DNA of 64,000 bases. It comes from Escherichia coli phage vB_EcoS_Ace. Both the position numbers and the translations under genes were made by a program. How positions within the stretch are numbered: the first letter of the stretch is position 1; each line of letters opens with the position of its first letter. The stretch is from the sequence record MT833283.1. The stretch is one strand, 5' to 3'. Under the pieces are notes generated by a model, which was not told where the DNA came from, did not search any database, and saw only the letters and a list, made by a program, of their open reading frames with translations. Positions 1-64,000 of this stretch are shown here, one piece after another.

Positions 1-39
1 TGTTATCATTACACAGTGTGACTATTTTATTTTTAATTG

Positions 40-774
40 TTAGGCAACTTTTAATTTATCAATGAATTGTTGCGGAGTGGTACTATATTCCGCGCGTTCT
101 TCCTCGGTCATACCTTCCCAACACATTTTTAAACGTTCGGCTAGGAATTGATAATCGTTATCATCATCAAGCGATTCATCAATAAAGGTTTCACCGATCA
201 ATGTTACGCCGATTGATAGGATATCATTAACGGCTTGAGCGTCCAGCGTTTTAAATCCAGCACTTGCCGCCGCCGATAATACACCTTTATGATCATCAAT
301 CATTGTAAAATCAGCGTTAGGATATAGCTGTTTAAACAGTTCAAAGTAATAAGATTTATATACAGCGTCTTTGCTGTGATATATTTCGCTAACCTTATTT
401 GCATCAAAGTATTTATGTAATGTATCGCGGGAAAATACGCGAATATTACTATTTCCGCGCCCTCGCAAGCCTTGTTTGCGTAAATAAAAATAATCGCTTT
501 TAGACATTAAGCGCGCGGTACAAATTATATTTAATGTATTTGCATCATTCATACATTGGCGCATATATTCAACCAACGGCAATAAAGAATCTTGCATAAT
601 TAAATCATGTTTGCAGGCTTCGCGGGAATACTTAACTAAATCTAAATTCCCGTTATCATCAAAGCAAGGTGCTACACGATGGAAAGAATTTATAATCGTT
701 CCGTCTAAATCCCAAATCATAACGCGGGAAATATGCGGGAAAGCGCGGGTAATATTCATGTTGACTTGATTCAT
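40..774 (-). CDS. dmp: 5'-deoxyribonucleotidase, HAD family (T5 Dmp-like)
   Basis: 244-aa ORF; HAD motif I (IWDLDGTI); position and size match T5 pre-early dmp as recalled. Confidence 0.75.
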   Translation of the reverse strand: MNQVNMNITRAFPHISRVMIWDLDGTIINSFHRVAPCFDDNGNLDLVKYSREACKHDLIMQDSLLPLVEYMRQCMNDANTLNIICTARLMSKSDYFYLRKQGLRGRGNSNIRVFSRDTLHKYFDANKVSEIYHSKDAVYKSYYFELFKQLYPNADFTMIDDHKGVLSAAASAGFKTLDAQAVNDILSIGVTLIGETFIDESLDDDNDYQFLAERLKMCWEGMTEEERAEYSTTPQQFIDKLKVA

Positions 775-861
775 TTGTTACATTCTCCATTTAAGGGATT
801 TAGGTTAATTCAATCTTGCCAGCTAATTATATTAGATTAGCTGGCAATGTTCAATTAACTA

Positions 862-1254
862 TTAGTTAGTGAGGCCATACGCTAGCGCGTCACCGATAAA
901 GGAAAGATCTTCACCATGTACGCTAGAACGGATACCCGCGCAAGTATAAACCATTGCGCTAGCTTCGGGATTGCAGACCGGACACGGCTTAACAACTGCA
1001 AACGCTAGACCTGATTTAAGCGCATCAATAATGATTGTTTGCACTGTCAAAGTATCAGCGTAAACGCCTTTTGCTTTCGTATGGCTTGCCACTTTGCCGG
1101 TATCATAAGCAAAGGTAGTAACCTGCAAAGCGTCGTTATAATTCAGCAAATCGAAATTAACTTGCCCCGCTTCGACGTGATAACGTTCGCCATTAGAGTA
1201 AACTAGAACGATGGAAGAAGTAGCGCGATCAAAAGGAATGTTTTGGTTTTTCAT
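862..1254 (-). CDS. hypothetical pre-early protein (130 aa)
   Basis: ORF in track; same strand and tight spacing with dmp/A1; no recognisable motif. Confidence 0.5.
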   Translation of the reverse strand: MKNQNIPFDRATSSIVLVYSNGERYHVEAGQVNFDLLNYNDALQVTTFAYDTGKVASHTKAKGVYADTLTVQTIIIDALKSGLAFAVVKPCPVCNPEASAMVYTCAGIRSSVHGEDLSFIGDALAYGLTN

Positions 1255-1290
1255 GTTTATGACTCCAGATTGTTTAATTACGGGATTAAT

Positions 1291-1569
1291 TTATTTATTG
1301 ACTTCTAAACTTACAACAAAGTTTAAATTTGTTTCTTTCCACACATCGGGAATATCTTGTTCCTGCAAATAATCCCTCGCTTCATAATCAGTTTCAAAGG
1401 AATAAAAATCCCCTGATTCAATTATATAAGAATGACCATTTATCGGATTTTGATAAATATAACAGTCACCATCTTTTATATTACGGTATACAGTGCCATG
1501 CCCGATATTATCAATGGCATATGTATCAGACATATTTTTACTAGATGGAAGATTAATTTTAATCGTCAT
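1291..1569 (-). CDS. hypothetical pre-early protein (92 aa)
   Basis: ORF in track directly downstream of A1 on the same strand. Confidence 0.5.
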   Translation of the reverse strand: MTIKINLPSSKNMSDTYAIDNIGHGTVYRNIKDGDCYIYQNPINGHSYIIESGDFYSFETDYEARDYLQEQDIPDVWKETNLNFVVSLEVNK

Positions 1570-1621
1570 TTAATTATCCTTTTATTAATGGCGGCATATT
1601 TCAACCGCCGATTAAATTTAA

Positions 1622-3286
1622 TTATGCAAAGAATTTACCGTTTTTGAAATCAATCAAAGTACGTTGCCCGTTTGCATAGGTAATTAAATGCGTTTGCGTC
1701 CAGCTTGACGCGCCCACGTTGTAGCCCATATCAAGGGAACCAGCAACGCCAGCGGTATAAACGCCGCCGTAAATGCTAGCCGTGTGAGTGTGACCAGTGT
1801 TAAGGCGTCCCAACTTTTTAAACTGCTTAGGATTGCCCCGACTGCCGTTAATGCCATTGTGACCATGTACGCCGCACTCAATGCCAGCGATTTTAAATGA
1901 CTGGTCAGTAGTCAGGAAAATGGCGTTAAATACACATCCTGCAACGTAGCGGAGGGCGTAATCCAATACGTTAAAGGTATCATTCTGTTTTGCAATTGCA
2001 GAGTAAATCGCAGCGTTTAAGCTGTGGTATAGTTCGGCGTTTGCGGGGTCGTCTTTAATGTTAGCGTTACGATCATCTAGCCAGCGTGAAAGAGCTAAAT
2101 CATGGTTAGATTCAACAATGATTGTTTGAGAGAAATCACGCTCCATTGATTCTAAAACGCGTCCAGTATCGATAAGATCATCTAAAACCTTGTCACGTCC
2201 TGCGGCGTACTGTTTAGCAAGGAATACACCACTTGCGCGGTTATGATGATTGCGGGATGTAAAATCGTGTACGTCATGGATAAACTGATATTTCGGTTTA
2301 AGAATATCAAGCAATGAATTTTCACTAGCCCATGACGCAATGGCGCATTCATCATCTAATTTTTCGGCGTGAATATCGCCATATTGCAGACCTAAAACAT
2401 GATCAGATGTTTCAAAACATCCGGTAGGCATAGCGCAAATATTCAAATCGTAGAACATCCCGCTTTCGTCCATTGTTTCAAGCTGGCGAACAAAAAATTC
2501 GCCGTCGTCGTCAAATTCTACTAATAAAGCGCCGTAATTATGCAGCGCCTCAGCTTTTTGACCTGCTTTCTGCTGAATATAGTTTTTAAGTGTAGCCGTT
2601 CCGGTGGAGTACATACGGCGTACTACTTCACCTTTTAACGCTGGCACACTTTCAGCGGTGATTTTAGCGTGACCAATTGCCAGACCTTCGATATTTAAAG
2701 CGGTGGCGGTTTCTGCGAATCCTGAAAGCGGATAATCAGCCGTTGGCAAAACGTTAATTTCAGCCATGAAAGCAAAGCGGCGGTTATTTAAAAATACGTT
2801 TTTATCACAAACATATTTATCAAATGCGGGATCGTATTTAATACCGTTTGCACCTTCCCCGTTCTGGAATCCATTTTTATTATAAATGAATTTACTGATT
2901 AGCAATTCAGCGCCGATATATTCAGCGAATTTTTCCAGACTTGCTAAAAAGTTTTTATGCGGGAAAGTATTATTTTGAACCGACGTTAGAATAAAACGGC
3001 GACCGGATTTAACTTCCCATTGTTCAACGGTACTAGAAACAATCCCCGCCGCTTCGGGGCGATCATCATTTTTAATCGCCTTTTCAGCTTTTGCCGCTTT
3101 CGGTTTCGCTGGCTTATTTGCTTCCAACCAGTCACAAATTGCGGTCGAATGTTTCGGCGTATCATAAACAGCTTTTGAAATATCGTCGCAAACTTCCAAT
3201 TTAGTAGCGCGTAAACGCTTACCGTAGAAGTTAAAATCTGCGGCCATTTTCAAAATTTGAGCTTGTTTTTCTGCGGAAATATTCAT
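1622..3286 (-). CDS. A1: A1-like pre-early protein with C-terminal calcineurin-like metallophosphoesterase (Mre11/SbcD-type nuclease) domain
   Basis: 554-aa ORF; motifs GDIHAE, VESNHD, GHNGINGSRGN, GHTHT in the order expected for metallophosphoesterases; size matches T5 A1 as recalled. Confidence 0.7.
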   Translation of the reverse strand: MNISAEKQAQILKMAADFNFYGKRLRATKLEVCDDISKAVYDTPKHSTAICDWLEANKPAKPKAAKAEKAIKNDDRPEAAGIVSSTVEQWEVKSGRRFILTSVQNNTFPHKNFLASLEKFAEYIGAELLISKFIYNKNGFQNGEGANGIKYDPAFDKYVCDKNVFLNNRRFAFMAEINVLPTADYPLSGFAETATALNIEGLAIGHAKITAESVPALKGEVVRRMYSTGTATLKNYIQQKAGQKAEALHNYGALLVEFDDDGEFFVRQLETMDESGMFYDLNICAMPTGCFETSDHVLGLQYGDIHAEKLDDECAIASWASENSLLDILKPKYQFIHDVHDFTSRNHHNRASGVFLAKQYAAGRDKVLDDLIDTGRVLESMERDFSQTIIVESNHDLALSRWLDDRNANIKDDPANAELYHSLNAAIYSAIAKQNDTFNVLDYALRYVAGCVFNAIFLTTDQSFKIAGIECGVHGHNGINGSRGNPKQFKKLGRLNTGHTHTASIYGGVYTAGVAGSLDMGYNVGASSWTQTHLITYANGQRTLIDFKNGKFFA

Positions 3287-3394
3287 AACTAAATCAACTC
3301 CTATAAAGGGATAAATATTAATACTGGCAATATTGCCAAATATAACGCCTTACCTGAAGTGAGGACAATTTAAAAGGCGTTATAATTTGCAATA

Positions 3395-3640
3395 TTATTC
3401 TAGAATTGGCATAAGACTAGAACTAAAACCGCAACTAATAGCCAGCGTTAAAAATATAATCGCTAGATATTTTTGTTTATTAGCTTGACGTTTAAACATA
3501 TCAGCGGCATAAGCTGAATTAATGCCGATAATAGAGATTATATATTTGCCGTAATTAAATATAAATATAGCGGCAACTATAAATAAACCTAAAATAAACG
3601 CTTCACTAGGGAAGAAGATCATTTTAATAACTCCGGTCAA
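3395..3640 (-). CDS. small hydrophobic membrane protein (81 aa)
   Basis: ORF in track; two predicted hydrophobic helices; between A1 and A2. Confidence 0.45.
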   Translation of the reverse strand: MTGVIKMIFFPSEAFILGLFIVAAIFIFNYGKYIISIIGINSAYAADMFKRQANKQKYLAIIFLTLAISCGFSSSLMPILE

Positions 3641-3680
3641 AGGGAAATTATAGCGGGGAATAATCCCCGCTAATTAAAAT

Positions 3681-4097
3681 TTATTCACCTGCGGCCTGTT
3701 TTACTTCCTCCGCTACGCCTAACAATTGCGCTACGGCTTCCAGCGTTTCCAGTTTTGCACTTTCCAGACTTGCCAGATCATCAGCGTCTTTGATAACGCC
3801 AGCATCAATGGCATGTTTAGCCATAACGCGCACATAGTGAGCTTTACGGACACTAGACCCGCCGCCAACTTTACGCGGTTTATCACTTTTCTGGTACGCT
3901 TTTGCGCTTGTCAGTTTAGAACGTACAGAAACAGGGCTTGCAGCGCCAACGGCGGCGGCAATTTCTTTCAGGCCGTCACTGTTAGCAAATTCAATTCCGC
4001 TTTTAGCGACCATTTCAGAATACATAGAAACAGCCTTTTCGGTGTTTTCTTCGTTCCAAGAGAATTTTGCGGTTTTTTCGGTTTTAACGTTAGACAT
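3681..4097 (-). CDS. A2: A2-like pre-early DNA-binding protein (138 aa)
   Basis: ORF size and position right of A1 match T5 A2 as recalled; Ala/Lys-rich; assignment by synteny only. Confidence 0.45.
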   Translation of the reverse strand: MSNVKTEKTAKFSWNEENTEKAVSMYSEMVAKSGIEFANSDGLKEIAAAVGAASPVSVRSKLTSAKAYQKSDKPRKVGGGSSVRKAHYVRVMAKHAIDAGVIKDADDLASLESAKLETLEAVAQLLGVAEEVKQAAGE

Positions 4098-4383
4098 AAT
4101 TTAATACTCCATTCAATTATTAATTAAGGGATTATGATTAACTAAATGTTAATCGCTATATATTCTATTAGCTAGAATATATAACGGAAACATTTTATTT
4201 TTATTTCCAGTTTCAAGCAGTTTATTAGTTCCCGAATATATTTATATTCTCACCTTATCCGGCTTGCCAGAGAATTAATAAGGCAACATTGTATTTATAC
4301 GCTGTTTATTATTCCGTTCACGCTAGGAATATTTCGAGTTATCTTTATTGCCTAACTAAGCATGATATGTAAGGCGCATTAAT

Positions 4384-4635
4384 TTATGCGATAGCTTGCC
4401 ATTTATCATCTTTCTGAATGATTTTTACAACGTCGCCAGATTTAACACGGACGTTATAAATAGGCTTGCCGTGGTTACTGCGTTCCGTTTCCGCATAGAC
4501 CGCTTCAATCTTATCAAAGGGATCAAGCGCCGCACCTTTAATACGTTCGGCTTTTCCGGTTAATTCATCCGTTTTAGTTACAAAAGGAATGAATACAGAT
4601 TGACCTACTTTCGGCGCGGTAATAACGTTTTGCAT
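4384..4635 (-). CDS. hypothetical protein (83 aa)
   Basis: ORF in track, minus strand, pre-early region. Confidence 0.45.
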   Translation of the reverse strand: MQNVITAPKVGQSVFIPFVTKTDELTGKAERIKGAALDPFDKIEAVYAETERSNHGKPIYNVRVKSGDVVKIIQKDDKWQAIA

Positions 4636-4767
4636 TTTTAATACTCCGGTTTATTGGGGATTATTCCACAATAGCGCCTCGATACTTTGAAACGCTATTA
4701 GATTATAATCCGCTAGGAGTTAGCCTAAACATTACCGTTATCCAAATTGTTAAAGAGCAGTTACTAT

Positions 4768-4790
4768 GGGGAACATCTTAAAACCTATCG
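4768..4790. repeat. inverted repeat arm (GGGAACATCTTAAAACCTATCGG)
   Basis: 22/23 match to reverse complement of 5051-5073. Confidence 0.6.
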
Positions 4791-4799
4791 GCTAGCGTG

Positions 4800-5018
4800 T
4801 CAAGCGTTTTTTAAACTTTTTTCGATTTGATGTGAGTTATATAAATCAATCATTATATTACGCCACACCATTTCCAGACCTTGCTGCTTACCTTTCTTGT
4901 ATTGCTTGAATCTGTATTTTACAGATCTTTGCGCTACTGTCAACAAATTTTTTGTTCTGCTATCCAGTGGGCTAGCAGGTTTTGCACTAATCACTAAAGC
5001 GTTTTTTGATTTGATCAT
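4800..5018 (-). CDS. small basic protein (72 aa), flanked by 23-bp inverted repeats
   Basis: ORF in track; Lys/Arg-rich; bracketed by IR 4768-4790 / 5051-5073. Confidence 0.4.
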   Translation of the reverse strand: MIKSKNALVISAKPASPLDSRTKNLLTVAQRSVKYRFKQYKKGKQQGLEMVWRNIMIDLYNSHQIEKSLKNA

Positions 5019-5050
5019 TATCGTCGATTCCTTATAATATCTAAGTTTAC

Positions 5051-5073
5051 CGCCGATAGGCTTTAAGATGTTC
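5051..5073. repeat. inverted repeat arm (CCGATAGGCTTTAAGATGTTCCC)
   Basis: partner of 4768-4790; the two arms bracket ORF 4800..5018. Confidence 0.6.
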
Positions 5074-5770
5074 CCTAATTTTTAAAGAGCATGGCAGGGT
5101 TTTGAAAGGTCAAACAGACTGTCAATCGCTGTTATCCCCGCCGTGTAGTTCGTCATTGCCGCCCTACGTGATAAATAATAGGAGAATACCGAGAAGGGCG
5201 CAAGCGTATTTTTGTAAAGAAACGTAAAGAAAACCACTACTCGCAAACTTCCAGCGGCGCATTAAATTTAATGAAACGGGCGCGCGAATAACACCAAAAC
5301 AACCATTTTAGCAAGTAATTTTTTCATTTATATCTGCTCTAGGGTACTTGACAAAATCTAAAATCCTCGTGGTGAGGTTTTCTCGGTGTACCCCTTATGA
5401 TTGCCTATCTTTTCCTTTGAGGCGCTTAGAATGCGTTACAGAGCGTTTTAGACCCTGTTAATAACTTATACAAAAAGCAAAAATGAAATTTAATGAGTTA
5501 TCCACTTGATTTTTCAAAAAAGTATTTTCTGCTGTTATTTTTCATTGACAAATAAGTCTGGACGTGCATCAGAGCATTAGCAGACTAATAATCGCTAGGA
5601 TGATAATCACGCTGGTGGATTGTAACAGCCGAAACAGTTAGTAGACTATTAATACTCTAAAAATCTATTAGCCAACTAACTATTTCATAATATATAATAT
5701 ACACATAAATTAATGAGAAATAATAACTATGAGAAACTATCGGGCTAAGTGAGAACCACTATCATTTAGG

Positions 5771-5840
5771 TTATGCACAAAGCTATCCACAGCACAAAAT
5801 AACTTGACGCAATAGGCGACGTTTTGGCGACTTATCCACA
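5771..5840. promoter_or_regulatory. cluster of DnaA-box-like 9-mers (TTATGCACA, CTATCCACA, TTATCCACA)
   Basis: three matches to TTATNCACA within 70 bp; further copies at 9460-9468 and 9521-9529. Confidence 0.5.
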
Positions 5841-5880
5841 GACTTATATACAGGTTATCCTACTGTATAAATATACAGGG
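5831..5880. repeat. left arm of ~50-bp inverted repeat carrying DnaA box TTATCCACA and LexA-box-like palindrome CTGT-N8-ACAG
   Basis: about 45/50 identity to reverse complement of 9421-9470. Confidence 0.7.
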
Positions 5881-6127
5881 TAGAATGGTAGCAGTAACAA
5901 CCGCAATCAAATTTAAGCGGCCTAGAACGCGCTACACGGCGTTTTCTCACTGCTACCCTTATTATAATAAAGCCTTGTGTACGCTTACAGAGAGCTAGAA
6001 ATAGAAAACGCGCGATTATCATAAAAATGGGCAGTAGGCAAGGAATAAAAAACCTTTTCTTTTTTCTTGCCCCTAGCGAACAATTATCTATATCATTCAC
6101 TCACCGATTAACGAGGGAGACAAAGAA

Positions 6128-7129
6128 ATGTCTACTGTAAGAATTGCAGTACCAGCAAACGCCACTATTATTAAGGGTAGTTTGCGCAACCTGATAGACG
6201 GATCAAGTCCAGCAAGCCTACAACATACGGCGGCAATGGTTGAAAAGATTCACTATGATATTTTAGATAATAATGATACTCATTATTCAGTCGATGATTT
6301 CACGCTATTACTAGACCAGACAAGGGCGCTAGTAATTTTCAACCGTGATTATCATATTTTCCGTAATAGTCGTGGAACTGATATTGATTTTATCATTGTT
6401 GGCTATAGTGAGTCTCATAGTGGTTACATTGCGCGATTATATAACGTGCAAGAAAAGGAGCAGGTAACAGCAACAAAAGTAAATAATATCCTGCTGGATA
6501 GTGTCGGATCGTTATTAAATAGTATCTGGCGTGAATTATCATCCAGTTATAAAGGTGCGGATAGTGACGCAATCGAAACAACTGGCGTATTGTGTTTTGA
6601 ACGCGCTAGCGGTAACATGTTGATTCCTAACGATTATTTAGAGAATGGGAATGAATCAAACGTTGTAAATGCTGGATTTACACTTTTACCGCTTGACATT
6701 GTAACAAAACAGGCTGTACAATCTCAAACTTCAAGCGCAAATGCGCAAACTACTGAAAATAAAGGAAATATTATGTCTAAAGTATCTTCTATCGTTGCCG
6801 CTAATAAATCCGCCGTTGTAAACGCTGCTAAACTGGAAGCAGGTAAAATTGCACTGACTCAAATCACAAAAGTAGCGGCGAAAAAAGCGCCGTTTATTAT
6901 CAAGGGTTATATTGATACGCCTATCGGTCGGGTAGTTATTGCTAACCTGCTGAGTGTAGCAGTTGACCAGTACGCCCCGAATAACGCGAAAGCAAAAGCG
7001 GTAGCAGGCGCGGCAATGGAAGCGGCAATGCTAGAAATGGTACAATCTTTTAACATCGCTGAAATGATCGACGAAATGGTAAAAGGTATTGACATTTCCA
7101 CCTTTACCCAAAACGCTGAAAGCGAATAA
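6128..7129 (+). CDS. hypothetical protein (333 aa), Ala-rich C-terminus
   Basis: ORF in track; GAGGGAG Shine-Dalgarno 6 nt upstream of ATG; first gene of the plus-strand block. Confidence 0.6.
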   Translation: MSTVRIAVPANATIIKGSLRNLIDGSSPASLQHTAAMVEKIHYDILDNNDTHYSVDDFTLLLDQTRALVIFNRDYHIFRNSRGTDIDFIIVGYSESHSGYIARLYNVQEKEQVTATKVNNILLDSVGSLLNSIWRELSSSYKGADSDAIETTGVLCFERASGNMLIPNDYLENGNESNVVNAGFTLLPLDIVTKQAVQSQTSSANAQTTENKGNIMSKVSSIVAANKSAVVNAAKLEAGKIALTQITKVAAKKAPFIIKGYIDTPIGRVVIANLLSVAVDQYAPNNAKAKAVAGAAMEAAMLEMVQSFNIAEMIDEMVKGIDISTFTQNAESE

Positions 7130-7183
7130 TAATATTTAGCGGGGATTATTTCCCCGCTTTCCCTTTTAGTTAGGAGACTAATT

Positions 7184-7678
7184 ATGTCGGAAGAAAAATA
7201 TGGCTTTTCGCTAGAAAGTGTGAGTGAAGCTAAACACGATATGATCGTTTTAGTTGATTGTCACACTGGCTATTGTGGAGAAAGGAACACTGAGGAACAT
7301 TTTGTTCCCGCTGGATGTGATCTGGACGCGTTCACACATGAAATGGCTATTGATAATGCTTCTAGTTTCGGTAGTGATGGCTATGAAGATGAAGAAACAG
7401 GGGAATGGATTGAAAATGATAATGTATATGCGAGTCTTTATCATTATCAATTGAGTAAGTCCGGCACTTATGTAAATGGCGGCGATCCTATTAATACCGT
7501 TATGAAACTAATTATTAAACACGGTGGCGCGGAAATAATTGGTAACAAGGCGTTATTATATGCAAATCGATTAAAACAGCTTGTTTATATTCCTGATAAT
7601 TCCCGTTGGGATGAATATGCCGTTTTACAGAAAGAACTAAAACGCTGTTTCAATATTGAAGCATTAGAAATAGTCTAA
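7184..7678 (+). CDS. acidic hypothetical protein (164 aa)
   Basis: ORF in track; AGGAG upstream; followed by hairpin plus T-run terminator at 7694-7720. Confidence 0.6.
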   Translation: MSEEKYGFSLESVSEAKHDMIVLVDCHTGYCGERNTEEHFVPAGCDLDAFTHEMAIDNASSFGSDGYEDEETGEWIENDNVYASLYHYQLSKSGTYVNGGDPINTVMKLIIKHGGAEIIGNKALLYANRLKQLVYIPDNSRWDEYAVLQKELKRCFNIEALEIV

Positions 7679-7693
7679 TGTAAAGTCTTGTAA

Positions 7694-7720
7694 AGGTCGC
7701 CTATGTTGGCGGCCTTTTTT
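7694..7720 (+). terminator. rho-independent terminator
   Basis: 8-bp GC-rich stem (AGGTCGCC/GGCGGCCT) followed by T6. Confidence 0.6.
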
Positions 7721-7786
7721 GTTATAATGCCTTTACACCGAAACGGTGGATTGAAAATTTTTCCCTGATTTCTAGGAGGCGTTAAA

Positions 7787-8014
7787 ATGGTATATTCATC
7801 ATCTTCTGCAATTTTTAACGGTATGGAATGGGTATCCGTTCCCGCTATTGTCAGCGTTATGGTTTCTGAATTTGGGATTGGTAAAACTTATGTTACCATT
7901 CAGGGGCTTTACGACAATGACAAGATTGATCAGCAAACCGCCGGATTTTTGCTGGATGAATTGAAAGCTAACCATTGCACTAAAAAGCAAGCGGCAAAAA
8001 TTGTTTTAATGTAA
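7787..8014 (+). CDS. hypothetical protein (75 aa)
   Basis: ORF in track; AGGAGG upstream of ATG. Confidence 0.5.
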   Translation: MVYSSSSAIFNGMEWVSVPAIVSVMVSEFGIGKTYVTIQGLYDNDKIDQQTAGFLLDELKANHCTKKQAAKIVLM

Positions 8015-8212
8015 TTATTAAAGGGGATATATTATCCCCTAATTTCTAGGAGCTAATAAAATGGTTATTTTTCGATCTATTCTGGCTAGTATCTTGGGCG
8101 CTATTTTATCGCTGTTTGTAATAGCTTTCGGCGTTCACGTGGTTATTATTGGAGCAGGTATCGCGGGGTTTTCTTACTTGTTAGGCTGTATGACTGGTAA
8201 AGGGGAATAAAA

Positions 8213-8425
8213 ATGTTAAAAAATGTAAGCCTTGCCCGTTCAAAAGGTTTTAAGCTGGTGGATGTTAACACGTTTGAGCGTACAGATTGTAAAATCGAAT
8301 ATGTACCGCGTAACAAAAACGCTTTCCGTGTTACAGAAAAGAAATTTGACAAGCGCGGAAATTTGGTAGCCGAAACGGTTAAACACTTTGCCACCTTTTA
8401 CGCTGCGTTTCGGGGAGTGTTATAA
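8213..8425 (+). CDS. hypothetical protein (70 aa)
   Basis: ORF in track; stop 1 nt before next ATG. Confidence 0.5.
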   Translation: MLKNVSLARSKGFKLVDVNTFERTDCKIEYVPRNKNAFRVTEKKFDKRGNLVAETVKHFATFYAAFRGVL

Positions 8426-8426
8426 A

Positions 8427-8771
8427 ATGGTAATTTACGAGGGCAATCGCTTTGTAACTAATTGCCGTCCGGCATTATTAGCAAACTATTTAAATCAGCT
8501 TTCACCAGTTTATAAAGGCGTGGTTAATATCTATGAGGGCAAAGCACATTATAAAATTTCTGCCGTTGTCGCCCGTGAACTAGCGTTTCAATTTTTAACT
8601 TTTGGGTCTTGTGACGTTCAGGTTATGGGGGAAGCGTTAATAGCGGAAAATGAAAATGAATTTATTGACATTTTCCGCAAAGTATGTACAGAGCGCCTGA
8701 TTATGAAAGGCGCGTATATTCAATCAACCGCTGAAAGTATCGAAACAGCGTTTCGAAAGGTGGCGCAATGA
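8427..8771 (+). CDS. hypothetical protein (114 aa)
   Basis: in-frame ATG at 8427 immediately after upstream stop; track ORF 8388..8771 trimmed to this ATG. Confidence 0.5.
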   Translation: MVIYEGNRFVTNCRPALLANYLNQLSPVYKGVVNIYEGKAHYKISAVVARELAFQFLTFGSCDVQVMGEALIAENENEFIDIFRKVCTERLIMKGAYIQSTAESIETAFRKVAQ

Positions 8772-9079
8772 CTAGAAATGAAGCTGTTAAAGCTATGTTA
8801 GAAGGTAAAAAAGTAACTCATCGTTATTTTTCCATGCATGAATATTTATTCATGAAATATGAAGTGATCACCACGGAGGATGGTTATAAATTTAATCATG
8901 AATTTTATAGCCGTGAAATGTTTAATGATGGCTGGTAGCTTTATTATGAATAGCTGGTGGCGAAAAACACAAAGCCATAAATCTAATAATACCGCTGGGA
9001 AACATTCCCAGCGTTTACGATTTGGTAATGGCTTCACAATGATATTGATAATCATTCTCATTCTAGGAGCAATGGCGTT

Positions 9080-9274
9080 ATGAGTGATAAAATTGTTGTA
9101 ACTAAAACTACTGTTACCGTTGATACTTTCTTTGTGCCTGATACGCTGGAAAATCGGCAAGCGGTGGAGCGTGGCGATTATGATAAAGTGATTTATGATA
9201 ACGATGGTTACTATCAACATTTGGTAGACTCCTACGGCGAAAGCGAAAAGATCACACATCGACTACCAGACTAA
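9080..9274 (+). CDS. hypothetical protein (64 aa)
   Basis: ORF in track; last gene of the plus-strand block, followed by terminator 9280-9308. Confidence 0.45.
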   Translation: MSDKIVVTKTTVTVDTFFVPDTLENRQAVERGDYDKVIYDNDGYYQHLVDSYGESEKITHRLPD

Positions 9275-9279
9275 TAATA

Positions 9280-9308
9280 ACGGGGCGCAACTATCGGCCC
9301 CGTCTTTT
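9280..9308 (+). terminator. rho-independent terminator closing the plus-strand block
   Basis: stem ACGGGGC/GCCCCGT followed by CTTTT. Confidence 0.6.
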
Positions 9309-9420
9309 CTGGCCTTCCTCAAATTTCCCCTTATTAAAATACCTCCCCCAAAAATAAACGCGTTCTAACGCGTTTGAGAGCGTTTTAGAGCTATATTAGA
9401 GTTATTCACTACGCAGGAAT

Positions 9421-9470
9421 ACTGTATAAATATACAGTAGAATAACCTGTTGATAAGTCTGTGGATAACG
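9421..9470. repeat. right arm of ~50-bp inverted repeat (TACTGTATAAATATACAGTA plus DnaA box TGTGGATAA)
   Basis: reverse complement matches 5831-5880. Confidence 0.7.
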
Positions 9471-9554
9471 CCTCAAAATCACTAGGATTTTGTCAAGTCA
9501 GATCGTGCTGTTAATAAACCTGTGGATAACTTAAATAACAGTGTTTCTCACTTC

Positions 9555-9700
9555 GCTTTGTAAATGCGAGTCATTCTCATTATCATTAGCGTTTCCCTTC
9601 CTAAATGCAAATCATTCTCATTCGTATTCCGGTAGTCAAATGATAACTGTTCTCATTCGCATTCAACTTCTCAAATGCGAATCATTCTCATTATCATTCG
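9555..9700. repeat. three direct copies of ~25-bp motif AAATGCRARTCATTCTCATT(ATCATT)
   Basis: copies near 9563, 9603 and 9672 plus a partial copy near 9640. Confidence 0.6.
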
Positions 9701-9735
9701 CATTTCGGCAGGCAGGGCAATTTGCCCTGCGCTTT

Positions 9736-10476
9736 TGTGCAAATCCGACATTTGCCCCCACGGATTACGTGCCAGTGTGCATGTGCGAATCCGACAATTT
9801 TTGGTAGTGTGCAAATCCGATGGGAAATATTTTTTATATGTGCGAATCCGACAATGAATTTTCCTAAAAACTCCAGCAATCCACAACTGCGATGCAATCC
9901 AGCTGGATTTACTAGAATATGTGCAAATACGACAAGTGTTAAGGTGTGCAAAACCGACAAGATTTTTGTGACTTCGATGAGAGGGTGTATGATTGTGTGA
10001 GTTTGGGGAGAAGTGCGAATCCGACGAGGTTTTTGGGAGGAACTATGGAGGGTGCAGCTGTGGTGGTGCTTCAGCACCGGTTTGCTGCGTTTTTGGGGAT
10101 AATGTGGGATGTTTTGGCTAGAATTGAGATTAGTGGAGATAAAGCGAAATTTTATTAGCAAAATGGGGCAAAATCGCTTGACAAGTGAAAATTCCTGTGG
10201 CTCTAAAAACTCAGGCAAATACGGGCCTTCGGCCCGAAATAATGCTGCTATTTTCAGTGTTCCTAAAAACTTTGGAGACTCCTATCAATGTGCAAATCCG
10301 ACCATAAATTTCTAGAAACATAGTGTGCAAATCCGACAGTAAAATCCAGAAATGTGTTTTGGAAAAATGTTGTCTAGAAATAACCGCCCTCCCCATAACC
10401 GCCCTGTATTAAACCGCCTATTGCTGGAGTTTCTAGGAACAGGAGAAACTGCCCTATAACATGGGCAAATACGACA
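9736..10476. repeat. iteron-like array, about 10 same-orientation copies of 15-bp motif TGTGCRAATCCGACA
   Basis: copies start near 9736, 9782, 9808, 9839, 9920, 9945, 10012, 10289, 10324, 10463; irregular spacing; interleaved TTCCTAAAAAC/TCTAGAAA motifs and three AACCGCC repeats at 10381-10420. Confidence 0.65.
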
Positions 10477-10813
10477 GGGTTTTCCTAGAAACTTAGGAGT
10501 CTACTAGAAAGTGTTGTGCCATCCTAGGAAGAGTGGCGGCAACAAGTGTATCATCTTGAATGTGAATTATGTGGTCAAAAGTTTTACCTTTAATTTAAGT
10601 ATAAGATCCCCAAGGATTGTGAGAGATGCTCCACCCCTGGGATACGAATTGCGTGAGATGGTACAAAACTTCTGAAGATTTCCCTAGCCCTCCGACGAGC
10701 TACGGGGGAAATAGAAGTTTCCCATCCACCATCCGTATCCGGGTGGATCTCTTTATTCTATGTTATTTCATAGAGTTATTATAACATGCAGAAATCATAA
10801 CGTCAAGTAGAGT

Positions 10814-11704
10814 TTATTCATCGAACATGAGGTTTCCTTTCATCCCCATCTCCGCATACTCCATGAGTTCTCCTAGGGATCTCACAGGGTAATCTACTTT
10901 ACTGAAGTTATCATAGATCTTACATGAACTCTCGTACAACTCGTTAGGTATCTGCAATTTGTTATCAGTTAGCTTCTCATAACGTGTAGAAGATTTTGTA
11001 CCTTCAAACAGAACTGCAATAACTGCGGCGATTTGTTTGGTAAGATCATCTGCTCCTAGAATTATTCTATTAATAGCAATCGTTACTTCATGCTTAGGTT
11101 TCACAGGTGGAAGGATAGGCTTGAGATCCTTAGGTAAAGGTTCTGTTCCTAGGAATCCTTCTTTTGTGCGGAACCAATAATTATCTAGATCAGATATTGT
11201 CTTAGACTTATTCCATATAGTGAAGCAAGGTTTATTTCCTTCACGATCTCTGTATTCACGAACTGGAAGATAATGATCAGGGAATGAGTTGAGTGCATCA
11301 TGCATTGGTGAGCCTGTCTTTTTAAATGACAAACCGTACAACTCATTATAATTCATAACTTCATCTTCATAAACATGGAAATCTTTATATGCTGGAAGAT
11401 TAAACCATTCCTGAAGTGAATGAACTGCAAAACGTTGTGCCCAAGCATGCATCACAAGAACTCTGTACTCTTTTACTTCATCTTTTGGAGAAGTACCTCT
11501 AACTGTTCTAGCTGACCGAATACAGAACATCTCAACAACACGTTTCTCGTTTAAAGAAAGCTCAGAGTAACAACGTTCATGGCAACCTTCTAGCATTTCT
11601 AGAAGTTCACATAGTTTCTCTACATCGACCGGTGGAAAAGGTCTCTCTTCCACCGCGAATTTACCAACTACACCTTTCGGCTTTCTATTACTATAAAATC
11701 CCAT
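10814..11704 (-). CDS. hypothetical protein (296 aa)
   Basis: ORF in track; stop/start overlap with next gene on same strand. Confidence 0.55.
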   Translation of the reverse strand: MGFYSNRKPKGVVGKFAVEERPFPPVDVEKLCELLEMLEGCHERCYSELSLNEKRVVEMFCIRSARTVRGTSPKDEVKEYRVLVMHAWAQRFAVHSLQEWFNLPAYKDFHVYEDEVMNYNELYGLSFKKTGSPMHDALNSFPDHYLPVREYRDREGNKPCFTIWNKSKTISDLDNYWFRTKEGFLGTEPLPKDLKPILPPVKPKHEVTIAINRIILGADDLTKQIAAVIAVLFEGTKSSTRYEKLTDNKLQIPNELYESSCKIYDNFSKVDYPVRSLGELMEYAEMGMKGNLMFDE

Positions 11705-12315
11705 TAACGACCTCTAGCCTTATCTGCATCAATAGCTTCGAATACTTTCGTTAACATTTCTTCAAGCTCACCTTCTTTGCTAGGATTGCTCAAACGAATT
11801 GTGTATGAGTTCCTAGAAACTCCGGAGTCTTCTTGTGCTCCGCGATCTTTTGCAAAGCCCATCATTGCAACGCCAGCTTTATTCCACTCGTCTACGCTAG
11901 ATGCTTCCCCAAATTTATATGATTGCGTATTGCTTACCACGCCACCACAAGGAACATTGTGCATATCCGACATTAATCTTTTATCGGAATTATTCAGCAT
12001 TGCGATTGGTCCTGACTGCCACGGATCCCGAATAGTCACTGGAGTACTAGGGCGATTCACCTCAGTCTTCACGAGTTTGTATCCAGCATCGATTAGTGCA
12101 TTAATTAGATTATCAGCCGGGATGCGAGCCGTGCCAAAGATAGCACGAGCATTCATGAGCTTAGCCTGAAATTCCTTGCAACCTTGAAGATCAGTGTGCA
12201 AAAACGACAGTTGCATAGATTTAAACTGTACTGTAGCAGTCAGATCTTTAAAGCTGTAATCCCATGTGTCGAGTTCATGATCTGCTACTACTTTAATGGT
12301 TTGTTGTGTAAACAT
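11704..12315 (-). CDS. hypothetical protein (203 aa)
   Basis: ORF in track. Confidence 0.55.
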   Translation of the reverse strand: MFTQQTIKVVADHELDTWDYSFKDLTATVQFKSMQLSFLHTDLQGCKEFQAKLMNARAIFGTARIPADNLINALIDAGYKLVKTEVNRPSTPVTIRDPWQSGPIAMLNNSDKRLMSDMHNVPCGGVVSNTQSYKFGEASSVDEWNKAGVAMMGFAKDRGAQEDSGVSRNSYTIRLSNPSKEGELEEMLTKVFEAIDADKARGR

Positions 12316-12420
12316 TATTTATTCTCCAGTTTATCTAACAGCTTACAAGCTGCGATATTGTGTTGTTTAATTTCTCGGTTAAGAATTTCATTTTCACTAT
12401 TTAATTCTAGATTCTTAACG

Positions 12421-12969
12421 TTAAGGCGACTGCAAATCAGTATCAGCCCCAGGATTGTCAGGAGTGACACGCCAAGTATTACTAGTAATAAGGTTTCCAT
12501 CGTTTTTCCTCAATTCTTGTTTTAACTTTTGATCTTTATTATACCAAATTATATGCTCACCGTCAACTACAAATTTGTGGAAAGGTGCTGGTACGGTGTA
12601 CACTCCATATTCTGTTAAGCGTGTTACAACTTTATGAGCACATAATCGGCAACCATGTCCTTCTAAGTGAGACCGTGCAGTTTGTAAGAAGTAACCATCG
12701 TGATCTGGGCAATAGATCTCAACCTGCTGTTGCATAGTTCTATACTTAACTCTTTCATATCCAAAGAACTTACCATGTGCTTCTACAGCTCTCCTAATAA
12801 AAATAAGATTAAGTGCATCTTGCTGGAAATCTGGATGAAGTTGTTTGAGCTTAGTTCTATTAATAGATCCATCTGATTTAGTGAATCTATTTATGGGGAA
12901 TTGTAATGCTTCCTCATAAAGTAATTCGTTTATTTTATCTCTCATAGTATACACGAAAGGCCAGAACAA
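12421..12969 (-). CDS. hypothetical protein (182 aa) with Cys/His cluster
   Basis: ORF in track; CPDHDG...HGCRLCAH cluster. Confidence 0.5.
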   Translation of the reverse strand: MFWPFVYTMRDKINELLYEEALQFPINRFTKSDGSINRTKLKQLHPDFQQDALNLIFIRRAVEAHGKFFGYERVKYRTMQQQVEIYCPDHDGYFLQTARSHLEGHGCRLCAHKVVTRLTEYGVYTVPAPFHKFVVDGEHIIWYNKDQKLKQELRKNDGNLITSNTWRVTPDNPGADTDLQSP

Positions 12970-12989
12970 TTAAGTCCTGGCCTCTAGGA

Positions 12990-13373
12990 TTAGTGAAGTT
13001 GCTTGCCGTTTAAGGCCATATCAGCAGTTTCCAGAAGAGATTCGGTAATCTCACGAGAAACTAGATATTCATCAATTGAGTGGCGGCGTTTATAGGCATA
13101 AGCATTAACAATCAGATCTAGAGCACCAAGAACATCATGAACAGTTACTTCTTCATTATTATCTAGCTCTTCTTGTGTAATCTCAATTAACTGGCCAACT
13201 GCCATTAAAAGCCCAAGAATATCTGCTGTTTCACCTGCCACCAGCGGATTAGCACATCCTACTGTAAGATCGAAAGCATGATTGACAATTGACTGTCCAT
13301 CAACGCTTCCTTCCTCAATCTGCTTCTCCAACTGCTTCATCTGCTCTAGCACTGGATTTTTCTTTTGTGTCAT
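12990..13373 (-). CDS. acidic hypothetical protein (127 aa)
   Basis: ORF in track; start may be an internal Met because of overlap with upstream ORF. Confidence 0.45.
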   Translation of the reverse strand: MTQKKNPVLEQMKQLEKQIEEGSVDGQSIVNHAFDLTVGCANPLVAGETADILGLLMAVGQLIEITQEELDNNEEVTVHDVLGALDLIVNAYAYKRRHSIDEYLVSREITESLLETADMALNGKQLH

Positions 13374-13782
13374 GGTAAAGATTTCCTGTATCAGTTGGAA
13401 GGAATGCCGACTGTGCCTTCGGCGGATGTTGTTTAGCGATCCAGTTGAGGATCAGTACACGGCTAGGAACGATATCAGTGTTATACCAGAAGTCATGAAC
13501 CCAATGTCGTGCATCTTCGAACTTACCGAACTTATACGCTTTCTTAAACAGTTCAAAACCAAAACAATCAGGTGCAAAATCTACATCACGATAAGGAATT
13601 ACCTTAGAACCGGTGAGATCTTGAATCGCAGCGTTAATCTCTGTATGCGAGAACTTCGTTTCATGGAAAGTATTAAAGAAGCGGTAATTAAAACGTCCGT
13701 TCGTTTCGACAAACAACTGGATGAATAAATCATTAAATTGGCCATCAAACCAGTAATTCTGTAATCTTTGCAGTGCTGTCAT
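13315..13782 (-). CDS. hypothetical protein (155 aa)
   Basis: ORF in track. Confidence 0.5.
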   Translation of the reverse strand: MTALQRLQNYWFDGQFNDLFIQLFVETNGRFNYRFFNTFHETKFSHTEINAAIQDLTGSKVIPYRDVDFAPDCFGFELFKKAYKFGKFEDARHWVHDFWYNTDIVPSRVLILNWIAKQHPPKAQSAFLPTDTGNLYHDTKEKSSARADEAVGEAD

Positions 13783-13979
13783 TTACGAACTCCATTTATT
13801 GCTGCGATAACGCCTTCATACATGAAAGGAAGAACTTGTGAAATGTGGAAATCTTGAACTGTCCAACCAGCTTCTTGATACATAATATTAATGATTGCAC
13901 AGCTTAGCATGAAGGCTGGCAGGATTATGAAGTAATCCCATGTTGCTTTTTGCAACCGAGGGTTATAAAAATTGATCAT
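13779..13979 (-). CDS. small hydrophobic protein (66 aa)
   Basis: ORF in track; overlapping stop/start with neighbour. Confidence 0.4.
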   Translation of the reverse strand: MINFYNPRLQKATWDYFIILPAFMLSCAIINIMYQEAGWTVQDFHISQVLPFMYEGVIAAINGVRK

Positions 13980-14079
13980 CTGTTTTTAAGTCTCCTTATT
14001 ACTTTGGCCTGCTCCACGATAATGAAAACGGCAACCACTAAACCGAAGACTAGGATTGCCGTAACAGTTGATAATTCAA

Positions 14080-14409
14080 TCACGGGAGGCGCCATTTGTA
14101 ATGGGCTGTCCAGAGGGTTTCTGGTTCATCGTCGTGGTGCATAACCAGAGAAGCTGGAGAATAGCTATCCGCGTACTCTTTACGGATCATTTCACGTTCT
14201 TCACCAGTCTCGATATCTTTAACAATTACCTTCAGTTGAAGTGGTGGTAATTCAGATAGTGGACGCCAGAAATCTTCCAACGTACCTTCTAGCTTTCCAC
14301 GAATCCGCCCGAGAACTTCGGTAGTTTGGGCATCTGTCTGGATGAAACCATCAGTAACAAAACCCAGGAACTCGTGCAGTAAAGTTGCTTCTAAGTGATT
14401 AAGCTTCAT
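14080..14409 (-). CDS. hypothetical protein (109 aa)
   Basis: ORF in track. Confidence 0.5.
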   Translation of the reverse strand: MKLNHLEATLLHEFLGFVTDGFIQTDAQTTEVLGRIRGKLEGTLEDFWRPLSELPPLQLKVIVKDIETGEEREMIRKEYADSYSPASLVMHHDDEPETLWTAHYKWRLP

Positions 14410-14644
14410 CTTTCAGGATATCCTCGATTAGGTCAGAAGATTGCTGGATTTCGTCGATAATACGTTTAACATTAGTCTTAGTGATCTTACCTGCAATCAT
14501 CGTGAGAACTAATGCAACGATAAGAACCGGAACTGGAATAATAAACAGTGCTACTTTCGCAACGTTCTTAATAGACCAAGTGTGGTACTTTTGAACCAGA
14601 ACCGCAGTAACAACAAGGTACATCGCTAGGAGGAACATAATCAT
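14399..14644 (-). CDS. membrane protein (81 aa)
   Basis: ORF in track; two hydrophobic segments. Confidence 0.5.
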   Translation of the reverse strand: MIMFLLAMYLVVTAVLVQKYHTWSIKNVAKVALFIIPVPVLIVALVLTMIAGKITKTNVKRIIDEIQQSSDLIEDILKDEA

Positions 14645-14922
14645 TTCTTAATCTCCGTAATAATCTGTGCGCGTAGTATTTTAACGGGCAGTTTAACGTT
14701 TCCAGCTAGGGATTCGATGTTTGTGAGCTTTTCTTTCAGAAGGTCTGAACGTCTTTGTGCGTCCTCAATATCCTTCTCAGCAGCTACATACTTCTCCCAG
14801 AGACCATTATTGGTAAGCTTCATAGCTTCCATATTTTTATTAGCATTAATAATGCCGATTATACCACCGATTGCTGCTATTGTTGTAATTACTAGCAATC
14901 CAATTAGAATTTCTGTTATCAT
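14641..14922 (-). CDS. membrane-anchored coiled-coil protein (93 aa)
   Basis: ORF in track; N-terminal TM segment. Confidence 0.5.
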   Translation of the reverse strand: MITEILIGLLVITTIAAIGGIIGIINANKNMEAMKLTNNGLWEKYVAAEKDIEDAQRRSDLLKEKLTNIESLAGNVKLPVKILRAQIITEIKK

Positions 14923-15152
14923 TTAACTACTCCATGACCACACTCAATATATGGGCTTATAGTTCTATAGAACGTGATTTTTTCTAAAGATTGGTCAATT
15001 GATTTACAAAATCTTTTGGCCTCTTCAATTTGATGCTTTATTTCTTCTAAATCCTTTAGAACATGCGCATCTTTTATTTCAGCACCTGAATATGCCGAGA
15101 GAGCTTTATCAAACTCTGCTTGATTAAGCACAAGGTTTGCTTCTGCGAGCAT
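14919..15152 (-). CDS. hypothetical protein (77 aa)
   Basis: ORF in track. Confidence 0.45.
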   Translation of the reverse strand: MLAEANLVLNQAEFDKALSAYSGAEIKDAHVLKDLEEIKHQIEEAKRFCKSIDQSLEKITFYRTISPYIECGHGVVK

Positions 15153-15316
15153 TTTATTACGTTCTGCCTGTGCTTTAATTTCAGGGCTAATATATACTTG
15201 TTTAAGAGCTTATTGCTTTTCACGTTGGTTGAGCATATAGTCTGTTACACCGAGCGTGATAGCTACAGAAACTAGGGCATTCAGCCCTAGTACAAGCAAG
15301 AATTTTCCGTTAGTCA

Positions 15317-15568
15317 TTATTTCTTACCTTTCAGTTGTTTAACTTCACGCTCAAAGGAAGCTGCACGACGTTCAGCAGTTGCCTGATGCTCTTTCGCAAA
15401 ACGTGCTTCTTGTTTAGCGAGATTGAATGCCATAGCGTTCTTGTTCAGAGAATCATACATCTTCTTCATTGCCGGAATGGACATCTTCATCAGCTGACCT
15501 TCCAGACCCTGCATATCCAGCAGGATAGCCAGTACGTTTGCCATTTCGTTTTTAGTCATGTTTTCCAT
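15317..15568 (-). CDS. hypothetical protein (about 83 aa)
   Basis: track ORF trimmed to ATG at 15568, which sits 6-8 nt after the GAGAGG Shine-Dalgarno of the promoter cassette at 15601-15629. Confidence 0.55.
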   Translation of the reverse strand: MENMTKNEMANVLAILLDMQGLEGQLMKMSIPAMKKMYDSLNKNAMAFNLAKQEARFAKEHQATAERRAASFEREVKQLKGKK

Positions 15569-15600
15569 GTTTGAATCCTCTCTCATTAATTTATGAAGCT

Positions 15601-15629
15601 ATTATACAGCATTCTGAAGCATCAAGCAA
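15601..15629 (-). promoter_or_regulatory. sigma70 promoter (-10 TATAAT, 17-bp spacer, -35 TTGCTT-like), T5 early-promoter type
   Basis: read on minus strand; followed by conserved leader and GAGAGG SD. Confidence 0.6.
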
Positions 15630-15646
15630 GTGAATTTTTAAATTAA

Positions 15647-16078
15647 TTACCAGTCATTCACAAAACCGGAGAACTCAGAAGCAAATACCATTTCAAACTT
15701 TTCCGCAATCTCAGGATAATCTTTGCAGATCAGTTCGATGCACTTCTCAGGTTCCATACCATCTTCTTCAGGATCACCGTAATACTTGTCCCAAAGATCA
15801 TCAGGTATAACTTGCTCAGCCAGATCTTGGAAGTTCACTAACTGATAGCGTGGAGTATCTTCATTAATAAAGATCTCGTGTAACTCCTCAGATACTTCTC
15901 CCTTATAATCGGAAATTAGCAGAGCATTACAAGCAAAACATTCCCACATCATCAAACGTTCAGAAATAGGGTTTGATTTGTCTTGAACATAGGTCTGGAA
16001 GACTGCTCTAAAAGTAGCTTTAACTTGTTCAAACTTATCTGCTGCTGCGATTAAAAGTGCTTTATCAACCTTTTGCAT
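15647..16078 (-). CDS. hypothetical protein (143 aa)
   Basis: ORF in track; promoter cassette immediately upstream. Confidence 0.55.
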   Translation of the reverse strand: MQKVDKALLIAAADKFEQVKATFRAVFQTYVQDKSNPISERLMMWECFACNALLISDYKGEVSEELHEIFINEDTPRYQLVNFQDLAEQVIPDDLWDKYYGDPEEDGMEPEKCIELICKDYPEIAEKFEMVFASEFSGFVNDW

Positions 16079-16108
16079 TTTGTTTCCTTCTCATCAATTT
16101 ATAAAGTA

Positions 16109-16137
16109 ATTATACAGAAATTAAGGCGTTTTAGCAA
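16109..16137 (-). promoter_or_regulatory. sigma70 promoter (TATAAT / TTGCTA)
   Basis: minus strand; 17-bp spacer. Confidence 0.6.
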
Positions 16138-16239
16138 GTGAAGTTTTAAAATAAAAGGCCTAATCCTAGGCCAGTAAAGAAAGAAATAAGAACTACTATT
16201 GCTATCGCAATAAATATTTCACGAGCCATTCCATCAAAA

Positions 16240-16830
16240 TCAAACATTCGTTTCACCTCGCAGTACAGCAGCCACATCTTCCCCTATTTGTAGAACTTCT
16301 CCAGTAGTGGCGTTAACCACTTTGTCATAGCTTGTAAACTTGCCAGACACGATATCTTCTAAGGGAATCGGTGTCTTACTCATTTCAAATGAGACGTTGA
16401 TATAACGTGGGTCACGCACAGAATTGGTGTGCACATGTCCATGAATGTTCAGCTTACCACGAAGTTCCTCTGGGTGTAAAGGACAATGTGACAGCCAAAA
16501 CTTCTTGCCACCACCTGTTTGCTTACCTAGAGCCTGAATATCATCATAAACGTCTATAAGATCTTTAATATGCAGACCCTGACGTTCAGCATCGTGGTTG
16601 CCCATAATAAGCTGGTTAGGAACGTTGTGGATAACCGACTTCAACTTGGCCAACCCTTCTCGCCCCACGGCACTATCTCCTAGCAGCACAAGTTTTGTAC
16701 GCTTGCCAATGTGCTTGGACAAAGTATCCAGAATATATTCGTCATGCTCTTTCATGTTCTTAAACCACGGACGGAAGCGAAGAGTTCCAGGGTGGTCTAA
16801 GTGCAACTCCGACCAGAATTTAACTTTCAT
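16240..16830 (-). CDS. calcineurin-like metallophosphoesterase (196 aa)
   Basis: motifs LGDSAVG, MGNHDAE, HGHVH. Confidence 0.65.
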   Translation of the reverse strand: MKVKFWSELHLDHPGTLRFRPWFKNMKEHDEYILDTLSKHIGKRTKLVLLGDSAVGREGLAKLKSVIHNVPNQLIMGNHDAERQGLHIKDLIDVYDDIQALGKQTGGGKKFWLSHCPLHPEELRGKLNIHGHVHTNSVRDPRYINVSFEMSKTPIPLEDIVSGKFTSYDKVVNATTGEVLQIGEDVAAVLRGETNV

Positions 16831-17036
16831 TATTTATTCCTTACACATGTGGATGTAATAGTATAACTATCGTAGAATATACCTTTTGTGAGTCCAATTT
16901 GAATACTGGAATAATCTAGCTCACCTCCAGCTACATCACATAAGTGTTTTGTATCTTCTGCAGTAAATCTCATATTATCATCGTAGGAATCACATCCAGC
17001 TAGTATTAGTACTGATAATAGTAGTAATCTCTTCAT
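16830..17036 (-). CDS. small lipoprotein (68 aa)
   Basis: signal peptide with lipobox ILAGC. Confidence 0.5.
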   Translation of the reverse strand: MKRLLLLSVLILAGCDSYDDNMRFTAEDTKHLCDVAGGELDYSSIQIGLTKGIFYDSYTITSTCVRNK

Positions 17037-17404
17037 TACAGAACTTCCTCCGCATATTTATTCCAACCCTGACAATAACTACTAATACCACGAAGTTTGA
17101 ATATTTCATCATAAACCTCATGGTGCTCTTTCGCTTCTTGATATCCTTTGTCAAGTTCTTCCTGTCGTGCTTGCTCAAAATCAACACGATTCTCTAGCAT
17201 TTTCCAGACTTCTTCGTACTCTGGCCAATCATGCTCTACCACGACGGTTTTGAGATCTTCTTTACCACGTTGTGCTCGACTATACCATAGTTTGGACAAG
17301 ATATGTTCCAAAGTGGTAAAGTTACTCTGAGTGATATGCCCTAATTCTAGGGCTTTCTCAATATCAGACAGCTTTATAACTACATAACGTTCTTCACGTT
17401 CCAT
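17036..17404 (-). CDS. hypothetical protein (122 aa)
   Basis: ORF in track. Confidence 0.5.
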   Translation of the reverse strand: MEREERYVVIKLSDIEKALELGHITQSNFTTLEHILSKLWYSRAQRGKEDLKTVVVEHDWPEYEEVWKMLENRVDFEQARQEELDKGYQEAKEHHEVYDEIFKLRGISSYCQGWNKYAEEVL

Positions 17405-18282
17405 TATAGAATCCTCTGTACACCACAGCTATCATCTTTGTCAGTGGTAAATGTCATAATCTTACCAGCTTCATCATTAACTTGCGCAACCGTCAACTGC
17501 CCGTTGAAAACACCGCCAGTATCGAGATAAACACGGTTCTTGTACAGAATTGGGTAAGGAACATCAGTGTGACCATGGAATACGAAATCTACACTTTCAA
17601 CTTCTGGCACTTCCACAGTCAGTTCATCTTTAAATCCTGCATAACGCTGGAAATAGGGGTGCTCTGCACCTTGCTTAGACAGATGAAAACCAATTTCCTG
17701 AATTACATCACGATCCCATAGATATGGCTCAATGTAATAACTAGGATGATCATTAGGATCATTTTCACTTGCAGCGATATGATCAATAATATCGTCCCAA
17801 TTAGGTGTATGTACATCGAATCCCGCATCTTTATATTGGAATGGTATTCCACCATGAACAACACCGTATTTCTTGCCACGATGGAGTACAGTCATGAATA
17901 CTGGCATTTTAACTGCCATATCTTCTGCGATACCTTTAATTGTATCGGTATCCAGATCATTCATTGCCCACATTCCACCATTATACATCCAGTTGGCATA
18001 GTCACCAGCAATCATAAACTGATCATGGTTGCCACGAACGCTACGGAAGCGTGGGTTATATAAGAATTTGGCTAGAACCTGTAAGTTCTGCGGGCCACGG
18101 TCAATTAGGTCGCCAACACAGACAACATAATCACGCTTCTCTTTATACCCTGCTAGTTTAAGAGCATCTTCCAGCATATCATTACAGCCGTGAATATCTC
18201 CTACGAAGAACAGGTTAACATCATCTGGTACTACTAACATTTCATGCAGGTTAAATTCTTTTTTCATTATCGAGTCATCCAA
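17404..18282 (-). CDS. Ser/Thr protein phosphatase (PPP family, lambda-PPase-like)
   Basis: motifs GDIHGC, GDLIDRG, RGNHD. Confidence 0.7.
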   Translation of the reverse strand: MDDSIMKKEFNLHEMLVVPDDVNLFFVGDIHGCNDMLEDALKLAGYKEKRDYVVCVGDLIDRGPQNLQVLAKFLYNPRFRSVRGNHDQFMIAGDYANWMYNGGMWAMNDLDTDTIKGIAEDMAVKMPVFMTVLHRGKKYGVVHGGIPFQYKDAGFDVHTPNWDDIIDHIAASENDPNDHPSYYIEPYLWDRDVIQEIGFHLSKQGAEHPYFQRYAGFKDELTVEVPEVESVDFVFHGHTDVPYPILYKNRVYLDTGGVFNGQLTVAQVNDEAGKIMTFTTDKDDSCGVQRIL

Positions 18283-18647
18283 TTAGTGTGTTTTTCAGCT
18301 TCTGTATCGTTTGGCTCAAAGACAACGTGACAGTCTACTGCTTCCCAGAAAGATTGACGGATGATAGCATTTTGTTCTGCAATATCCAACTCTTCCCATT
18401 CTTCAAGTGTTTCTAGATCTGTATCAACTTCGGTATCACAGCCCACCAGCCCCAGAGTAACAACAATAGTAACACGGCCTTCACGTTCTTCGGGATAAGC
18501 CTCAGCATATTCCCAAGCAGCTTGCTCAACATAATATTCTTGCTCCTTTTCAGGCAGTGACCTATATTTTTCTTCTGTGATTCCCATTTCTACAGCACGA
18601 GTACCACAGACCACGTTGTTATGTATTATAAGATATGCGTAATTCAA
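18267..18647 (-). CDS. hypothetical protein (126 aa)
   Basis: ORF in track; probable TTG start 7 nt after GAGAGGAG SD. Confidence 0.5.
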   Translation of the reverse strand: MNYAYLIIHNNVVCGTRAVEMGITEEKYRSLPEKEQEYYVEQAAWEYAEAYPEEREGRVTIVVTLGLVGCDTEVDTDLETLEEWEELDIAEQNAIIRQSFWEAVDCHVVFEPNDTEAEKHTNWMTR

Positions 18648-18678
18648 TGTGATACTCCTCTCATCAATTTATACATAT

Positions 18679-18707
18679 ATTATATCAAAATTTTTAGCAG
18701 AAAGCAA
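18679..18707 (-). promoter_or_regulatory. sigma70 promoter (TATAAT / TTGCTT)
   Basis: minus strand; 17-bp spacer. Confidence 0.6.
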
Positions 18708-18748
18708 GTAATAAAAAAGCCTAGTCAGCTAAGACTAGGCTTTGGGTA

Positions 18749-19039
18749 TTAATCTTCTGGATTATCTTCCAGGAAGTTTTTGATTGCATCGTGCATAGTT
18801 TCCTTACGAAGCTGACGACCAATCAGAATGTGGTTGGCTTCCACACGACCATTCGGGAGACGATCTGCTAGAACTACTACAGGAACCTGACGAACGCCAA
18901 ATTTCTGCATAAGTTCTGTGTTATCAGTCTCTTTATGAACTTCTAGACTGTAGTCCTGTACTACTTTATCAAATACAGGCTCGAACATTTTGCACGGATT
19001 GCAGGTAGATCCCTTTAATAGATATACTAATTTACTCAT
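18749..19039 (-). CDS. thioredoxin/glutaredoxin-like protein (96 aa)
   Basis: CxxC motif (CNPC) near N-terminus in a thioredoxin-like context. Confidence 0.5.
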   Translation of the reverse strand: MSKLVYLLKGSTCNPCKMFEPVFDKVVQDYSLEVHKETDNTELMQKFGVRQVPVVVLADRLPNGRVEANHILIGRQLRKETMHDAIKNFLEDNPED

Positions 19040-19442
19040 GTTTATTAATGGCCTCCAAAAATGCCTTCATCACTTTAACAGTTGCAGTGCTAAGATCTAA
19101 GGTAGCACCTAAGCACTCAGATACAGCAGCCTGATAAGGGGCTTTTAGCCTGCCTTCCGGTACTTGTACTTTCTTATAGGTTTTCTTTTTGACTTTATCC
19201 AGCATCGTTTCAAGAACATTGAGAGGCAACTTCTGACCTTCAATATTCACGCCAAGCTCTTCCATTAGCATGGTATTTAAGTCAATACGAGTAAGTTTCT
19301 TGCCATTGCTAGACATACGAATTCCCGCCTTTTTCTCAAGTTTTGCACGCTCTGGTGAATCGAGGTCACGTAATGCGATGTTCAATTCATACGGAGCCAT
19401 ATTGTAATGGTTAGCCATCTGAGTATAGTAACGATCTGACAT
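19032..19442 (-). CDS. hypothetical protein (136 aa)
   Basis: ORF in track; promoter cassette upstream. Confidence 0.5.
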   Translation of the reverse strand: MSDRYYTQMANHYNMAPYELNIALRDLDSPERAKLEKKAGIRMSSNGKKLTRIDLNTMLMEELGVNIEGQKLPLNVLETMLDKVKKKTYKKVQVPEGRLKAPYQAAVSECLGATLDLSTATVKVMKAFLEAINKHE

Positions 19443-19475
19443 TTGTGAAACTCCTCTGATTCAATTTATACAAAT

Positions 19476-19504
19476 ATTATATAAAAATTTCAGCGGAAAG
19501 TCAA
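19476..19504 (-). promoter_or_regulatory. sigma70 promoter (TATAAT / TTGACT)
   Basis: minus strand; 17-bp spacer. Confidence 0.6.
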
Positions 19505-19517
19505 CTACTTTTTTATA

Positions 19518-19934
19518 TTAGTGTGCTTGATGTGGGAATCTCTTCCTAACTAAGTACATAGTTATTGGATATATTGAATACATAAGTATAGGGGAGAAAA
19601 GGGTGAAATAAGCCGTGACTCCCCCAGCTAACATCAGTGGTATCAATGCTAGAGTAAGGGCCATAAGAATCATACCGAATGAGACAGCCAGGGCTACTGT
19701 GATGCAGTTCTCTAACTCCATCCAAAGCCAACAATATTTCGTATTCCTCTGGCAGTTGCATTTGCAAACGCCGAATGTGCCCATAATTATATACTCTAGC
19801 CCATGAACGACTTTCTTTAATGTATCATTTTGGGTAACTAGTGCGACAACAGTGAGAATTATCATTAAGATGAAAACTACTAGGCTTATTTTCCATATTC
19901 CTAGTAATATCATGGTGAATAGTTCTGCAAACAT
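19518..19934 (-). CDS. multi-pass membrane protein (138 aa)
   Basis: ORF in track; several hydrophobic helices. Confidence 0.5.
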   Translation of the reverse strand: MFAELFTMILLGIWKISLVVFILMIILTVVALVTQNDTLKKVVHGLEYIIMGTFGVCKCNCQRNTKYCWLWMELENCITVALAVSFGMILMALTLALIPLMLAGGVTAYFTLFSPILMYSIYPITMYLVRKRFPHQAH

Positions 19935-20009
19935 GGCTTTCTCCTATCATTAAGTTTTTAAAGCCCCCTTTGCTTTAAAAGGCGGGAATTACCCCGCCTT
20001 GATTTATTA

Positions 20010-20423
20010 TCAGACTAATTCTACGTGACCACCGTCGTAAGTACCACGATCGATCTCATCATGATAATCACCAGAACTATTCCAGTCGGCACCAAAACGA
20101 AGTTTGACACCAAGTTCCTTACCAGCTTGTTCAAAAGCCTTCTTAACAGCCCAAAATGCTTCCAGATCTTTCCAATCAATCTTACCATTAATATATGGTG
20201 CAAAATCGATAGCGTCTCCAGTTACATGCTTACTTTTGCTAGGGTCTTTCAAAAATGAAGTACCATTAGCAATGTTTTGGGCACTTTGTGCTACTGTACG
20301 AATACCTTGTACGATTGTGAAATCATATGGGGATAGTTCTAAAGCCCTACGAGCTACCTTTTGTAGCTCGGGCTTAACAGTTGCTAATTGTTTTTCGCTA
20401 TTTTTACCAAATTTAAAACTCAT
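20010..20423 (-). CDS. lys: endolysin (L-alanyl-D-glutamate peptidase-type, T5 Lys-like)
   Basis: 137-aa ORF matching T5 endolysin size and sequence as recalled; directly downstream of holin-like gene. Confidence 0.7.
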   Translation of the reverse strand: MSFKFGKNSEKQLATVKPELQKVARRALELSPYDFTIVQGIRTVAQSAQNIANGTSFLKDPSKSKHVTGDAIDFAPYINGKIDWKDLEAFWAVKKAFEQAGKELGVKLRFGADWNSSGDYHDEIDRGTYDGGHVELV

Positions 20424-21076
20424 ATAGATCTACCTAATGATCTTTGCTGCGGTGAGCAAAGCTTTGTTAAGTACTCCTTAAATTGTTCCGAGTCAGCTGT
20501 ATCTACGGGTTTATCCTTCCAGGCAATACCTATGTATCCAGCATAGATATTATTTAGGTTGAAATACGGACAAGTATAGACGTAATTAAAAGTAACGTTC
20601 TTAAACGCGGGTATATTTGACCCCATATATTTATTTACTTTTACACTTAAATCCGAAGCGTAGTTAAAGCCTTCCAGGTGACGTCTATAAAGTTCAGACG
20701 TCTTGTTTACTGCTTTATCGGCCAAGTCAGCCCTATCCAATTGCGCATTGCTTTCCCATGCAATAATGTTAGAATAATCGTTTATAGCATCGGGTTTATA
20801 CTTGACTACAAAAACAGCATCCGCACCCGTCTGAGAGAAAAGGACCATGCTCTTTTCTCGTGCTACATTAGGAAAGTTATCTATCCTTTGGGTTTGAACA
20901 TCCTGTAAAACCGCAGACGTGGAGAAAGTCTTTAAAAATGACATCACCTCGCTAGTGTTACTTACAAACAAGAAAATAATGACAGCAACTAAGATAGTTA
21001 GCAGACGTTTTAGTAGCGAAGCTGGATCTTTCGCTTCTTGGAGCAGTACCGTTAATAGTTGTAGAAACTTTTCCAC
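20420..21076 (-). CDS. hol: holin-like membrane protein (218 aa)
   Basis: N-terminal TM segment; ATGA overlap with endolysin gene; T5 holin-like size. Confidence 0.55.
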   Translation of the reverse strand: MEKFLQLLTVLLQEAKDPASLLKRLLTILVAVIIFLFVSNTSEVMSFLKTFSTSAVLQDVQTQRIDNFPNVAREKSMVLFSQTGADAVFVVKYKPDAINDYSNIIAWESNAQLDRADLADKAVNKTSELYRRHLEGFNYASDLSVKVNKYMGSNIPAFKNVTFNYVYTCPYFNLNNIYAGYIGIAWKDKPVDTADSEQFKEYLTKLCSPQQRSLGRSI

Positions 21077-21232
21077 TTGTAACCTCCTCTAACCATTACC
21101 ATTATACTAATTCTAGAGGAAAATTACAACGTGTTTTTAAAGATCACTTCTGGAGCATAATTTTTTGTCGTTGTCAAGAAGAATTTTAGGCAAAAGAAAA
21201 GCCAGAGTTGTTAAACTCTGGCTTAAAACTAC

Positions 21233-21832
21233 TTACACTTCTCCATGTTCTTCTGGATGCGGAGCTTGAGCTTTACTATATTGCTCTTTGCGATAATTCG
21301 CCAAAATTTCAATACGCTTATTGATTTCTTTGCTGTTGAGGTAGATATTCTTATTCTCTTTTACCATGTCCTCGATCTCGTCAATAGAGAAGAACGGGAA
21401 GTAAACATCGAGCATCATATCTTCTACAAACTGGTTGTAAGATTCATAGGCTTTCTTGATTTCTTGACCTTTCTCACAGAATCCGCCAGAGAACGTATGT
21501 CCCATAAGCGTAGCATGTGGATGTACAACCCAACCGTGGCAAGACAGGAAGATTGTGCAGTAAGCAGAAGCACTAGGACCGAGCAGGTGTCCAATAACCG
21601 TTCCACGACAGTTAGCGATTAGGTTAGATAGTTGTGCAGCAGTATCAACGTAACCACCAGGCCCATTAATCATCAGATTAATTTCATCATCTTCACCAGC
21701 CTGCATCAGTATCATGGATAGGTCACGATACTCATCCGGTGAGCCTAATTCTTCATCAAAGAAAAAGGTATATTCGTTAGATTGGCGAACAGTGTGAAAC
21801 AGGTTAGTCTTTTCTTCTTTCTTATTAGTCAT
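21233..21832 (-). CDS. ClpP-like serine protease (199 aa)
   Basis: ClpP-like core (NGPGGYV...LGPSASAY). Confidence 0.55.
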   Translation of the reverse strand: MTNKKEEKTNLFHTVRQSNEYTFFFDEELGSPDEYRDLSMILMQAGEDDEINLMINGPGGYVDTAAQLSNLIANCRGTVIGHLLGPSASAYCTIFLSCHGWVVHPHATLMGHTFSGGFCEKGQEIKKAYESYNQFVEDMMLDVYFPFFSIDEIEDMVKENKNIYLNSKEINKRIEILANYRKEQYSKAQAPHPEEHGEV

Positions 21833-21844
21833 AGTGATCCTTAA

Positions 21845-22597
21845 TTATCCAACTAGTGGTTCTAGCTCTAAGTCACAGAAGTGGTACACATCGGTACGAA
21901 GTGCATCAAGTCCGTTGAAGGTATTCTCAAATTTATGAGAAATGTATTTTTCAGGAATACCGCTTTCAGACGGATGATCTGTCTCGATGCGATACTTATT
22001 AGTAATACCAGATTCAACCTTAATAAGCATGGAATCCATATCTAGAGTATTGGTTTCCATGATTAGCTCTCCCTCATTGGGGAAACGCACATCGGTAACG
22101 ATTGCGACGTCTGGGTAGTCTTTATCGATGGATTGCTCCAGAATTATGAGCCAAATGCGTTCATGCACCAGCTGCCTTCCTAACTCAGTACCTACAAGCT
22201 GTAGCATTTTTCTTGGGGAGATAAATACGCTATACAGCGCATCATCAGCTTGCCCAATTAACTGCTGAGGATCAAGGTATTTTCCTTCAAATATCGGCCA
22301 AACGTACGAGAAGTCCTCAAACTTATCGATACCATACTTAAACCATACGTCTCTAGCTAGCTCCAATTGAGATTGTGTGACTGTAAACCATTGGTCAATC
22401 TCTTTTCCCCTGCGCTCTCCCAGAAACTCTGGAGTTACCCCGAGGATTACGGATGCAAGTTCGTAAACGGGTTTAGCAAAACTGTAACGACGGGATAAAC
22501 ACGTTGGGAACGTGTCATTACACCAGTCAATCATTAATTCTGCAACGGTATCTTTTCCCGCACCAGCCTCACCATGTAAACCGACTAATACTGACAT
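21845..22597 (-). CDS. dnk: deoxynucleoside monophosphate kinase (P-loop)
   Basis: Walker A GEAGAGKDT at N-terminus; 250 aa as for T5 dNMP kinase as recalled. Confidence 0.6.
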   Translation of the reverse strand: MSVLVGLHGEAGAGKDTVAELMIDWCNDTFPTCLSRRYSFAKPVYELASVILGVTPEFLGERRGKEIDQWFTVTQSQLELARDVWFKYGIDKFEDFSYVWPIFEGKYLDPQQLIGQADDALYSVFISPRKMLQLVGTELGRQLVHERIWLIILEQSIDKDYPDVAIVTDVRFPNEGELIMETNTLDMDSMLIKVESGITNKYRIETDHPSESGIPEKYISHKFENTFNGLDALRTDVYHFCDLELEPLVG

Positions 22598-22950
22598 TAA
22601 TCTTTCCTATTTGTAATGGGTGGATAGTAAACTAAGCAACGTTTTTCTTGTAAATCTTGACGATAGAAGCAAACCATACCGGTCAGTCGTGAAATGTAAG
22701 AGTAAACTGCTTCCTCGCATTTTGCTTTTGCATTCCAATCTTTGTAAGGTACAACAACTACTACGCCATCTTCACCATTTGTAGCTAATTTCTTTTCGAA
22801 TTTGAAATCAAAACTACAAGGCTGAAGTCCTTTAGGCCAATCGACATGAGCTTGCTTTAACTCATGGGATGGCTCTGGTTTTATTTCTTCTGCACAGCCT
22901 GTGATTGTGATTGCGGCTGCGAGCAGTACTCCAAGTTTCCAGTTAAACAC
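22597..22950 (-). CDS. lipoprotein (117 aa); candidate o-spanin
   Basis: lipobox ITGC after signal peptide; start embedded in the 3' end of the upstream TM/coiled-coil ORF. Confidence 0.4.
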   Translation of the reverse strand: MFNWKLGVLLAAAITITGCAEEIKPEPSHELKQAHVDWPKGLQPCSFDFKFEKKLATNGEDGVVVVVPYKDWNAKAKCEEAVYSYISRLTGMVCFYRQDLQEKRCLVYYPPITNRKD

Positions 22951-23330
22951 GCTAATCTTTCCTCGAACTCTTTATTCTGCTTTTTAGCAATTAATGTTAC
23001 CAATCCAGGCTTTGCAGCGATAACATCTTGACGATTAAGAGCTTTATCTAACTGCTTAATCTTTTTGTCTAGATCTGCTTGCGAAATATTATTCATTGTG
23101 AAATACTGGTTCATTCGAGTCTCCCGAAGTTCACTTTCAGTTTTCACCTTATTAAGGGAAGTCTCTAGAGAGGAGATCTTTTTAGCCGCAACTGCAAGAT
23201 CACCTGCTAGAGTCTCAACCTTATTTACTAAGTGATAAGCACCGAATCCGATGCCTATCGCTAGACCTGCTCCCAGGATATACCACTTACCTTGCCATAT
23301 TCCTGAAAGAAGTTTTTGTATCAAATCCAT
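22881..23330 (-). CDS. N-terminal TM plus coiled-coil protein (149 aa); candidate i-spanin
   Basis: single N-terminal TM helix followed by coiled-coil-like periplasmic region. Confidence 0.4.
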   Translation of the reverse strand: MDLIQKLLSGIWQGKWYILGAGLAIGIGFGAYHLVNKVETLAGDLAVAAKKISSLETSLNKVKTESELRETRMNQYFTMNNISQADLDKKIKQLDKALNRQDVIAAKPGLVTLIAKKQNKEFEERLACLTGNLEYCSQPQSQSQAVQKK

Positions 23331-23985
23331 GCGCTGCTAACCTGTCTTTATCTGATACGGTAATCATATCAGGCTCACCAGTTCCTAGTACACCGAAGAT
23401 ATACTGTTCGAGAACTTGGTGTAAACGGTATAAGTTACTTTCAATTTCCTGCCATGGAATACCTGACTGGTGGAAACGAATGTTTGTCTGAATTACGAAG
23501 TTACGAACATCATCGTTATCGTTTTTCTTAATACCTTTCACATATGCAATTGGTACGCGCAGTTCAGATAAGATACGTTCTGCTTTAGGTTTTGCTTCAA
23601 CCAACATATCTCGCATGGTTTCACGAACATCACCACGATTCTTGTCTAGTAAGTAAGAACGGGCATATAATCCCATTTCTTCCATTTTATCAAATACAGC
23701 ATCGATGTTGAACGTTTTGAAACTGAATGCCGGATGCCAGCAGGACAGCTCATGTAACCAGTAAACTTCACCTGCAATAAACAGCGGATTTACTGAGTAT
23801 TCGAAATCACCACGGAAGGATAAGGAACCTTCACGAAACACCTGACGATTATGAACAATATTCTTTTCTACATCGTCGGTTACTTTTACTAGCAGCTCTT
23901 CAGTTTTACGCTCCCAGACACGATCTGGATCAAATAAACTATTCTGCAAATCGTATACATCATTGAACTTTGAAATGATTCTCAT
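23287..23985 (-). CDS. hypothetical protein (232 aa)
   Basis: ORF in track; promoter-like cassette 24017-24045 upstream. Confidence 0.55.
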   Translation of the reverse strand: MRIISKFNDVYDLQNSLFDPDRVWERKTEELLVKVTDDVEKNIVHNRQVFREGSLSFRGDFEYSVNPLFIAGEVYWLHELSCWHPAFSFKTFNIDAVFDKMEEMGLYARSYLLDKNRGDVRETMRDMLVEAKPKAERILSELRVPIAYVKGIKKNDNDDVRNFVIQTNIRFHQSGIPWQEIESNLYRLHQVLEQYIFGVLGTGEPDMITVSDKDRLAAHGFDTKTSFRNMAR

Positions 23986-24016
23986 AAATTATCCTTTTGC
24001 CTCAATCTATAAACAT

Positions 24017-24045
24017 ATTATACAATACTTGTGGCATCTGAGCAA
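24017..24045 (-). promoter_or_regulatory. sigma70 promoter (TATAAT / TTGCTC)
   Basis: minus strand; 17-bp spacer. Confidence 0.5.
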
Positions 24046-24130
24046 CTGAAATTTTATTACAAAAATAGCCCAGTCGCAAAATTGCAGGCTGGGCTTTGTC
24101 ATTATTATTCTTGCTAGGAGGTGATTATCA

Positions 24131-24520
24131 TCACTCTTGTTTACTTAATTCTCTAGCACGACGTAGCGATCCAGCGGTTCTCCATAGTTTAATGTCGTCA
24201 ACAACTTCTTTGTAGGGAGCAATAGTAAGACCTAGCGGCCCCGCTACCAACAGTCCAAAGAAACCAATTACACGCATGTAAAGCAAGCATTCTTTGGGAG
24301 TCATTGACTGGACAGCCTGTCTTTCCTCAGCACTGTCGAACTCGTGTTCTCGATCGTCTAAACGTAGGTACTTAATAAACCATTCAGCAGAATATTCATC
24401 CAGATGACGAATAACTGCAATAGCATAGCCTAAACCAATAATAAACCATGCTGCTACAATGAATAAAATAAAGCTCATGATATCTCCAGTTAAAGTTGAG
24501 GTCAGCGACCAACTCACCAC
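24131..24520 (-). CDS. membrane protein (129 aa)
   Basis: ORF in track; hydrophobic helices. Confidence 0.5.
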   Translation of the reverse strand: MVSWSLTSTLTGDIMSFILFIVAAWFIIGLGYAIAVIRHLDEYSAEWFIKYLRLDDREHEFDSAEERQAVQSMTPKECLLYMRVIGFFGLLVAGPLGLTIAPYKEVVDDIKLWRTAGSLRRARELSKQE

Positions 24521-24595
24521 TTACCGCACTAAAGGGGCACGACTCCCTTATCCGTAACAGTTGCAGGTGACGCAACTCGGTCCTACGCGAGTTCT

Positions 24596-24880
24596 TTACT
24601 TGCTCTGCATTTCAGCGCGAAACTTTTTCATCTTACGAGTTTTACGGAAGAAGAAGTAAGTAGCTACTGGCCCGAACAAGGTGTCCATGATAAGCATACC
24701 TGACATAATGAATTTGAACATCTTTTCATTGTCAAATTCTGCTAATTCTGGTGGACGATATTTGTTTATAACATAAAGAATAACATCTTTATTTTTAGAG
24801 ATATACAGATCATCAATCAGGCTGTAAATCGCGACAACTGCACCAATAACAAACCACAAAGCAAATGGAGAGATAATCAT
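24596..24880 (-). CDS. membrane protein (94 aa)
   Basis: ORF in track. Confidence 0.5.
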   Translation of the reverse strand: MIISPFALWFVIGAVVAIYSLIDDLYISKNKDVILYVINKYRPPELAEFDNEKMFKFIMSGMLIMDTLFGPVATYFFFRKTRKMKKFRAEMQSK

Positions 24881-25170
24881 TTAAGATCCTTTTCATCAAT
24901 TAGAATAGTAACAAACAATGGTACACAACCTGGGCACAAATCTTTACCAAACTTTTCCATCACATCCCAAAGTGGTAAAGTAATCACACCATTCTTAACT
25001 CTAGGATCTGTATACTCAGCTATTCGTTTATTTGCAAAATCAGTAGCTAAATCTGAGTTATGCTCGTAGCTATAATCAGTCCAGAATTTAACATGATCCT
25101 TTCTAAGATATTCTAGTACAGCATCAGTTGCTGGAATCTGTACTAGACTGTTGAGATTTAGCTCTTTCAC
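24877..25170 (-). CDS. hypothetical protein (97 aa)
   Basis: ORF in track. Confidence 0.5.
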   Translation of the reverse strand: MKELNLNSLVQIPATDAVLEYLRKDHVKFWTDYSYEHNSDLATDFANKRIAEYTDPRVKNGVITLPLWDVMEKFGKDLCPGCVPLFVTILIDEKDLK

Positions 25171-25621
25171 GTTCTTCTCTCCGACGTTTGCGTTCTTTCA
25201 TCATGTAAGCTGCTACAACTTCATGATAGTAGTCATTAATGTTATCTTCTGGCAAGAAATGTTTAATTGTTTCTAGCTGACAGATAACACGGTAAAGATG
25301 TTTATTTGGTAGACATAGTTTCATGCCCATAACAAATCCAGAGAAGCCTGGAACACTGAACATGGGTTGGGCTTCTACGTTGCCCTCTGGATTGATACTA
25401 AGTTCAATCGAGATGCCCATTTTCATGCTATAAAGCTGACAGCCTTCACCATTGCCAAATCTTGACCAAACAGTGAAGTCCTCATCTATCTGATCTTGGA
25501 TTTCTTCGACTGCATGTTTAATTCTAGGGTCTAAATTACTCATCTTCACCTTCAAAGCCGCAGTCATAACGGCAAGTAAAAGAATCAGAACTATTAGTAC
25601 GTTGAGTAGTGATTTCACCAC
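25124..25621 (-). CDS. hypothetical protein (165 aa), N-terminal hydrophobic segment
   Basis: ORF in track. Confidence 0.45.
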   Translation of the reverse strand: MVKSLLNVLIVLILLLAVMTAALKVKMSNLDPRIKHAVEEIQDQIDEDFTVWSRFGNGEGCQLYSMKMGISIELSINPEGNVEAQPMFSVPGFSGFVMGMKLCLPNKHLYRVICQLETIKHFLPEDNINDYYHEVVAAYMMKERKRRREERERAKSQQSSTDSSN

Positions 25622-25835
25622 GTTTACTAACAGTAACAGCCGGAGTAGAGAAGTTTTTATTAGTATATATTTCTACTTTGCCATTACGTTCTTTTACATC
25701 ACGTACTTTACCATATTCGGTGGTAATGCCATTCTGCTGAACTTTAACATTACCATTTTTCATAGAAACTTTGGTAGATGCCAGAGAACCGAAACTAACT
25801 GCTGAAATTACTAGAGCAATAATAAACTTATTCAT
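25536..25835 (-). CDS. secreted protein (99 aa)
   Basis: N-terminal signal peptide. Confidence 0.45.
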   Translation of the reverse strand: MNKFIIALVISAVSFGSLASTKVSMKNGNVKVQQNGITTEYGKVRDVKERNGKVEIYTNKNFSTPAVTVSKRGEITTQRTNSSDSFTCRYDCGFEGEDE

Positions 25836-26107
25836 TATTCTTCTCCTTCACAATCGGAACAGTAGGAACCTTCTTCAGAACGATCATGCTCTGGACACCA
25901 CCAATTACAGTTACCACACTGGAAGACTTCAGCACTACTACAAGTTTCCATTAGAAGATCTTCAATTTCAGTATCTTCCATATGTACGCCTTTCTCGGCT
26001 AACATTTCCTGAAATACTATAGCAGACTCGAATAAACTATTGCAACTGCCTTGCATATAGGAAACGATGAATATTCTAGCCATTTCATTAATTTCTGCTT
26101 CTTTCAT
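25835..26107 (-). CDS. Cys-rich protein (90 aa)
   Basis: CGNCNWWC...CSDC cluster; promoter cassette upstream. Confidence 0.5.
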   Translation of the reverse strand: MKEAEINEMARIFIVSYMQGSCNSLFESAIVFQEMLAEKGVHMEDTEIEDLLMETCSSAEVFQCGNCNWWCPEHDRSEEGSYCSDCEGEE

Positions 26108-26137
26108 TTCAAAGCCCTCTCATCAATTTATATAAAT

Positions 26138-26166
26138 ATTATATCAAAAGGAGAGGGTTTTAGCAA
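26138..26166 (-). promoter_or_regulatory. sigma70 promoter (TATAAT / TTGCTA)
   Basis: minus strand; 17-bp spacer. Confidence 0.6.
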
Positions 26167-26183
26167 ATGAATTATTTACGAAA

Positions 26184-26579
26184 TTAGTCGTAGCACCACC
26201 ATAACCCACGCTTACGCAGATCATGATCGCGATTATAGTCGTAATTTTCTGGATCTTTCATCACACGATGAAGTTCGCGATGGTTTCCCTGACGAACCAT
26301 TTTGTTAGAATGCCACTTAACATTCCTACTAACAGAATCCCACCAGTGCCCATCTTTCTTCTCGTTACGGATGATATTTTCCTGAATCTCCTTCTCAATT
26401 TCATCCCAAGTTTTAGCCCATGCTTCATTGGATCGAACTTGATAATACTTCCACTGCTTACCCTCCCTATCCGTGTAGATATACGGAATACGGATATTAG
26501 TGCTATGAAAATTATAAGTAGAACGATGTGCATCACGCCAGTGACGATCACCAGATTGTTTACGATATGTACGGCTCAT
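26184..26579 (-). CDS. basic Trp-rich protein (131 aa)
   Basis: ORF in track. Confidence 0.5.
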   Translation of the reverse strand: MSRTYRKQSGDRHWRDAHRSTYNFHSTNIRIPYIYTDREGKQWKYYQVRSNEAWAKTWDEIEKEIQENIIRNEKKDGHWWDSVSRNVKWHSNKMVRQGNHRELHRVMKDPENYDYNRDHDLRKRGLWWCYD

Positions 26580-26637
26580 ATTACCTCCATTAAGTCTTTT
26601 AAATTAACTTAATGTGGGCGAACTTCAAAATATAACA

Positions 26638-26823
26638 TCAGTAATCTCCGTTGTCGTTGTATACTACCACACCACTCGGGAGTTCTTCTACTGTCACATC
26701 CTCGAATTCTATAGAACTTCTATGGTTTCTAGCCAGTTCGATTGCTTCTTCTGCAGTTTCTGCAACGACAATAGCTGTACCACCTAACCACGGGCCGCTA
26801 TAGTTCACTTTAAAAATTTTCAT
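26638..26823 (-). CDS. hypothetical protein (61 aa)
   Basis: ORF in track. Confidence 0.4.
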   Translation of the reverse strand: MKIFKVNYSGPWLGGTAIVVAETAEEAIELARNHRSSIEFEDVTVEELPSGVVVYNDNGDY

Positions 26824-26888
26824 TTCGAAAATCCTACATACAAGAAAACCCCAGACTACCTATTCAATAGCTGGGGGTTTATTATTAA

Positions 26889-27188
26889 TTAGATAATTTC
26901 GACAATATCCTGAGTTACAAAACTGTCGAATTCATCAGAGATACCACCTGTAAAGGTGATGCCCATAATCATTGCATCCATCTTTTTAATCTCCGAGATT
27001 TTCATACCTGCTTTACTATTCTTATAGTATTTGCGAGGATTCCCACACATCCAACAAGAACAGATGCAAGGAGTGGTAGTGATAATGCCTAACCGCTTAG
27101 GACTTTCTTCATGTGGGAAGACTGTCCAATACTTTTTGCGATTGTTTTTCACACGTTGCCGGTGATGGCGTCTTAATGCTCGATCCAC
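26889..27188 (-). CDS. Cys-rich protein (99 aa)
   Basis: CICSCWMCGNP motif. Confidence 0.45.
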   Translation of the reverse strand: MDRALRRHHRQRVKNNRKKYWTVFPHEESPKRLGIITTTPCICSCWMCGNPRKYYKNSKAGMKISEIKKMDAMIMGITFTGGISDEFDSFVTQDIVEII

Positions 27189-27269
27189 ACATTTCTCCTA
27201 AAACTTGGGAGATAAATGGAGTTTGCTCGACTACCTTGCGTAGCTGGGAGAAATCGTATCCAAACCCCA

Positions 27270-27638
27270 TTATATCGCCTGAGTAAATGTACGACTAATA
27301 ACGTCGTTCTGTTGTTCACGCGTCAATGCGTTAAATCGAACAGCATAGCCAGAGACACGGATGGTCAACTGAGGATATTTTTCAGGATGTTTCTGTGCAT
27401 CCAAAAGCTGATCACGGCTTAACACATTGACATTTAGGTGCTGACCACCCTCGACTTGAGGAACCACTTCCACATCTACAATGCGAAAGGCCTCAGGGTC
27501 AAAGTGAGGTGTGATACCTTCTAGATCTTCGACTAGAACTTTCTGTTTAAGTTCACCATCTTTAGAATATAGTTGAATGATCTGATTGTTATGAACAATG
27601 TTAATTACGCCAGACTTAAGACTTTGATATGCTTTCAT
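27270..27638 (-). CDS. grcA: autonomous glycyl-radical cofactor (GrcA/YfiD-like)
   Basis: C-terminal block [11 protein letters not shown]...[20 protein letters not shown] nearly identical to E. coli YfiD as recalled, including glycyl-radical motif RVSGY. Confidence 0.7.
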
Positions 27639-28000
27639 TAGATCTCCCTGATGTTAGAATTTGGCTCAGCTTTTTGTTAACCCAGAAGCAAGATAAAAAC
27701 TGGAAGGCAGGCTTGCTTATTATCTAATCACTAGCTACTGTTGGGGTGCTAGCATTCCGGTGAGATTGATGGTCTCGATTAGATAAATAAGCACTGGAAC
27801 TTTGATTTTAACGTTGCGATCTTCCAGGTCTGTTGCAACTACGTGATTGCTCACGCTAAGACAATGGCTATCTAAAGTCCTAGCTTCTACATTTATACTC
27901 CTGGATAGCATGGAGTTGCAGTCTACTTCCTGCTGTCACGCCCGGCCATTTATAGAATGTGGACTCTCTTCTCAGCAGGATCTGGTACAATGACCTGATC

Positions 28001-28073
28001 CTCTGTTTAGTAGTTAGTAGTGGATTTGAACCACTGTAGTCACTCCATATGAAGGAGGTGCATAACCACTCTG
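28001..28073 (-). tRNA. tRNA-Met or Ile-lysidine (anticodon CAU)
   Basis: cloverleaf by hand; acceptor AGTTAGT/ACTAACT; T-loop TTCAAAT; anticodon loop TTCATAT; CCA not encoded. Confidence 0.6.
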
Positions 28074-28079
28074 CCAACT

Positions 28080-28155
28080 AACTATAATTTGGTACTCCGA
28101 CTTGGGATCGAACCAAGATTTGACGATTATCGGTCGCCTGTTCTAACCTGTTGAA
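28080..28155 (-). tRNA. tRNA-Ile (GAU)
   Basis: cloverleaf by hand; anticodon loop CCGATAA; T-loop TTCGATC; CCA encoded. Confidence 0.65.
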
Positions 28156-28166
28156 CTATCAGAGCA

Positions 28167-28460
28167 TTACATCATTTCATCTAAGTAAGAAGTATACTGG
28201 TATTTAGCTTCACCAGTCTTATCTACTTCTACCTCAGTTCGTGGTACTTTACGAACTAGACCGTGAATCATCTTATAGTTAATAGACTTAGATGGTTCGT
28301 GATCTTTTGGAAAGACTTGTTTAACCGTTACTACTTTGAAGCCTTCACGAGGTGTTAATACAACAACTTGATCACCTTCTTTAATTTTCCAGGACTCAGG
28401 AAATTCATAAGTGTAGCGTTGACCACCCGTTTGGAATACGACAGAAAGATAACGTTTCAT
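28167..28460 (-). CDS. hypothetical protein (97 aa)
   Basis: ORF in track; promoter cassette upstream. Confidence 0.5.
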   Translation of the reverse strand: MKRYLSVVFQTGGQRYTYEFPESWKIKEGDQVVVLTPREGFKVVTVKQVFPKDHEPSKSINYKMIHGLVRKVPRTEVEVDKTGEAKYQYTSYLDEMM

Positions 28461-28490
28461 TTGGTTTCCCTCTCATTAATTTATATAAAT

Positions 28491-28519
28491 ATTATAACAA
28501 GAAATAAGAGAGAAGGCAA
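28491..28519 (-). promoter_or_regulatory. sigma70 promoter (TATAAT / TTGCCT)
   Basis: minus strand; 17-bp spacer. Confidence 0.55.
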
Positions 28520-28534
28520 ATGAATTTTTAAATT

Positions 28535-28609
28535 TGGTGCTCCCACCAGGAATCGAACCCGGTTCAGATGCTTACAAGGCAACTGCATCGCCAGCAATGC
28601 TTTAGGAGC
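28535..28609 (-). tRNA. tRNA-Thr (UGU)
   Basis: cloverleaf by hand; anticodon loop CTTGTAA; one mismatch in anticodon stem. Confidence 0.55.
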
Positions 28610-28776
28610 AATAAACCCATTATTTCAACGGGATTTCTTTTTCATATACAGGAGACTTATATGATATTACTGTCATAGCCAACTGCTGTAGAAATTCGAA
28701 TGAGAGTTTTAAACGCTCTTCTCCTAACCCAACCTCAACGCACTTCATTCGTTTATCTACTTTTAGCTTTAGATTA

Positions 28777-28998
28777 TCAGCCATCTTTGGATTCTCTTTG
28801 CTCAGCTATTGCTAGCCAGTCTGGTAAAAGAAACTTAGTACGAAATTCTTCATATGTTTCTTCTGGATGAAAGCTATAGCCTTGCTTTTCATCATTTAAT
28901 AAAACCGAACCATCTTCTTGCTCATAAGCTCTATATGTTTCACCAATAATTAAAACTCGTCTATTGGGGTTTTTATTACGAAACTCAAAAACGTCCAT
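28777..28998 (-). CDS. hypothetical protein (73 aa)
   Basis: ORF in track, between tRNA genes. Confidence 0.4.
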   Translation of the reverse strand: MDVFEFRNKNPNRRVLIIGETYRAYEQEDGSVLLNDEKQGYSFHPEETYEEFRTKFLLPDWLAIAEQRESKDG

Positions 28999-29014
28999 AA
29001 CGTTTCCTTATATT

Positions 29015-29089
29015 TGGTGCGGGATACGAGAGTCGAACTCGTGTCTACTGGTTGGAAGCCAGTTATTCTAGCCACTGAACTAATCACGC
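29015..29089 (-). tRNA. tRNA-Gly (UCC)
   Basis: cloverleaf by hand; anticodon arm ACTGG-CTTCCAA-CCAGT. Confidence 0.6.
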
Positions 29090-29095
29090 ATAAAT

Positions 29096-29171
29096 TGGCT
29101 GGAGAAGGAGGAATCGAACCTACCATTAACGGAGTCAAAGGCCGTTGTGCTAACCGTTACACTACTCTCCA
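29096..29171 (-). tRNA. tRNA-Gln (UUG)
   Basis: cloverleaf by hand; U1-A72, G73; anticodon loop CTTTGAC. Confidence 0.55.
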
Positions 29172-29177
29172 ATTGTT

Positions 29178-29253
29178 TGGCTGGGATGCCACGGATCGAA
29201 CGTGGAACCTTCGGAGTCAGAGGCCGACGATCTGCCAATTGATCTACATCCCA
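29178..29253 (-). tRNA. tRNA-Gln (CUG)
   Basis: cloverleaf by hand; U1-A72, G73; anticodon loop CTCTGAC. Confidence 0.55.
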
Positions 29254-29260
29254 ATAATTT

Positions 29261-29461
29261 TTATTCTACAGGAACCGTGGCAATTGGATCTGGTTCTTCT
29301 AGACGTTTACCATTATGGTCAACACGAATAATACCACAACCTTCACAGATTACAACAGCACCATAGCCTTCTTTAACTTCGGCTTCTGTAATCAGACCAG
29401 AAAGATCACCAGTATCTTTGCCCCACATATCGATAGAGCATTCTTTGCAGAAATCAGCCAT
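29261..29461 (-). CDS. Cys-rich small protein (66 aa)
   Basis: CKEC...CEGC pairs. Confidence 0.4.
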   Translation of the reverse strand: MADFCKECSIDMWGKDTGDLSGLITEAEVKEGYGAVVICEGCGIIRVDHNGKRLEEPDPIATVPVE

Positions 29462-29485
29462 ATTTTAGTTCCTGTATAAGTTAAT

Positions 29486-29560
29486 TGGTGCATCCTCAGG
29501 GAATCGAACCCCGATCGTAAAGTTCGTAGCTTTACATTCTTTCCGTTGAAATAAGGACGC
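29486..29560 (-). tRNA. tRNA-Arg (ACG)
   Basis: cloverleaf by hand; anticodon arm GTAAAG-CTACGAA-CTTTAC. Confidence 0.6.
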
Positions 29561-29565
29561 ATATT

Positions 29566-29642
29566 TGGGGTGGCTAGTGGAATTCGAATCCACATAGGCC
29601 TGATTCACAATCAGGATCATTAACCAATTATGATATAGCCAC
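29566..29642 (-). tRNA. tRNA-His (GUG)
   Basis: cloverleaf by hand; anticodon arm CCTGA-TTGTGAA-TCAGG; discriminator C. Confidence 0.6.
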
Positions 29643-30007
29643 AATTGAAAACTCGCAGGGTTAGCGAAACCATCCTCAAATAGCATTTTCTAGAATACTA
29701 ATCAAGTTATCTCCTATTGCACGCAGCTCAAGACGAGTACGAATTTTCAATTGTGGCGGCTCTCCGAAACTCTTCTACTCTAGCCTTAGCAGCTTACTCC
29801 CGAACGCATGTCGGGAAAGTCTTACTAAGAGCATCAAATAGCACCGTTACTCTTTGAGCCATTGAATATCAAGAAGCAGAAGGACTTGAACCTTCACGAG
29901 ATAGACCATTTATCTCAGCCTCGTTTTCGGGTATCTTATGAGGAGTGGATGTTCCCCTTACGCCCTTTAGGAAGCCCCGTCTACCGATTCCGGCATACTT
30001 CAAGATT

Positions 30008-30097
30008 TGGCAGAAGATAATGGAGTCGAACCATCACCATATCACTACAGCGGGCCGGTTTTCAAGACCGGTTACGTACCACTACGTCCTATCTTCT
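30008..30097 (-). tRNA. tRNA-Ser (UGA), class II
   Basis: long variable arm; anticodon arm CCGGT-CTTGAAA-ACCGG; acceptor AGAAGAT/ATCTTCT. Confidence 0.6.
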
Positions 30098-30452
30098 ATT
30101 GTTCGTATATTACAAAGTTTACAGATTCAGAGTAATAACCATTACTAGAACCATGCCATTTAACGGTTACACAGCCTTTAGCTGTGGCAAACTTATACCA
30201 TGTATGGGTTACTGAATCCCAATCTTCTGTAGCGTGTGTGATTACTTCCTCTGCTTCTATGATTGGATAACCTAAAAGGTCATGTAAATCACCAATAATA
30301 TCATCTATATGAACATCTTCACAGCAGTCCTGCTCATGATAAAACTTATAGTTCTTACCATCAGTACAAATGAAGATAAGAGTATCCTGGTCTTGGCATA
30401 CACTAGTAAAAATTTTGCCAAGCATTTCATTATAGATTGTCACTTCTGACAT
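30096..30452 (-). CDS. hypothetical protein (118 aa)
   Basis: ORF in track. Confidence 0.45.
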   Translation of the reverse strand: MSEVTIYNEMLGKIFTSVCQDQDTLIFICTDGKNYKFYHEQDCCEDVHIDDIIGDLHDLLGYPIIEAEEVITHATEDWDSVTHTWYKFATAKGCVTVKWHGSSNGYYSESVNFVIYEQ

Positions 30453-30474
30453 ATTAGTTTCCTAGTAAGTTGTT

Positions 30475-30566
30475 TGGCGGAAGAAGAGAGATTCGAACTC
30501 TCAAGCCTGCTTTCACAAGTCAGCCACTTTCCAAGCGGTTTTCGTCACCTATCGATTTGCTCTTCC
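30475..30566 (-). tRNA. class II tRNA, probably tRNA-Ser (GGA)
   Basis: acceptor and T-arm clear; anticodon arm assignment (loop TTGGAAA) tentative; atypical D-arm. Confidence 0.4.
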
Positions 30567-30745
30567 GTAGATCTCAGGATTAAATCATAAACTTCATTAG
30601 CGGATACTGGAAGTATGAGATTATACATCTTTTGGTCATACCTCTGACCATACTCTATAAACACATACTCTTTAGTTAATGTATTAACAGCTAACCAGAT
30701 ATCAGTTATAGGAGTTATAGGAGTTTTCATCATGAGTTGATCCAA
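30545..30745 (-). CDS. hypothetical protein (66 aa)
   Basis: ORF in track. Confidence 0.4.
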   Translation of the reverse strand: MDQLMMKTPITPITDIWLAVNTLTKEYVFIEYGQRYDQKMYNLILPVSANEVYDLILRSTEEQIDR

Positions 30746-30749
30746 TGTT

Positions 30750-30830
30750 TGGTAGGGATGGAGGGACTCGAACCCACACCCGAAGACTAGAACCTAAATC
30801 TAGCGCGTCTGCCAATTTCGCCACATCCCC
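30750..30830 (-). tRNA. tRNA-Leu (UAG) with short UUCG-type variable hairpin
   Basis: anticodon arm CTAGA-TTTAGGT-TCTAG; A73; 81 nt. Confidence 0.5.
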
Positions 30831-30837
30831 ATTTGTT

Positions 30838-30913
30838 TGGTGGAGTCACTCAGAATTGAACTGAGTTCCACTGCTTGCAAGGCAGTAAGTTTAACCAAAT
30901 AACCTATGACCCC
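30838..30913 (-). tRNA. tRNA-Ala (UGC)
   Basis: G3-U70 wobble; anticodon loop CTTGCAA. Confidence 0.6.
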
Positions 30914-30918
30914 GAATT

Positions 30919-30997
30919 TGGTGGAGAATAAGAGATTCGAACTCTTCTGATATCCTCGGTGCAAGCGAGGTGTCCACTCCAAGCAGACCCATTCCCC
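30919..30997 (-). tRNA. second tRNA-Ala (UGC)-like
   Basis: G3-U70; anticodon arm CCTCG-CTTGCAC-CGAGG; 7-nt variable loop. Confidence 0.45.
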
Positions 30998-31006
30998 AAA
31001 ATTTAT

Positions 31007-31270
31007 TTATTCTCTATACATATCGAGAACAGTTGCTACAATCTGAGCTTCTAGCCTAGCAATATCTTTATTCACTATATCAGATTCTACTACTAAGTGA
31101 TTATATATTGCTTCAGTTTTAGCAAGATCTACATCAGATAGTTTATTAAGACTATTATAATACTTAGCATTATTGCAACGTTTCTTCGTATCGGAAACTC
31201 GTTTATGGAGTGTTCTTTGTTGATAACGTTGCGACATTAGTTTCTTAGCCATATCTTTAAGATCAAACAT
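31007..31270 (-). CDS. hypothetical protein (87 aa)
   Basis: ORF in track; fed by promoter 31513-31541 through a ~235-nt leader. Confidence 0.45.
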   Translation of the reverse strand: MFDLKDMAKKLMSQRYQQRTLHKRVSDTKKRCNNAKYYNSLNKLSDVDLAKTEAIYNHLVVESDIVNKDIARLEAQIVATVLDMYRE

Positions 31271-31512
31271 AGATATTCCTTCTAGTTTACTAAGGCTATT
31301 AGCTCGGTGTGCGTATTACCCTCAGACATTAGCCAGTAGAGTATAACCGCTCTTCACAAACCCGATACACTATTCAGTTGCCACTGAATCTAGTGGACTA
31401 ATCTAGAACTTCTCCCAAGTCGTAGGGATCGTGCTTTTGGCAGCCAGCCCTAGGTCGAGCTAATACCTTAGTGAACTTTGATGAGGATTTCTCCTCATCA
31501 ATTTATATAAAT

Positions 31513-31541
31513 ATTATAACAAGAAATTAAGCATCAAGCAA
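31513..31541 (-). promoter_or_regulatory. sigma70 promoter (TATAAT / TTGCTT)
   Basis: minus strand; 17-bp spacer; overlaps 3' end of ORF 31534..31893. Confidence 0.55.
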
Positions 31542-31893
31542 GTACATTTTTAGCAATTTCTTGTAGTTCCTTAACGTCGCTAACGAAAAGGTAATCAGAG
31601 CTTCCAGAGTGCATACTCTGCATAACCACACCATCCTCTGGTGCATCTTCCTTCAAAGTAAGTCCTAACCAGAACTCGGCAAAACTAGGTGTTACCTCAC
31701 CTTGACTTGCCTTGAACACATCACCTTCTGTGATCTCTTGACCAGTAGAGAGTCCCATGTATGGTACGTTCAGATCAATATCTTTGTAGAATTCAGCTAG
31801 ATCTTGTTCGAAGTCCCAACCTTTAGAGATAGCGAACTCCATTGTTACATGACCGAAATAGCCTTGAACCTTGCTTGATAATTGCATTTGCAA
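31534..31893 (-). CDS. hypothetical protein (119 aa)
   Basis: ORF in track. Confidence 0.5.
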   Translation of the reverse strand: MQMQLSSKVQGYFGHVTMEFAISKGWDFEQDLAEFYKDIDLNVPYMGLSTGQEITEGDVFKASQGEVTPSFAEFWLGLTLKEDAPEDGVVMQSMHSGSSDYLFVSDVKELQEIAKNVLA

Positions 31894-31911
31894 TTCCTTA
31901 TTTTGAGTTAA

Positions 31912-31985
31912 TTGGTACTCGGTGATAGAATCGAACTATCGCAACCGCCGTGTAAAGACGGGGTTCTACCATTAAACTAACCGAG
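31912..31985 (-). tRNA. tRNA-Val (UAC)
   Basis: cloverleaf by hand; anticodon loop TTTACAC. Confidence 0.6.
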
Positions 31986-31989
31986 CAAT

Positions 31990-32067
31990 TTGGTGGATTG
32001 CCTGGGATTCGAACCCAGAACTGACGGATTAAAGGTCCGCTACTCTTATCCAGTTGAGCTAGCAATC
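31990..32067 (-). tRNA. tRNA-Lys (UUU)
   Basis: anticodon loop CCTTTAA (C at position 33). Confidence 0.55.
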
Positions 32068-32700
32068 CAATTTTTCTACTAATAATTTAAAAGCATCTAG
32101 TACAGGTACTTCAAACCACTCTCCAGATACTCTATAATCTTTAAGAAGATTATGTAATTCTTTCTCTGTACGTCTTTTATCCGACGAAAATCTGAAATGG
32201 TATAGCTTGTAGTCTCTATTAGGTGAATAAGTTTGATAACTTGCTAACCTCTCATTCACATCTATAGTCATACCTATTTTATACATGCCTGGCCATGCTG
32301 GATTACCAATTACATATATAAAACCTTCCGTTATAGGTATTTTATGCTCCCTTTTATACTTTAAGAGATTTAAGGCTGCCATTCGATAACAGAATCTAAA
32401 CTCTGAAGTTTTTAACTTACCTTCTTTACCCGAAATTTCGTTATATTTGCTCATATAAGCTCTTATGAGCTTATCATCTATAATGAAGTTATCAGGAAGG
32501 TTTAAGGCAGCTAAAACTTTATTAATTAGCATAGACTTCCTTAATAGAGTATCCTTAATAGAGTAGACTTTCAAGTAAGGATGATTGATTCCTAATTCCG
32601 CCATCACTTCGTTTTTATCTTTACCGTAATGGGCTAGTGGATACTTCTTACGATCTTTGCTAGATCGTAGATCACTTACCTTTAAACGAAATAATTTCAT
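32059..32700 (-). CDS. T5orf172-domain protein (GIY-YIG-like), putative homing endonuclease
   Basis: GFIYVIGN...YKIGMT motif; paralog of ORF 35847..36377; embedded in tRNA cluster. Confidence 0.6.
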   Translation of the reverse strand: MKLFRLKVSDLRSSKDRKKYPLAHYGKDKNEVMAELGINHPYLKVYSIKDTLLRKSMLINKVLAALNLPDNFIIDDKLIRAYMSKYNEISGKEGKLKTSEFRFCYRMAALNLLKYKREHKIPITEGFIYVIGNPAWPGMYKIGMTIDVNERLASYQTYSPNRDYKLYHFRFSSDKRRTEKELHNLLKDYRVSGEWFEVPVLDAFKLLVEKLDC

Positions 32701-32721
32701 TTCGAAATCCTTCTATTAAAT

Positions 32722-32799
32722 TGGAAGCGGGTGTAGGAATCGAACCTACCTCTTTCTAGCTTATGAGACTAGCGATCTCTACCAAAGATCTAACCCGCA
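32722..32799 (-). tRNA. tRNA-Met (CAU), possibly initiator-like
   Basis: anticodon loop CTCATAA; U1-U72 mismatch at top of acceptor stem. Confidence 0.55.
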
Positions 32800-32805
32800 A
32801 TTGTT

Positions 32806-32882
32806 TGGTCTCCAATGAAGGACTCGAACCTTCAACCCCACCGCCCCAAACGGTGTACTCTAGCCAATTGAGCTAATCGGAG
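32806..32882 (-). tRNA. tRNA-Pro (UGG)
   Basis: anticodon arm CACCG-TTTGGGG-CGGTG. Confidence 0.6.
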
Positions 32883-32891
32883 AATATTATT

Positions 32892-33089
32892 TTATTGTGG
32901 TGGAATATTAATATTCCGTCCATCTATGCAGTAAATGGTACTAGGAATTGTAGAGTGTATACTGAAGTTTTGTATTTTACTCTCTCCACCACAGAAATTT
33001 TTTGCAAATTCATACTCCTTGTTAATGGTTGAATCAAATTTAAAGCAACCAGTGAGTAAGAATACAGATAGTAACATAACTTTTTTCAT
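32892..33089 (-). CDS. small lipoprotein (65 aa)
   Basis: signal peptide with lipobox LTGC. Confidence 0.45.
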   Translation of the reverse strand: MKKVMLLSVFLLTGCFKFDSTINKEYEFAKNFCGGESKIQNFSIHSTIPSTIYCIDGRNINIPPQ

Positions 33090-33121
33090 TTTGCTTTCCT
33101 TCTCAACACTTTATAAGATAT

Positions 33122-33150
33122 ATTATACAGAGAATTAAGCAAAATAGCAA
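33122..33150 (-). promoter_or_regulatory. sigma70 promoter (TATAAT / TTGCTA)
   Basis: minus strand; 17-bp spacer. Confidence 0.6.
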
Positions 33151-33408
33151 ATGAATTTTTAATAAATTTACTTATTGCGTAGGCCACCTGGAGGGTTCAA
33201 GCCCCACGTCTGACAAAGAAGTTTGCGAGACTTCTCTTAAACGCCAGAATAGACCCGCCGATCTATCGGAACCTACTCAATAAGTAAACTTTCGTTTACC
33301 TACACCTACCTGGTCGGGAGGATTTTCAGCTACTAGAACCGGCCGGAAACTCATCGCCTTGTTTACCTTGTAGTCCCACTATAAGTGACGCGACCTACAA
33401 AGATTTTG

Positions 33409-33479
33409 TGCGGTCGGAGGGAATCGAACCCTCAACTTCTGGTTGGCAACCAAAAATTATACCTTTTAACTACGAACGC
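33409..33479 (-). tRNA. tRNA-Gly (GCC)
   Basis: anticodon arm TTTGG-TTGCCAA-CCAGA; one acceptor mismatch; CCA not encoded. Confidence 0.5.
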
Positions 33480-33692
33480 ATAATGAGTCAATCTAGGTAG
33501 GACTTGAACCTACTATCACTTGTGCGGATTTACGAGAACCATTCTTTCACTCGAATCGAACGAGCTTCTACCCTCGGCAAGCTGGTGTCCCCTCTCCACC
33601 ACGCTAGAATGATAATTAATGCCTGCTCCTTTGAATCAAGAAGTCCACCCCGGACTTTGGGTCTTTGCAGTACATCACGCTGCTCTGATGTT

Positions 33693-33769
33693 TGGTACAC
33701 CCACTAGGACTTGAACCTAGAACCTACCGCTTAAGAGGCGGTAGCTCTAACCAATTGAGCTATGGATGT
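33693..33769 (-). tRNA. tRNA-Lys (CUU)
   Basis: anticodon arm ACCGC-CTCTTAA-GCGGT. Confidence 0.6.
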
Positions 33770-33775
33770 ATAATT

Positions 33776-33850
33776 TGGCGGTACTAAGGGTAATCGAAAC
33801 CCTACCTCTCCCGTGACAGGGGAGTATCCTAACCGTTAGACTATAGTACC
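33776..33850 (-). tRNA. tRNA-Asp (GUC)
   Basis: anticodon arm CTCCC-CTGTCAC-GGGAG. Confidence 0.65.
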
Positions 33851-34371
33851 TTTAACTTTTTAAGTTCTTTAGGATTGCCTCCTAAAGAAGTGTATCTTTT
33901 ACGCAACCCATTATCTGAATAACTTAACTTTCTCCCTGCACCTGACCAGCCTAGCTCTCTTACTGTAACCTCGATTATTTCTTTAGTTATAGAGATATCT
34001 TTTGGTTTATGTGAAGAGCACTCCTGACATTTTTCAGCTTTTAAAGAAATAGCTTTACCACAATCCTTACAACAATTATCATGGTTTAGTTTACTAAATC
34101 CTTTATCTTTTAAAGTCTTTTCTAGATGCTGCTCTTTTGTGAGCACTTGTAAGTTATTAAGACCCCAATAAGTAATGTCTGTGTTAATATGGTCAACTTC
34201 TAGTTCAGAGTCTAGACTTGGTAATTTCTTAAATGCACATGCTAAAATCCTATGTACACCAGTATTTCTCTGTTGACCATTTTTATGGAGACGTATAGAT
34301 AAGTATCCGTAATTACTGGTTATTGGGGTTAGTATTTTGTTTGATTTGATACTAAATACTAACCCATCCAA
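33841..34371 (-). CDS. HNH homing endonuclease (176 aa)
   Basis: HNH motif (VHRILACAF...EVDHIN...N...H); within tRNA cluster, as for T5 F-Tfl endonucleases as recalled. Confidence 0.65.
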   Translation of the reverse strand: MDGLVFSIKSNKILTPITSNYGYLSIRLHKNGQQRNTGVHRILACAFKKLPSLDSELEVDHINTDITYWGLNNLQVLTKEQHLEKTLKDKGFSKLNHDNCCKDCGKAISLKAEKCQECSSHKPKDISITKEIIEVTVRELGWSGAGRKLSYSDNGLRKRYTSLGGNPKELKKLKVL

Positions 34372-34425
34372 ACTTACTAAGTACTTCTCAAACCCTGGAA
34401 TGGGTAAGGATATTCAGTGCATAAT

Positions 34426-34611
34426 TTACTCAGTTTTGAGTTTTTCGATAGCTTCCTCAACCTCTTTTAGAGCTTCACGACGCTCTACTTGACCTTGAAG
34501 TTCTTCAAGAAGTTCAGCTTTCAGAGCCTTAATAATATTACCACGAACCTTAATATTATTAATCAGATTATCACGATCAGCTTCTAGTCGAGCAATTGCA
34601 CGAGTTGTCAT
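34426..34611 (-). CDS. coiled-coil protein (61 aa)
   Basis: ORF in track. Confidence 0.35.
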   Translation of the reverse strand: MTTRAIARLEADRDNLINNIKVRGNIIKALKAELLEELQGQVERREALKEVEEAIEKLKTE

Positions 34612-34714
34612 ATCTATTTCCTCAGTTGTTAATGAAAAATGGTATCTGTGACTGAATTCGATATCAGCAATGATAGCTGGTTGGCTACCGGTTTACTTAA
34701 CTCTACACAGAATA

Positions 34715-34797
34715 TGGCGGGCCGTGTAGGATTCGAACCTACGTTGTCTTTCGACATGGATTAACAGTCCACCGCCAAACCGCTTGGCTAACGACCC
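34715..34797 (-). tRNA. class II-like tRNA with anticodon GUU (Asn)
   Basis: 3-bp D-stem and 13-nt variable hairpin (Tyr-like scaffold) but anticodon loop CTGTTAA and discriminator G. Confidence 0.45.
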
Positions 34798-34804
34798 TAA
34801 AATT

Positions 34805-34880
34805 TGGACGACCGCATGAGATTCGAACTCACATAAGGAGGTTTTGCAGGCCTCCGCCTAAGCCATTCAGCCAACGGTCG
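34805..34880 (-). tRNA. tRNA-Cys (GCA)
   Basis: anticodon loop CTGCAAA. Confidence 0.55.
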
Positions 34881-35058
34881 ATTTATCTTGCTTTTCGAGA
34901 TTAGTAAACTCTAGATCTATAGAATGTCCTATAGATCTAGCATAATAGCCATCTCCAGCATCATAGCCTGACTTACCACACTCACACATCTTAAACTCTC
35001 TATAACGAGTGAAAATATGTTCAGAACCACAACACTTAAATTTAACTAACATTTTCAT
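34867..35058 (-). CDS. Cys-containing small protein (63 aa)
   Basis: ORF in track; CC...CEC motif. Confidence 0.4.
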   Translation of the reverse strand: MKMLVKFKCCGSEHIFTRYREFKMCECGKSGYDAGDGYYARSIGHSIDLEFTNLEKQDKSTVG

Positions 35059-35297
35059 TTAACACGCTCCGGTAAATCTTCGAGTTTATATTGAGTAGCC
35101 ACATTAGCAGCATCTAGTAACAAACCCATATGTTTAAGAATCCTAGTGATAGCCTCGCCTTCTGCTTCTTCTACAAAAGTGCGTAGTTGAATGAAGTCAA
35201 TACCACCATCCATACCAGAGAAAATGTTAAGTAAGCGAAGCATTACCAGCTTACGTTCTTTCAGTTCTTGTTCTATCATGTTGCTTCTCCAGTTCAA
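35055..35297 (-). CDS. hypothetical protein (80 aa)
   Basis: ORF in track; promoter cassette upstream. Confidence 0.5.
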   Translation of the reverse strand: MNWRSNMIEQELKERKLVMLRLLNIFSGMDGGIDFIQLRTFVEEAEGEAITRILKHMGLLLDAANVATQYKLEDLPERVK

Positions 35298-35308
35298 TTT
35301 ATGTAATA

Positions 35309-35337
35309 ATTATACAGAACTTTAAGGATTTAAGCAA
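35309..35337 (-). promoter_or_regulatory. sigma70 promoter (TATAAT / TTGCTT)
   Basis: minus strand; 17-bp spacer. Confidence 0.6.
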
Positions 35338-35668
35338 CTACATTTTTCAGAAATTTGATGCCTTTCTTACACTTCTTATACCACCACGTCTTAGAGTTTT
35401 GTCGATTATGAACGCTTGAGATCTTCGCCTCATTAAAGTGCTTCAAAAGCATATAATCAGCCCCTAATTGCTCAAGTGGAATGTGATCTCCACTAGAATC
35501 ATAAACATAAGGCCGTTGATTAGCTCTGTAGTGATATACCTTATTAATCCGGCGTTTAAGCAAAGGACTAGTACAGTATATAAAGAAGTTTTTAGGATGC
35601 ATCAGCATCTCCTTCAAAATTGGTGCACCCCGTTGGTAACGATCCAACCTCTCAAGCTCTTCAGGCAA
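35330..35668 (-). CDS. hypothetical protein (112 aa)
   Basis: ORF in track. Confidence 0.45.
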   Translation of the reverse strand: MPEELERLDRYQRGAPILKEMLMHPKNFFIYCTSPLLKRRINKVYHYRANQRPYVYDSSGDHIPLEQLGADYMLLKHFNEAKISSVHNRQNSKTWWYKKCKKGIKFLKNVVA

Positions 35669-35786
35669 GCGCTAATCCATCTCAGCTAAAGGTGCAAATA
35701 TTGGCAAACCTACTAGGACTCGAACCTAGACCGTACGGTTTTGGAGACCGACATGCTGTCCAGTAACACTCTAGGAATGCAGAAAT

Positions 35787-35861
35787 TGGTATTCTCACAC
35801 GGATTCGAACCGAGATTTCTGGAGTGAAGTTCCAGTGACCTAACCATTAGTCGATGAGAAC
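35787..35861 (-). tRNA. tRNA-Glu (UUC)
   Basis: anticodon arm CTGGA-ACTTCAC-TCCAG; one T-stem mismatch. Confidence 0.5.
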
Positions 35862-36377
35862 ATTATATTCTTTTGCTTTCTCTAATTTTAGAAAAGACTT
35901 TAATTCTTCTAAGTTAATTATATTAAACCATTCACCTTCTAGTGCAAAAGGTTTAAGAAACTTATGTATTTTTGATTCTACCGCACGTCTATCGGAGTAG
36001 AATTGATAGTGCTCCAGAGTAAAATCTCTGTAAGGACTATATGTTTGATATGACCTCAGTCTTTCATGGACATTTACTGTCATACCTATTTTGTAACAAT
36101 TAGGCCATGCTTTATTGCCAATAACATATACCATACCTTCATACACAGGTAATTTATGCGCTTGTTTATACTGAATAAGATTTAAAGCAGAAATTCTATC
36201 ATACTGCATTATTCTTTTAGTATTCTTCTTTTCAGTACAAGTACCTTTTATCTCATTATAGATTTCTCGATATTTAGCAAGTAAATCTACATCAATAACA
36301 AAAGGTATAGTAGGAGAGATAATATCTCTTTCCTCCATAGCGCTAATTACTATTTTTGGTATATCTGGTATTGCCAT
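35847..36377 (-). CDS. T5orf172-domain protein (GIY-YIG-like), putative homing endonuclease
   Basis: EGMVYVIGN...YKIGMT...GEWF motifs; paralog of 32059..32700. Confidence 0.6.
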   Translation of the reverse strand: MAIPDIPKIVISAMEERDIISPTIPFVIDVDLLAKYREIYNEIKGTCTEKKNTKRIMQYDRISALNLIQYKQAHKLPVYEGMVYVIGNKAWPNCYKIGMTVNVHERLRSYQTYSPYRDFTLEHYQFYSDRRAVESKIHKFLKPFALEGEWFNIINLEELKSFLKLEKAKEYNVLID

Positions 36378-36398
36378 TTTTAGACCTTAGTTAAATTT

Positions 36399-36486
36399 GG
36401 TGGGCGTTAATGGAGTCGAACCACTCGAGTCGCAATGACCAGGGATTTACAATCCCCTCCGCTACCACTTACGGAATAAACGCCCA
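36399..36486 (-). tRNA. tRNA-Tyr (GUA), class II
   Basis: long variable arm; anticodon arm GGGGA-TTGTAAA-TCCCT; A73. Confidence 0.6.
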
Positions 36487-36616
36487 TATTTAGAAGTATT
36501 CAAAAAATTCTCATTTAAACACTTTTAAATATGTTTCCAAATTAGATAACTATTATATCAAGTTTTATGGCACTGAGCAAGTCAGATTTTAAAGAACTTG
36601 CTCAGTGCTGTATTAG

Positions 36617-36892
36617 TTAGTCGAACTTAGGAGTGACAGTTAAGGAGAACGGAAGTTCAAAAACTTCTTCACCCTCATCACTAACAGTGATTACCCGACC
36701 CTCTAACTTATTCATGCTAATCTCAACATCAGCCGTAGCATCTGGAGCCATGCCAGCTTCAACACATTTAGCTTTAATTTCCGGCAGAAGTTCTACATCA
36801 TAGAAATAAAGCCATTCAATCTCACCTTCCCAGCCTTCCCAGGATTTACAGATTGCACTTTCAATACCAGTTGTTATAACACGATTTTGCAT
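36617..36892 (-). CDS. hypothetical protein (91 aa)
   Basis: ORF in track; promoter cassette upstream. Confidence 0.5.
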   Translation of the reverse strand: MQNRVITTGIESAICKSWEGWEGEIEWLYFYDVELLPEIKAKCVEAGMAPDATADVEISMNKLEGRVITVSDEGEEVFELPFSLTVTPKFD

Positions 36893-36922
36893 TCGTTAAC
36901 TCCTTCATCAATTTATATAACT

Positions 36923-36952
36923 ATTATAACAGAAATCTTAAGTAAAAAGCAA
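36923..36952 (-). promoter_or_regulatory. sigma70 promoter (TATAAT / TTGCTT, 18-bp spacer)
   Basis: minus strand. Confidence 0.55.
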
Positions 36953-36982
36953 GTACATTTTTAAAATTTCTGCTTGGAGGAG

Positions 36983-37255
36983 TTAAACTCCTGATTCTTC
37001 AGCCAGATCAAGCCCAACCAACGTGATTGCCATAATAGCCGCGCCATGTTCCTTCTCTCCTAGCTCTTTAGCTTGAGTGAGAATATTGAGGAATTGCTTT
37101 TGAAAATCTGTAACTTCTTCTGTCATGCCTGCTTCAGCAATAATTCCTTTCAGCATAAAGCGTTGTGCCGTAATTTCAGGATTAGCCATTTGTTTTCTCC
37201 AGTTATTTAGAATGTAAGCCAAACTTAGGATCATAGCGATCATAAGTCGTACCAT
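36983..37255 (-). CDS. hypothetical protein (90 aa)
   Basis: ORF in track. Confidence 0.45.
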   Translation of the reverse strand: MVRLMIAMILSLAYILNNWRKQMANPEITAQRFMLKGIIAEAGMTEEVTDFQKQFLNILTQAKELGEKEHGAAIMAITLVGLDLAEESGV

Positions 37256-37341
37256 TAGTTGAAGCCTTGATGCTATGAAAACGACAGTACATAAATTTAC
37301 GTAGTGCTTTATTAATAGCTTTCATTTTATTTCCTTTTATT

Positions 37342-37418
37342 TGGTAGGGGTGGTGGGATTCGAACCCACAAAACCTGAATTTTAAGTCCAGTACCTATGC
37401 CAATTCGATTACACCCCC
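37342..37418 (-). tRNA. tRNA-Leu (UAA)-like with class I architecture
   Basis: anticodon arm CTGGA-CTTAAAA-TTCAG; A73; only 4-nt variable loop; D-arm atypical. Confidence 0.4.
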
Positions 37419-37426
37419 ATGTAATC

Positions 37427-37768
37427 TTAGCGAATCTCTAAACCCTGGAAATATCGAGGGAATGGAGAGCCAACTTCAAAATTAATACCCCAATTAAGTT
37501 CAACGAGTTCAGATTTATTAAGATCCAGACCATTACCTTCAAAGATATAGCCGTAAACCGCAGGGAACATAGCTGCTAGATCTTCCATATCGGAATGAGC
37601 ATTGTGTTCTTCACGAAACTGCTCAAACTCTTCAAAGAACTTTTCTAGGAAGAACTCTGGTACAATGAACGTTACTACATCTGTGGTATCATCAATACGA
37701 TAGATGGTAGCTTGGAATAGACCTACACCTAAAAGGTTGACTGCCGGAGTTGTAAAAATATCCATTTT
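37427..37768 (-). CDS. acidic hypothetical protein
   Basis: track ORF 37427..37876 trimmed to internal Met that overlaps the upstream stop. Confidence 0.4.
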   Translation of the reverse strand, partial: KMDIFTTPAVNLLGVGLFQATIYRIDDTTDVVTFIVPEFFLEKFFEEFEQFREEHNAHSDMEDLAAMFPAVYGYIFEGNGLDLNKSELVELNWGINFEVGSPFPRYFQGLEIR

Positions 37769-37952
37769 AGCCTCGCTCAATATCAAAAGAAATTGCATAA
37801 TTAGGGTTAATGCCAGAACCTTTACAGGTAGGACATTCCCATTCGTTATAGAAAATGTCCCCAGGTTCAGCATCATTTTGAGTGCCAGAACCCCAACATT
37901 CAGTACACATACATTCTTCTAGCTCTTGAGCAATTTCTCGAAAGCGTGACAT
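37767..37952 (-). CDS. zinc-ribbon protein (61 aa)
   Basis: CxxC...CxxC (CTEC, CPTC). Confidence 0.45.
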   Translation of the reverse strand: MSRFREIAQELEECMCTECWGSGTQNDAEPGDIFYNEWECPTCKGSGINPNYAISFDIERG

Positions 37953-37969
37953 ATAGTCTCCTAATTAAT

Positions 37970-38047
37970 TGGTGGCTCCCGGAGGATTCGAACCTACCTA
38001 CCTTTCGCTTATGAGGCGACGGCTCATACCAAATGAGCTTGAGAACC
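37970..38047 (-). tRNA. tRNA-Met or Ile-lysidine (CAU)
   Basis: anticodon loop CTCATAA; D-arm GCTCA...TGAGC. Confidence 0.55.
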
Positions 38048-38052
38048 AAATC

Positions 38053-38146
38053 TGGAGGAAGATGCCAGATTCGAACTGGCACACCGTGTTTCCACAGCTA
38101 CTGGCTGTTTAGCAAACAGCTCCCTTACCATTAGGGTTAATCTTCC
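38053..38146 (-). tRNA. tRNA-Ser (GCU), class II
   Basis: anticodon arm GCTGT-TTGCTAA-ACAGC; long variable arm; acceptor GGAAGAT/ATCTTCC. Confidence 0.65.
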
Positions 38147-38160
38147 GAATTTATGAATAT

Positions 38161-38189
38161 ATTATACAGAAAATTTCGACATTAAGCAA
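38161..38189 (-). promoter_or_regulatory. sigma70 promoter (TATAAT / TTGCTT) reading into tRNA cluster
   Basis: minus strand; 17-bp spacer; next downstream genes are tRNA-Ser(GCU) and tRNA-Met. Confidence 0.6.
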
Positions 38190-38197
38190 GTGAAATT

Positions 38198-38494
38198 TTA
38201 CTGAACCTTGCACTGATATACTTGTTTGATACGTGTCACTGACTTCTTAGTTGGATTGATAGAAGAACCCTGCCACCAACGTGATTCTGAGCTGAGAACA
38301 GTACCAGGAACAGCTTGTTCTTTTGGCAGAACAATATCAAAACACTGTTCACCCATATTATCTTTAATGTGCGACCAAATGTCTAGAGTAAATCGTTCTA
38401 GCTTATTACAAACTTGAACTTGACAAAGTTCCTGTTGTGGAGCAGCAAATACAGAAGTAGATACTAGAGTCAATGCAAGTACAATGCGTTTCAT
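38198..38494 (-). CDS. secreted protein
   Basis: track ORF trimmed to Met after SD; N-terminal signal peptide. Confidence 0.5.
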   Translation of the reverse strand: MKRIVLALTLVSTSVFAAPQQELCQVQVCNKLERFTLDIWSHIKDNMGEQCFDIVLPKEQAVPGTVLSSESRWWQGSSINPTKKSVTRIKQVYQCKVQ

Positions 38495-38524
38495 ATTTGA
38501 TTCCTCTCTCAAATTTATAAATAT

Positions 38525-38553
38525 ATTATACAGAAATTTTCTATATTAAGCAA
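38525..38553 (-). promoter_or_regulatory. sigma70 promoter (TATAAT / TTGCTT)
   Basis: minus strand; 17-bp spacer. Confidence 0.6.
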
Positions 38554-38571
38554 GTGAAAATTTCTGTATAA

Positions 38572-38591
38572 TAGCCCTCGCTTAGAGGGCT
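38572..38591 (-). terminator. GC hairpin, possible terminator after pnuC
   Basis: stem AGCCCTC/GAGGGCT immediately 3' of pnuC stop; U-tract weak. Confidence 0.35.
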
Positions 38592-38600
38592 ATAGCTACT

Positions 38601-39293
38601 TTATTTGTTAACGCGTACAAAGTATCCTTTATATGCCCCAAGAATAGAGTTACCTAAAAATACTAGCCACATTGCTAGGATTGCATAAGATGCACCTGTA
38701 GATTGAGCAGTTACAAGCCAAATGTATACAGTACCAATGTTAATAGCAATCCAGATCAGCCACTGCTCGGCATACTGCTTAACCATAAGCCACATAGCGA
38801 TCACACTACCTACCGCAGTAAATGCATCCAACATTGGGAATGGATCAGCCGTAGTAGTTAAGAAACTACCATACCCTAACGTGGCTACTGCTAGAATCCC
38901 TAGAGTCAGCAGAGCTTGGACTTTAGTCAGAATCTTAGTTGGAACATCTGGCAGATTACTTGGCTTATTTTTATGCCATAAGTACATTCCATAAAACTGC
39001 ATAGGAACGTAGTATAGCAGGTTTAGTGCAGCGTTACCATAAAGATCTTCGTTTAAAGCTGTAATACCATAGGTAAGAACACCAACTAAGCCCCAAATAT
39101 AGTTAGAAACACGTCCTTTAGCAACCAAAATAACACAAACTACGTTGGTTATCGCAGTAGCCCAATCTAGAGGTGTACCATTATAGTTAGCTAAACTAAT
39201 GAAGGCAACCGCTATGAACAGCCACAGATATTCCAGAGGTTTCCAGTTTTTAAAGTCATTTACGAGATAGTTAGTCATATTAAAACTCTCCAA
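38601..39293 (-). CDS. pnuC: nicotinamide riboside transporter (PnuC family)
   Basis: 230-aa multi-pass membrane protein with PnuC-like conserved blocks; immediately downstream of NadR-like gene. Confidence 0.6.
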   Translation of the reverse strand: MESFNMTNYLVNDFKNWKPLEYLWLFIAVAFISLANYNGTPLDWATAITNVVCVILVAKGRVSNYIWGLVGVLTYGITALNEDLYGNAALNLLYYVPMQFYGMYLWHKNKPSNLPDVPTKILTKVQALLTLGILAVATLGYGSFLTTTADPFPMLDAFTAVGSVIAMWLMVKQYAEQWLIWIAINIGTVYIWLVTAQSTGASYAILAMWLVFLGNSILGAYKGYFVRVNK

Positions 39294-39903
39294 CGTTAAA
39301 GTGATGAATCAGCCAGTCTACTGCGTTTACTGCTTCGTCCATACGAACTTTGTAGTCCGGGGAGTCGATGTACACAGTACGCCCTTCAGGGAACTGATTT
39401 GGAAATTCTTTCTTCATCTGCTCGAACAGTTCAGAAGTAATTGAACGATCGGAGTTAATACGTAAACCATCATCTACCCACTTGACAGTGGGCGCTAGAA
39501 CAATTACTAAATCGTAATGTTCTTCTTTTGCAATTGCTGTAACCACAGGGTTCTTACGATGTTCATAAAGTCTGTGGTAGAACTCAGTAATAAAAGCATT
39601 TGTATCCACAAACATGATCTTATTTGCAGTACGTTCTGCCTCAAACTCTAGCTCTTTGTGTCTGAACGCAATTTTACTATAATCTTCGCTGGTAAGCAGA
39701 TTTTCGTTACCAACTAGATCAACTTCACAATACGTTCGACCATATTCTTCTACCCACGAAGTGTTGTATAGCTTCGCAAGGTATTTTGTTAAAGTAGTCT
39801 TTCCTGAGCTTTCAGTCCCAATGATTACAACCCTACGCACGTAATCTTTACGAACTACGCTAGGAAGAAACTCCCAATACTTCATAAGATCATTACGAAT
39901 CAT
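39280..39903 (-). CDS. nadR: NadR-like protein, C-terminal ribosylnicotinamide kinase domain (part after in-frame TAG)
   Basis: Walker A GTESSGKTT; collinear with E. coli NadR C-terminal domain; same frame as 40117..40335 across a single TAG. Confidence 0.6.
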   Translation of the reverse strand: MIRNDLMKYWEFLPSVVRKDYVRRVVIIGTESSGKTTLTKYLAKLYNTSWVEEYGRTYCEVDLVGNENLLTSEDYSKIAFRHKELEFEAERTANKIMFVDTNAFITEFYHRLYEHRKNPVVTAIAKEEHYDLVIVLAPTVKWVDDGLRINSDRSITSELFEQMKKEFPNQFPEGRTVYIDSPDYKVRMDEAVNAVDWLIHHFNVGEF

Positions 39904-40116
39904 TGTAGCTGAGATTGGAACACGAGTCCGATCAGAATCTACAATATAATGACCAAACTTCGGCAGATATTTCTTATATTCTGCATCATAGTCTAGTTCG
40001 CTAGAGAAAATGGTGATCTCAGGTAAATGTCCGTAATTTTCATTAAGGATTCTAGCATATTCCGGCCAACCATTCGGATATTCAGGAATATCATCTTCAA
40101 TAATATACTCTACCTA

Positions 40117-40335
40117 AACGTGCTCAATATCCGCGTAAGTTTGTTCTAACCAACGAAGACGATTCTTTAACTGTAATACTTCCTGATCACGTGTGTTCTG
40201 CTTATCCAGCCAACGATTATCATGACTAACTACAATAATAACTCGTTCACACATAGTTGCTGCTGTATTTATTAGGTTAATATGGCCACGCGTTAAGGGT
40301 GCGAACTTACCAATTACTAGACCAGTCTTAATCAT
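40117..40335 (-). CDS. nadR: NadR-like protein, N-terminal NMN adenylyltransferase segment ending at in-frame TAG
   Basis: nucleotidyltransferase motif GKFAPLTRGHINLI; start set at Met after SD because the track ATG at 40386 lies inside the promoter. Confidence 0.55.
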
Positions 40336-40365
40336 GTTTGATTCCTCTCTCAAATTTATAAATAT

Positions 40366-40394
40366 ATTATACAGAGAATTTAGCATTCAAGCAA
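40366..40394 (-). promoter_or_regulatory. sigma70 promoter (TATAAT / TTGCTT) for nadR-like/pnuC
   Basis: minus strand; 17-bp spacer. Confidence 0.6.
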
Positions 40395-40598
40395 ACGAAT
40401 TTTTAAACTTTTTAGTGGAAAAATCTCAGGGCATTTAATGGTAGCACGTTGTTGCAGCAACAATAGTATGCGATTCTAAAGAATTAAATACTAAAGACCT
40501 TAGTTGAATAACTTATGGGCTTTTCTTTTGCCTTAAATACAGAAAAGCCCGCGCTCTCGGAGGGAACGCGGGCTTGGTTCGAAGATTACGTGTAACTA

Positions 40599-41543
40599 TT
40601 ACTTGTTACGCATATCCATGATCATTTGACCATCGTAGCCAGTACCAACAACAGTCTGCGGTACACCACCTTGGTATTTTTCAGCACGAAGCATTTCAAC
40701 TTCCAGCTGCTTCCAACGAATCATTTCAGGAGTAATGGTACGTTGCAGCGCGGCGTTAGCTTCAGCTTCTTTCTTAGCTGCGTACAGTTTAGCATCTGCG
40801 TCACGTTCGTTAGCTACTGCCATGTTTTCACGAGCAGAACGATCAGCTTCAGCTTGCTTAACTTTCTGCTGTGCTTCTTGTTCAACACGAGCCAATTCAG
40901 CTTTTGCAGCGTTAACTTGTTCTTCACGAACTTTAGTGTTCTGTACCTGTTCCATGATTACCGGTGGCAGAGTAATATCCTGAAGGAATACTTGCTTAAC
41001 CGTGTAACCATAAGGACGCGCGTACTCTTCTACCTCTTGCTGAATAGCAGTTTGCAGTTGAGCCTGAATCTTAGCGTCGAACAGATCTTGTGCTTTTGGT
41101 ACGGACTTACCAAACTCACGAATCGTAGACAGCATCTTCTCTTCAACGTACTTGTTCAGAGCTTGATCCTGAGTACCTGCGTTAACACGGTTCATAGGAG
41201 CTTTAGCACCATCAAACTGCAACATAACGGTAATGTCAACAGTAGACTTAAACTTATCCTGGCTAGGAACCTGAAGTTTATCCAGTTTCATGGAAATATC
41301 TTTCGTACTAAAAGTATCAAAAGAAGCAAATGGGTTAACAATATGGAAGCCTGGCAGTACAGGGTTCGGGCTAACTTTACCCAGGAAGGTCTGAGTCTTT
41401 ACAGTACCATCCTGAACAACTGTGTAGGAATTGAGAGCCAGAATAAGAGCACCAAGACCAACTACAGCACCAACACCCCAACGTTTAATAGTACGAATTA
41501 CTTTTTGCTCAGAAGTCAGTTCTTTAGTGTTTTTAGTAAACAT
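40599..41543 (-). CDS. SPFH/band-7 (prohibitin/HflK-like) membrane protein
   Basis: N-terminal TM, SPFH-like core, long Ala/Glu/Gln-rich coiled-coil C-terminus. Confidence 0.6.
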   Translation of the reverse strand: MFTKNTKELTSEQKVIRTIKRWGVGAVVGLGALILALNSYTVVQDGTVKTQTFLGKVSPNPVLPGFHIVNPFASFDTFSTKDISMKLDKLQVPSQDKFKSTVDITVMLQFDGAKAPMNRVNAGTQDQALNKYVEEKMLSTIREFGKSVPKAQDLFDAKIQAQLQTAIQQEVEEYARPYGYTVKQVFLQDITLPPVIMEQVQNTKVREEQVNAAKAELARVEQEAQQKVKQAEADRSARENMAVANERDADAKLYAAKKEAEANAALQRTITPEMIRWKQLEVEMLRAEKYQGGVPQTVVGTGYDGQMIMDMRNK

Positions 41544-41554
41544 ATATTTCCTTA

Positions 41555-41755
41555 TTATTTAGAAGAGTTAGCTACTACAGTTACTTTAGTTGCAGAAATA
41601 AACAGGCCAGCATCCACAGCAAATTCAGGAGCTTTGATATCTCCATTATGAAATATGACTATACCGGAGATTACCTCAAATGCTAGTGCTGTAACATCGG
41701 TGGTATTTACTTGTGAATGTTCACCTACTACTTTTACTATATATCGTGTTTTCAT
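41555..41755 (-). CDS. hypothetical protein (66 aa)
   Basis: ORF in track. Confidence 0.4.
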   Translation of the reverse strand: MKTRYIVKVVGEHSQVNTTDVTALAFEVISGIVIFHNGDIKAPEFAVDAGLFISATKVTVVANSSK

Positions 41756-41781
41756 TTTATTTTCCTAACAGTTAATAAAAT

Positions 41782-41856
41782 TGGCCGAGGTGACAGGATT
41801 TGAACCTGCATAAAGGAATTTAGAAGACTCCTGCCTATCCCTTAGACTACACCCCG
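41782..41856 (-). tRNA. tRNA-Arg (UCU)
   Basis: anticodon arm AGGAGT-CTTCTAA-ATTCCT; isolated from main cluster. Confidence 0.55.
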
Positions 41857-41864
41857 AAAGTTAA

Positions 41865-42374
41865 TCATTTAATGACTTTATTCAATTTAGTTTGACTTTC
41901 AACAGCTTCTTTAGCAGATTTCTCAGCATTTTTAGCTGCACGTTGTGCTTTAGAGTCAATCAATAGCTTGTCATACTTGATATTAACGAACTCTTTAATA
42001 TCGTGGTAGAAACGTTGATGTGCCATGTATTCTTGTGCATCTGCGTCATAACAGCGCATATAGAAGTAATCACTAGGCTCTCCGCGAAGTGTACTCTCTA
42101 GAATCTGCGGGCGATAACGACGTAATGTATCTTTCGCCATTTTTACTTCATCAGTTTCTTCACCAAGCTGAACTAGGTGATAAAGACGAGTATTGTCGAT
42201 GTAATCCAAAGCTACGCTAAAGTATTCACCTTCTCGAAGATTATATCCTGTAATCTCACTCATTTTCTCGCGAGCTTGATCAAGTGTCAATCGTTCAGAG
42301 AAATGTGCTATATGCAGAATACGAGGGCAACACATTTCTTGAAGATCAAAGATACAAGTTGTTCCTAGATTCAT
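41865..42374 (-). CDS. hypothetical protein (169 aa)
   Basis: ORF in track; lies downstream of the ~870-nt ORF-free transcribed region. Confidence 0.5.
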   Translation of the reverse strand: MNLGTTCIFDLQEMCCPRILHIAHFSERLTLDQAREKMSEITGYNLREGEYFSVALDYIDNTRLYHLVQLGEETDEVKMAKDTLRRYRPQILESTLRGEPSDYFYMRCYDADAQEYMAHQRFYHDIKEFVNIKYDKLLIDSKAQRAAKNAEKSAKEAVESQTKLNKVIK

Positions 42375-43247
42375 ATTGATTCCTTTTGTTAGGTATTTTT
42401 AAGAACTCTCGAAAAAGCTCTTAAAGATACCCGGCGGTAGGTAGGGTCAGCCCCCTCAGATTAAGCTCTGCAGCCCTTCCGTCAGACAATATCCTCCAGT
42501 TTAAGTCAGGGTGACTTTGTGGTTATGTTCTCCGTATGTGAAGAACTCGGTTAGGCTTAGGTCATGACTCCCAGCCTACTGCTGCCACTCAACAGGAATT
42601 ATCGCGAATTACCTGTACTATTGGGCACCATTAGTGACATCTCTCATGCCAGCATTTCCCACTCTCATATTCACGCGGTCTGGTAGAATCACACCTCCGA
42701 TTTTCGATGCGAAGCTGGATGCCTAGTCTCTATGTTAAACGGGGCACACACTAGGCAGTGATCCCGAGTTCCGAGTTTGGTTGAGGCCGTCAGGTTTCCT
42801 CGTGGTTTAGCTGTTTCGATTCTAACCTAATACTGATCAGGCGGCGTACCTCCTGAACCGTCATAGTATGTACTCCAGCAGCGAATGCTTATCCGGTATA
42901 AGCCCGAGTTATCCGATTCTTTCCGACCGCAGGATTCGAACCTGCATCTTCCACCAGTTACGGTTTAATATTACCGTTTATACTAGGACGGCAGTGTTAT
43001 CACATAAGTCAGTTCGACACCCCACTAACATAAACTAGAGAAGAGTTTACGAGATTTCGGGACAGCTCCCGTGTTTTCCGCAGATTTTCAGTTCCCTATC
43101 AATAGCAATAAGCGTTAGCTCGTAGCCTCTCTCAGAGTACTTACTAGTCTCCAACTCACCGACTCTATTCAGTGGAATAGCTATCCTAGTAGGAATCACT
43201 AAACTCACTCAGCGTAATCGGCTCGCTGTTCTCTACTTTATGAATTT

Positions 43248-43276
43248 ATTATACAGAATTTTGAAGCGTTTAGCAA
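43248..43276 (-). promoter_or_regulatory. sigma70 promoter (TATAAT / TTGCTA) reading into ORF-free region 42375-43247
   Basis: minus strand; 17-bp spacer; no SD/ATG follows. Confidence 0.6.
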
Positions 43277-43284
43277 ACCAATTT

Positions 43285-43728
43285 TTAATTAAATTCGCCA
43301 GCAACCTGAGCAGCAATGCCACCGTCGTAACGACCAGGAAACTCTTCCTTAATCGCTTTCATCAGCATACCCTTTGTAATCCCAGGATTCAGCTTAACTA
43401 ATTCTGCGAAGTATTTGCGAATCTCAGTAGGAGATAACTGAGGCGGCAGATACTGCTGTAGCCATTTGTTCAGTATATACTCATACTGAGCAGACTGCAA
43501 GCTATAATTATCGAGGTCTTGACCGTGAAGTTTAGCTTTCGTATGATTAATGCTTTTCAGTTGAGCTTTTAGATAAGATACAAACTGTTCAGAAGTTATG
43601 AAGTCTTTATCAATACGCTGAAGATCTCCGATTATGGTCTGGTAGCTTTTAGCTACTTCTTTATCAGAACCATCAACCTTAGATTCCTGCAAAACTCTAC
43701 GCAAAACAGATAGAATATTCTCTTCCAT
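43285..43728 (-). CDS. GatB/YqeY-domain protein (147 aa)
   Basis: C-terminal GMLMKAIKEEFPGRYDGGIAAQVAGEF resembles YqeY signature. Confidence 0.5.
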   Translation of the reverse strand: MEENILSVLRRVLQESKVDGSDKEVAKSYQTIIGDLQRIDKDFITSEQFVSYLKAQLKSINHTKAKLHGQDLDNYSLQSAQYEYILNKWLQQYLPPQLSPTEIRKYFAELVKLNPGITKGMLMKAIKEEFPGRYDGGIAAQVAGEFN

Positions 43729-43898
43729 TATTTAATTTCCAGTGCTTGGTTAAAAGATTGTTCTGTCATAACTGCTGAGACTTTGGCGAAATCAAACTTC
43801 TTAGGGTTTGTAGTAATTTCAGCAACGTTAGTAGTTTTAACTGTTTTCGTAGTACGGATACCACGAGTATTAACACCAATAATTACAACTGATTTCAT
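43728..43898 (-). CDS. small protein (56 aa), not in ORF track
   Basis: ATG 6 nt after GAGAGGAAG SD of promoter cassette 43930-43958; stop overlaps next ATG (TAATG). Confidence 0.45.
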   Translation of the reverse strand: MKSVVIIGVNTRGIRTTKTVKTTNVAEITTNPKKFDFAKVSAVMTEQSFNQALEIK

Positions 43899-43929
43899 AT
43901 TTCGCTTCCTCTCATTAATTTATGAAAGT

Positions 43930-43958
43930 ATTATACAGAAATTTAAGGCTTTAAGCAA
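43930..43958 (-). promoter_or_regulatory. sigma70 promoter (TATAAT / TTGCTT)
   Basis: minus strand; 17-bp spacer. Confidence 0.6.
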
Positions 43959-43966
43959 TCGAATTT

Positions 43967-44467
43967 TTAAGTTTTCTTAACCACAGGCTTGTAGAACGTA
44001 TGGCCTTGAATCTTCGTTGTTTTCTTAAACTTCTTTGTCCAGTACGGTTTATCTTTACCACTATGGAAGTATAACGCTCCATGTGTTGGATCTTGTGGTA
44101 AATCAACGTAGTATATCACTCTAGCTAAATTCTTAGCAACTTGCCAAGCCTCATCGGTTTTATCAACTTTTGGTCTCTTGGCCACCCAAGAGAACTGGTT
44201 AGACTGATATACTACTTTACAGTAAGAATCAGGAAAAGTACCAGAGTTAACACGATTTTTAGTAACCTGTGCAACTGCGATCATTCCTTTAGTGCCCTCA
44301 CCACGACTCTCAAAATAGATGTTTTTTGCAATACAGTCTATCTCTTTAGCATCATGTGTGGCATAAGCAGGTAAGCTACTTATAGTAGTGGCCAGCAGGA
44401 GTAATACTTTCAACATAGTATCACTCCTTATACGGCTGGTATAGGGCAAATTCACCGAATAGGTCAA
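43967..44467 (-). CDS. SleB/CwlJ-like cell-wall hydrolase with signal peptide
   Basis: blocks NIYFESRGE, AVAQVTKNRV, SYCKVVYQ..QFSW. Confidence 0.55.
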   Translation of the reverse strand: MTYSVNLPYTSRIRSDTMLKVLLLLATTISSLPAYATHDAKEIDCIAKNIYFESRGEGTKGMIAVAQVTKNRVNSGTFPDSYCKVVYQSNQFSWVAKRPKVDKTDEAWQVAKNLARVIYYVDLPQDPTHGALYFHSGKDKPYWTKKFKKTTKIQGHTFYKPVVKKT

Positions 44468-44945
44468 ACCTTAAATCATTTGCTACATCTACCGCTTCTT
44501 TTAGACTAAGAAAGGTTCCGCCCTCTATAGGCTTTTTATCTTTCTTTACAATAACCCTCCACCCTTGAGGTGTTTTATACACATTTTTATAGCCAGAAGT
44601 ATTGGCCTTCCCAATATCTTTATTAGCATTATTTTGTGAATGAGTGGCGTCTCTGAGATTTTCTATTTTATCGCAGAAAGGATTAGTGTCATGCCTAGTC
44701 CTATCTTTATGATCAACTTGTACTGGTAAGTATCCTTTATGATATAAAAATACTAATCTATGGTGTCTGTATGATTTATTATCAATGGACACTACTATTG
44801 ATTTCCCATCTTTAGCCCCAGCAGGCTTATCCGCCCATTTGGCATTCCATGCAGGGGCTTTATTGGGATTAGCTTTCCAGTACAATCTACCTTCCTCACT
44901 ATTGTAGTGAAATAAGGATAATAGGTTTTCCTGGGTTATTTCCAT
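44421..44945 (-). CDS. HNH endonuclease with AP2-like DNA-binding domain
   Basis: HNH motif (HHRLV...VDHKDR...N...H) plus AP2-like C-terminus; 3' end overlaps SleB-like gene start. Confidence 0.6.
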   Translation of the reverse strand: MEITQENLLSLFHYNSEEGRLYWKANPNKAPAWNAKWADKPAGAKDGKSIVVSIDNKSYRHHRLVFLYHKGYLPVQVDHKDRTRHDTNPFCDKIENLRDATHSQNNANKDIGKANTSGYKNVYKTPQGWRVIVKKDKKPIEGGTFLSLKEAVDVANDLRFDLFGEFALYQPYKE

Positions 44946-44949
44946 TTAT

Positions 44950-45267
44950 TTACTCCTGCCAATCGTACTCAATACGATTGGGGTTTTCTTGATAACCAGC
45001 TGTTTTTAACTGTTGGCGCATATTTTCTGCAGCAACAGAATTGCTGGTGACTAAAACCACCTTTTTAGGGTACAAATCTTTATCTTCTAGGATACGACTT
45101 AACAAATGGTGGCCTTCTACTTTACTACCCATGTCATTATCTAAATAAAGATAATTACCCTGGAGTTGTAACTGATAGAGCATTTCGTACGCTACATCAG
45201 GGTTTCTGATGATGATATCCATTCCATTTAAGTCACGTACATCATCAAACAAAATATGTAAAGTCAT
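44950..45267 (-). CDS. hypothetical protein (105 aa)
   Basis: ORF in track; promoter cassette upstream. Confidence 0.5.
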   Translation of the reverse strand: MTLHILFDDVRDLNGMDIIIRNPDVAYEMLYQLQLQGNYLYLDNDMGSKVEGHHLLSRILEDKDLYPKKVVLVTSNSVAAENMRQQLKTAGYQENPNRIEYDWQE

Positions 45268-45295
45268 AGGAGCCTCGTCTCATCAATTTAAAAAT

Positions 45296-45324
45296 ATATT
45301 ATACAGATAATTAAACTGTTTTGC
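45296..45324 (-). promoter_or_regulatory. sigma70 promoter (TATAAT / TTGCAA)
   Basis: minus strand; 17-bp spacer. Confidence 0.55.
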
Positions 45325-45711
45325 AAATACATTTTTAGATTGAGAGAACTAGTAAACCGATAAACAGCCTAGAGGCGCCACAGGCCATATCTTATGAGCC
45401 ATGTACCTTTGATCTAGGGTTTGAATCATCAACGAATACTTTGCATCTTTTAGCTTTAGAAGGTTAGAAGTTTGAGTGCTTTTAACTTTTCAGCTTTCAT
45501 ACTTGAGCGTTGATCTTTGAAGTTGTGTTGGTACTACCAACGACCTTTTGTTTTTACGTGTCAGATTAAATGTCTGATGTAATAAACATAATCTCCAATA
45601 GATTATACTTTATAGTATGGTCAGCGGTCTTATTTAACCTCGTATTTCAACCGCTGCTGCGAGGTAAGATGCTTGGGCTTTCGTCTACCGATTTACTAGT
45701 CTTTTAAATTA

Positions 45712-46350
45712 TTACTCTACTTCGATAAAAGTAGAGGCGTTGGACTCAGACAGAACAAAGTCAACGTTAGTTGCAAAGTCCTGGTACTCTTCGTCGTGTT
45801 GCTTGATCAGCTTTTCCAGCTCCAGCGGATCGATCAGGAACGGAGTGTTCTTGAGTTCCAGCAGGTTAAGCTGCATCTTAACTTCATCCTCGGAAGTCTT
45901 CTTGTCGCGGGTAGCCATGGTATCCTGCAAACGCTCATACTTAGCATCAAACTGAGCTTTCTGAGTGTTAAACTTAACAGTAGCAGCATGGAACTGCTTA
46001 CGCATGTTAGCCAGCAACTGAGCTTTGAGTTCCATAGAACGCTTAGCTTCGATTGCTTCCGCAACAGTCATAGAGCGAGAACCGATCTCTACAACAGTTT
46101 CAGCATTGCTCTTGATCAGCGCAGCTTTCAGACTATCACGCTGGGACATCATATCCAACAGAGACTGGAAATCAGTCTTAATACGAGTAGACAGAGCATC
46201 TACTTCGATTGCAGCGCCAACTACAACTTGGTTCTTATCCTTACCTTCACCAACAGCAATCAAAAGCTGTTGTTCAGTAGCTTTACGGATTTTAGCTTCT
46301 AGAGACTTGATAGTTGCCAGAGCACGAGTTTTAGAGATACGAGTAGTCAT
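45712..46350 (-). CDS. hypothetical protein (212 aa)
   Basis: ORF in track. Confidence 0.55.
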   Translation of the reverse strand: MTTRISKTRALATIKSLEAKIRKATEQQLLIAVGEGKDKNQVVVGAAIEVDALSTRIKTDFQSLLDMMSQRDSLKAALIKSNAETVVEIGSRSMTVAEAIEAKRSMELKAQLLANMRKQFHAATVKFNTQKAQFDAKYERLQDTMATRDKKTSEDEVKMQLNLLELKNTPFLIDPLELEKLIKQHDEEYQDFATNVDFVLSESNASTFIEVE

Positions 46351-46403
46351 TATTTCTTCCTTATATGAAGTTTGAGATTTGAATTTGTTTTAAAAATGGT
46401 CTA

Positions 46404-46586
46404 TTACAGACCGATTGCCAGCAGAGTGCGCAGAACAGTATCAGAACTGTTATCAATATTCGGGTTGGCGCGATTCAGCACATTAAAGATTTTCTGGATG
46501 CCGGACTGACGCTCAGCCATACGACGCAGACCCAGGTTACGTTTTGCTACTTTACCATTTTTACGGACGTTTTTAGATACTGGCAT
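46404..46586 (-). CDS. small basic protein (60 aa)
   Basis: ATG directly after SD of promoter cassette. Confidence 0.5.
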   Translation of the reverse strand: MPVSKNVRKNGKVAKRNLGLRRMAERQSGIQKIFNVLNRANPNIDNSSDTVLRTLLAIGL

Positions 46587-46626
46587 AATTATTTTCCTTT
46601 TGTTGTTCTCTCAAATTTATGAATAT

Positions 46627-46655
46627 ATTATACAGAATTTTGGAGCTGAAAGCAA
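46627..46655 (-). promoter_or_regulatory. sigma70 promoter (TATAAT / TTGCTT)
   Basis: minus strand; 17-bp spacer. Confidence 0.6.
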
Positions 46656-46656
46656 A

Positions 46657-47358
46657 TCAAATTTTGATTTTTTTGATCATGACGGCTACACAATAACTTT
46701 CAACTAAAGCATCAAATGCTGGATCATGCTTCACAGGATAGATTCCATAACGAATGGTGTCCATCTTTTCCATTTTAGCTTTTGCCCAGCTAGCACCTTC
46801 GGCTTCTAGATCTTTATAGCTATAACCAGCTTGCATCCACTGATTACGGAAAGATCGAACGTTACCTAAGTTCCAGAATTTCCACGGAACTATTTCTTCA
46901 TGGGTTCCGGCATGGAACGTATTTGCAGAGTAGATTGTCATATCAAACTCTGGGCCATTGCCGTAATACAGAGCATTATCTCCTAGAGACAATTCCATAA
47001 TGTTCTGAGCCATAGAGAAGGCAGCATAATTAGAGCCTACGTCATTAGTGCAGTGATGCTTACCATCACGGAAGGCAATTAGTTTAGGATTACGACCATT
47101 TAGAGCCTCCATAATATGGAGCGCAGATGGACTGTTTTTAGCTTGATCCATCCAGAATGCAATAGTAGAGGCAGTTACCTTAGCACCCGCATTAAGCTGA
47201 TCTTGAACGTCTAGAGTAACGAATACCAGATCAGGATCTTTATCAATTCCGTGCATCGCTACAAAAGCGAAAGAAGGCATTGCAATATGAGTAGTACCGC
47301 AATTTCCTGGAGTACCTAGAGATTCAATGTCCAGCATACCAAAGGGCTTGAATTTCAT
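46657..47358 (-). CDS. putative DnaQ-like 3'-5' exonuclease (233 aa)
   Basis: LDIESLG (Exo I-like) near N-terminus and H-x4-D (HDPAFD) near C-terminus; tentative. Confidence 0.4.
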   Translation of the reverse strand: MKFKPFGMLDIESLGTPGNCGTTHIAMPSFAFVAMHGIDKDPDLVFVTLDVQDQLNAGAKVTASTIAFWMDQAKNSPSALHIMEALNGRNPKLIAFRDGKHHCTNDVGSNYAAFSMAQNIMELSLGDNALYYGNGPEFDMTIYSANTFHAGTHEEIVPWKFWNLGNVRSFRNQWMQAGYSYKDLEAEGASWAKAKMEKMDTIRYGIYPVKHDPAFDALVESYCVAVMIKKIKI

Positions 47359-47388
47359 AATTATGTCCTTTATTGTTGTAGAAAACTA

Positions 47389-47601
47389 TTAAAGAGCTGT
47401 CTCTTTAATAGACTCCCACTGTTTGGGGTCTTTCAGAGGAAGTTCCTCTTCTTCAAACAGGTCTGTTCCATTTTCACTAACATCCCAGTTTTCTTCCATG
47501 ATTTCTTCTAGAAGCTCATGTTTAGAAAGACGAGTGTAGTCTCTAGCAGACTTGTGAGTGCTAGCACGGTTAAAATCATTCTTTGCAACGAAGTTACGCA
47601 T
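47389..47601 (-). CDS. hypothetical protein (70 aa)
   Basis: ORF in track. Confidence 0.45.
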   Translation of the reverse strand: MRNFVAKNDFNRASTHKSARDYTRLSKHELLEEIMEENWDVSENGTDLFEEEELPLKDPKQWESIKETAL

Positions 47602-47642
47602 AGTTTCTCCAAATAAGAGGGGCTTTCGCCCCCTGATTTAAA

Positions 47643-47858
47643 TTACTTGCCCAGCAGTTTAAGGATATTTTCCTTAATAGTTTGAGCAGATTTTTCACTC
47701 TTATTGGTTTCAGCCAGTTTCAGAGCGAGTTCTTCCTGCTGTTTCTGAATATCAGCAGCAGTTTTCTGGTCAGCTTCAATACGAGCTTGAAGTTCATCAG
47801 TAATAGTGGTAAAGGAAGCAACGATTTCAGTAACGGAACGTGGTTTCTTAGAGAACAT
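47643..47858 (-). CDS. hypothetical coiled-coil protein (71 aa)
   Basis: ORF in track. Confidence 0.45.
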   Translation of the reverse strand: MFSKKPRSVTEIVASFTTITDELQARIEADQKTAADIQKQQEELALKLAETNKSEKSAQTIKENILKLLGK

Positions 47859-47919
47859 AAAAATATCCTTGATTAGTCAGAGAAAGAGTTAGTATATGGG
47901 GCTTTCGCCCCCTCAATCA

Positions 47920-48435
47920 TTACTTCGCTTTACGCTTACGAGTAGGTTTAGCGGATTTACGATCAGAAGCACCAGTAAACTTAATACCGATACCGTAGCA
48001 CAGAGCGCGAACGTTGTCACGGCTATACTCTACACCTAAAATATTCGGTTTAACGGAGCCAAACTGTCCACGGGATTCACGCATTACGTCAGCCATTGGC
48101 TTACGCTTCTGATTGACTGCTTTTTCGTAGTCTTTCAGAGCCATACCGTTGCGGGCGAACATCTCAGCACCGCCGTTAAAGCTCAGAGTTACAGGTACAG
48201 ACTTATGACCTTCACCCTTGATGAACACAACCTGCTTAGCAGTTGCGCGAGTAGAGTTCTTGGCCTTCGGCTTCTGGCGAACCGGAGCCGCAGACTTCAG
48301 GGCAGTCTGAGCCTGAGCATCAGTAGGATGCTTACGCAGATGACGTTCCAGACGAGCCTTACGATTGGCCTCGGTCTGAGCGAAAGTTTTAACTGCCGGA
48401 GCTGCCTGAGTTTTTGCGTTTTTCTGCTTAGCCAT
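47920..48435 (-). CDS. basic Ala/Lys-rich protein (171 aa)
   Basis: ORF in track; promoter cassette upstream. Confidence 0.55.
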   Translation of the reverse strand: MAKQKNAKTQAAPAVKTFAQTEANRKARLERHLRKHPTDAQAQTALKSAAPVRQKPKAKNSTRATAKQVVFIKGEGHKSVPVTLSFNGGAEMFARNGMALKDYEKAVNQKRKPMADVMRESRGQFGSVKPNILGVEYSRDNVRALCYGIGIKFTGASDRKSAKPTRKRKAK

Positions 48436-48473
48436 TATTTGTTTTCCTTTTTGTTGATCAATTTATGAGATAT

Positions 48474-48502
48474 ATTATACGAAATTTTGAAGCGTTTAGC
48501 AA
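48474..48502 (-). promoter_or_regulatory. sigma70 promoter (TATAAT / TTGCTA)
   Basis: minus strand; spacer nearly identical to promoter at 43248-43276. Confidence 0.6.
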
Positions 48503-48518
48503 ATGAATTTTTTAAAAA

Positions 48519-48797
48519 TTATCTGCCGATCATCTTAGCTTGTTCCTCACTGGAAACGTACTGATAACCACCCTTGTTATATGCAGGAGCAGTACACAGT
48601 TTCTTGCGCTCAATTTCTTCTTGAGCTTTGCGTTCCCTTTCGGCTAATTCTTCATCTAGATAAACTAGACGCTGCTCCGGAGGTGGTGGAAGCCTAGTTT
48701 CTGGCTCACCAATATTTGCCTTTCTGATCTGACGCGGAGATTGTGCGCGTTTTCTCAAAGGTTTAAATCCTAATGAATTTGAGTTGTAAATTCGCAT
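48519..48797 (-). CDS. hypothetical protein (92 aa)
   Basis: ORF in track; promoter cassette upstream. Confidence 0.5.
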   Translation of the reverse strand: MRIYNSNSLGFKPLRKRAQSPRQIRKANIGEPETRLPPPPEQRLVYLDEELAERERKAQEEIERKKLCTAPAYNKGGYQYVSSEEQAKMIGR

Positions 48798-48824
48798 AAA
48801 GCCCTCCTCACTTTCAATACGAAT

Positions 48825-48853
48825 ATTATACTAAATTCGAGGGCTTTAAGCAA
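48825..48853 (-). promoter_or_regulatory. sigma70 promoter (TATAAT / TTGCTT)
   Basis: minus strand; 17-bp spacer. Confidence 0.6.
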
Positions 48854-48873
48854 GTGAATTTTTAAATTATTTA

Positions 48874-49362
48874 TTACATCTCAGCAAGTTCTTGCTCAGT
48901 AATTACAGTATTGCATAGAGCATCAACTTCTTCATTACCACGAATACCTGAGTGACCTTTAACCTTAACAAAGGTTGGATTGGTATCATGGAAGTTAATA
49001 TACTGTTGAGTTAGTTTAAATGCTTCTTGCCAGAGTTCTAGATTAAGAGGAGTTTCACCATCTCCCTTCTTCCAGCCTTTCTTCTGCCAAGACCACATCC
49101 AGCTTTCCATACCATTTTTGCAGTAAGCAGAATCAGTGTAGATAATTACTGGACGATTATCTTTCTTAGTAGACCAACGAAGAACTTCTACAATTGCAGT
49201 AAGTTCCATTTCGTTATTAGTAGTTTTAGGGCTGAAGCCAGATTTAGAGCCAATACGATCATCATTATCATTATAGACAACGAATCCCCACGCACCTAAA
49301 CCAGGATTGCCTTTACATGCACCATCTGTATATATGTGGAAAACCGACATTATTTGCTCCAA
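48874..49362 (-). CDS. rnh: ribonuclease H (RnhA-like)
   Basis: YTDGACKGNPG, ELTA, DS.Y, HSG..GNE.D motifs. Confidence 0.75.
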   Translation of the reverse strand: MEQIMSVFHIYTDGACKGNPGLGAWGFVVYNDNDDRIGSKSGFSPKTTNNEMELTAIVEVLRWSTKKDNRPVIIYTDSAYCKNGMESWMWSWQKKGWKKGDGETPLNLELWQEAFKLTQQYINFHDTNPTFVKVKGHSGIRGNEEVDALCNTVITEQELAEM

Positions 49363-49619
49363 TCAATTTCAAGCCAAAAACCTTCACGTTGCTCATACTT
49401 AGCTTCCACAACATAACCTAGTTTGCTAAGTTTTTGCATGACGCTATTTCTAGCGTTTTCTGAGTATTCAGTTAATCCCTGGATGTGACAATTAAATTCT
49501 TTATCTTTAATAGCTTTGTCAATCTCTACGGCAATAAGTGATTCTAGGTCAATTACTTCCTTTTTAATGCTAGCAATAGTATTTTGTTTTGCTTCTAGAG
49601 CAGATAAAAGAATAGACAT
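49350..49619 (-). CDS. hypothetical protein (89 aa)
   Basis: ORF in track. Confidence 0.45.
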   Translation of the reverse strand: MSILLSALEAKQNTIASIKKEVIDLESLIAVEIDKAIKDKEFNCHIQGLTEYSENARNSVMQKLSKLGYVVEAKYEQREGFWLEIDWSK

Positions 49620-49621
49620 AT

Positions 49622-50200
49622 TTATTCTCCAATTACTAAAACATCATGTTGAGAAGATACACCACACATATAATCTGCACAATGCGTAAAAGCCAGATCA
49701 ATGATTTCAAATATATCATCTACATCTAAATCTGTGGCTCGACAATACGCAATAGCTAAACCTGTACGAATACTGGAAAGTACATCTTCTCCTCCACAGC
49801 CTACACCGGCATATTCAACTTCTAGAATAGAAGCATTAGATTGGAAAATAAAGATTCTTCCTTTGTAGAGCATAATAAATTGTCCCAGATTAGGTTCAGC
49901 ATATTTTTCATTTTTCTTTTCGCCAAAATCTTTCTGGTTAAACATATCACGTAATTTAGGTACTATTTCCGTGTATAAATATTTATCATCAGAAATATCT
50001 GCTAAACGTGGTGGTACAGTAAAGCTATGCTCTAGTAATTGTCCCATGTAGAAGGAACTAGTGTATCCGAAGTACAAATCATCAGAGATTTTGAATACTT
50101 TCGGATTTTTAACCAGCAGTTTCGTATAGCCATTAGAACCCATACGATCACCAGCTAAGTATACTTTATCTTTATATTTAAATGCTACTATGGCTGTCAT
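49622..50200 (-). CDS. Ntn-hydrolase, HslV/proteasome-beta-like (192 aa)
   Basis: N-terminal MTAIVAF...VYLAGDRMGS pattern resembling HslV; tentative. Confidence 0.4.
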   Translation of the reverse strand: MTAIVAFKYKDKVYLAGDRMGSNGYTKLLVKNPKVFKISDDLYFGYTSSFYMGQLLEHSFTVPPRLADISDDKYLYTEIVPKLRDMFNQKDFGEKKNEKYAEPNLGQFIMLYKGRIFIFQSNASILEVEYAGVGCGGEDVLSSIRTGLAIAYCRATDLDVDDIFEIIDLAFTHCADYMCGVSSQHDVLVIGE

Positions 50201-50230
50201 TATTAAATCCTTCTGTCAAATTAGAAGTAT

Positions 50231-50259
50231 ATTATATTTAAATTTCACTCAGTAAGCAA
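50231..50259 (-). promoter_or_regulatory. sigma70 promoter (TATAAT / TTGCTT)
   Basis: minus strand; 17-bp spacer. Confidence 0.55.
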
Positions 50260-50277
50260 ATGAAATTTAAATATAAT

Positions 50278-50295
50278 AGCCCCGAAGGGCTATTT
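50278..50295 (-). terminator. GC hairpin, possible terminator
   Basis: AGCCCCGAAGGGCT hairpin (GAAG tetraloop-like) between two minus-strand genes. Confidence 0.4.
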
Positions 50296-50298
50296 GAA

Positions 50299-50652
50299 TT
50301 AGATTATAATCAAGATTATTAGGGCGTATGTCAGATAATGCAGTAACTGATCAAATCCTAAAGCTATCCAAAACTTAGCATCGCTTATAGCGTATTTACA
50401 GCGTTGTGCTTTCCAATAATCTATAATAAAGTGTAGAATTAATTCCATAATAGCTAAAGCTATAGACATTCCTGGTGATGTGAATAGGATTAGAATTGCA
50501 AATGTTAATCCAGCATGTACTAGCGAATGGGTTAATAATGGAAGTTTCCACCCTATTTTATGCGTCTTTCTTAGCATATATGGTGTTTGGAGTGGATAAT
50601 CGGCCATAAAATGTTTTAGAAATAATATGACAAATAATAGTATAATTAACAT
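50299..50652 (-). CDS. multi-pass membrane protein (117 aa)
   Basis: ORF in track; strongly hydrophobic. Confidence 0.5.
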   Translation of the reverse strand: MLIILLFVILFLKHFMADYPLQTPYMLRKTHKIGWKLPLLTHSLVHAGLTFAILILFTSPGMSIALAIMELILHFIIDYWKAQRCKYAISDAKFWIALGFDQLLHYLTYALIILIII

Positions 50653-50655
50653 ATG

Positions 50656-51510
50656 TTACACCGTAAATGGATATGCAATAGCAGGATGGTGTTCATAGCC
50701 ACGAACAGTAAAATCATCCTTACTTACCCACGTTAATACATCATCCAAAGTTCTAATATTTGGATTGATTTCTAAAGTAGGAGGTGCAAAAGGTTCACGA
50801 TCGAATTGCTTGTGCTCCATCAGAACATTATACTGATCTTCATAGATATGAAGATTAATAATCTTTTGACGAGCAATACCTGGCTTAAGACCTGTAATCT
50901 GTGCCATAATAGCTAGAAGTGCATAGCATTGCACCATATTAAATACTTGGCCCAGCAAGAAATCATTAGACCTCTGGAAAGAGTTTAGGTATAGTGTATC
51001 ACCTAAAATAGAGAATTGATGGGTATGCATACACGGACGTAGGCATCCTTTACGAAATTCCCCAGGGTTCCAAAAAGTTAAAATTTCTCCACGATCGTCA
51101 ATCCCTCTTTTCAAATTATGATAGACTTTGGCTAACTGATCAAATACCATACCATCAGAATTAGTCCAATGACGTCCTTGAACACCATAAACTCGTCCCA
51201 TATCATCCTCGCCTTTACGGAATGGATTACCTAGCCAGGCAATATTTTCATTTGCATTAGCATTCCATGTATTAACACCAATAGCGCGGAATTGTGCTGC
51301 TGAGTCGTACCCACGGAGATATCCGATCATTTCCATTATTGCTTGTTTAGCAAATGCTTTACGAGTAGTTACTAGCGGCAGTTCTCCTGCTCCTACGTTA
51401 AAGGTAAAGTCTGCATCAATAATGGTTAGGCAACGAACCCCTGTTCTAGGATTCGTTACCCATACACCCTCTTCAAGAATACGTTTTCCAGTTTCAATAT
51501 ATTGCTTCAT
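50656..51510 (-). CDS. thyA: thymidylate synthase (ThyA family)
   Basis: 284 aa; ThyA-like blocks including catalytic Cys region (RPCMHTHQF). Confidence 0.7.
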
Positions 51511-52037
51511 TTAAATATCACCAATTCTTGTAAGAATGAAAGCGTTTTATCTGCATTCTGTCCTGCCACATAGTCCATTCTAGTTGCCATTGAATTAGTT
51601 AAAGTAATATGATGATGCAGATGTACATCAGCAGATAATGGTGTGGCTGAAGTAATAGTAGAGATATACGCCATATCTAGATGATTTTTGACATACATTT
51701 CAAGAAGCAGAGTTGCTCCCCCTAATACTACAGTTACCTCTTCCTTGAGAAAATCAGGCAGACGGTATCCAATGTTGCTTATGCGTGTAGCTGATCCTAC
51801 AGAGTTAGGTAGTGGTCTATTTGCATAAATAAATAGGTCAGAATCTCCTAGTATTCTTTTTTGCAGAGTCTCAGGGAAGGCTAACCAAGTTCCTGCTCCT
51901 ACAATAATATTATCAGGTGCTAGAGAATCCAAAGTAGCATAGAAAGTATTTAGTTCTTCTTTGAAAGAACCCCAAGGGAGTTTACCATTGAGGCCGAACT
52001 CCCCATTCGGCCCAGTTGCATAGATTGCTGCTATCAT
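51507..52037 (-). CDS. frd: dihydrofolate reductase
   Basis: 176 aa; N-terminal MIAAI...GKLPW motif; overlapped stop/start with thyA and nrdB. Confidence 0.65.
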
Positions 52038-53182
52038 TAGAACATGCCCTCAAATTCGTTACCCAGATCTTTCAGGGTATCAGCAGAAGTTTCAGTTACC
52101 TGACCCACACGATATGCTGCACCAATCTGGATTTCTTGTGGGGCAGGCTGTAAGGAAGTAGTATCCAGCCAGTTCATAATCCACGGAATAGGGTTCTTAG
52201 TAATTACAGGTAAGTGGCTTGGCCATTCTACACCAATGTGCATAAATGCGTTACGTCCTACAAAGTAAAGGTATTCTTCAAGCAGTTCTGCGTTCAAACC
52301 AATCAGACTACGGCCTTTAAAGATAAAGTGACCCCATTCAATCTCAGTTTTCAGAGTTTTTAGGAGTTGTGTTGGTGCTTTAGCTAATGCTTCATCTACC
52401 AGATCTTTATCAAACTGCTGGAACATAATCTGGATGATAGCTTTAGACATTTGAGTATGTAGAGCTTCATCTTTAGCGATTAATTGCAGGTTCTTAGCAA
52501 TACCTTGCAGAATATCGTTCTCTGCTAGAGCAAAGGTACATGCAAAGGATGCGTAGAACTGCATTGCTTCTAGACCGTAGATTGCAAAGTAAGCGTCTAA
52601 CAGTTTAGCCTGAGTTTCACGTTTAACTTCAGGGAACTCAGTTTCTGGATAAGTATTATCACCACGATGATCACGTACTGCAAGGAAATACTGGCCTAAC
52701 AGATACAATTCATCAAACAGTTCAACAGAATCTGCGATACGTGCAAATGCTTCTTGGTTTTTAGTTACAGAATCAATAAATTCTGCTGGATCAGTCAGAA
52801 CGTTACGAATAATGTTACTATATGCACGGCTATGCAGATCTTCGAAGTAGCTCCACTGCTTGAGCATACCCTCCAATTCAGGACGGCTTACAAGCGGCAT
52901 AATAGCTGCTTCAGGAGCACGGCTAATGAAAGAATCTGTTTGGGTCTGCCATGCTAAGTTCAGGAGAGTAATTTCCTGAATATCACGCGGAAGGTTTGGC
53001 CATTGTTTCTTATCAGCTTCCAGACTGATTTCAGTTTCAGTCCAAAATTGAGAACGTTGCAGAAGTGCTAGACGCTCAAGTTCAGGATGTGCTACACGAA
53101 CGTAATCTGCGATACCAAGAGAATCGCCCAGGAAAAGGTCAGCGTTAGTATGATCCCAATTCAGGTTTAGTAAAGTAGTCAT
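52037..53182 (-). CDS. nrdB: ribonucleotide reductase small subunit (NrdB)
   Basis: 381 aa with class Ia R2-like conserved regions. Confidence 0.75.
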   Translation of the reverse strand: MTTLLNLNWDHTNADLFLGDSLGIADYVRVAHPELERLALLQRSQFWTETEISLEADKKQWPNLPRDIQEITLLNLAWQTQTDSFISRAPEAAIMPLVSRPELEGMLKQWSYFEDLHSRAYSNIIRNVLTDPAEFIDSVTKNQEAFARIADSVELFDELYLLGQYFLAVRDHRGDNTYPETEFPEVKRETQAKLLDAYFAIYGLEAMQFYASFACTFALAENDILQGIAKNLQLIAKDEALHTQMSKAIIQIMFQQFDKDLVDEALAKAPTQLLKTLKTEIEWGHFIFKGRSLIGLNAELLEEYLYFVGRNAFMHIGVEWPSHLPVITKNPIPWIMNWLDTTSLQPAPQEIQIGAAYRVGQVTETSADTLKDLGNEFEGMF

Positions 53183-53213
53183 TGATTTTCCTCTTTCTCA
53201 CTATTTCAGGAAT

Positions 53214-53242
53214 ATTATAGCAAATCTGGTAGCGATTAGCAA
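53214..53242 (-). promoter_or_regulatory. sigma70 promoter (TATAAT / TTGCTA) for nrdB-frd-thyA
   Basis: minus strand; 17-bp spacer. Confidence 0.6.
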
Positions 53243-53260
53243 GTAAAATTTCAAAGAAAA

Positions 53261-53287
53261 AGGAGACCCGAAGATCTCCTTGTTTTT
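53261..53287. terminator. bidirectional hairpin terminator downstream of nrdA
   Basis: stem AGGAGA/TCTCCT with A-run on one side and T-run on the other. Confidence 0.55.
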
Positions 53288-53288
53288 A

Positions 53289-55619
53289 TTATAGGTTACA
53301 ACCACCGGATGCACAACCTGCTGCTTCTTCACCAGCTCCACCACCATTTTCAGTGTTGAAGTTAGCGTAGTACCAAGTTTTCCAACCGTACTTAACAGCA
53401 GTCATGAAATCACGAACTACTACTGGACCAGGAATGATTTCATTCTCAAACTTGGTGTAGTCATAGTACATATTCGTACTGATAGACTGACTGAAAAATT
53501 TCTGCATGGTTGCTACCCATTTGATCCACTCGATACGATCTACATCATAAGCCAGTTTATAGCTCATTAATATATCCCAATCGGTTGCACCTGGAGCAAT
53601 TGCAATTACTTTATTCACTGCACTACCCTTGATAGATACAATCTTACGAGGTGGTTCAATAGAGTTAGTAACACCTAGCAGTACAGAGGAACTTTCACCC
53701 GGCATCTGAGCAGTCAGAACAGAGTTACGCATACCGTATTTCAGGATATCTGCACGCAGAGATTCCCAATCCATTTCTAGACCTACGGTTACCAGTTCAT
53801 CAACAGTTTTCTTGTACGTGTCGATTACCAGAGTTCCTTTGGATGGCTTAGTACGATTAAACCAGTCACATGCACCTTGTTCTTTAGCCAGACGTACAGA
53901 TGCTTTGTGCAGGAAGTAAGACAGTTTTTCAGCTTCACGGTGAATCCAGTTACGAGCTTCAACACCTTCGTAAGCCAAACCTTCTGCTGCCATTGCACCT
54001 GCTGCGTTCATCAGGCCAATACCAACGTTTCGACGTTTCTTAGCCGTGTATTCCATAGTTGGGAATGGGTAATCCTGAATCTCGATGATTGTATCAACTA
54101 ATTTCAGAAGGATGTAGCAAGTTTTCTCCCATTCAGCCAGAGATTCCATGCGGCCTAGTACAACACCACCTAAGTTACACAGAGATACTTCACCAATATC
54201 TTCTGGACGCATATCGTCTAACTGATCTTGGGTTTTATACAGTTCCGTAATGTGATGGAATGGACGGGTTGGCTGAGTAATTTCAACACAAAGGTTGGTC
54301 ATACGAATCGGGTCAAGGAAGTTACCATGACGGTTAGATTCACCAATGTGATGAGCATACATACGCCCTGTTTCCATACGGATACGTAACCAAGTATCTA
54401 GGATTTCTTTTGCAGAGATTCTAGGAGCTGCTGGAATTGTTTTTCCTTCGTGGTCGGTCTTTGTAAGAGATGCCACACGTTTCTCCGCTGCCACGTAGAT
54501 TTCTTCAAACTTAGCCTCATCTTCACCATAAAACGCTTCATGAACTTCTGGTGCGTAGAAGTAGGACATTAGCGTAATATCTTCGTTTTTCAGGTAACGT
54601 TTTAACAGAAGGTTGTTAAAGCTCAGAGAATAATCCATCTTATCGATTTTATTCTCGTCTGTAGCACGTTGCTGCTTAACCTGCATCAACTGAATGATTT
54701 CAGGATCGAAGTATGGATAAGACACAGTAGCAGAACCGCCACGGGTTTGCTGAGTGTTAGCTTTTACTGAACGGTCAATGTGTCTATAATATGGCAGTTT
54801 TCCGGAATGCGGGAATGCCCCATTTCGCACCGGATCAGCAATTGATCGGCTTTCAAGATGATACCCGATTCCCGCTCTGGCTGCGACCATTTTGAAGACG
54901 ATATGCTCGGCTGTGTCGATTGAATCGAGGGTATCAGTACTATCAACAAGACAACAAGAAGCAAAACCGCGGTCGCTGCTCCTAAGACCCACGAGAGGTG
55001 GAGTAGGAACGTTGATTTTGTGGAGCGACATTGCATTGTAGAGGTCGATTGCATCTAGAATTGTCCAGTTAGGTTGAGATAACATCGCCATTGCCATACC
55101 CATGTAAGCAAACTGCGGGGTTTCATAAATTTCACCAGTTGCAATATTACGACGGGAATACTTGTCGAAGAACTGTTTCAGCCCACCACTGGTGAATAAA
55201 CGATCGCGATCATGATCAATAACTTGATTCAGAGCATCAAACTGATCATCGCTAATCCATGCACTCATGTCTTCCCAAGCTCCAACACTAACCATATGAT
55301 CGTGGAAGAAACGCAGAGAAGGAGGCTCGAAGGAGTCATATAGACGTTTACGCATCTGCGCAAGACGTAATTCCTTAGCTGGCACATCATATGCTGGGTT
55401 ATCTTTGATAAGACCTTCAGCGGCTTTAATTAACGCATCCATTAGGGTGTCGGAGTCTACAACACCTTTAGGTAGAGTTTTTTGAGCAGCCATAGTGATG
55501 GATGACCAGCTTACATCAACTGTTTTGCAGCCATACACTGCCCAACCATTGAGTTTTTCAGGAGCAAAGTCTTCTACAGTACCGTCACGTTTGATTACTT
55601 TTTCTATGCGATGGCTCAT
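53289..55619 (-). CDS. nrdA: ribonucleotide reductase large subunit (NrdA)
   Basis: class I RNR alpha with ATP-cone (VIKRDGT) and C-terminal Cys pair; start set at ATG 55619 after AAGGAAAG SD rather than the longer track ORF. Confidence 0.75.
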   Translation of the reverse strand: MSHRIEKVIKRDGTVEDFAPEKLNGWAVYGCKTVDVSWSSITMAAQKTLPKGVVDSDTLMDALIKAAEGLIKDNPAYDVPAKELRLAQMRKRLYDSFEPPSLRFFHDHMVSVGAWEDMSAWISDDQFDALNQVIDHDRDRLFTSGGLKQFFDKYSRRNIATGEIYETPQFAYMGMAMAMLSQPNWTILDAIDLYNAMSLHKINVPTPPLVGLRSSDRGFASCCLVDSTDTLDSIDTAEHIVFKMVAARAGIGYHLESRSIADPVRNGAFPHSGKLPYYRHIDRSVKANTQQTRGGSATVSYPYFDPEIIQLMQVKQQRATDENKIDKMDYSLSFNNLLLKRYLKNEDITLMSYFYAPEVHEAFYGEDEAKFEEIYVAAEKRVASLTKTDHEGKTIPAAPRISAKEILDTWLRIRMETGRMYAHHIGESNRHGNFLDPIRMTNLCVEITQPTRPFHHITELYKTQDQLDDMRPEDIGEVSLCNLGGVVLGRMESLAEWEKTCYILLKLVDTIIEIQDYPFPTMEYTAKKRRNVGIGLMNAAGAMAAEGLAYEGVEARNWIHREAEKLSYFLHKASVRLAKEQGACDWFNRTKPSKGTLVIDTYKKTVDELVTVGLEMDWESLRADILKYGMRNSVLTAQMPGESSSVLLGVTNSIEPPRKIVSIKGSAVNKVIAIAPGATDWDILMSYKLAYDVDRIEWIKWVATMQKFFSQSISTNMYYDYTKFENEIIPGPVVVRDFMTAVKYGWKTWYYANFNTENGGGAGEEAAGCASGGCNL

Positions 55620-55740
55620 TTGGCTTTCCTTTTTGTAGTTATCAGGATTTAGGAAATAGTTTACTTTATTCTCAGTCATTTGGCAAATAAAATTTTCTGA
55701 TAGAAAAGGCCCGAGTATTTTCATACCCAGGCCTTCTATA

Positions 55741-55983
55741 TTACCAGTCTAGTTTTTCGGCTTGATTAATTACTTTTGCTTTCGCATTCGCCCTCAGAAG
55801 AATATCTACTGATGTTGAAAGTTCATTATAATTAAAAGGCCGATTTGGATTAGAGGCTACAATTTTCCACGCTAGGGTAGTCTTAGGACTTTCTTCCCCT
55901 TCCTTACGTGTAATCATATTAGCAGCACTCAGTGAAGTACGGTGGATCTTAGTTTTGCGGTGCAGATGTACGACGTTTCCCAT
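55741..55983 (-). CDS. hypothetical protein (80 aa)
   Basis: ORF in track between phoH and nrdA. Confidence 0.4.
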   Translation of the reverse strand: MGNVVHLHRKTKIHRTSLSAANMITRKEGEESPKTTLAWKIVASNPNRPFNYNELSTSVDILLRANAKAKVINQAEKLDW

Positions 55984-55984
55984 A

Positions 55985-56746
55985 TTACACCTTCCCCATA
56001 TCCTTAAAGATATCGTAGAATGCTTTAGACTCTGGTGAGCGAACGTTGTCGATCAGTTCGATCATAGAGAAAGGAGAGTTTTCATACTTCTCATAGACTT
56101 CCATAAGAAGTGCTAGACCTGAATCACCCTTGATGTCTTTCTGAGCTATATCTCCACAGATAATTAAACGACAATCTTGTCCTACACGAGTCAAAAGACA
56201 GATCATTGCTTCAACGGAGATATTCTGAGCTTCATCGACAATTACATAGGAGTTGTTGAAAGTTCGGCCACGGGCATGTTCGATAGCCAGGAATTTGATT
56301 TTCTGACGTTCGACATATCCTTTGTAGGCATGATCACCGATTGCCCATTTCATACCATCGGCTATTGGTTCCAACCAAGGCTCTAGCTTTTCTGCTAGAT
56401 CACCTGGGAGCATACCAAGAGATTTACCTAGAGGTTCGTTCGGACGCACGAGGATCACTTGCTCAATATCTGAGTGAATGTCTACGAGTTCCTGAGCTGC
56501 AAGAACGGATGGAATAAAGGTTTTACCAGTACCTGGTTCACCTATACCCACAGTCACTGTGTTGTTCTTGATCATATTGATATATGATTTTTGCTCACGG
56601 TTTTTACCAACTAGGGATTTAGCAACTGGATTGGCGTAATCACCAGAGAAATCTGCTTGAATTACGTTACTCTCGTACTTGTTGCCACGCTTTCTTGAAC
56701 CATTGCGGTTCTCTCTTTTTTGACGTGCTTTTCCCATAAATAACAC
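55985..56746 (-). CDS. phoH: PhoH-like ATPase
   Basis: Walker A GEPGTGKTF and PhoH-like core. Confidence 0.75.
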   Translation of the reverse strand: MLFMGKARQKRENRNGSRKRGNKYESNVIQADFSGDYANPVAKSLVGKNREQKSYINMIKNNTVTVGIGEPGTGKTFIPSVLAAQELVDIHSDIEQVILVRPNEPLGKSLGMLPGDLAEKLEPWLEPIADGMKWAIGDHAYKGYVERQKIKFLAIEHARGRTFNNSYVIVDEAQNISVEAMICLLTRVGQDCRLIICGDIAQKDIKGDSGLALLMEVYEKYENSPFSMIELIDNVRSPESKAFYDIFKDMGKV

Positions 56747-56810
56747 TCCTATAGTGTACTTCGCTAACAGAGGATCAACAAAAAGATCTTGTTTATCAAC
56801 TTACAAATAT

Positions 56811-56839
56811 ATTATACCAATATATACGGGAGAAAGCAA
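56811..56839 (-). promoter_or_regulatory. sigma70 promoter (TATAAT / TTGCTT) for phoH
   Basis: minus strand; 17-bp spacer. Confidence 0.6.
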
Positions 56840-57030
56840 CTACAATTTTAAATAAGCCTATGATATTGCATTTAAATAAAAAATTTGCTTGCTTTTATTG
56901 GGAAATGTATGGTACTAGATAATCATTTTATATCGCGTACACGGGTGCGTGATTATACTATTTTTAGTAGAGGTTGGCAAATAAAATTTTTTGACTCAGA
57001 TCAATTTACAGAATGTTATAGTAAAATATT

Positions 57031-57059
57031 GTTGACATCCGCCTTCGAATGAGTTATAA
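57031..57059 (+). promoter_or_regulatory. consensus sigma70 promoter (TTGACA-17-TATAAT) for nrdD
   Basis: plus strand; perfect hexamers with 17-bp spacer, 30 bp upstream of nrdD SD. Confidence 0.7.
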
Positions 57060-57089
57060 TAGTAGTCTTAGTTAGAGAAGGAGAGTATA

Positions 57090-58964
57090 ATGAATCGCAA
57101 TGAAGAACTAAAGTATAAAGGAATGCAGTCCTTGATTCGAAACTGCAAAGAAATTATCGAAGGTTCAGCAGATGAAGAGCTGCTGTTTAATAATGCCAAT
57201 AAGCCCTCAGAACGTTTCCCTACACAAAGGGATATGCTTGCAGGGGAATTGAGTAAATATCTGATTCTGGAAGAAATGCCAATCCAGATTCGAAATGCTC
57301 ACATGATTGGTGATATTCACTTCCATGATGCTGATTACGCTGCATTAGGTATGACTAACTGTTGCCTGGTTGCTTTGGAAGATATGTTGAAAAACGGTAT
57401 GAAGGTTGGTAATGCTGAAATCAGTACGCCAAACTCCATTACTACTGCGGCTGCTATTACAGCTCAGATTATTACTCAGGTTAGCTCCCATCAATATGGT
57501 GGTACTTCTGTAGACCGATTAGATGAAGTACTGGCTCCTTATGTTCGTAAGTCTTATGATAAGAATCATGCGTTTGCAAAACGTTGGACTAAGGATGAAG
57601 CCAAAGCATCTGTAATGGCTACGGAAATGACTGAGAAAGAAGTTTACGATGCCTGTCAGGGCCTGGAGTATGAAATCAATACGATGTTCAACTCTAATGG
57701 TCAAAGTCCGTTTATTACCTTTGGGTTTGGTCTAGGAACTTCTTGGGAAGCACGTCTTGTACAGAAAGCAATCCTAGAAGTGCGTATGGATGGTTTGGGT
57801 ATCAATAAACGTACAGCTATCTTCCCTAAACTGGTATTTGTTTTGCGTGATGGCGTAAACATGAAACCTGGTGATGTTAACTATGATATCAAGAAGTTAG
57901 CTATGAAATGTACTGCTGAACGTATGTATCCTGACTACATCAGTTATGATAAGGTTGTAGAAGTTACGGGAGACTACAAAGTCTCTATGGGCTGTCGTTC
58001 ATTCCTGGCTGCTGCGGAAGATGGTGAAACTTCTGGTCGTAACAACTTAGGCGTTGTTTCCGTAAACCTTCCTCGAATCGCTATCGAAGCGGAAGGAAAT
58101 ATTGATCTATTCTTCGATCTACTTGAGCTGCGTGTGGATACCGCGTTAAAAGCATTGGAGTGGAGGGTTGATCGCTTAAAATACATTCAAGCTAAAGCTG
58201 CGCCCATCCTCTATATGTCAGGAGCCTTTGGATTACGTCTGGGGCCAGATGAATATGTATTTGATCATTTCTACAAGCGTGCTTCCGTATCTCTAGGATA
58301 TATTGGTTGCCACGAAATGTTGCAGCTCATGTTTGGTAAAGATGTAGATACAATGTCTGAGTCTTGTATCAAGTTCGTTCAACGTGTGCTACAATATATG
58401 CGTGATCGTGCTGATCAGAAGAAGGAAGAGACTCAGTTAGGTTATAGTCTGTATGCTACACCATCTGAATCTCTGTGTGATCGCTTCTGTCGTCTAGACC
58501 GTGAGTACTTCCCAGAGCATGAGGATATTCTGGCTAAAGGATATTACACTAACTCCCATCACCTTGATGTAGAACGTAAGGTTGCTCCAAATGTGAAATT
58601 TGATTATGAGTCTAACTTTACTCCTATTGCTTCTGGTGGGTGCATTTCCTACGTGGAATTACCTGACATGAAGAAATTCCCAGATGCCCTAGAATGGGTA
58701 ATTAACTATGCTGCAAGTAAAGTTCACTACTTTGGTATTAATACTCCAGTTGATTCTTGTGGTGAGTGTGGATTCTTAGGCGAAACAATTGCTTCTGAAG
58801 ATGGATTTAAATGCCCAATTTGTGGCAACCATGATCCTGAGACTCTTGAGGTAACACGTCGTGTTTGTGGGTACCTTGGTAATCCAGGTGCACGCCCATT
58901 TAACCCAGGTAAACAGCATGAGGTTATGGGACGAATCAAGCATGCAGATGTAAGAGCTAAATAA
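57090..58964 (+). CDS. nrdD: anaerobic ribonucleoside-triphosphate reductase (NrdD)
   Basis: 624 aa; C-terminal Cys cluster and glycyl-radical motif RVCGYLG; consensus promoter and SD upstream. Confidence 0.8.
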   Translation: MNRNEELKYKGMQSLIRNCKEIIEGSADEELLFNNANKPSERFPTQRDMLAGELSKYLILEEMPIQIRNAHMIGDIHFHDADYAALGMTNCCLVALEDMLKNGMKVGNAEISTPNSITTAAAITAQIITQVSSHQYGGTSVDRLDEVLAPYVRKSYDKNHAFAKRWTKDEAKASVMATEMTEKEVYDACQGLEYEINTMFNSNGQSPFITFGFGLGTSWEARLVQKAILEVRMDGLGINKRTAIFPKLVFVLRDGVNMKPGDVNYDIKKLAMKCTAERMYPDYISYDKVVEVTGDYKVSMGCRSFLAAAEDGETSGRNNLGVVSVNLPRIAIEAEGNIDLFFDLLELRVDTALKALEWRVDRLKYIQAKAAPILYMSGAFGLRLGPDEYVFDHFYKRASVSLGYIGCHEMLQLMFGKDVDTMSESCIKFVQRVLQYMRDRADQKKEETQLGYSLYATPSESLCDRFCRLDREYFPEHEDILAKGYYTNSHHLDVERKVAPNVKFDYESNFTPIASGGCISYVELPDMKKFPDALEWVINYAASKVHYFGINTPVDSCGECGFLGETIASEDGFKCPICGNHDPETLEVTRRVCGYLGNPGARPFNPGKQHEVMGRIKHADVRAK

Positions 58965-58970
58965 TGAATC

Positions 58971-59001
58971 AGCCAGGTCGCTAGTCGATCTGGCTTTTAT
59001 T
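58971..59001 (+). terminator. rho-independent terminator downstream of nrdD
   Basis: stem AGCCAG/CTGGCT followed by TTTTATTTT. Confidence 0.55.
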
Positions 59002-59005
59002 TTAC

Positions 59006-59034
59006 TTGCTTTCTAGCTAAAACTTATGTATAAT
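59006..59034 (+). promoter_or_regulatory. sigma70 promoter (TTGCTT-17-TATAAT) with plus-strand copy of the early leader/SD cassette
   Basis: followed by TGATTTATAAATTTGAGAGGAG and ATG at 59064. Confidence 0.6.
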
Positions 59035-59063
59035 TGATTTATAAATTTGAGAGGAGAAAACGA

Positions 59064-59282
59064 ATGGCAAAAGTACCACAAGAATTTACGGATGGAATTA
59101 AGGCAGATCTAGATGTAATGCTAATGGCCCAATGGGAGTCTGGCTTCCGAGATGGAATTGATTGTTGTGTGGCCGTGCTCGATACTATTAGTTGGCAGCT
59201 TATTCAATCTGGAAATGATGCAGAAGGCAACCTTCTAGCTAACCTTTCTAAACAAATTAGGGAAATGAAATGCGCAGATTAA
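59064..59282 (+). CDS. hypothetical protein (72 aa)
   Basis: ATG after GAGAGGAGAAAACGA leader of plus-strand promoter cassette; overlaps start of next gene. Confidence 0.45.
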   Translation: MAKVPQEFTDGIKADLDVMLMAQWESGFRDGIDCCVAVLDTISWQLIQSGNDAEGNLLANLSKQIREMKCAD

Positions 59283-60112
59283 TTATTGTTAGTGGTGCAG
59301 GTTTGAGTGTAGATAGTGGTGTTCGTGCTTTCCGTACTGATACTGCTAGTGGGAAATCCTTGTGGGATGAGTACGATCTAGAGGAAGTATGTAGCTTGCC
59401 TAACTTTGAAGCTGGCTTCCGTCGCTTCTGTGGTGAAGATGATCCTAACTACTTCAGTGCTCGTTTCCCTGGCATTGATGAAGATGGTAACGATCTGTAT
59501 CTCAAGACTCATGAGTTCTACAACATGCGTCGTCAGGAATTACAGACTGTTGAGCCTAACATTGCCCATCTGCGAATTGCAGAATGGTTCCAGCGTTATG
59601 ATGCGGATAGCGTGAAGAACTTCACTACTAACGTTGATGACCTTCTGGAACGTGCTGGTATCCCTCGTGATGAAATCATTCACGCTCACGGGTACTTGAA
59701 AGAGGTGATCTATCGTCAGGGTCGCAATCAAATCATCGAAGATGTTGGGTATACTGCGATTGCCCCTGAAGATTACGAATGGGTAAAACCAAACGTAACA
59801 TTCTTTGGTGAGACGGCTCCGTGGTATATGGGTCAGATTAACCTGTTTGATACGCTTACTAGCAATGATATGGTTATTGTGGTAGGTTGTAGCAACCAAG
59901 TGATTGACTTCAACTGGGAACTATTCCCTGCTGTATGTCGTGGAACTAAGATGATGGTTGTTAACCCTCAAGTTCGCTATGATGAACAGCTTGAATATGA
60001 GAAACGTGGTGTTACTGTATGGCGGGCTGGAGCTGCCGAAGTTTTTGGTAACAAGCATTTCATTGGTCAAGTAGAAGCCTTTATGGAAGGAACTATTTAT
60101 GTCGCATCCTAA
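59270..60112 (+). CDS. Sir2-family (sirtuin-like) protein
   Basis: GAGLSVDSGVRAFR, TTNVDDLLERAG, HAHG, VTFFGE, VVGCS blocks; no Zn-ribbon Cys pairs seen. Confidence 0.6.
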   Translation: MRRLIIVSGAGLSVDSGVRAFRTDTASGKSLWDEYDLEEVCSLPNFEAGFRRFCGEDDPNYFSARFPGIDEDGNDLYLKTHEFYNMRRQELQTVEPNIAHLRIAEWFQRYDADSVKNFTTNVDDLLERAGIPRDEIIHAHGYLKEVIYRQGRNQIIEDVGYTAIAPEDYEWVKPNVTFFGETAPWYMGQINLFDTLTSNDMVIVVGCSNQVIDFNWELFPAVCRGTKMMVVNPQVRYDEQLEYEKRGVTVWRAGAAEVFGNKHFIGQVEAFMEGTIYVAS

Positions 60113-60314
60113 TAAGGGTAAAATGGGAGATATGGGATCAGACCCCCGATTTTACAAATCGCCTAAAAGACACCCTGATGATATAATTGTATGGCCAGAT
60201 AAAACATGGTGCTATCGTGAAGAGTTGTGGGAAATGGATTATATGTCAGATGATTTCTGTGTAATCTATATCGACACACCGGAACATAAAGCGTTCCTAG
60301 AGGAGAACGAATGA
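60099..60314 (+). CDS. hypothetical protein (71 aa)
   Basis: ORF in track. Confidence 0.4.
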   Translation: MSHPNKGKMGDMGSDPRFYKSPKRHPDDIIVWPDKTWCYREELWEMDYMSDDFCVIYIDTPEHKAFLEENE

Positions 60315-60496
60315 TAAAGAAGATTTTTAAGGGTATCTGGAAAGGTCTAGTATGGTTTGTCAACCTAATCGGTATGATTACCATTTATTCTCTGTTCCTA
60401 TCTGTTATGTGGGGTAAAGGTGAATTGAAGGTTCCGGTTCCTTTTACTGAGGAAGTTAAAGTCTGGACGTGGGATGCTACTGGTGGAAATAAGTAA
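60311..60496 (+). CDS. small membrane protein (61 aa)
   Basis: ORF in track; hydrophobic. Confidence 0.4.
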   Translation: MIKKIFKGIWKGLVWFVNLIGMITIYSLFLSVMWGKGELKVPVPFTEEVKVWTWDATGGNK

Positions 60497-60989
60497 TACT
60501 CCTGTGATTTTCCTGGATATTGATGGGGTGCTCAATTCGAGCATCTCTCACCATCATGCTCCAGACAGTGAAAAGCTGTTCTTTGGCAGTGATTGGGTTT
60601 ATAAGCCATTACTCCAGGCTTTTCAGAACTTTCTTAAACCCTCCCCAATAATGATTGTTGGGGTCTCTTCATGGTTTTCTGTACGAAATGAAATGGAGAA
60701 CGTTCAGATTATGACCGGACTCGGTTTGATCGATCGTTTCCTTGGTACAACAGATTTTACTGGAGGTGGTTTATCTCGGGGTAATTCTGTTTTACGTTTC
60801 GTCGAAAAATATAAGCTCAAGCATTGGTGTGTCCTAGATGATGCTGGTGCTATGATGTACCAATTCCCTACTGTTATTGTAAATGGCAGGACTGGAATAA
60901 ACCTTCAAGATTTAAATGCTATCAGCTATATGCTGGAGTTTAGTCCAGATCTTGAAATGTGTAAGGCTCTTCAGAAACTTAAGGTGTAA
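60474..60989 (+). CDS. HAD-superfamily phosphatase-like protein
   Basis: HAD motif I FLDIDGVLN; start codon uncertain. Confidence 0.5.
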   Translation: MLLVEISNTPVIFLDIDGVLNSSISHHHAPDSEKLFFGSDWVYKPLLQAFQNFLKPSPIMIVGVSSWFSVRNEMENVQIMTGLGLIDRFLGTTDFTGGGLSRGNSVLRFVEKYKLKHWCVLDDAGAMMYQFPTVIVNGRTGINLQDLNAISYMLEFSPDLEMCKALQKLKV

Positions 60990-60991
60990 AT

Positions 60992-61420
60992 ATGTTCGAT
61001 AATCTTTTCATGAAAGAGGTAAACCCTATGCTCCTCAACTTCTGGCGTTCTCTCCCTAATGGTATGTATAATGAAACCATCAATCTGCTTAAGATTTGGT
61101 GTGAGAATAACGATATCTTCCTATCCTTTAAAGGCCCACTAGAGGAAGCTCCATGTATTGGAGTTAGCGTGGATTTAGGTGAGGGAGTAGAAGAAATTGT
61201 AGACTGGAAAGAACTCGATGAAATGGGTCTGGTTTTTGCCTTGAACCATAAGCTGTTTATGCCTGCAAATCACCGTCTTATTGTAAACTATCGCACTGGT
61301 GAAGCTCCTGCTTTCCAGGTAAATGAACGTGAGGGCTGGTCATATTCGCCCAAAGAAGTAAATGAGGGGATTCAGAAACTTCGTCGTTTCGGGTATATGA
61401 TCCCAGGTTTAACTGCTTAA
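60992..61420 (+). CDS. hypothetical protein (142 aa), paralog of 61430..61825
   Basis: shared C-terminal block (W.EL..MGL..ALN...F.P......TGE.P...V......Y......E....L.R.G...PGL). Confidence 0.55.
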   Translation: MFDNLFMKEVNPMLLNFWRSLPNGMYNETINLLKIWCENNDIFLSFKGPLEEAPCIGVSVDLGEGVEEIVDWKELDEMGLVFALNHKLFMPANHRLIVNYRTGEAPAFQVNEREGWSYSPKEVNEGIQKLRRFGYMIPGLTA

Positions 61421-61429
61421 GGAGGCAGA

Positions 61430-61825
61430 ATGGAACAAGTATTTTGGCGTCAGATAGATCCTAGTTTGGTAGAGCGTGCTGAAGGGCTCCTTGCACGTTG
61501 GTTGGGGGTTGACAAGGTTAGTGTAACATTTCCGTTTACTTCTGTAACAGACCCTAGTGTAGGTGTCTTTGTGGACGAAGATGAAGATGATGGTTGGGAA
61601 GCTGACTGGAATGAATTGTCCAGTATGGGCTTGATTGTTGCCCTCAACTTCTCTATATTCCATCCACGTGGCTTAGCCATTACACGTGACCCCGAAACTG
61701 GTGAATCCCCTTATCTTTTGCAAGTAGAAGATGATATTTGGGAGTACACCGAAGATATTCTCGAAGAAGCTAAAGGTCAATTAAATCGCATTGGGATCTA
61801 TGTTCCAGGCCTAAATGATGATTGA
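61430..61825 (+). CDS. hypothetical protein (131 aa), paralog of 60992..61420
   Basis: tandem duplicate; GGAGG SD upstream. Confidence 0.55.
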   Translation: MEQVFWRQIDPSLVERAEGLLARWLGVDKVSVTFPFTSVTDPSVGVFVDEDEDDGWEADWNELSSMGLIVALNFSIFHPRGLAITRDPETGESPYLLQVEDDIWEYTEDILEEAKGQLNRIGIYVPGLNDD

Positions 61826-61916
61826 TTTTCATTAGTCCAATCCTGATTACCGAGTCATTTTGGCTCGGTTTTCTCTGTGCTCAAAGACACTGATAGCACC
61901 TTCGGAAAAATTTTAC

Positions 61917-61945
61917 TTGCAGGATGCTCAAAATCTTGATATAAT
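61917..61945 (+). promoter_or_regulatory. sigma70 promoter (TTGCAG-17-TATAAT) heading a ~500-nt ORF-free leader
   Basis: plus strand; A-tract upstream; no start codon follows the leader. Confidence 0.5.
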
Positions 61946-62438
61946 ATTTATATTGAATTGAGAGACATTAGTAAAAATTGATTTTGCTAATTTTTCTTGT
62001 TTACAATCCGCAATACGGAACAGTTAGGCTGCCCCATTAAGGGTTGTTTTAACTATTACTAGTGTTTATACTGCATTAGTTAATTATCAATTAAGTGATC
62101 TGCGTACCCTGAATTCGGAAAGGTAAATCCAAACCGTGCATATTTAGCTCGTTATATAGGCAGAGCTTTATATGGGGGTGCGAACGAAAAGAGCAGCGAA
62201 TGGTGACACGTCCAGTAGCCACCTACCAATAGGATAGTGAGGGCAATCAGAATAGGCTTAGCGGCCAATGACCTAGGTTCTGATCTGGATAAGAGTTAAG
62301 AGAGCGCAGCACTGAGGTATGATAACTTATTCATACTGCTTGATGATTAATGTTTGTGTAAATGGTAGTAATAGTTGTTCTATTCTTTTGAATAGTCCTA
62401 AAGAAAGATATCCGAATAACCAACATAGGAGTATTGTT

Positions 62439-64000
62439 GTGTTCTCAATCCTACAAGGTCACGCAGGATTTTCCAGAGATAAAGCCACTGGCATCTGGAA
62501 AGAGATCAAAGTGGAAGATTACACCTTTGCAAAGCGATTCTCTAAAGAGCATCCAGAAGGTAAACCAGCTTCCATGCCCTTCAAATTTGATGTACTTGAA
62601 GAACTTGACCCGCAAAACCTTGCTGAAATGTTACCTATCATGCGTCGTCTTACCAAAGACCCGCATATTGTAGCTATTCGTGGTAAATGTCTAGCTCCAA
62701 AAGATAATGTGCGTCGTACCAGAGGAAACTTTAACGTATCCAATCCTAGTCATATTATCGCTATGGACGTGGATGGTATTGTAGATACTGGTGGCTATGA
62801 CAAGTTTAATCTTGTTGGCATGGCACGTCATATTATTAAGATGTTGAATAGTATTAGTGAGGATATGTTTCCTCTTGATGCAGGGTTTATTGCTCATGCA
62901 TCGTCTTCGGCTGGATTAAAACCAGGTATCCGAATGCACTTAATGCTAGAATCTAATGTCAAGGTAACGCAGGGGCAATTAAAATTCTTATTTACATCCA
63001 TCAATGACAGTAGTAAGCAAAAGTATGGCTTTGATATTGCTGACTTAGCTTATTATTCTTCTGTTCAGCTTCACTATTTCGCAGATCCCTTATTTGATGA
63101 TGGTATAGTCGATCCGTTTAAAGCGGAGAATAAACCACGTCTTGTGTATGTTAAGGGTTCGAAAGTGAATCTACCCAATAACCTAGTTGACTTTGAAACA
63201 ACTAGAGGTGAGTTTAAAGAAGAATTCTACTCCTTACTTGACCAAATTAAAGGCAAGAAGGCTGCATCTGATAAAGTGGAAGAAACCATCAGCGAACTAG
63301 AAGAAGCTGAGGATGGGGTGTACCTGCGTATTATCCCAAAACTTTATCACAGAGCGTTAGAAGATGGTGTTGACTTTACGTGGTTAGAACGTGAGATTAA
63401 ACCAGCTTTATCTGAATATATTGCAACTAAAGATAATAGTCGTAATATTCAAGATTACTTTAATAACGGTCGTAAGCAGGCTCTAAAAGCCTTTGTGAAT
63501 AACTCCAAACGTGAGATTCCACCCAACTTAAAAGGTGTACCACTAAAGCGTCTGGACACAGATTCACCGCCAGAAGTTCCATACTTGAAGATTAACATTG
63601 TACCCCCAAAAGGACATTTAACATTTGTTAAGGCAAGTCTTGGTACAGGTAAAACCACAGCAGTAACTAAGTGGCTAGATGCAGGTGTTCTTCCAGGAAA
63701 CTTTATTGCAATCACGAATACTAGGGCACTTGTATCTTCAAACGCGAAGAAATTCGGTGCTGGTCAGTATGATAAGTCAGTTGATATGCTGAACTTCAAA
63801 CGTGGTGCTATTGATCGTATGTCTTCAACTATTCACTCTATCCATAAGTTCAAGAGCTTTGTGGGTCAGATTGATACGATCTTTATTGATGAATGTGACG
63901 CAGTAATGAATGATCTGTTATTCGCCCCGGTTGTTAAAAACCGTCGTGAATGTATTCAGGTTCTTCGCGATATTCTTATTACTGCAAAAACGGTTATCTT
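62439..64000 (+). CDS. putative replicative helicase-like P-loop NTPase, 5' partial (runs off window)
   Basis: open frame from GTG at 62439 (AGGAG 7 nt upstream) to window end; Walker A LGTGKTT and IFIDECD (Walker B/DExx); not in ORF track because it has no stop. Confidence 0.55.
   Translation, partial: MFSILQGHAGFSRDKATGIWKEIKVEDYTFAKRFSKEHPEGKPASMPFKFDVLEELDPQNLAEMLPIMRRLTKDPHIVAIRGKCLAPKDNVRRTRGNFNVSNPSHIIAMDVDGIVDTGGYDKFNLVGMARHIIKMLNSISEDMFPLDAGFIAHASSSAGLKPGIRMHLMLESNVKVTQGQLKFLFTSINDSSKQKYGFDIADLAYYSSVQLHYFADPLFDDGIVDPFKAENKPRLVYVKGSKVNLPNNLVDFETTRGEFKEEFYSLLDQIKGKKAASDKVEETISELEEAEDGVYLRIIPKLYHRALEDGVDFTWLEREIKPALSEYIATKDNSRNIQDYFNNGRKQALKAFVNNSKREIPPNLKGVPLKRLDTDSPPEVPYLKINIVPPKGHLTFVKASLGTGKTTAVTKWLDAGVLPGNFIAITNTRALVSSNAKKFGAGQYDKSVDMLNFKRGAIDRMSSTIHSIHKFKSFVGQIDTIFIDECDAVMNDLLFAPVVKNRRECIQVLRDILITAKTVI

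What the first reader, a model, noticed from the sequence alone, without database searches (positions are those of the whole stretch)
862..1569. Uncharacterised pre-early ORFs between dmp and A1 as host-takeover or anti-defence candidates
Pre-early genes of T5-type phages act in the first minutes (host DNA degradation, shut-off, protection from restriction), and some of these activities have no assigned gene from established knowledge. ORFs 862..1254 (130 aa) and 1291..1569 (92 aa) have no recognisable motif and sit in this early-injected block; 4384..4635 is similar.
Basis: inference. Interest (0 to 1): 0.4.

Follow-up and report, generated by a model that had tools for sequence, protein, structure and literature searches.

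The report
Known T5 pre-early accessory genes
The two ORFs are real, early-expressed genes of a T5-like phage, orthologues of T5.002 and T5.003; published tests on the T5 versions show they are neither toxic nor needed for growth, and the smaller one sits in a slot that swaps fast-evolving acidic proteins, so a host-specific counter-defence role stays possible but untested.

Summary
Window 862..1254 (130 aa) and 1291..1569 (92 aa), both on the minus strand, are genuine genes between dmp and A1 of an Epseptimavirus-like T5 relative. They are orthologues of T5.002 and T5.003; 4384..4635 is T5.007 (Pfam DUF7177).

Two published screens found 002, 003 and 007 non-toxic. Deletions of 002, 007 and dmp-002-003 are viable, with normal host-DNA degradation; virulence is unchanged for the 002/007 deletions and falls only as with dmp loss alone. 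The anti-defence half is untested.

Neither protein has a recognisable domain or a convincing structural neighbour. New here:
- The position between A1 and 002 is a polymorphic slot. It holds a T5.003-type, an 85-aa type, an Eps7-type, an HNH endonuclease, or nothing.
- The small alleles are remote homologues or share a fold. All are acidic and low in GC, and they are exchanged independently of the backbone.
- gp002 is a remote homologue of the 140-153-aa protein at the same position in Klebsiella, Serratia and Erwinia Demerecviridae.

Best guess: non-enzymatic binding proteins with conditional, host-dependent roles. These are ordinary known unknowns with a modest new angle.

The parts
862..1254 (-). 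gp002: 130-aa orthologue of T5.002 (phrog_4576). Cytoplasmic, mildly acidic (pI 5.4), beta-rich with a C-terminal helix.
1291..1569 (-). gp003: 92-aa orthologue of T5.003 (phrog_23906). An acidic (pI 4.4), low-GC (30%) allele of the polymorphic slot between A1 and 002.
1255..1290 (-). 003-002 intergenic spacer carrying the GGAG ribosome-binding site of 002. It is conserved with GreteKellenberger and forms the downstream boundary of the swapped cassette.
1570..1621 (-). A1-003 intergenic spacer with a GGCGG...CCGCC hairpin and the AAGGA ribosome-binding site of 003. It is conserved with GreteKellenberger and forms the upstream boundary of the swapped cassette.
   Evidence: Serratia phage Slocum annotates a terminator at the same place.
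804..852 (-). Strong hairpin immediately after the 002 stop codon. It overlaps a promoter-like TTGAAC-17-TATAAT site upstream of dmp.
   Evidence: dG -26 kcal/mol, z -7.2. Stem sequences covary across Demerecviridae. Promoter scan.
4384..4635 (-). gp007: 83-aa orthologue of T5.007 (Pfam DUF7177, phrog_3747). Basic (pI 9.0).
1622..3286 (-). A1 (context): the essential pre-early gene, upstream in the same transcription direction.
   Evidence: PHROG 'DNA transfer protein' E 1.6e-242. 90% aa identity to T5 A1.
40..774 (-). dmp (context): dNMP 5'-monophosphatase, the last gene of the run.

Best explanation
ORFs 862..1254 and 1291..1569 are the T5.002 and T5.003 orthologues of an Epseptimavirus-like T5 relative. 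They lie in the same orientation between A1 and dmp, on the DNA injected in the first step.

Shown: they are real, conserved and transcribed. In T5 they are non-toxic and dispensable in laboratory E. coli.

Shown here: gp003 is one allele of a family of small (83-96 aa), acidic, low-GC proteins. A beta-sheet-plus-helix fold is predicted for gp003 and matched in the Klebsiella, 85-aa and (more weakly) Eps7-type proteins. The family always lies directly downstream of A1 and has diverged below 20% identity. Whole-ORF alleles are exchanged between otherwise near-identical phages, and the slot is sometimes replaced by an HNH homing endonuclease or lost. gp002 is a faster-than-A1-evolving protein conserved at this position across Demerecviridae.

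Inferred: neither is an enzyme. Both most likely act by binding another macromolecule stoichiometrically. gp003-family proteins probably bind and neutralise a variable, non-essential host factor, most plausibly a strain-specific immunity protein. That would explain why they are harmless to the cell and dispensable on defence-poor laboratory strains. gp002 is a conserved fine-tuner of cycle timing; in T5 its loss delays lysis by 5 min and raises burst size by about 40%.
For: Identity and reality.

Non-toxic and dispensable in T5: PMC8201957; bioRxiv 10.64898/2026.04.02.716235.

No enzyme-like domain or fold:
- Pfam, PADLOC and PDB profile searches found nothing.
- The cysteines of gp002 are not conserved in its distant homologues.

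Slot polymorphism:
- Five slot states were seen.
- Three different alleles occur in phages whose 002 gene is at least 96% identical at the nucleotide level.
- The swap boundaries coincide with the ORF ends.

Remote homology and shared fold:
- T5.003-type versus 85-aa type: hhalign Prob 78%, P 1.7e-5, 76 colinear columns.
- The Erwinia KEY slot ORF bridges to the Eps7-type (P 1.7e-4 and 4.8e-3; P 2.5e-4).
- Foldseek against BFVD ranks the Klebsiella, 85-aa and Eps7 slot proteins 1st, 2nd and 5th among all viral models.

Shared properties: pI 4.0-4.7 in every allele. GC is 7-14 points below the flanking genes in every lineage.

Independence from phage partners: gp002 stays 96-100% identical and the last 600 nt of A1 stay 90-93% identical at the nucleotide level while the slot protein is replaced.

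gp002 remote homology to the syntenic 140-153-aa proteins: Prob 77.5%, P 1.9e-5. The global score is 28.2, against 3.4 +/- 2.3 for column-shuffled controls.
Against: - No direct evidence for any binding partner or for anti-defence activity. None of the published work tested these genes on hosts carrying defence systems.
- The T5.003-type allele is present both in restriction-insensitive T5 and in Bas27 of the restriction-sensitive genus Epseptimavirus, like the phage of this window. It therefore cannot by itself explain T5 restriction insensitivity.
- Slot alleles do not partition by host genus: each occurs in both Escherichia and Salmonella phages.
- The slot is empty in several viable phages.
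- The same mild lysis-delay phenotype was seen for deletions of 002, 005 and 007. It may be a generic operon effect rather than a gp002-specific function.
- Eps7-type homology rests on weak statistics. The gp003 model was built from an alignment that already included 85-aa-type sequences.
Confidence: 0.4

Rival explanations
1. Classical host-takeover effectors: the proteins inhibit an essential host process such as transcription, replication or division in the first minutes of infection.
For: They lie in the first-step-transfer block, next to A1 and dmp. Other pre-early products (A1, hdi, 011, 013, 015, hegG, dmp) are toxic takeover factors.
Against: T5.002, T5.003 and T5.007 were non-toxic in two independent arabinose-induced screens in three E. 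coli strains. Host DNA degradation is unchanged in the deletion mutants.
Confidence: 0.07
2. Modulators of phage partners: gp002 and/or gp003 bind A1, A2 or Dmp. Possible roles include tempering the A1 nuclease, protecting phage DNA from it, or tuning nucleotide catabolism and second-step transfer.
For: The gene order A1, slot, 002, dmp is invariant across Demerecviridae genera. How T5 DNA escapes A1 is unknown. Deleting 002 shifts lysis timing and burst size.
Against: The slot protein is replaced by alleles below 20% identity, or lost, while A1 and gp002 stay essentially the same. That is unexpected for a co-evolving partner. Deleting dmp-002-003 behaves like deleting dmp alone. A1 alone is sufficient for DNA degradation.
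Confidence: 0.2
3. One of these genes (002, 003 or the conserved 007) is the long-sought pre-early function that makes T5 insensitive to restriction and CRISPR, or that blocks host Dam/Dcm methylation.
For: The gene for restriction insensitivity has never been identified and is thought to be pre-early. T5p007 was proposed as a candidate. Avoidance of methylation is shared by Tequintavirus and Epseptimavirus, as are 002 and 007. gp003 is small and acidic, like known DNA-mimic inhibitors (the comparison is from my own knowledge).
Against: Epseptimaviruses, including carriers of the T5.003-type allele (Bas27), are reported as restriction-sensitive as a genus, although they encode 002, a slot protein and 007. 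Site avoidance and host DNA destruction may explain part of the phenotype.
Confidence: 0.12
4. The slot gene is an evolutionary passenger with little or no function. It would be a remnant region churned by homing-endonuclease traffic, and gp003 would contribute nothing to fitness.
For: The slot is empty, or filled by an HNH endonuclease, in viable phages. It has low GC. There is a truncated duplicate in NBEco002. The dmp-002-003 deletion adds nothing to the dmp deletion.
Against: Purifying selection acts within each allele class: dN/dS is 0.065-0.20. Length, fold, acidity and position are conserved across genera despite sequence divergence. In Bas33 the gene occupying this position is transcribed.
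Confidence: 0.15

Closest known systems
T5.002 (AAS77049; phrog_4576) of Escherichia phage T5
   Same: Full-length orthologue at 74% aa identity. Same position between the slot and dmp, same strand. The motifs YSNG, IDAxKSGLAF, CAGIRS and ADALAYGL are conserved.
   Different: Epseptimavirus-type allele, 130 rather than 131 aa. In T5 the function is equally unknown: non-toxic, dispensable, and deletion delays lysis by 5 min with a larger burst.
T5.003 (AAS77050; phrog_23906) of Escherichia phage T5
   Same: 92 aa, 74% identity, same slot directly downstream of A1.
   Different: Here it sits in an Epseptimavirus-like backbone whose closest relatives carry a different slot allele: Eps7-type in GreteKellenberger and 85-aa type in HildyBeyeler.
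T5.007 / Pfam DUF7177
   Same: ORF 4384..4635 matches over the full length, E 2.2e-44, and has the same position downstream of A2.
   Different: None of note. Its function is unknown; it was proposed but never tested as the restriction-insensitivity gene.
Small acidic phage inhibitors of host nucleic-acid enzymes (T7 Ocr, T7 gp5.9, PBS2 Ugi, many anti-CRISPRs); comparison from my own knowledge
   Same: gp003-family proteins are small, single-domain, strongly acidic, expressed first, non-toxic and dispensable on laboratory hosts, and they evolve fast.
YkuJ (PDB 2ffg), Bacillus subtilis protein of unknown function
   Different: 9% identity, a marginal score and no known function, so it gives no functional lead.

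Membership tests
T5.002 orthologous group (phrog_4576) | Full-length sequence match to the family profile | tested here: met
   E 1.6e-77 over residues 1-129 of 130. 58 homologues at 58-98% identity.
T5.002 orthologous group (phrog_4576) | Position between the A1-proximal slot and dmp in the first-step-transfer region, same strand | tested here: met
T5.003 orthologous group (phrog_23906) | Full-length sequence match and position directly downstream of A1 | tested here: met
   E 6.4e-48 over residues 1-92. 74% identity to T5 ORF003. Synteny.
Pfam DUF7177 (T5.007) | Score above the Pfam gathering threshold over the whole domain | tested here: met
   150 bits against a cut-off of 27, positions 1-83 of 83.
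Toxic host-takeover pre-early proteins (A1, hdi, 011, 013, 015 class) | Growth inhibition or a morphological defect when expressed alone in E. coli | not testable with these tools
   Published for the T5 orthologues only: 002, 003 and 007 were not toxic. The alleles of this window have not been tested.
Anti-restriction DNA mimics (Ocr/ArdA type) | Strongly acidic surface | tested here: inconclusive
   gp003 has pI 4.4 and net charge -8; all slot alleles have pI 4.0-4.7. This is acidic but not diagnostic. gp002 has pI 5.4.
Anti-restriction DNA mimics (Ocr/ArdA type) | Sequence or fold similarity to a known member | tested here: not met
Anti-restriction DNA mimics (Ocr/ArdA type) | Presence correlates with restriction insensitivity of the phage | tested here: not met
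   The T5.003-type allele occurs in T5 (insensitive) and in Bas27, whose genus Epseptimavirus is reported as restriction-sensitive.
Known anti-phage defence or counter-defence protein models (PADLOC-DB) | Profile match | tested here: not met
   No hits at E<=1 for any of the three proteins.
Zinc-ribbon / CxxC metal-binding proteins (considered for gp002) | Invariant set of four metal ligands | tested here: not met
   C91 or C94 is missing in P0049 and P0054. All the cysteines are absent from the remote homologues in Klebsiella, Serratia and Erwinia phages. The PARP1 zinc-finger hit has E 0.72.

The most novel reading that the evidence does not exclude
The position just downstream of A1 would be a dedicated counter-defence cassette slot of Demerecviridae. 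It would hold one ancient, hypervariable family of small acidic proteins. The alleles (T5.003-type, 85-aa type, Eps7-type and others) would each neutralise a different host immune or restriction factor, be kept as a long-lived polymorphism by frequency-dependent selection, and be shuffled between phages by recombination promoted by homing endonucleases. The neighbouring conserved gp002 (or gp007) could then be part of the still unidentified pre-early protection of T5-type DNA.
Probability: 0.2. Interest if true: 0.6.

Novelty: already known. Interest (0 to 1): 0.3.

Why it matters
T5-type phages protect their DNA from restriction, CRISPR and RecBCD, avoid host methylation and spare their own DNA from A1. 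No gene has been assigned to any of these functions since the 1970s. These ORFs are among the few remaining pre-early candidates.

Published data already remove them from the list of toxic takeover factors. The analysis here shows that gp003 belongs to a swap-prone, fast-evolving acidic family, the signature expected of host-specific counter-defence genes. It also suggests the published figure of T5.003 being in fewer than 15% of Demerecviridae may undercount the family, because divergent alleles escape BLAST. T5 deletion mutants already exist, so the idea can be tested cheaply. If it fails, the genes are simply dispensable accessory ORFs.

Tried and rejected
- Pfam, PADLOC, PHROG and PDB sequence searches gave no functional family. 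PHROG hits are 'unknown function'.
- Two hits were dismissed as noise: 'Scone' designer propeller proteins for gp003 (no stretch passes on its own) and the PARP1 zinc finger for gp002 (E 0.72).
- An exhaustive HMMER search with the gp002 profile against 1.84 billion representatives found only its own cluster.
- A CX5R phosphatase or rhodanese reading of the invariant CAGIRS motif was rejected: the spacing is CX3R, and the motif is absent from remote homologues.
- A zinc-site reading of CPxC...C was rejected for the same reason.
- The 'baseplate wedge subunit' annotation on some 002 orthologues was rejected as implausible for a pre-early gene and unsupported by any search.
- Direct sequence homology between the T5.003-type and the Eps7-type was not detectable (P 0.08). 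It appears only through a bridging sequence and fold ranking.
- Literature searches for locus tags and for T5 RecBCD inhibitors found no functional data on these genes.

Full report
**What the window is.** The first 5 kb match T5-like phages at up to 96.7% nucleotide identity. The best matches are Escherichia phages SpoonbillGilly and GreteKellenberger; the latter is classified in genus Epseptimavirus. The minus strand carries, in transcription order, A2 (3681..4097), a small membrane ORF (3395..3640), A1 (1622..3286), ORF 1291..1569, ORF 862..1254 and dmp (40..774). Further upstream lie 4384..4635 and 4800..5018. The annotated T5 record has the same order: dmp T5.001, T5.002, T5.003, A1, T5.005, A2, T5.007, T5.008. 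All lie inside the left terminal repeat that is injected first.

**Checking the observation.** The three ORFs exist at exactly the stated coordinates. Each of the two main ORFs has a ribosome-binding site: GGAG for 862..1254 and AAGGA for 1291..1569.
- ORFs of this length are about 17 times more frequent in this region than in shuffled sequence.
- Across related loci, dN/dS is 0.09 for the 130-aa protein and 0.20 for the 92-aa protein, against 0.05 for A1 and 0.065 for dmp.
- In RNA-seq of the Tequintavirus Bas33, the two genes lying between A1 and dmp, matched by position and size only, have expression values of 4425 (408 nt) and 1143 (291 nt). A1 has 4925 and dmp 2218 (supplement of PMC13250531).

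They are real genes. 'No recognisable motif' is right for the first two. The third is Pfam DUF7177.

**Identity.**
- The 130-aa protein is the orthologue of T5.002: phrog_4576 at E 1.6e-77, 74% identity to T5.002, and matches in 438 phage records.
- The 92-aa protein is the orthologue of T5.003: phrog_23906 at E 6.4e-48 and 74% identity. It is found in only 32 phage records, 12 of them Klebsiella phages at about 41% identity.
- ORF 4384..4635 is T5.007.

**What is already published on the T5 orthologues.**
- Mahata et al. cloned T5.002.003 and .007, among 13 genes, under pBAD. Only 008, 011 and 015 were toxic (PMC8201957).
- Annor et al. expressed all 17 pre-early genes. Toxic genes were dmp, A1, hdi, hegG, 011, 013 and 015, so 002, 003 and 007 were not (bioRxiv 10.64898/2026.04.02.716235).
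- Annor et al. also obtained deletions of 002, 005 and 007, the triple deletion, dmp-002-003, and a phage retaining only A1, A2, hdi and 009.
- Deleting 002 leaves the eclipse period, virulence index and host-DNA degradation unchanged. It delays lysis by 5 min and raises burst size by about 40%.
- That paper reports 003 in fewer than 15% of Demerecviridae and 002 in at least 60%.
- The authors, and Davison, note that roles under other conditions or against defence systems remain untested. Davison also notes that the FST region has more functions than genes, and names T5p007 as a candidate for restriction insensitivity.

It is not met for anti-defence, which has not been tested.

**Search for function.** Neither protein matches any Pfam, PADLOC or PDB sequence profile.
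- A full HMMER scan of 1.84 billion representative proteins with the gp002 profile returned only its own cluster.
- AlphaFold models are of moderate quality for gp002 (pLDDT 72.9, pTM 0.65; beta-rich with a C-terminal helix). They are better for gp003 (pLDDT 82.8, pTM 0.69, five concordant models; a disordered N-terminus, four to five strands and one helix).
- The near-invariant CPxC and invariant CAGIRS motifs of gp002 are missing in individual orthologues and in all remote homologues. A metal site or catalytic cysteine is therefore unlikely to be the core of the family.

I found no evidence that either protein is an enzyme.

**New observation 1: a polymorphic slot.** Comparison with GreteKellenberger shows that 002, A1 and both intergenic spacers align closely. 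The ORF between them is replaced, exactly from start to stop codon, by an unrelated-looking ORF of the same 92 aa. In 37 IMG/VR loci plus reference phages, the interval between A1 and 002 takes one of five states:
- a T5.003-type 92-aa ORF;
- an 85-aa ORF;
- an Eps7-type 92-96-aa ORF;
- a 169-aa HNH homing-endonuclease-like ORF in place of the small gene;
- nothing, with only about 66 nt between the A1 stop and the 002 start.

In the phage database the three small types occur in 32, 183 and 86 records. Among phages whose 002 gene is at least 96% identical in nucleotides to the window, all three small alleles occur. The more distant Tequintavirus-like clade has the T5.003-type, the 85-aa type, HNH and empty states. 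An Eps7-type allele also occurs in a much more distant relative whose A1 is 73% identical.

The window's allele is about as diverged from T5's (74%) as gp002 is. The alleles therefore look old rather than recently imported.

**New observation 2: the small alleles are probably one family.**
- Profile-profile comparison of the T5.003-type (with the Klebsiella variants) against the 85-aa type gives Prob 78%, P 1.7e-5, over 76 colinear columns.
- The slot ORFs of Serratia phage Slocum and Erwinia phage KEY also match (P 8e-4 and 1.7e-4). KEY_176 additionally matches the Eps7-type in its C-terminal half (P 4.8e-3).
- With KEY added to the Eps7 group, the comparison to the T5.003/85-aa profile reaches P 2.5e-4.
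- Foldseek of the gp003 model against all BFVD viral models ranks the Klebsiella-phage protein first (E 2e-8), the 85-aa protein of Yersinia phage phiR2-01 second (E 3e-4, TM 0.71/0.76), and the Eps7 protein fifth (E 0.015, TM 0.55). The slot-sized protein of Pectobacterium phage My1 ranks ninth.
- All alleles are acidic, with pI 4.0-4.7 and net charge -6 to -10. All have GC 7-14 points below their flanking genes; the window has 30.1% against 44.5% and 42.5%.

Caveats: the gp003 model used an alignment that included 85-aa sequences, and the Eps7 link is statistically weak. Even so, the published '<15%' figure for 003 probably undercounts the family.

**New observation 3: gp002 is wider than it looks.** Klebsiella (Sealy), Serratia (Slocum) and Erwinia (KEY) phages, and metagenomic contig L043, carry a 140-153-aa ORF between the slot and dmp.
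- The profile comparison to gp002 gives Prob 77.5%, P 1.9e-5.
- The global score is 28.2, against 3.4 +/- 2.3 (max 9.3) for 60 column-shuffled controls.
- Three colinear motifs are shared: YSNG, IDAxxxGLxF and ADAL.

The gene order A1, slot, 002, dmp is thus an old feature of the family. gp002 evolves much faster than A1: dN is about 0.17 against 0.03, and aa identity to T5 is 74% against 90%.

**Mechanism.** What is shown: early co-oriented expression, non-toxicity and dispensability (in T5), no enzyme signature, and, for gp003, a small acidic fold that tolerates extreme sequence change and whole-allele replacement.

What I infer: both act by binding. For gp003 the partner is more likely a variable, non-essential host factor than a phage protein, because gp002 and A1 stay essentially constant while the slot protein is swapped or lost. 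A strain-specific immunity component fits best, and it would also explain the lack of phenotype on laboratory strains. The HNH endonuclease occupying the slot offers a plausible route for cassette exchange, as nuclease genes are reported to mark recombination boundaries (cited in PMC10644984). For gp002 the only functional datum is the small shift in lysis timing and burst size. This shift is shared with the deletions of 005 and 007, so it may be an operon effect.

I put about 0.4 on the overall 'conditional binding or counter-defence accessory protein' reading. The A1/Dmp-modulator reading gets 0.2, near-neutral passenger status for the slot gene 0.15, the specific restriction-insensitivity or anti-methylation role about 0.12, and classical take-over under 0.1.

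**Against the restriction idea.** Tequintaviruses are broadly restriction-insensitive, whereas Epseptimaviruses are sensitive (PMC8594841, PMC10644984). The T5.003-type allele occurs in T5 and also in the Epseptimavirus Bas27 (TrudiGerster) and in this Epseptimavirus-like window. 002 and 007 are present in both genera. None of them can therefore be sufficient for the Tequintavirus phenotype, although allele-specific effects are not excluded.

**Verdict.** The finding is accurate as an observation and reasonable as a question. However, these are known, already partly tested genes of unknown function. Identical or near-identical proteins are in GenBank. The toxic take-over reading is contradicted by published work, and the anti-defence reading is open. 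The slot polymorphism and the two remote-homology links add a modest, testable angle. Interest 0.3; novelty: already known.

Noticed in passing
window 804-852 (minus strand), between the 002 stop and the dmp start: A strong extended hairpin (21 bp, dG -26 kcal/mol, z -7.2, none of 200 shuffles as stable) with no U-tract. A hairpin with a different, covarying stem sequence sits at the same place in T5, in more than 25 T5-like loci and in Klebsiella, Serratia and Erwinia relatives. It overlaps a TTGAAC-17-TATAAT promoter-like site (854..826). It could be an mRNA 3'-end or processing element, or a palindromic operator for a dmp promoter.
   Followed up: partly
window 1586-1607 (minus strand), between the A1 stop and the 003 start: A GGCGG...CCGCC hairpin (dG -13 kcal/mol, z -2.1), conserved in GreteKellenberger. 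The Serratia phage Slocum record annotates a terminator at the equivalent place. In Bas33 RNA-seq the gene at the slot position reads about 4-fold lower than A1.
   Followed up: partly
L006, L023, L024, L032, L036 at positions 2470-2979: A 169-aa HNH homing-endonuclease-like ORF (GC 28.6%) occupies the A1-002 interval in place of the small slot gene. This may be the vehicle for cassette exchange.
   Followed up: partly
L020/L021 at positions 2577-2690 (phage NBEco002): A 37-aa truncated duplicate of the N-terminus of the 85-aa slot ORF lies just upstream of the full copy. It looks like a recombination scar.
   Followed up: no
window 1291-1569 versus flanks; also L001, L002, L004, L005, L040, L042: Every slot allele has GC 7-14 points below its neighbours. 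The window has 30.1% against 44.5% for 002 and 42.5% for A1. The T5.005-like membrane ORF (3395..3640) is also low, at 30.5%.
   Followed up: yes
GenBank records MK005300/NC_048089 (STG2) and NC_106514 (ESCO40): Orthologues of 002 are annotated 'baseplate wedge subunit'. This is implausible for a pre-early gene and no search here supports it.
   Followed up: partly
proteins P0062, P0023, P0031; phage records MG065692, MG065642: T5-like pre-early proteins or genomes are labelled Enterococcus faecalis, E. coli, Salmonella enterica, 'Campylobacter phage' or 'Listeria phage'. These are probably contamination, or phage contigs inside bacterial assemblies.
   Followed up: no
window 3395-3640 (minus strand): The mechanical ORF starts at TTG (81 aa), but the annotated homologue in GreteKellenberger is 75 aa. 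The true start is probably the ATG six codons in (MIFFPSEAF...). PHROG calls the family a membrane protein (T5.005 family).
   Followed up: no
window 1622-3286 versus 862-1569: A1 is 90% identical in amino acids to T5 A1, whereas the two downstream genes are only 74% identical to their T5 orthologues. Evolutionary rates within one transcription unit are therefore very uneven.
   Followed up: yes

What the first reader, a model, noticed from the sequence alone, without database searches (positions are those of the whole stretch)
4768..5073. Small basic ORF bracketed by 23-bp inverted repeats in the pre-early region
GGGAACATCTTAAAACCTATCGG (4768-4790) and its reverse complement (5051-5073, one mismatch) flank ORF 4800..5018 (72 aa, Lys/Arg-rich); both arms are followed by TTAAAGAGCA. 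The arrangement resembles a miniature mobile or invertible unit, or a long stem that would sequester the whole gene in RNA.
Basis: seen in the sequence. Interest (0 to 1): 0.4.

Follow-up and report, generated by a model that had tools for sequence, protein, structure and literature searches.

The report
Inverted repeat bracketing T5-type hdi gene
A 24-base inverted repeat encloses the cell-division-inhibitor gene (hdi) of a T5-like phage; it is the already described but unexplained IRA/IRA' repeat of phage T5, its two arms change together across phage genera, and one arm is also the core of a classical strong promoter.

Summary
The repeat is real: arms 4769-4792 and 5052-5075, 24 nt, one mismatch, unique in the window. 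It is not new. The window is the left terminal repeat of a T5-like phage. The repeat matches IRA/IRA' of T5 'Repeat Region 1', which has no assigned function. The ORF (4800-5018, minus strand) is the homologue of T5.008 = Hdi, a proven FtsZ inhibitor.

New here:
- The left arm is the spacer and -10 of promoter P-D/E20. The hdi stop codon lies inside its -35.
- P-H22 lies inside hdi.
- The arms are the best conserved part of the locus and co-vary (11 pairs changed on both sides). Changes in the -10 hexamer are mirrored in the distant arm. This holds in Tequintavirus, Epseptimavirus, Sugarlandvirus and Myunavirus.
- The cargo between the arms varies: hdi, another small ORF, or both.
- A direct repeat, GCTCTTTAAMAAYT, marks the outer borders.
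- No flipped isomer occurs in 431 phage records.

Best reading (confidence about 0.45): selection keeps base pairing in read-through leftward pre-early RNA, a long-range helix that closes the cargo cistron and is probably cut by RNase III. Which strand pairs is only suggested (9 G.U against 3 A.C sites). DNA-level cassette exchange remains a serious rival.

The parts
5052..5075 (-). Right arm. It is the 5' arm in the leftward (hdi-sense) transcript, GGGAACAUCUUAAAGCCUAUCGGC, and matches T5 IRA/IRA'. It lies in no ORF and no recognisable promoter.
   Evidence: It has the highest mean pairwise identity of the locus (0.924). It co-varies with the other arm.
4769..4792 (-). Left arm. It is the 3' arm in the hdi-sense transcript, GCCGAUAGGUUUUAAGAUGUUCCC. 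It is also the spacer, the -10 (TAAGAT, 4780-4775) and the discriminator of the P-D/E20-type promoter.
   Evidence: GenBank AY692264 annotates P-D/E20 at 4664-4738(-), which encloses the T5 arm at 4684-4707. The S114 record labels the homologous site 'similar to P-D/E 20'.
4775..4803 (-). Promoter of the P-D/E20 type, TTGACA-17-TAAGAT. Its -35 (4803-4798) contains the hdi stop codon TGA (4802-4800).
   Evidence: 10 of 12 consensus positions. Four positions of the TTGACA are invariant and a fifth nearly so in 45 sequences; two rows read TTGATA. A TTGACA also overlaps the end of the cargo ORF in Klebsiella phages and in My1; in Klebsiella it contains the hdi stop codon, as here.
4800..5018 (-). 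hdi, the homologue of T5.008: a 72-aa basic protein that inhibits FtsZ in T5.
   Evidence: Pfam DUF7416, E 3e-39. 68% identity to T5.008. Coding signature: pairwise identity at codon positions 1/2/3 is 0.83/0.85/0.70. The function was shown in T5 by Mahata et al. 2023, PMC10714956.
4916..4943 (-). Internal promoter of the P-H22 type, TTGACA-16-TAAAAT, inside the hdi coding sequence. It drives the downstream genes (T5.007 homologue, A2, A1), not hdi.
   Evidence: 11 of 12. P-H22 is annotated at the homologous T5 position. PH22 is active as a pre-early promoter by primer extension (PMC7472727). It is absent from the divergent hdi of phiR201 and S124, which still keep the arms.
5019..5051 (-). 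hdi 5' UTR between the 5' arm and the ATG, with the Shine-Dalgarno AAGGAA at 5033-5028. It is strongly conserved (GGCGGTAAACTTA...TATAAGGAATCGACGATA).
   Evidence: Mean pairwise identity 0.911.
5074..5091 (-). Upstream copy of the border direct repeat (RNA sense TGCTCTTTAAAAATTAGG), immediately 5' of the 5' arm.
   Evidence: It is conserved where the sequence further upstream switches between three unrelated contexts.
4742..4759 (-). Downstream copy of the border direct repeat (RNA sense TGCTCTTTAACAATTTGG), 9 nt 3' of the 3' arm. It is present in the 'type A' flank only.
   Evidence: The same arrangement occurs in Klebsiella Sugarlandvirus and there are three copies in My1. In T5-type flanks an inverted copy (AGAGCG) replaces it and lengthens the helix.
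5091..5145 (-). GC-rich hairpin (GGCGGGG...CCCUGCC, with a 36-nt insertion in the loop compared with T5), just 5' of the upstream direct repeat. It looks like a weak terminator but lacks a proper U-tract, and some relatives lack it.
5327..5354 (-). Candidate leftward promoter, TTGTCA-16-TATAAA. Its transcripts would carry both arms.
   Evidence: It is conserved in 32 of 36 relatives, about 220-295 nt upstream of the 5' arm. Its activity has not been shown.

Best explanation
The repeat is the Epseptimavirus-type copy of T5's IRA/IRA'.

Shown:
- It brackets one small pre-early cargo cistron, here hdi, the FtsZ inhibitor.
- Its promoter-proximal arm is the core (spacer, -10, discriminator) of the strong promoter P-D/E20, which drives the downstream genes T5.007-A2-A1-dmp.
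- What evolution keeps is complementarity between the arms, not a particular sequence.

Inferred:
- The pairing is used in RNA. Leftward transcripts that start upstream (candidate promoter at 5354-5327) and read through hdi carry both arms.
- These arms fold into a helix that closes the whole hdi cistron. The helix is 24 bp in this phage, 28+7 bp in T5 and 40 bp in TrudiRoth.
- A perfect duplex of this length is a substrate for host RNase III. Cleavage would excise a short hdi mRNA with paired, protected ends.
- Cleavage would also uncouple the dose of this toxic protein from the essential A2-A1 message, which has its own promoters, P-H22 and P-D/E20.

The conserved arms and the border direct repeat also serve as junctions at which cargo and flanks are exchanged between co-infecting phages.
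For: Identity and context:
- T5 has the same repeat around T5.008.

Constraint:
- The arms are the most conserved segments: 0.924 and 0.912, against 0.83/0.85/0.70 for the three codon positions.

Covariation over 22 distinct arm haplotypes:
- 95.8% of cells pair.
- 11 pairs changed on both sides.
- Covariation score 0.272, against 0.138 in shuffles (0 of 500 shuffles reach it) and 0.02-0.05 when the partner columns are slid.

Mirrored changes between the arms:
- GGGAAC and GGGTAC alternate in both arms between clades.
- In the L102 lineage the outer 13 nt are replaced in both arms, and the -10 TAAGAT>TAGAAT is mirrored as ATCTTA>ATTCTA.
- In DT57C, TAAAAT is mirrored as ATTTTA.
- phiR201 has a matched 1-nt insertion in both arms.
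- Klebsiella phages (28 bp) and My1 (28 and 38 bp) have the same architecture with other sequences.

Independence from spacing: units of 268-502 nt keep the arms. This fits RNA pairing better than DNA looping.

Strand:
- In 100 loci (18 haplotypes) the non-Watson-Crick positions give G.U in hdi-sense RNA at 9 sites and A.C at 3. Counted by locus this is 112 against 11.
- Background transitions are unbiased: 64, 71, 66 and 73.
- The sense duplex is more stable than the antisense duplex in 38 of 40 sequences.

Fold: the helix is present in the MFE and centroid structures of the 371-nt RNA, z = -4.8. The 3' arm has no local alternative structure.

Upstream promoter: a promoter-like element is conserved in 32 of 36 relatives.
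Against: - There is no transcript-end or structure-probing data. Co-transcription of both arms rests on a promoter-like motif only.
- A hairpin plus a U-poor tail just upstream of the 5' arm could stop part of the read-through.
- The strand asymmetry is not significant by site (9 against 3, one-sided p = 0.07). It is reversed in My1, where the antisense duplex is slightly more stable.
- Covariation alone cannot separate RNA pairing from gene conversion between the arms.
- RNase III cleavage is inferred from general knowledge of the enzyme and was not tested.
- The RNA model does not explain why the distal arm should be complementary to a promoter core specifically.
- This window has the weakest version of the helix (24 bp).
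Confidence: 0.45

Rival explanations
1. DNA-level cassette borders. The arms and the GCTCTTTAAMAAYT direct repeat are conserved 'handles' at which homologous recombination between co-infecting T5-like phages swaps small pre-early genes. The arms stay alike through repeated gene conversion, or through descent from a duplicated promoter segment, and no RNA role is involved.
For: - Cargo differs between identical arms: hdi alone in most phages; an extra ORF plus hdi in TrudiRoth, saus176N, PNJ1902, GSW6 and Klebsiella phages; an unrelated 56-aa ORF alone in DT57C and HK6.
- Homology to many Tequintavirus records starts exactly at window 4769. In other records it stops at about 5095-5102.
- Two alternative left flanks switch at the end of the arm.
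- My1 has two consecutive cassettes separated by the direct repeat.
Against: - Recombination handles need not be inverted copies of each other.
- Arms of 24 nt, 260-430 nt apart, are poor substrates for sustained gene conversion over inter-genus distances.
- Conversion between inverted arms should also produce flipped isomers, and none is seen in 431 records.
- G.U-type differences are tolerated and common, while A.C-type differences are rare. A purely DNA process would not produce this.
- The two explanations do not exclude each other.
Confidence: 0.2
2. Paired operators. A phage or host DNA-binding protein (for example the A1-dependent factor that shuts off pre-early transcription) binds both arms. 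One site lies over the P-D/E20 core and one upstream of hdi. The protein loops out and silences P-H22 and P-D/E20.
For: - One arm overlaps the spacer and -10 of a strong promoter, and the other lies about 280 bp away with a second promoter between them.
- The inner part of the arm (GCCGATAGG) is the best conserved part across genera, although promoter spacers are normally free to vary.
- Shut-off of pre-early transcription is known but unexplained (PMC10644984).
Against: - The outer half of both arms is completely replaced in close relatives with near-identical neighbouring genes (L102 lineage). The arms also differ in Klebsiella phages and My1. A protein site would be held in sequence, not merely in complementarity.
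- Centre-to-centre spacing is not kept: 283 bp here, 267 bp in T5, and about 430 bp where the unit is about 450 nt, so there is no helical phasing.
- Under a DNA-binding model, A.C-type and G.U-type differences should be equally frequent.
Confidence: 0.1
3. Divergent promoter pair. The right arm is the core of a rightward promoter of the same type as P-D/E20, as with the back-to-back early promoters elsewhere in the genome. The repeat then simply reflects two copies of one promoter type.
For: - The geometry fits: each arm, read outward, carries the same -10-like hexamer.
- T5-type early promoters do occur as inverted pairs in this window, at 38524-38541/38556-38573 and at 38160-38177/38556-38573.
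- A separate plus-strand promoter-like site, TTGATC-16-TATAAT, lies at 5011-5038.
Against: - No acceptable -35 lies 16-18 nt from the right arm's hexamer in the window. Read from the sequence, the candidates CTAAGT, TCTAAG and TAAGTT match TTGACA at 1-2 of 6 positions. The promoter scan lists no plus-strand site there. The T5, Klebsiella and My1 sequences, read the same way, also show no good -35.
- Two independent promoters would not need identical hexamer variants, yet TAAGAT, TAGAAT, TAAAAT and TATGAT are each matched in the partner arm.
- No rightward gene follows for about 1 kb.
Confidence: 0.07
4. Miniature transposable element (MITE-like) or site-specific invertible switch.
For: Terminal inverted repeats with nearby flanking direct repeats. 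The content varies between phages.
Against: - The arm sequence occurs at only these two places in 64 kb.
- The direct repeats do not abut the arms: 9 nt away on one side, overlapping by 2 nt on the other.
- The direct repeat is a fixed conserved motif across genera rather than a duplicated target.
- No transposase or invertase is among the ORFs and annotated genes of the terminal repeat.
- The two My1 cassettes carry different arms.
- There are no flipped isomers in 431 records.
Confidence: 0.03

Closest known systems
IRA/IRA' of 'Repeat Region 1' in the phage T5 left terminal repeat (named by Wang et al. 2005; discussed by Davison 2015 and in bioRxiv 10.1101/866236)
   Same: Same position (between the T5.007 homologue and the divergent pre-early control region). 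The arm sequence is homologous, with 23 and 22 of 24 bases identical to the T5 arms. The bracketed gene is the same, T5.008.
   Different: Here the helix is shorter (24 bp, against 28+7 bp in T5). The left flank is of another type and carries a direct rather than an inverted copy of the GCTCTTT motif. The literature I could read treats the region as 'untranslated' and gives no function. I could not read Wang 2005 or Davison 2015, so I cannot say whether they noted the overlap with P-D/E20.
T5.008 = Hdi, the FtsZ-targeting host division inhibitor (Mahata et al. 2023, PMC10714956); Pfam DUF7416
   Same: The ORF is a clear family member: E 3e-39 and 68% identity to T5.008.
   Different: The N- and C-termini differ and the protein is 5 residues longer. 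Inhibition of FtsZ by this variant has not been tested. The paper does not mention the repeat or the embedded promoters.
RNase III processing stems that bracket 16S and 23S rRNA in bacterial rRNA operons, and RNase III sites between T7 early genes (established knowledge)
   Same: Distant inverted repeats flank a functional unit in a polycistronic transcript and form a duplex of 20 bp or more. In those systems RNase III cleavage releases the unit with paired or hairpin ends.
   Different: Here the unit is a 219-nt protein-coding cistron. One arm doubles as a promoter core. Cleavage has never been shown. T7 sites are local hairpins, not gene-spanning helices.
5'-3' fold-back of type I toxin mRNAs (hok-type 'fbi' closure; established knowledge)
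   Same: The mRNA of a small toxic protein is closed by long-range pairing of its ends.
   Different: In hok the closure blocks translation and antisense binding and is relieved by 3' trimming. Here the Shine-Dalgarno sequence lies inside the loop and is not sequestered by the helix. No antisense RNA is known.
PeSL 'mobile regulatory cassettes' of T4-type phages (Arbiol et al. 2010; recalled from memory, not read here)
   Same: Small early genes sit in a plastic region, each bordered by a repeated regulatory motif that joins a promoter and a stem, and these motifs act as recombination junctions.
   Different: As I recall them, PeSLs are direct repeats of a local stem-loop plus promoter. Here the stem is formed by two distant arms that enclose the gene, with a separate direct-repeat motif outside.

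Membership tests
T5 IRA/IRA' (Repeat Region 1) | Inverted repeat in the left terminal repeat, between the T5.007 gene and the divergent pre-early promoter region, flanking T5.008 | tested here: met
   The gene order dmp-A1-A2-T5.007 homologue lies to the left. T5 arms are at 4684-4707 and 4951-4974, around T5.008.
T5 IRA/IRA' (Repeat Region 1) | Sequence homology of the arms to those of T5 | tested here: met
   GGGAACATCTTAAAGCCTATCGGC against T5 GGGTACATCTTAAAG(C/T)CTATCGGC.
Hdi / DUF7416 | Significant match to the family profile and to T5.008 | tested here: met
   PF24188, E 3e-39, 133 bits against a cut-off of 27. phrog_4718. BLASTP against T5.008, E 1e-32, 68% identity.
Hdi / DUF7416 | Inhibits FtsZ ring formation | not testable with these tools
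   Shown only for T5.008 (PMC10714956).
Sigma-70 promoter P-D/E20 | -35 and -10 hexamers at the position homologous to the annotated T5 promoter | tested here: met
   TTGACA-17-TAAGAT at 4803-4775. The T5 annotation 4664-4738(-) encloses the arm. Conserved in 45 sequences.
Sigma-70 promoter P-D/E20 | Transcription initiation in vivo in this phage | not testable with these tools
   Activity is known only for T5 (record annotation, and classical literature recalled from memory).
RNase III processing helix | Continuous double-stranded RNA of about 20 bp or more | tested here: met
   24 bp with one G.U, duplex -44.5 kcal/mol. The helix is present in the MFE and centroid structures. This is prediction only.
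RNase III processing helix | Both arms lie on one transcript | tested here: inconclusive
   A conserved promoter-like element lies upstream, but no transcript data exist and a hairpin lies between it and the 5' arm.
RNase III processing helix | Staggered cleavage that depends on rnc | not testable with these tools
   No literature links RNase III with T5 hdi.
Structured RNA element (general) | Compensatory base changes that keep the pairs | tested here: met
   11 of 28 pairs changed on both sides. Covariation score 0.272 against 0.138; 0 of 500 shuffles reach it. Caveat: this is equally expected for any process that keeps the arms complementary.
Structured RNA element (general) | G.U tolerated and A.C avoided on the transcribed sense | tested here: inconclusive
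   9 G.U sites against 3 A.C sites, p = 0.07; by locus 112 against 11. Reversed in My1.
MITE / IS-like mobile element | Several copies, or copies at unrelated sites | tested here: not met
   The arm occurs only at these two places in the window. The locus is the same in all relatives.
MITE / IS-like mobile element | Target-site duplications that directly abut the terminal repeats | tested here: not met
   The direct repeat is 9 nt from the left arm and overlaps the right arm by 2 nt. The motif is conserved across genera.
Invertible DNA switch | Both orientations found among genomes | tested here: not met
   0 of 431 records cover 80% or more of the flipped-configuration query.
Intrinsic terminator | Stem followed directly by a U-tract | tested here: not met
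   The helix is followed by CCAUAGUAAC (read). The terminator scan gives no hit at either arm.

The most novel reading that the evidence does not exclude
The pre-early regions of Demerecviridae may be built from exchangeable single-gene cassettes with a common grammar: border motif GCTCTTTAAMAAYT, then a 5' arm, a ribosome-binding site, a small host-takeover gene, and a 3' arm that is also the promoter core for the next unit. In this reading the distal arm exists to pair, in RNA, with the transcribed copy of that promoter. Each cassette would then be cut out of read-through RNA by RNase III, or be otherwise insulated. The same conserved arms would also let cargo genes be swapped between phages. 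This would be a combined RNA-processing and gene-shuffling module that has not been described.
Probability: 0.2. Interest if true: 0.65.

Novelty: already known. Interest (0 to 1): 0.4.

Why it matters
Three conserved repeat regions of the T5 first-step-transfer DNA have been known for decades, and Repeat Region 1 has no assigned function. This analysis turns it into a concrete, testable object. It is a helix-forming pair of arms around the toxic FtsZ inhibitor Hdi. It is fused to the classical promoter P-D/E20. Its complementarity, not its sequence, is conserved across at least four genera.

If the RNA model holds, it would explain how a T5-like phage sets the dose of a lethal host-takeover protein separately from the essential A1/A2 genes on the same strand. 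It would also add a gene-spanning processing helix to the known ways phages handle their mRNA.

The exchange of cargo between fixed arms matters for annotation too. DT57C and HK6 carry an unannotated ORF there, and several records annotate spurious plus-strand ORFs. It is also a point to keep in mind when engineering T5-like therapeutic phages.

Tried and rejected
- Rfam scan of 4000-6500 at E<=1 gave no family.
- An exact-word scan of IMG/VR with an internal hdi 18-mer gave 18 loci. Six were unrelated chance matches (L006, L008, L011, L013, L014, L018) and were discarded.
- A metagenome scan with the UTR motif gave 60 loci, of which only 12 were T5-like.
- C>U mutational bias on the non-template strand was considered as the cause of the G.U excess. 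It was rejected because background transitions are balanced at 64, 71, 66 and 73.
- A terminator role for the helix or for the GCTCTTT motif was rejected. There is no U-tract next to the helix. The hairpin before the upstream motif has weak z-scores (-1.0 to -2.0) and is missing in some relatives.
- A promoter for hdi between the direct repeat and the ATG was looked for. No site of 9/12 or better lies on the minus strand there, and hexamers read by eye were poor.
- DNA looping with helical phasing was rejected because the spacing varies.
- The invertible-switch reading was rejected.
- A palindromic operator inside each arm (AGCC-N4-GGCT) was noticed, but it is not kept in Klebsiella phages or My1, so it was dropped.
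- Davison 2015 (PMC4743489) is not held in the library. Wang et al. 2005 was not available.
- A search for 'RNase III' together with 'bacteriophage T5' found nothing relevant.
- Protein structure prediction and the large representative search were not used, because the protein's function is already published.
Full report
**What the window is.** The region is 90-97% identical to the left ends of many Salmonella and Escherichia T5-like phages (Demerecviridae, mostly Epseptimavirus): 514 matching records, 203 covering 80% or more of a 1.2-kb query. The ORF map and the annotated relatives give the classical leftward pre-early operon dmp - A1 - A2 - T5.007 homologue at 40-4635 on the minus strand. 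A rightward operon starts at 6128. The finding lies in between, inside the left terminal repeat, which is the first-step-transfer DNA.

**Check of the observation.**
- The repeat is real. Arms are 4769-4792 and 5052-5075, 24 nt, one mismatch, 259 nt apart.
- With up to three mismatches the arm occurs nowhere else in 64 kb, and none is expected by chance.
- The 72-aa ORF is on the minus strand.
One copy lies before the left arm and the other after the right arm. They form a direct repeat outside the unit. As GCTCTTTAAMAAYT it occurs exactly twice in the window.

**It is a known feature.**
- T5 itself (NC_005859) has the same repeat, with core arms at 4684-4707 and 4951-4974, around T5.008.
- Davison's comparison of 25 T5-like phages describes 'Repeat Region 1' (4682-5310) as holding IRA, IRA' and IRB. 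[quoted passage not shown]
- The ORF belongs to Pfam DUF7416 (E 3e-39) and is 68% identical to T5.008.
- T5.008 is Hdi. It binds the FtsZ pathway genetically, dissolves Z-rings within minutes of infection and gives T5 a competitive advantage (PMC10714956).
- Homologues occur only in T5-like phages: 42 clusters.
- Third codon positions vary most (pairwise identity 0.70, against 0.83 and 0.85), as expected for a real gene.

**Anatomy in the direction of transcription (window minus strand).** From upstream to downstream:
- A candidate promoter, TTGTCA-16-TATAAA, at 5354-5327. It is conserved in 32 of 36 relatives.
- A leader of about 240 nt, with a very conserved block and a GC hairpin at 5145-5091.
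- The border motif TGCTCTTTAAAAATTAGG at 5091-5074.
- The 5' arm at 5075-5052.
- A conserved 33-nt UTR with the Shine-Dalgarno sequence at 5033-5028.
- hdi at 5018-4800.
- The 3' arm at 4792-4769.
- Nine further bases, then the second copy of the border motif at 4759-4742.

Two strong promoter-like sites lie inside this unit.
- TTGACA-16-TAAAAT at 4943-4916, inside hdi. It is the homologue of T5 P-H22.
- TTGACA-17-TAAGAT at 4803-4775.

In the second site the -35 contains the hdi stop codon. Its spacer, -10 and discriminator are the 3' arm itself. GenBank AY692264 annotates P-D/E20 at 4664-4738(-), which encloses the T5 arm. The S114 record labels the homologous site the same way. PH22 has been confirmed as a pre-early promoter by primer extension (PMC7472727). 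It follows that hdi can be expressed only from upstream. P-H22 transcripts carry only the 3' arm, and P-D/E20 transcripts carry neither arm.

**Comparative evidence.** I collected 100 loci with both arms from annotated phages, IMG/VR, metagenomes and assemblies that encode Hdi homologues.
- The arms are the best conserved part of the locus: 0.924 and 0.912. This is higher than first and second codon positions of hdi. The 5' arm has no coding or promoter role that would explain it.
- The arms co-vary. On 22 distinct haplotypes, 95.8% of cells pair and 11 of 28 pairs changed on both sides. The covariation score is 0.272, against 0.138 for shuffles (0 of 500 reach it) and 0.02-0.05 for slid partners.

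Examples of mirrored change:
- GGGAAC and GGGTAC alternate in both arms between clades.
- C-G, U.G and U-A all occur at position 6.
- phiR201 has a matched one-base insertion in both arms.
- In one lineage (L102 and relatives, Hdi 64% identical) the outer 13 nt of both arms are replaced by an unrelated but still complementary sequence.
- Changes in the -10 hexamer of P-D/E20 are mirrored in the distant arm: TAAGAT/ATCTTA, TAGAAT/ATTCTA and TAAAAT/ATTTTA in DT57C.

The architecture goes beyond the genus:
- Klebsiella Sugarlandvirus phages have a 28-bp repeat of different sequence around two ORFs, one of them Hdi-like. TGA again lies inside a TTGACA -35, and the border motif is present on both sides.
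- Pectobacterium phage My1 belongs to another subfamily. It has two consecutive bracketed cassettes, with 38-nt and 28-nt repeats, separated by three copies of the border motif. The second cassette holds the Hdi homologue and ends in TTGACA-17-TATGAT.

**Variable content.**
- The distance between the arms ranges from a unit of 268 nt to one of about 500 nt.
- Some phages carry an extra 52-aa ORF ahead of hdi.
- DT57C and HK6 keep the arms but carry a different 56-aa ORF instead of hdi. It has no Pfam match and only weak similarity to the extra Klebsiella ORF.
- Homology between Tequintavirus records and this window begins exactly at 4769. Other records stop at about 5095-5102.
- Two unrelated left flanks switch at the end of the arm. 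Three unrelated contexts switch at the upstream border motif.
- The arms and the motif are therefore also mosaic junctions.

**RNA or DNA?** Conserved complementarity with free sequence change points to base pairing in a single strand, and RNA is the only abundant single-stranded form.
- The 371-nt sense RNA folds with the 24-bp helix in both the MFE and the centroid structure, z = -4.8. The antisense strand also folds this way, z = -3.3.
- In the sense RNA the non-Watson-Crick positions are G.U at 9 sites and A.C at 3. Counted by locus this is 112 against 11.
- This is not a mutational artefact, because transitions in the surrounding alignment are balanced.
- The sense duplex is more stable than the antisense duplex in 38 of 40 sequences.
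- By site, however, the test is not significant (p = 0.07), and in My1 the antisense duplex is slightly more stable.
- I therefore treat 'pairing is selected' as well supported, 'it acts in the leftward RNA' as likely, and 'RNase III cuts it' as inference from the known preference of that enzyme for perfect duplexes of about 20 bp or more.
- Helix length differs between phages: 24 bp here, 28 bp plus an internal loop plus 7 bp in T5, and 40 bp continuous in TrudiRoth.

**Rivals.**
- Invertible switch: excluded as far as databases can show. No record covers 80% or more of the flipped configuration, 0 of 431.
- Transposon-like element: fails on copy number, on target-site duplications and on the absence of any recombinase gene.
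- Paired operators: fit poorly with arms whose sequence is replaced while neighbouring genes stay the same, and with unphased spacing.
- Divergent promoter pair: the geometry resembles the back-to-back early promoters elsewhere in the window. But the right arm has no -35, and independent promoters would not need identical hexamer variants.
- DNA-level cassette exchange: real as a pattern and compatible with the RNA model. As the sole explanation it does not account for why the two handles must be inverted copies, nor for the G.U excess.

**Verdict.** The feature is already described in T5 (IRA/IRA' around T5.008/hdi), so it is not a discovery. What this analysis adds is:
- the exact relation of the arms to hdi and to P-D/E20;
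- strong covariation across four genera;
- cargo exchange between fixed arms;
- the border motif.

The mechanism remains unproven. My best estimate is a gene-bracketing RNA helix, probably processed by RNase III, at a confidence of about 0.45.

Noticed in passing
window 5137-5182 (minus-strand leader upstream of the 5' arm): A 46-nt block (CCGCCGTGTAGTTCGTCATTGCCGCCCTACGTGATAAATAATAGG) is about 98% identical even in Klebsiella Sugarlandvirus phages, which share almost no other DNA with this region (H98/H99). It is far more conserved than the surrounding genes, it has no Rfam match, and it has no function I could find. It may be a leader RNA element or a DNA site.
   Followed up: partly
L124 (DT57C, KM979354) locus 1426-1596 minus strand; L038 (HK6) between arms 1811-2078: Between the IRA arms these phages carry a 56-aa ORF (MKIKETANNITVEQAEAVIAFCANHGSEIAYHHKDGKIFCEMQFSWENSNLKENEK) in place of hdi. 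Neither record annotates it. It has no Pfam match and is weakly similar to Klebsiella phage ORF AmPhEK80_0008.
   Followed up: partly
window 5011-5038, plus strand: A promoter-like site, TTGATC-16-TATAAT (10 of 12), runs antisense to the hdi start and ribosome-binding site. It would start a rightward RNA at about 5045 that runs through the right arm. The 18-nt stretch TATAAGGAATCGACGATA is conserved well beyond what a Shine-Dalgarno sequence needs.
   Followed up: no
window 38160-38177, 38524-38541 and 38556-38573; also 50230-50278: Perfect or near-perfect 18-nt inverted repeats of the type GAAAATTTCTGTATAATA look like T5 early promoters placed back to back or divergently, some 14 nt apart and others 378 nt apart.
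   Followed up: no
window 5744-5878 and 9422-9556: A 135-nt inverted repeat (75% complementary), 3.5 kb apart, with DnaA-box-like TTATCCACA motifs. It appears to correspond to Davison's IRC-spacer-IRD and IRD'-spacer-IRC', his candidates for the injection stop signal.
   Followed up: no
window 9861-9880 and 10420-10439: A further 20-nt inverted repeat (95% complementary), 539 nt apart, near the right end of the terminal repeat and the injection-stop region. I did not check whether it brackets a gene.
   Followed up: no
L001 (vB_SenS-3, MT004791) locus 4355-5154; T5 NC_005859 4915-5022: Annotation of this locus is inconsistent between records. vB_SenS-3 annotates four short plus-strand ORFs and misses hdi. 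T5.009 (35 aa) overlaps the 5' arm and the UTR and is probably not a gene.
   Followed up: partly
L028 (phiR201) and L029 (S124), hdi interior: These phages carry a divergent hdi allele of the Klebsiella/My1 type (...MKRRFK.YKRGMQQGLPMIWDNM) that lacks the internal P-H22 promoter. So P-H22 is not a universal part of the unit, whereas the arms and P-D/E20 are.
   Followed up: partly

What the first reader, a model, noticed from the sequence alone, without database searches (positions are those of the whole stretch)
5831..9470. Plus-strand gene block bracketed by 50-bp inverted repeats that each carry a DnaA box and a near-consensus LexA box
The only plus-strand coding block in the first 57 kb (6128-9274, at least 6 genes, with its own terminators) is flanked by inverted copies of a ~50-bp element (5831-5880 and 9421-9470, about 45/50 identical). 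Each copy contains TTATCCACA and the 20-mer TACTGTATAAATATACAG(TA/GG), which fits the E. coli SOS-box pattern CTGT-N8-ACAG. The left copy overlaps a possible promoter (TAGAAT -10 at 5881-5886) 250 bp upstream of the first gene. This geometry fits either an SOS-repressed cassette in a virulent phage or a segment that has inverted or can invert between the repeats. The block encodes uncharacterised proteins, including an acidic 164-aa protein.
Basis: partly seen in the sequence, partly recalled or inferred. Interest (0 to 1): 0.75.

Follow-up and report, generated by a model that had tools for sequence, protein, structure and literature searches.

The report
LexA/DnaA-box repeats bracketing T5-like pre-early cassette
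Two mirror-image repeats already known from the first-injected DNA of phage T5 each end in a near-perfect binding site for LexA, the host's DNA-damage repressor; the site is kept across the whole phage family, and the gene block between the repeats has been flipped at least twice in evolution.

Summary
The window is the left terminal repeat of an EPS7/T5-like phage. The repeats (full extent 5744-5878 and 9422-9556) are the orthologues of T5's published IRC-spacer-IRD / IRD'-spacer-IRC' inverted repeats. Their DnaA boxes are already described and have been proposed as part of the injection-stop signal.

I found two points in no paper.
1. The 20-mer at the inner edge of each arm (T5's annotated "palindrome D") is a consensus LexA operator. 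The right copy scores better than 30 E. coli SOS boxes. It is conserved in every Demerecviridae lineage examined, from E. coli to Vibrio phages. The identical 20-mer sits 20-40 bp upstream of DinI-family genes in P2-like prophages.
2. The cassette between the arms (T5 genes 011-017) lies in reversed order and orientation in Sugarland-like and My1-like phages. These do not form a clade, so at least two inversions occurred. No orientation polymorphism exists among 537 records that carry the repeat.

The SOS-repressed-cassette reading is not supported. The proposed TAGAAT is not conserved. The validated promoter P11 lies about 190 bp downstream of the left box and fires in ordinary infections. 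Most likely the arms are orientation-independent docking sites for host DnaA and LexA. LexA binding is inferred, not shown.

The parts
5744..5878 (+). Left (A2-side) inverted-repeat arm, the orthologue of T5 'IRC-spacer-IRD' (Repeat Region 2)
   Evidence: the repeat finder pair I1. T5 annotates inverted repeats C and D at 6022-6152. Described in bioRxiv 10.1101/866236.
9422..9556 (-). Right (injection-stop side) inverted-repeat arm, the orthologue of T5 'IRD'-spacer-IRC'' (Repeat Region 3)
   Evidence: blastn finds it in 536 phage records, 90% identical to T5 9312-9464, which is annotated IR D'/C'.
5861..5880 (.). Left LexA-operator-like 20-mer, TACTGTATAAATATACAGGG
   Evidence: HI-like index 3.36. 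A box is present at the equivalent place in all 43 surveyed loci, and is degenerate (ACAA) in a few Tequintavirus-type loci.
9420..9439 (.). Right LexA-operator-like 20-mer, TACTGTATAAATATACAGTA (T5 'palindrome D')
   Evidence: HI-like index 0.51. T5 annotates the identical 20-mer as palindrome D at 9330-9349. The injection-stop-side box scores 2.2 or lower in all Tequintavirus- and Epseptimavirus-type loci. It is present in Erwinia and Vibrio phages.
5771..5791 (+). Outer DnaA-box pair of the left arm (TTATGCACA, then 3 bp, then CTATCCACA)
   Evidence: Paired boxes 3 bp apart, as described by Davison.
5832..5852 (+). Inner DnaA-box pair of the left arm (TTATCCACA gac TTATATACA). A third DnaA-like 9-mer, TTATCCTAC (5855-5863), abuts the LexA box.
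   Evidence: plus direct reading of the sequence.
9448..9468 (-). Inner DnaA-box pair of the right arm (TTATCAACA / TTATCCACA)
9509..9529 (-). Outer DnaA-box pair of the right arm (TTATTAACA / TTATCCACA)
   Evidence: (family D15).
6067..6096 (+). Cassette promoter, equivalent to T5 P11 / 'T5P4' (TTGCCC, 18 bp, TATCAT)
   Evidence: Consensus scan. It aligns with the T5 region annotated as promoter T5P4, 6331-6420. T5 P11 transcripts were shown by primer extension (PMC7472727).
6128..7129 (+). Cassette gene 1: 333-aa DUF7566 protein, homologue of T5 gene 011 (toxic, disturbs the nucleoid)
   Evidence: Pfam PF24450, E 3e-138. Homologues on the opposite strand in Sugarland (E 1e-35) and My1. Phenotype from bioRxiv 10.64898/2026.04.02.716235.
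7184..7678 (+). Cassette gene 2: acidic 164-aa protein (phrog_6741), function unknown
   Evidence: Homologues in My1 (My1_018) and Sugarland gp012 are on the opposite strand and in reversed order.
7787..8210 (+). Cassette genes 3 and 4: 75 aa (T5 ORF013 homologue) and 49 aa (T5 ORF014 homologue, hydrophobic)
   Evidence: tblastn against T5. PHROGs 5145 and 5607.
8213..8425 (+). Cassette gene 5: 70 aa, homologue of T5.015, the Ung-dependent nickase of abasic sites
   Evidence: phrog_4227, E 1e-48. 91% identical to T5 ORF015. Function as cited.
8388..9274 (+). Cassette genes 6 to 8: 127 aa (T5 ORF016 homologue), 56 aa, and 64 aa (homologue inverted in My1)
9277..9305 (+). Terminator hairpin at the cassette's 3' end (CGGGGCGCAACTATCGGCCCCG plus a T-run), about 115 bp before the right box
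   Evidence: Sequence read. It aligns with T5's annotated terminator / palindrome C at 9194-9213. A G+C-rich inverted repeat (candidate hairpin, not scored as a terminator) aligns at the same relative place in all five lineages.

Best explanation
The feature is the conserved pair of inverted-repeat arms of the T5-family terminal repeat. Each arm is a composite docking site for host proteins. An array of DnaA boxes on the outside ends, on the inside, in a consensus-strength LexA operator.

The two arms bracket the dispensable accessory pre-early cassette (homologues of T5 genes 011-017). The cassette has its own promoter (P11) and terminator. The arm on the injection-stop side is the universal one.

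I infer that LexA dimers and DnaA occupy the arms as soon as the first-step DNA enters the cell. I infer that they act as orientation-independent 'bookends': a nucleoprotein boundary or pause element next to the injection-stop region. They do not act as a classical operator for the cassette promoter.

Because the arms are inverted copies of each other, recombination between them has flipped the cassette at least twice during family evolution, without harm. This is consistent with a cis function that does not depend on what lies between the arms.

Shown: the anatomy, the conservation, the motif strength, the inversion, and the promoter geometry. Inferred: LexA and DnaA occupancy, and the boundary or pause role.
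For: Identity with the T5 repeats:
- blastn gives 90% identity to the T5 region annotated IR D'/C'.

Strength of the operator:
- HI-like index 0.51 and 3.36, against 0.93-8.96 for 30 E. coli sites. A best score below 4 arose in 0.2% of shuffles.

Family-wide conservation:
- All 43 loci (Tequinta-, Epseptima-, Sugarland-, Myuna- and Novosibvirus) have two boxes flanking the gene-011 homologue.
- Erwinia KEY and four Vibrio phages, whose A1 proteins are only 32-34% identical to the window's, keep the box next to DnaA boxes although the flanks cannot be aligned.
- Proteus phages keep a box scoring 0.93 on the A2 side, where the adjacent flank no longer resembles the DnaA-box arm.

Pattern of variation matches LexA:
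- In 25 distinct boxes, T4 and G5 are invariant (50 of 50 half-sites) and C3 is kept in 47 of 50.
- Per-position information correlates with the E. coli motif, rho 0.89.

Independent context for the same sequence:
- The same 20-mer lies 19-41 bp (229-248 bp in nine cases) from a DinI-family operon (PF06183) next to gene A in 60 of 120 IMG/VR stretches.

A host factor rather than a co-evolving phage factor:
- A2 diverges to 32-43% identity while the site stays fixed.
- The A2 model (pLDDT 84) has a GcrA/Myb-type helix-turn-helix, not a LexA-type winged helix.

Not a classical operator:
- P11 lies about 190 bp away and is active in ordinary infection.
- TAGAAT is not conserved.

Inversion:
- Gene order b1-b2-b8 is reversed on the other strand in My1 and Sugarland.
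- The inner flank of the window's right box is homologous to the inner flank of the left box in Sugarland and My1.
- In the A1 tree, the T5 group plus Sugarland has bootstrap 0.98, and Sugarland plus My1 has 0.0.

Literature:
- Davison links the right arm to the injection-stop signal. He cites a second FST band at about 5.85 kb, near the left arm.
Against: - No binding data exist for LexA or DnaA on these sites.
- Positions 6-9 of each half-site (TATA) are more conserved than LexA alone requires. This could reflect a second factor or a promoter element.
- LexA cleavage cannot be essential. A T5-like phage is recorded with host DH5a, which is recA1 (my own knowledge).
- A T5 mutant deleted from hegG to 017 should, by map position, lack the left arm. 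It is viable, with small plaques. The pair of arms is therefore not essential in the laboratory.
- Two Vibrio phages (JSF12, Rocket24) show only the injection-stop-side box.
- A protein bound inside the cell is not an obvious way to halt DNA entry.
Confidence: 0.6

Rival explanations
1. Classical SOS-repressed cassette. LexA bound at the left box represses a promoter that drives genes 6128-9274. The cassette is then expressed only after LexA is cleaved.
For: - The operator is of consensus strength.
- A promoter-like arrangement can be drawn in each arm, with the -35 in a DnaA box and the -10 (TATAAA / TATATT) inside the LexA box. The scan finds one at 9456-9429 on the minus strand.
- Host DNA degradation by A1 could plausibly trigger LexA cleavage (inference).
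Against: - TAGAAT is not conserved.
- The conserved, annotated promoter lies about 190 bp downstream of the box.
- P11 transcripts appear in ordinary infections.
- The distance from box to first gene varies from 265 bp to more than 650 bp, with intervening ORFs in Sugarland.
- In the window, the better-conserved box is the one at the cassette's 3' end.
Confidence: 0.15
2. The palindrome is the recognition site of a phage protein: A2, the dimeric DNA-binding protein needed for second-step transfer, or an A1-A2 complex that cuts there, as Davison proposed for palindromes in this region. The resemblance to a LexA box is then incidental, or reflects competition with LexA.
For: - A2 is conserved in all lineages and is essential for second-step transfer.
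- Its model has a DNA-binding helix-turn-helix domain.
- The central TATA positions are more conserved than in E. coli SOS boxes.
- Davison lists palD among candidate cleavage sites.
Against: - A2's fold is GcrA/Myb-like, not LexA-like.
- A2 diverges to 32-43% identity while the site stays invariant and stays at the host consensus.
- The variants that do occur (CCAG, CTGG, the central flip AAAT/ATTT, sulA-like TATCCATA) are those tolerated in genuine SOS boxes.
- The identical 20-mer serves DinI-family operons in unrelated prophages.
Confidence: 0.2
3. A programmed invertible switch, like the Mu G segment or Salmonella Hin. The cassette flips at appreciable frequency between the repeats to alternate expression states.
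For: Inverted repeats flank a gene block, and both orientations exist in the family.
Against: - No recombinase family was found in any cassette protein.
- None of 537 phage records carries the predicted inverted junction over at least 80% of the query.
- Orientation is fixed within each genus.
- The cassette carries its own promoter and terminator, so flipping would not switch expression.
Confidence: 0.03
4. The DnaA-box array plus the AT-rich palindrome is an origin-like unwinding element used for replication or for recombination between terminal repeats. LexA plays no part.
For: - Head-to-tail DnaA boxes with a period of 11-12 bp abut an AT-rich core. This is reminiscent of oriC (my own knowledge).
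- Davison also notes the resemblance to oriC.
Against: - Davison reports that T5 origins map near the centre of the genome, and that replication functions lie on the second-step DNA.
- This does not explain why the core matches CTG-N10-CAG so exactly, with an invariant TG.
Confidence: 0.07

Closest known systems
Bacteriophage T5 inverted repeats IRC-spacer-IRD / IRD'-spacer-IRC', with DnaA boxes, in the left terminal repeat (Heusterspreute 1987 and Wang 2005, as cited by Davison; Davison, bioRxiv 10.1101/866236)
   Same: This is the same element by homology (90% identity to T5), position, length (131-135 bp) and paired DnaA boxes. T5 annotates the 20-mer as 'palindrome D'. The cassette corresponds to T5 genes 011-017.
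   Different: The published accounts do not mention LexA, SOS or promoters (0 occurrences). They describe the opposite-strand genes of My1 and Sugarland as a replacement, not as an inversion of homologous genes.
E. coli SOS boxes (LexA operators, CTG-N10-CAG), for example tisAB, umuDC and recA, and the operator upstream of the DinI-family operon in P2/186-like prophages
   Same: Same palindromic consensus. The score is better than umuDC, whose box is described as among the highest predicted affinities (PMC2994835). The identical 20-mer is used upstream of DinI-family genes.
   Different: Here the site does not overlap the promoter of any gene, occurs as an inverted pair 3.5 kb apart, abuts DnaA boxes, and sits in a strictly virulent phage.
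Invertible DNA segments flanked by inverted repeats (Mu G / Gin, P1 C / Cin, Salmonella Hin) (my own knowledge)
   Same: A gene block lies between inverted repeats, and both orientations are found in nature.
   Different: There is no invertase gene and no polymorphism among close relatives. The cassette carries its own promoter. Inversion is a rare evolutionary event, most simply explained by homologous recombination between the arms.
Use of host LexA by mobile elements (GIL01 P1/gp7, PMC4551915; CTXphi, coliphage 186 tum and colicin operons, my own knowledge)
   Same: A mobile element carries high-affinity LexA operators.
   Different: Those are temperate phages or plasmids, in which LexA represses a defined promoter that controls induction or toxin release. 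Here the operator has no adjacent promoter or gene, and the phage is virulent.

Membership tests
T5-type terminal-repeat inverted repeats (IRC-spacer-IRD / IRD'-spacer-IRC') | Sequence homology to the T5 repeats | tested here: met
   Window 9400-9560 is 90.2% identical to T5 9312-9464, annotated IR D'/C'. The sequences were compared directly.
T5-type terminal-repeat inverted repeats (IRC-spacer-IRD / IRD'-spacer-IRC') | Position: one arm between the A2-side operon and gene 011, the other just before the repeat-rich injection-stop region of the terminal repeat | tested here: met
   Order dmp-A1-A2-hdi, then arm, cassette, arm, then DRC/DRD-type repeats.
T5-type terminal-repeat inverted repeats (IRC-spacer-IRD / IRD'-spacer-IRC') | Eight DnaA or DnaA* boxes, in pairs separated by 3 bp, two pairs per arm | tested here: met
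   Boxes at 5771/5783, 5832/5844, 9448/9460 and 9509/9521.
LexA operator (SOS box) | A 16-20 bp palindrome matching CTG-N10-CAG / TACTG(TA)5CAGTA, scoring within the range of validated sites | tested here: met
   HI-like index 0.51 and 3.36, against 0.93-8.96 for 30 recalled E. coli sites. The motif definition is in PMC2994835.
LexA operator (SOS box) | Overlaps or directly follows the promoter of the gene it represses | tested here: not met
   The nearest supported promoter (6067-6096, P11) is about 190 bp away. The right box follows a terminator. TAGAAT is not conserved.
LexA operator (SOS box) | Binds LexA, and the target is induced on LexA cleavage | not testable with these tools
   Needs EMSA, footprinting or ChIP, and expression assays in lexA mutant hosts.
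LexA operator (SOS box) | Evolutionary conservation of the positions that LexA contacts | tested here: met
   T4 and G5 invariant, C3 kept in 47 of 50 half-sites. The information profile correlates with the E. coli motif, rho 0.89. Caveat: the boxes are related by descent.
Site-specific invertible switch (Gin/Hin/Cin type) | Inverted repeats flank the segment | tested here: met
Site-specific invertible switch (Gin/Hin/Cin type) | An invertase (serine or tyrosine recombinase) is encoded in or next to the segment | tested here: not met
   No recombinase family was found in Pfam or PHROG scans of the eight cassette ORFs, A2 and the 83-aa ORF.
Site-specific invertible switch (Gin/Hin/Cin type) | Both orientations occur among clonal or closely related genomes | tested here: not met
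   A chimeric query of the predicted inverted junction was covered at 80% or more in 0 of 537 records. Population-level reads could not be tested.

The most novel reading that the evidence does not exclude
Host LexA, together with DnaA, is a working component of the T5 two-step DNA-transfer checkpoint. Consensus operators at the arms recruit LexA to the first-step DNA beside the stop point. This would make the length of the pause, or the boundary of pre-early transcription, sensitive to the host's SOS state, which the phage itself provokes by degrading host DNA through A1. It would be the first case of a strictly virulent phage using LexA as a structural or timing factor rather than as a lysogeny switch.
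Probability: 0.13. Interest if true: 0.85.

Novelty: new variant of a known kind. Interest (0 to 1): 0.55.

Why it matters
How T5 stops and restarts DNA injection has been an open question for more than fifty years. The only sequence-based proposal so far invokes the DnaA boxes in these repeats.

The most conserved 20 bp of the element is a consensus LexA operator, identical to the one upstream of DinI-family genes in prophages. This adds a second, easily tested host factor. lexA(Def) and lexA(Ind-) hosts, box point mutants and LexA EMSA or ChIP are all standard tools.

It would also extend LexA exploitation from temperate elements to a virulent phage.

The cassette has flipped at least twice while the arms stayed in place. 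This shows that the arms act independently of cassette orientation. It also corrects the published view that My1- and Sugarland-type phages simply replaced the region.

Tried and rejected
1. TAGAAT at 5881 as the -10 of a LexA-controlled promoter. Rejected because it is not conserved in T5, Sugarland or My1.

3. Host-switch test: does the motif change in relatives whose hosts have a different LexA motif? Rhizobium phage RHph_Y2_11 has an A1 gene but no comparable terminal-repeat architecture. All Demerecviridae hosts are Gammaproteobacteria, so the test is not possible.

4. An obligatory 'LexA-cleavage timer' for second-step transfer. Disfavoured because a T5-like phage is recorded with host DH5a, which is recA1 (my own knowledge).

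5. An outward promoter at the cassette's 3' end (9374-9402) that would pull in the remaining DNA across the right box. Rejected as a conserved mechanism, because this inner flank moves to the A2 side in My1 and Sugarland.

6. Rfam scan of 4500-10900 found nothing significant.

7. A third LexA-like site at 14531 lies inside an ORF and is probably chance.

8. Davison 2015 (Bacteriophage 5:e1086500) could not be retrieved. Whether it mentions LexA remains unchecked.

9. The JSS1_004 paper, which mentions both LexA and phage T5, concerns a T7-like phage and is irrelevant.

10. Aeromonas phage Akh-2: the fetched stretch did not include the region upstream of A2, so nothing could be concluded.

Full report
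**What the window is.** Megablast of 5400-9900 finds 530 phage records. The best hits (91-94% identity) are Salmonella/Escherichia EPS7-like phages, at about 5.1-10.2 kb of their genomes. The ORFs to the left are dmp, A1 and A2. The finding therefore lies in the left terminal repeat of a T5-like phage. This is the first-step-transfer (pre-early) DNA.

**Checking the observation.**
- The repeat finder gives one long inverted pair, 5744-5878 and 9422-9556, 135 nt, 75% complementary.
- Each arm carries four DnaA or near-DnaA boxes, in two pairs spaced by 3 bp.
- CTGT-N8-ACAG occurs only twice in 64 kb, both times at the inner edge of an arm.
- I built a heterology-type index from 30 E. coli SOS boxes that I recalled from memory, so the matrix is approximate. 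The right 20-mer, TACTGTATAAATATACAGTA, scores 0.51. That is better than all training sites (tisAB 0.93, umuD 1.02, recA 4.69). The left one scores 3.36.
- In 500 block shuffles of the window, a best score below 4 arose in 0.2%.
- PMC2994835 gives the definition of the box and of the index. It describes umuDC as one of the highest predicted affinities.
- The plus-strand block is real.

**The repeats are already known.**
- GenBank AY587007 (T5) annotates 'inverted repeat C' and 'D' at 6022-6152, and D'/C' at 9332-9462. It annotates the 20-mer as 'palindrome D' at 9330-9349.
- Davison's preprint (10.1101/866236) compares 25 T5-like phages. It describes the 131-bp IRC-spacer-IRD / IRD'-spacer-IRC' pair and its eight paired DnaA boxes. 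It proposes that these boxes, bound to membrane DnaA, form the injection-stop signal.
- That text contains no occurrence of LexA, SOS or promoter.
- Searches combining LexA with phage T5, T5-like, Tequintavirus, Demerecviridae or Epseptimavirus found no paper that makes the link.
- Davison's 2015 review could not be retrieved.

**The LexA operator is conserved across the family.**
- I surveyed 43 loci: the window, T5, Sugarland, My1, a Proteus phage and 38 IMG/VR loci found with an alignment of the 333-aa protein. Every locus has two low-index boxes flanking the gene-011 homologue.
- The box on the injection-stop side scores 2.2 or lower in all Tequintavirus- and Epseptimavirus-type loci. The A2-side box is sometimes degenerate (ACAG changed to ACAA).
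- Proteus phages keep an A2-side box scoring 0.93, although the flank next to it no longer resembles the DnaA-box arm.
- Erwinia phage KEY has the exact 20-mer twice. Four Vibrio phages, with A1 only 32-34% identical, keep CACTGTATAAATATACAGTG-type boxes beside DnaA boxes, in flanks that otherwise cannot be aligned.
- Among 25 distinct boxes, T4 and G5 of every half-site are invariant (50 of 50) and C3 is kept in 47 of 50. The substitutions seen (CCAG/CTGG, the central flip AAAT/ATTT, sulA-like ATCCAT) are those found in genuine SOS boxes. Per-position information correlates with the E. coli motif, rho 0.89. Caveat: the boxes share ancestry.
At least 18 are T5-like. In 60 the 20-mer lies 19-41 bp (229-248 bp in nine cases) from an operon encoding a DinI-family protein (PF06183), next to a P2-type gene A (PF05840). 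The very same sequence therefore sits where a LexA operator is expected in unrelated prophages of the same hosts.

**It is not a classical operator for the cassette.**
- The promoter annotated in T5 (T5P4, 6331-6420) aligns with a conserved TTGCCC/18/TATCAT at window 6067-6096. This is about 190 bp downstream of the left box.
- Promoter P11 was validated by primer extension in ordinary T5 infections (PMC7472727).
- The right box follows the cassette's terminator by about 115 bp and has no gene downstream.
- A weak promoter-like pattern can be drawn inside each arm, with the -35 in a DnaA box and the -10 in the LexA box. It cannot be separated from the conservation of the boxes themselves.

**What the cassette encodes.**
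- The 333-aa protein is DUF7566, the T5 gene 011 homologue.
- The 70-aa ORF is the T5.015 homologue, an Ung-dependent nickase of abasic sites.
- The others match PHROGs of unknown function.
- A 2026 preprint reports that T5 genes 011, 013 and 015 are toxic when expressed alone, and that 011 disturbs the nucleoid. It also reports that a mutant deleted from hegG to 017 is viable with small plaques (10.64898/2026.04.02.716235). By map position that deletion should remove the left arm.

**The cassette has inverted.**
- In the window, T5, Erwinia KEY and Proteus phages, the cassette is divergent from A2.
- In Sugarland-like and My1-like phages it runs the same way as A2.
- This is an inversion of homologous genes, not a replacement. 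Window b1 against Sugarland gp014 gives E 1e-35. The order b1-b2-b8 on the plus strand becomes b8-b2-b1 on the minus strand in My1, and b2-b1 in Sugarland.
- The inner flank next to the window's right box, including the terminator hairpin and a CTCTAATATA...CTAAAACGCTCT motif, is homologous to the inner flank next to the left box of Sugarland and My1.
- In a neighbour-joining tree of A1, the T5 group plus Sugarland has 98% bootstrap support. A Sugarland plus My1 clade has 0%. The outgroups (KEY, Proteus, Vibrio) are divergent from A2. At least two events are therefore needed.
- The short C-terminal domain of b1 gives the same topology but without support. Cassette exchange between lineages is not excluded.
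- A chimeric query of the predicted inverted junction is covered at 80% or more in 0 of 537 records. No recombinase is encoded. This is rare evolutionary inversion, most simply by homologous recombination between the arms. It is not a switch.

**Host factor or phage factor.**
- A2 is the obvious phage candidate for binding the palindrome.
- A2 diverges to 32-43% identity in Vibrio phages while the site remains fixed at the host consensus.
- Both points favour a conserved host protein, but neither excludes A2.
- The extra conservation of the central TATA positions remains unexplained.

**Most likely mechanism.**
- The arms are composite DnaA plus LexA docking sites that bracket the accessory cassette. 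They work in either cassette orientation, and the injection-stop-side arm is the indispensable one.
- I infer that LexA and DnaA load onto the first-step DNA and form a boundary or pause complex next to the stop region. Davison cites a second FST band at about 5.85 kb, near the left arm.
- Cleavage of LexA cannot be obligatory. A T5-like phage is recorded with host DH5a, which is recA1 (my own knowledge).
- Confidence that the anatomy and the evolutionary claims are right is high. Confidence that LexA binds in vivo is about 0.65. Confidence in any particular downstream role is low.

**Novelty.**
- The repeats and their DnaA boxes are already known.
- The LexA-operator identity of 'palindrome D' and its partner, their family-wide conservation, and the recognition that the cassette was inverted rather than replaced at least twice appear in none of the papers I could search.
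- The case is a new variant of known kinds: SOS boxes, and the T5 injection-stop repeats.

Noticed in passing
window 9041-9059, 9566-9590, 9677-9695, 144-168; T5 L001 228-252 and 9574-9633; Sugarland L002 201-225 and 10052: Sequences resembling the Fur box (consensus GATAATGATAATCATTATC, recalled from memory) are enriched in the terminal repeat. There are 5 hits with at most 3 mismatches against 0.06 expected. Twelve of the 17 hits with at most 5 mismatches lie in the first 10 kb. The best hit (2 mismatches) is 20 bp upstream of the 64-aa gene. Others fall in the DRC-type repeats just outside the right arm, and recur there in T5, Sugarland, My1 and KEY, but not in Proteus or Vibrio phages. The stop region may therefore hold sites for a third host regulator.
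   Followed up: partly
L061 5582-6041 and 59 other IMG/VR loci (L060-L167): The exact 20-mer TACTGTATAAATATACAGTA lies 20-40 bp upstream of a small operon that encodes a 60-aa protein and a DinI-family protein. The operon sits beside replication gene A of P2/186-like prophages.
   Followed up: partly
L001 (T5 AY587007) 6417-7426: This T5 record splits the DUF7566 gene into ORF011 and ORF012: tblastn pieces q4-241 and q238-333 lie in different frames. Other T5-like phages, and another T5 copy in IMG/VR, have a single ORF of about 330 aa. This is either a frameshift or a sequencing difference.
   Followed up: no
window 8768-8938: The 56-aa cassette ORF has a weak, sub-threshold match to the Thoeris anti-defence Tad2-like domain (PF11195, E 0.076).
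   Followed up: no
window 14531-14550: A third LexA-like 20-mer, AACTGGAATAATAAACAGTG (index 6.8), lies inside an 81-aa minus-strand ORF. It is probably chance.
   Followed up: partly
window 9735-10340: Eight copies of an 18-mer, ATGTGCGAATCCGACAAT, lie right of the right arm. They correspond to T5 'direct repeat D'. Their function is unknown.
   Followed up: no
window 9345-9400 (and 5905-5945): A conserved motif, CTCTAATATAnCnCTArAACGCTCT, lies 15-45 bp inside the box at the cassette's 3' end in all five lineages aligned, and moves with the cassette on inversion. A related CTAGAACGC motif lies at the 5' end (family D5, 58).
   Followed up: partly
[not shown]
   Followed up: partly
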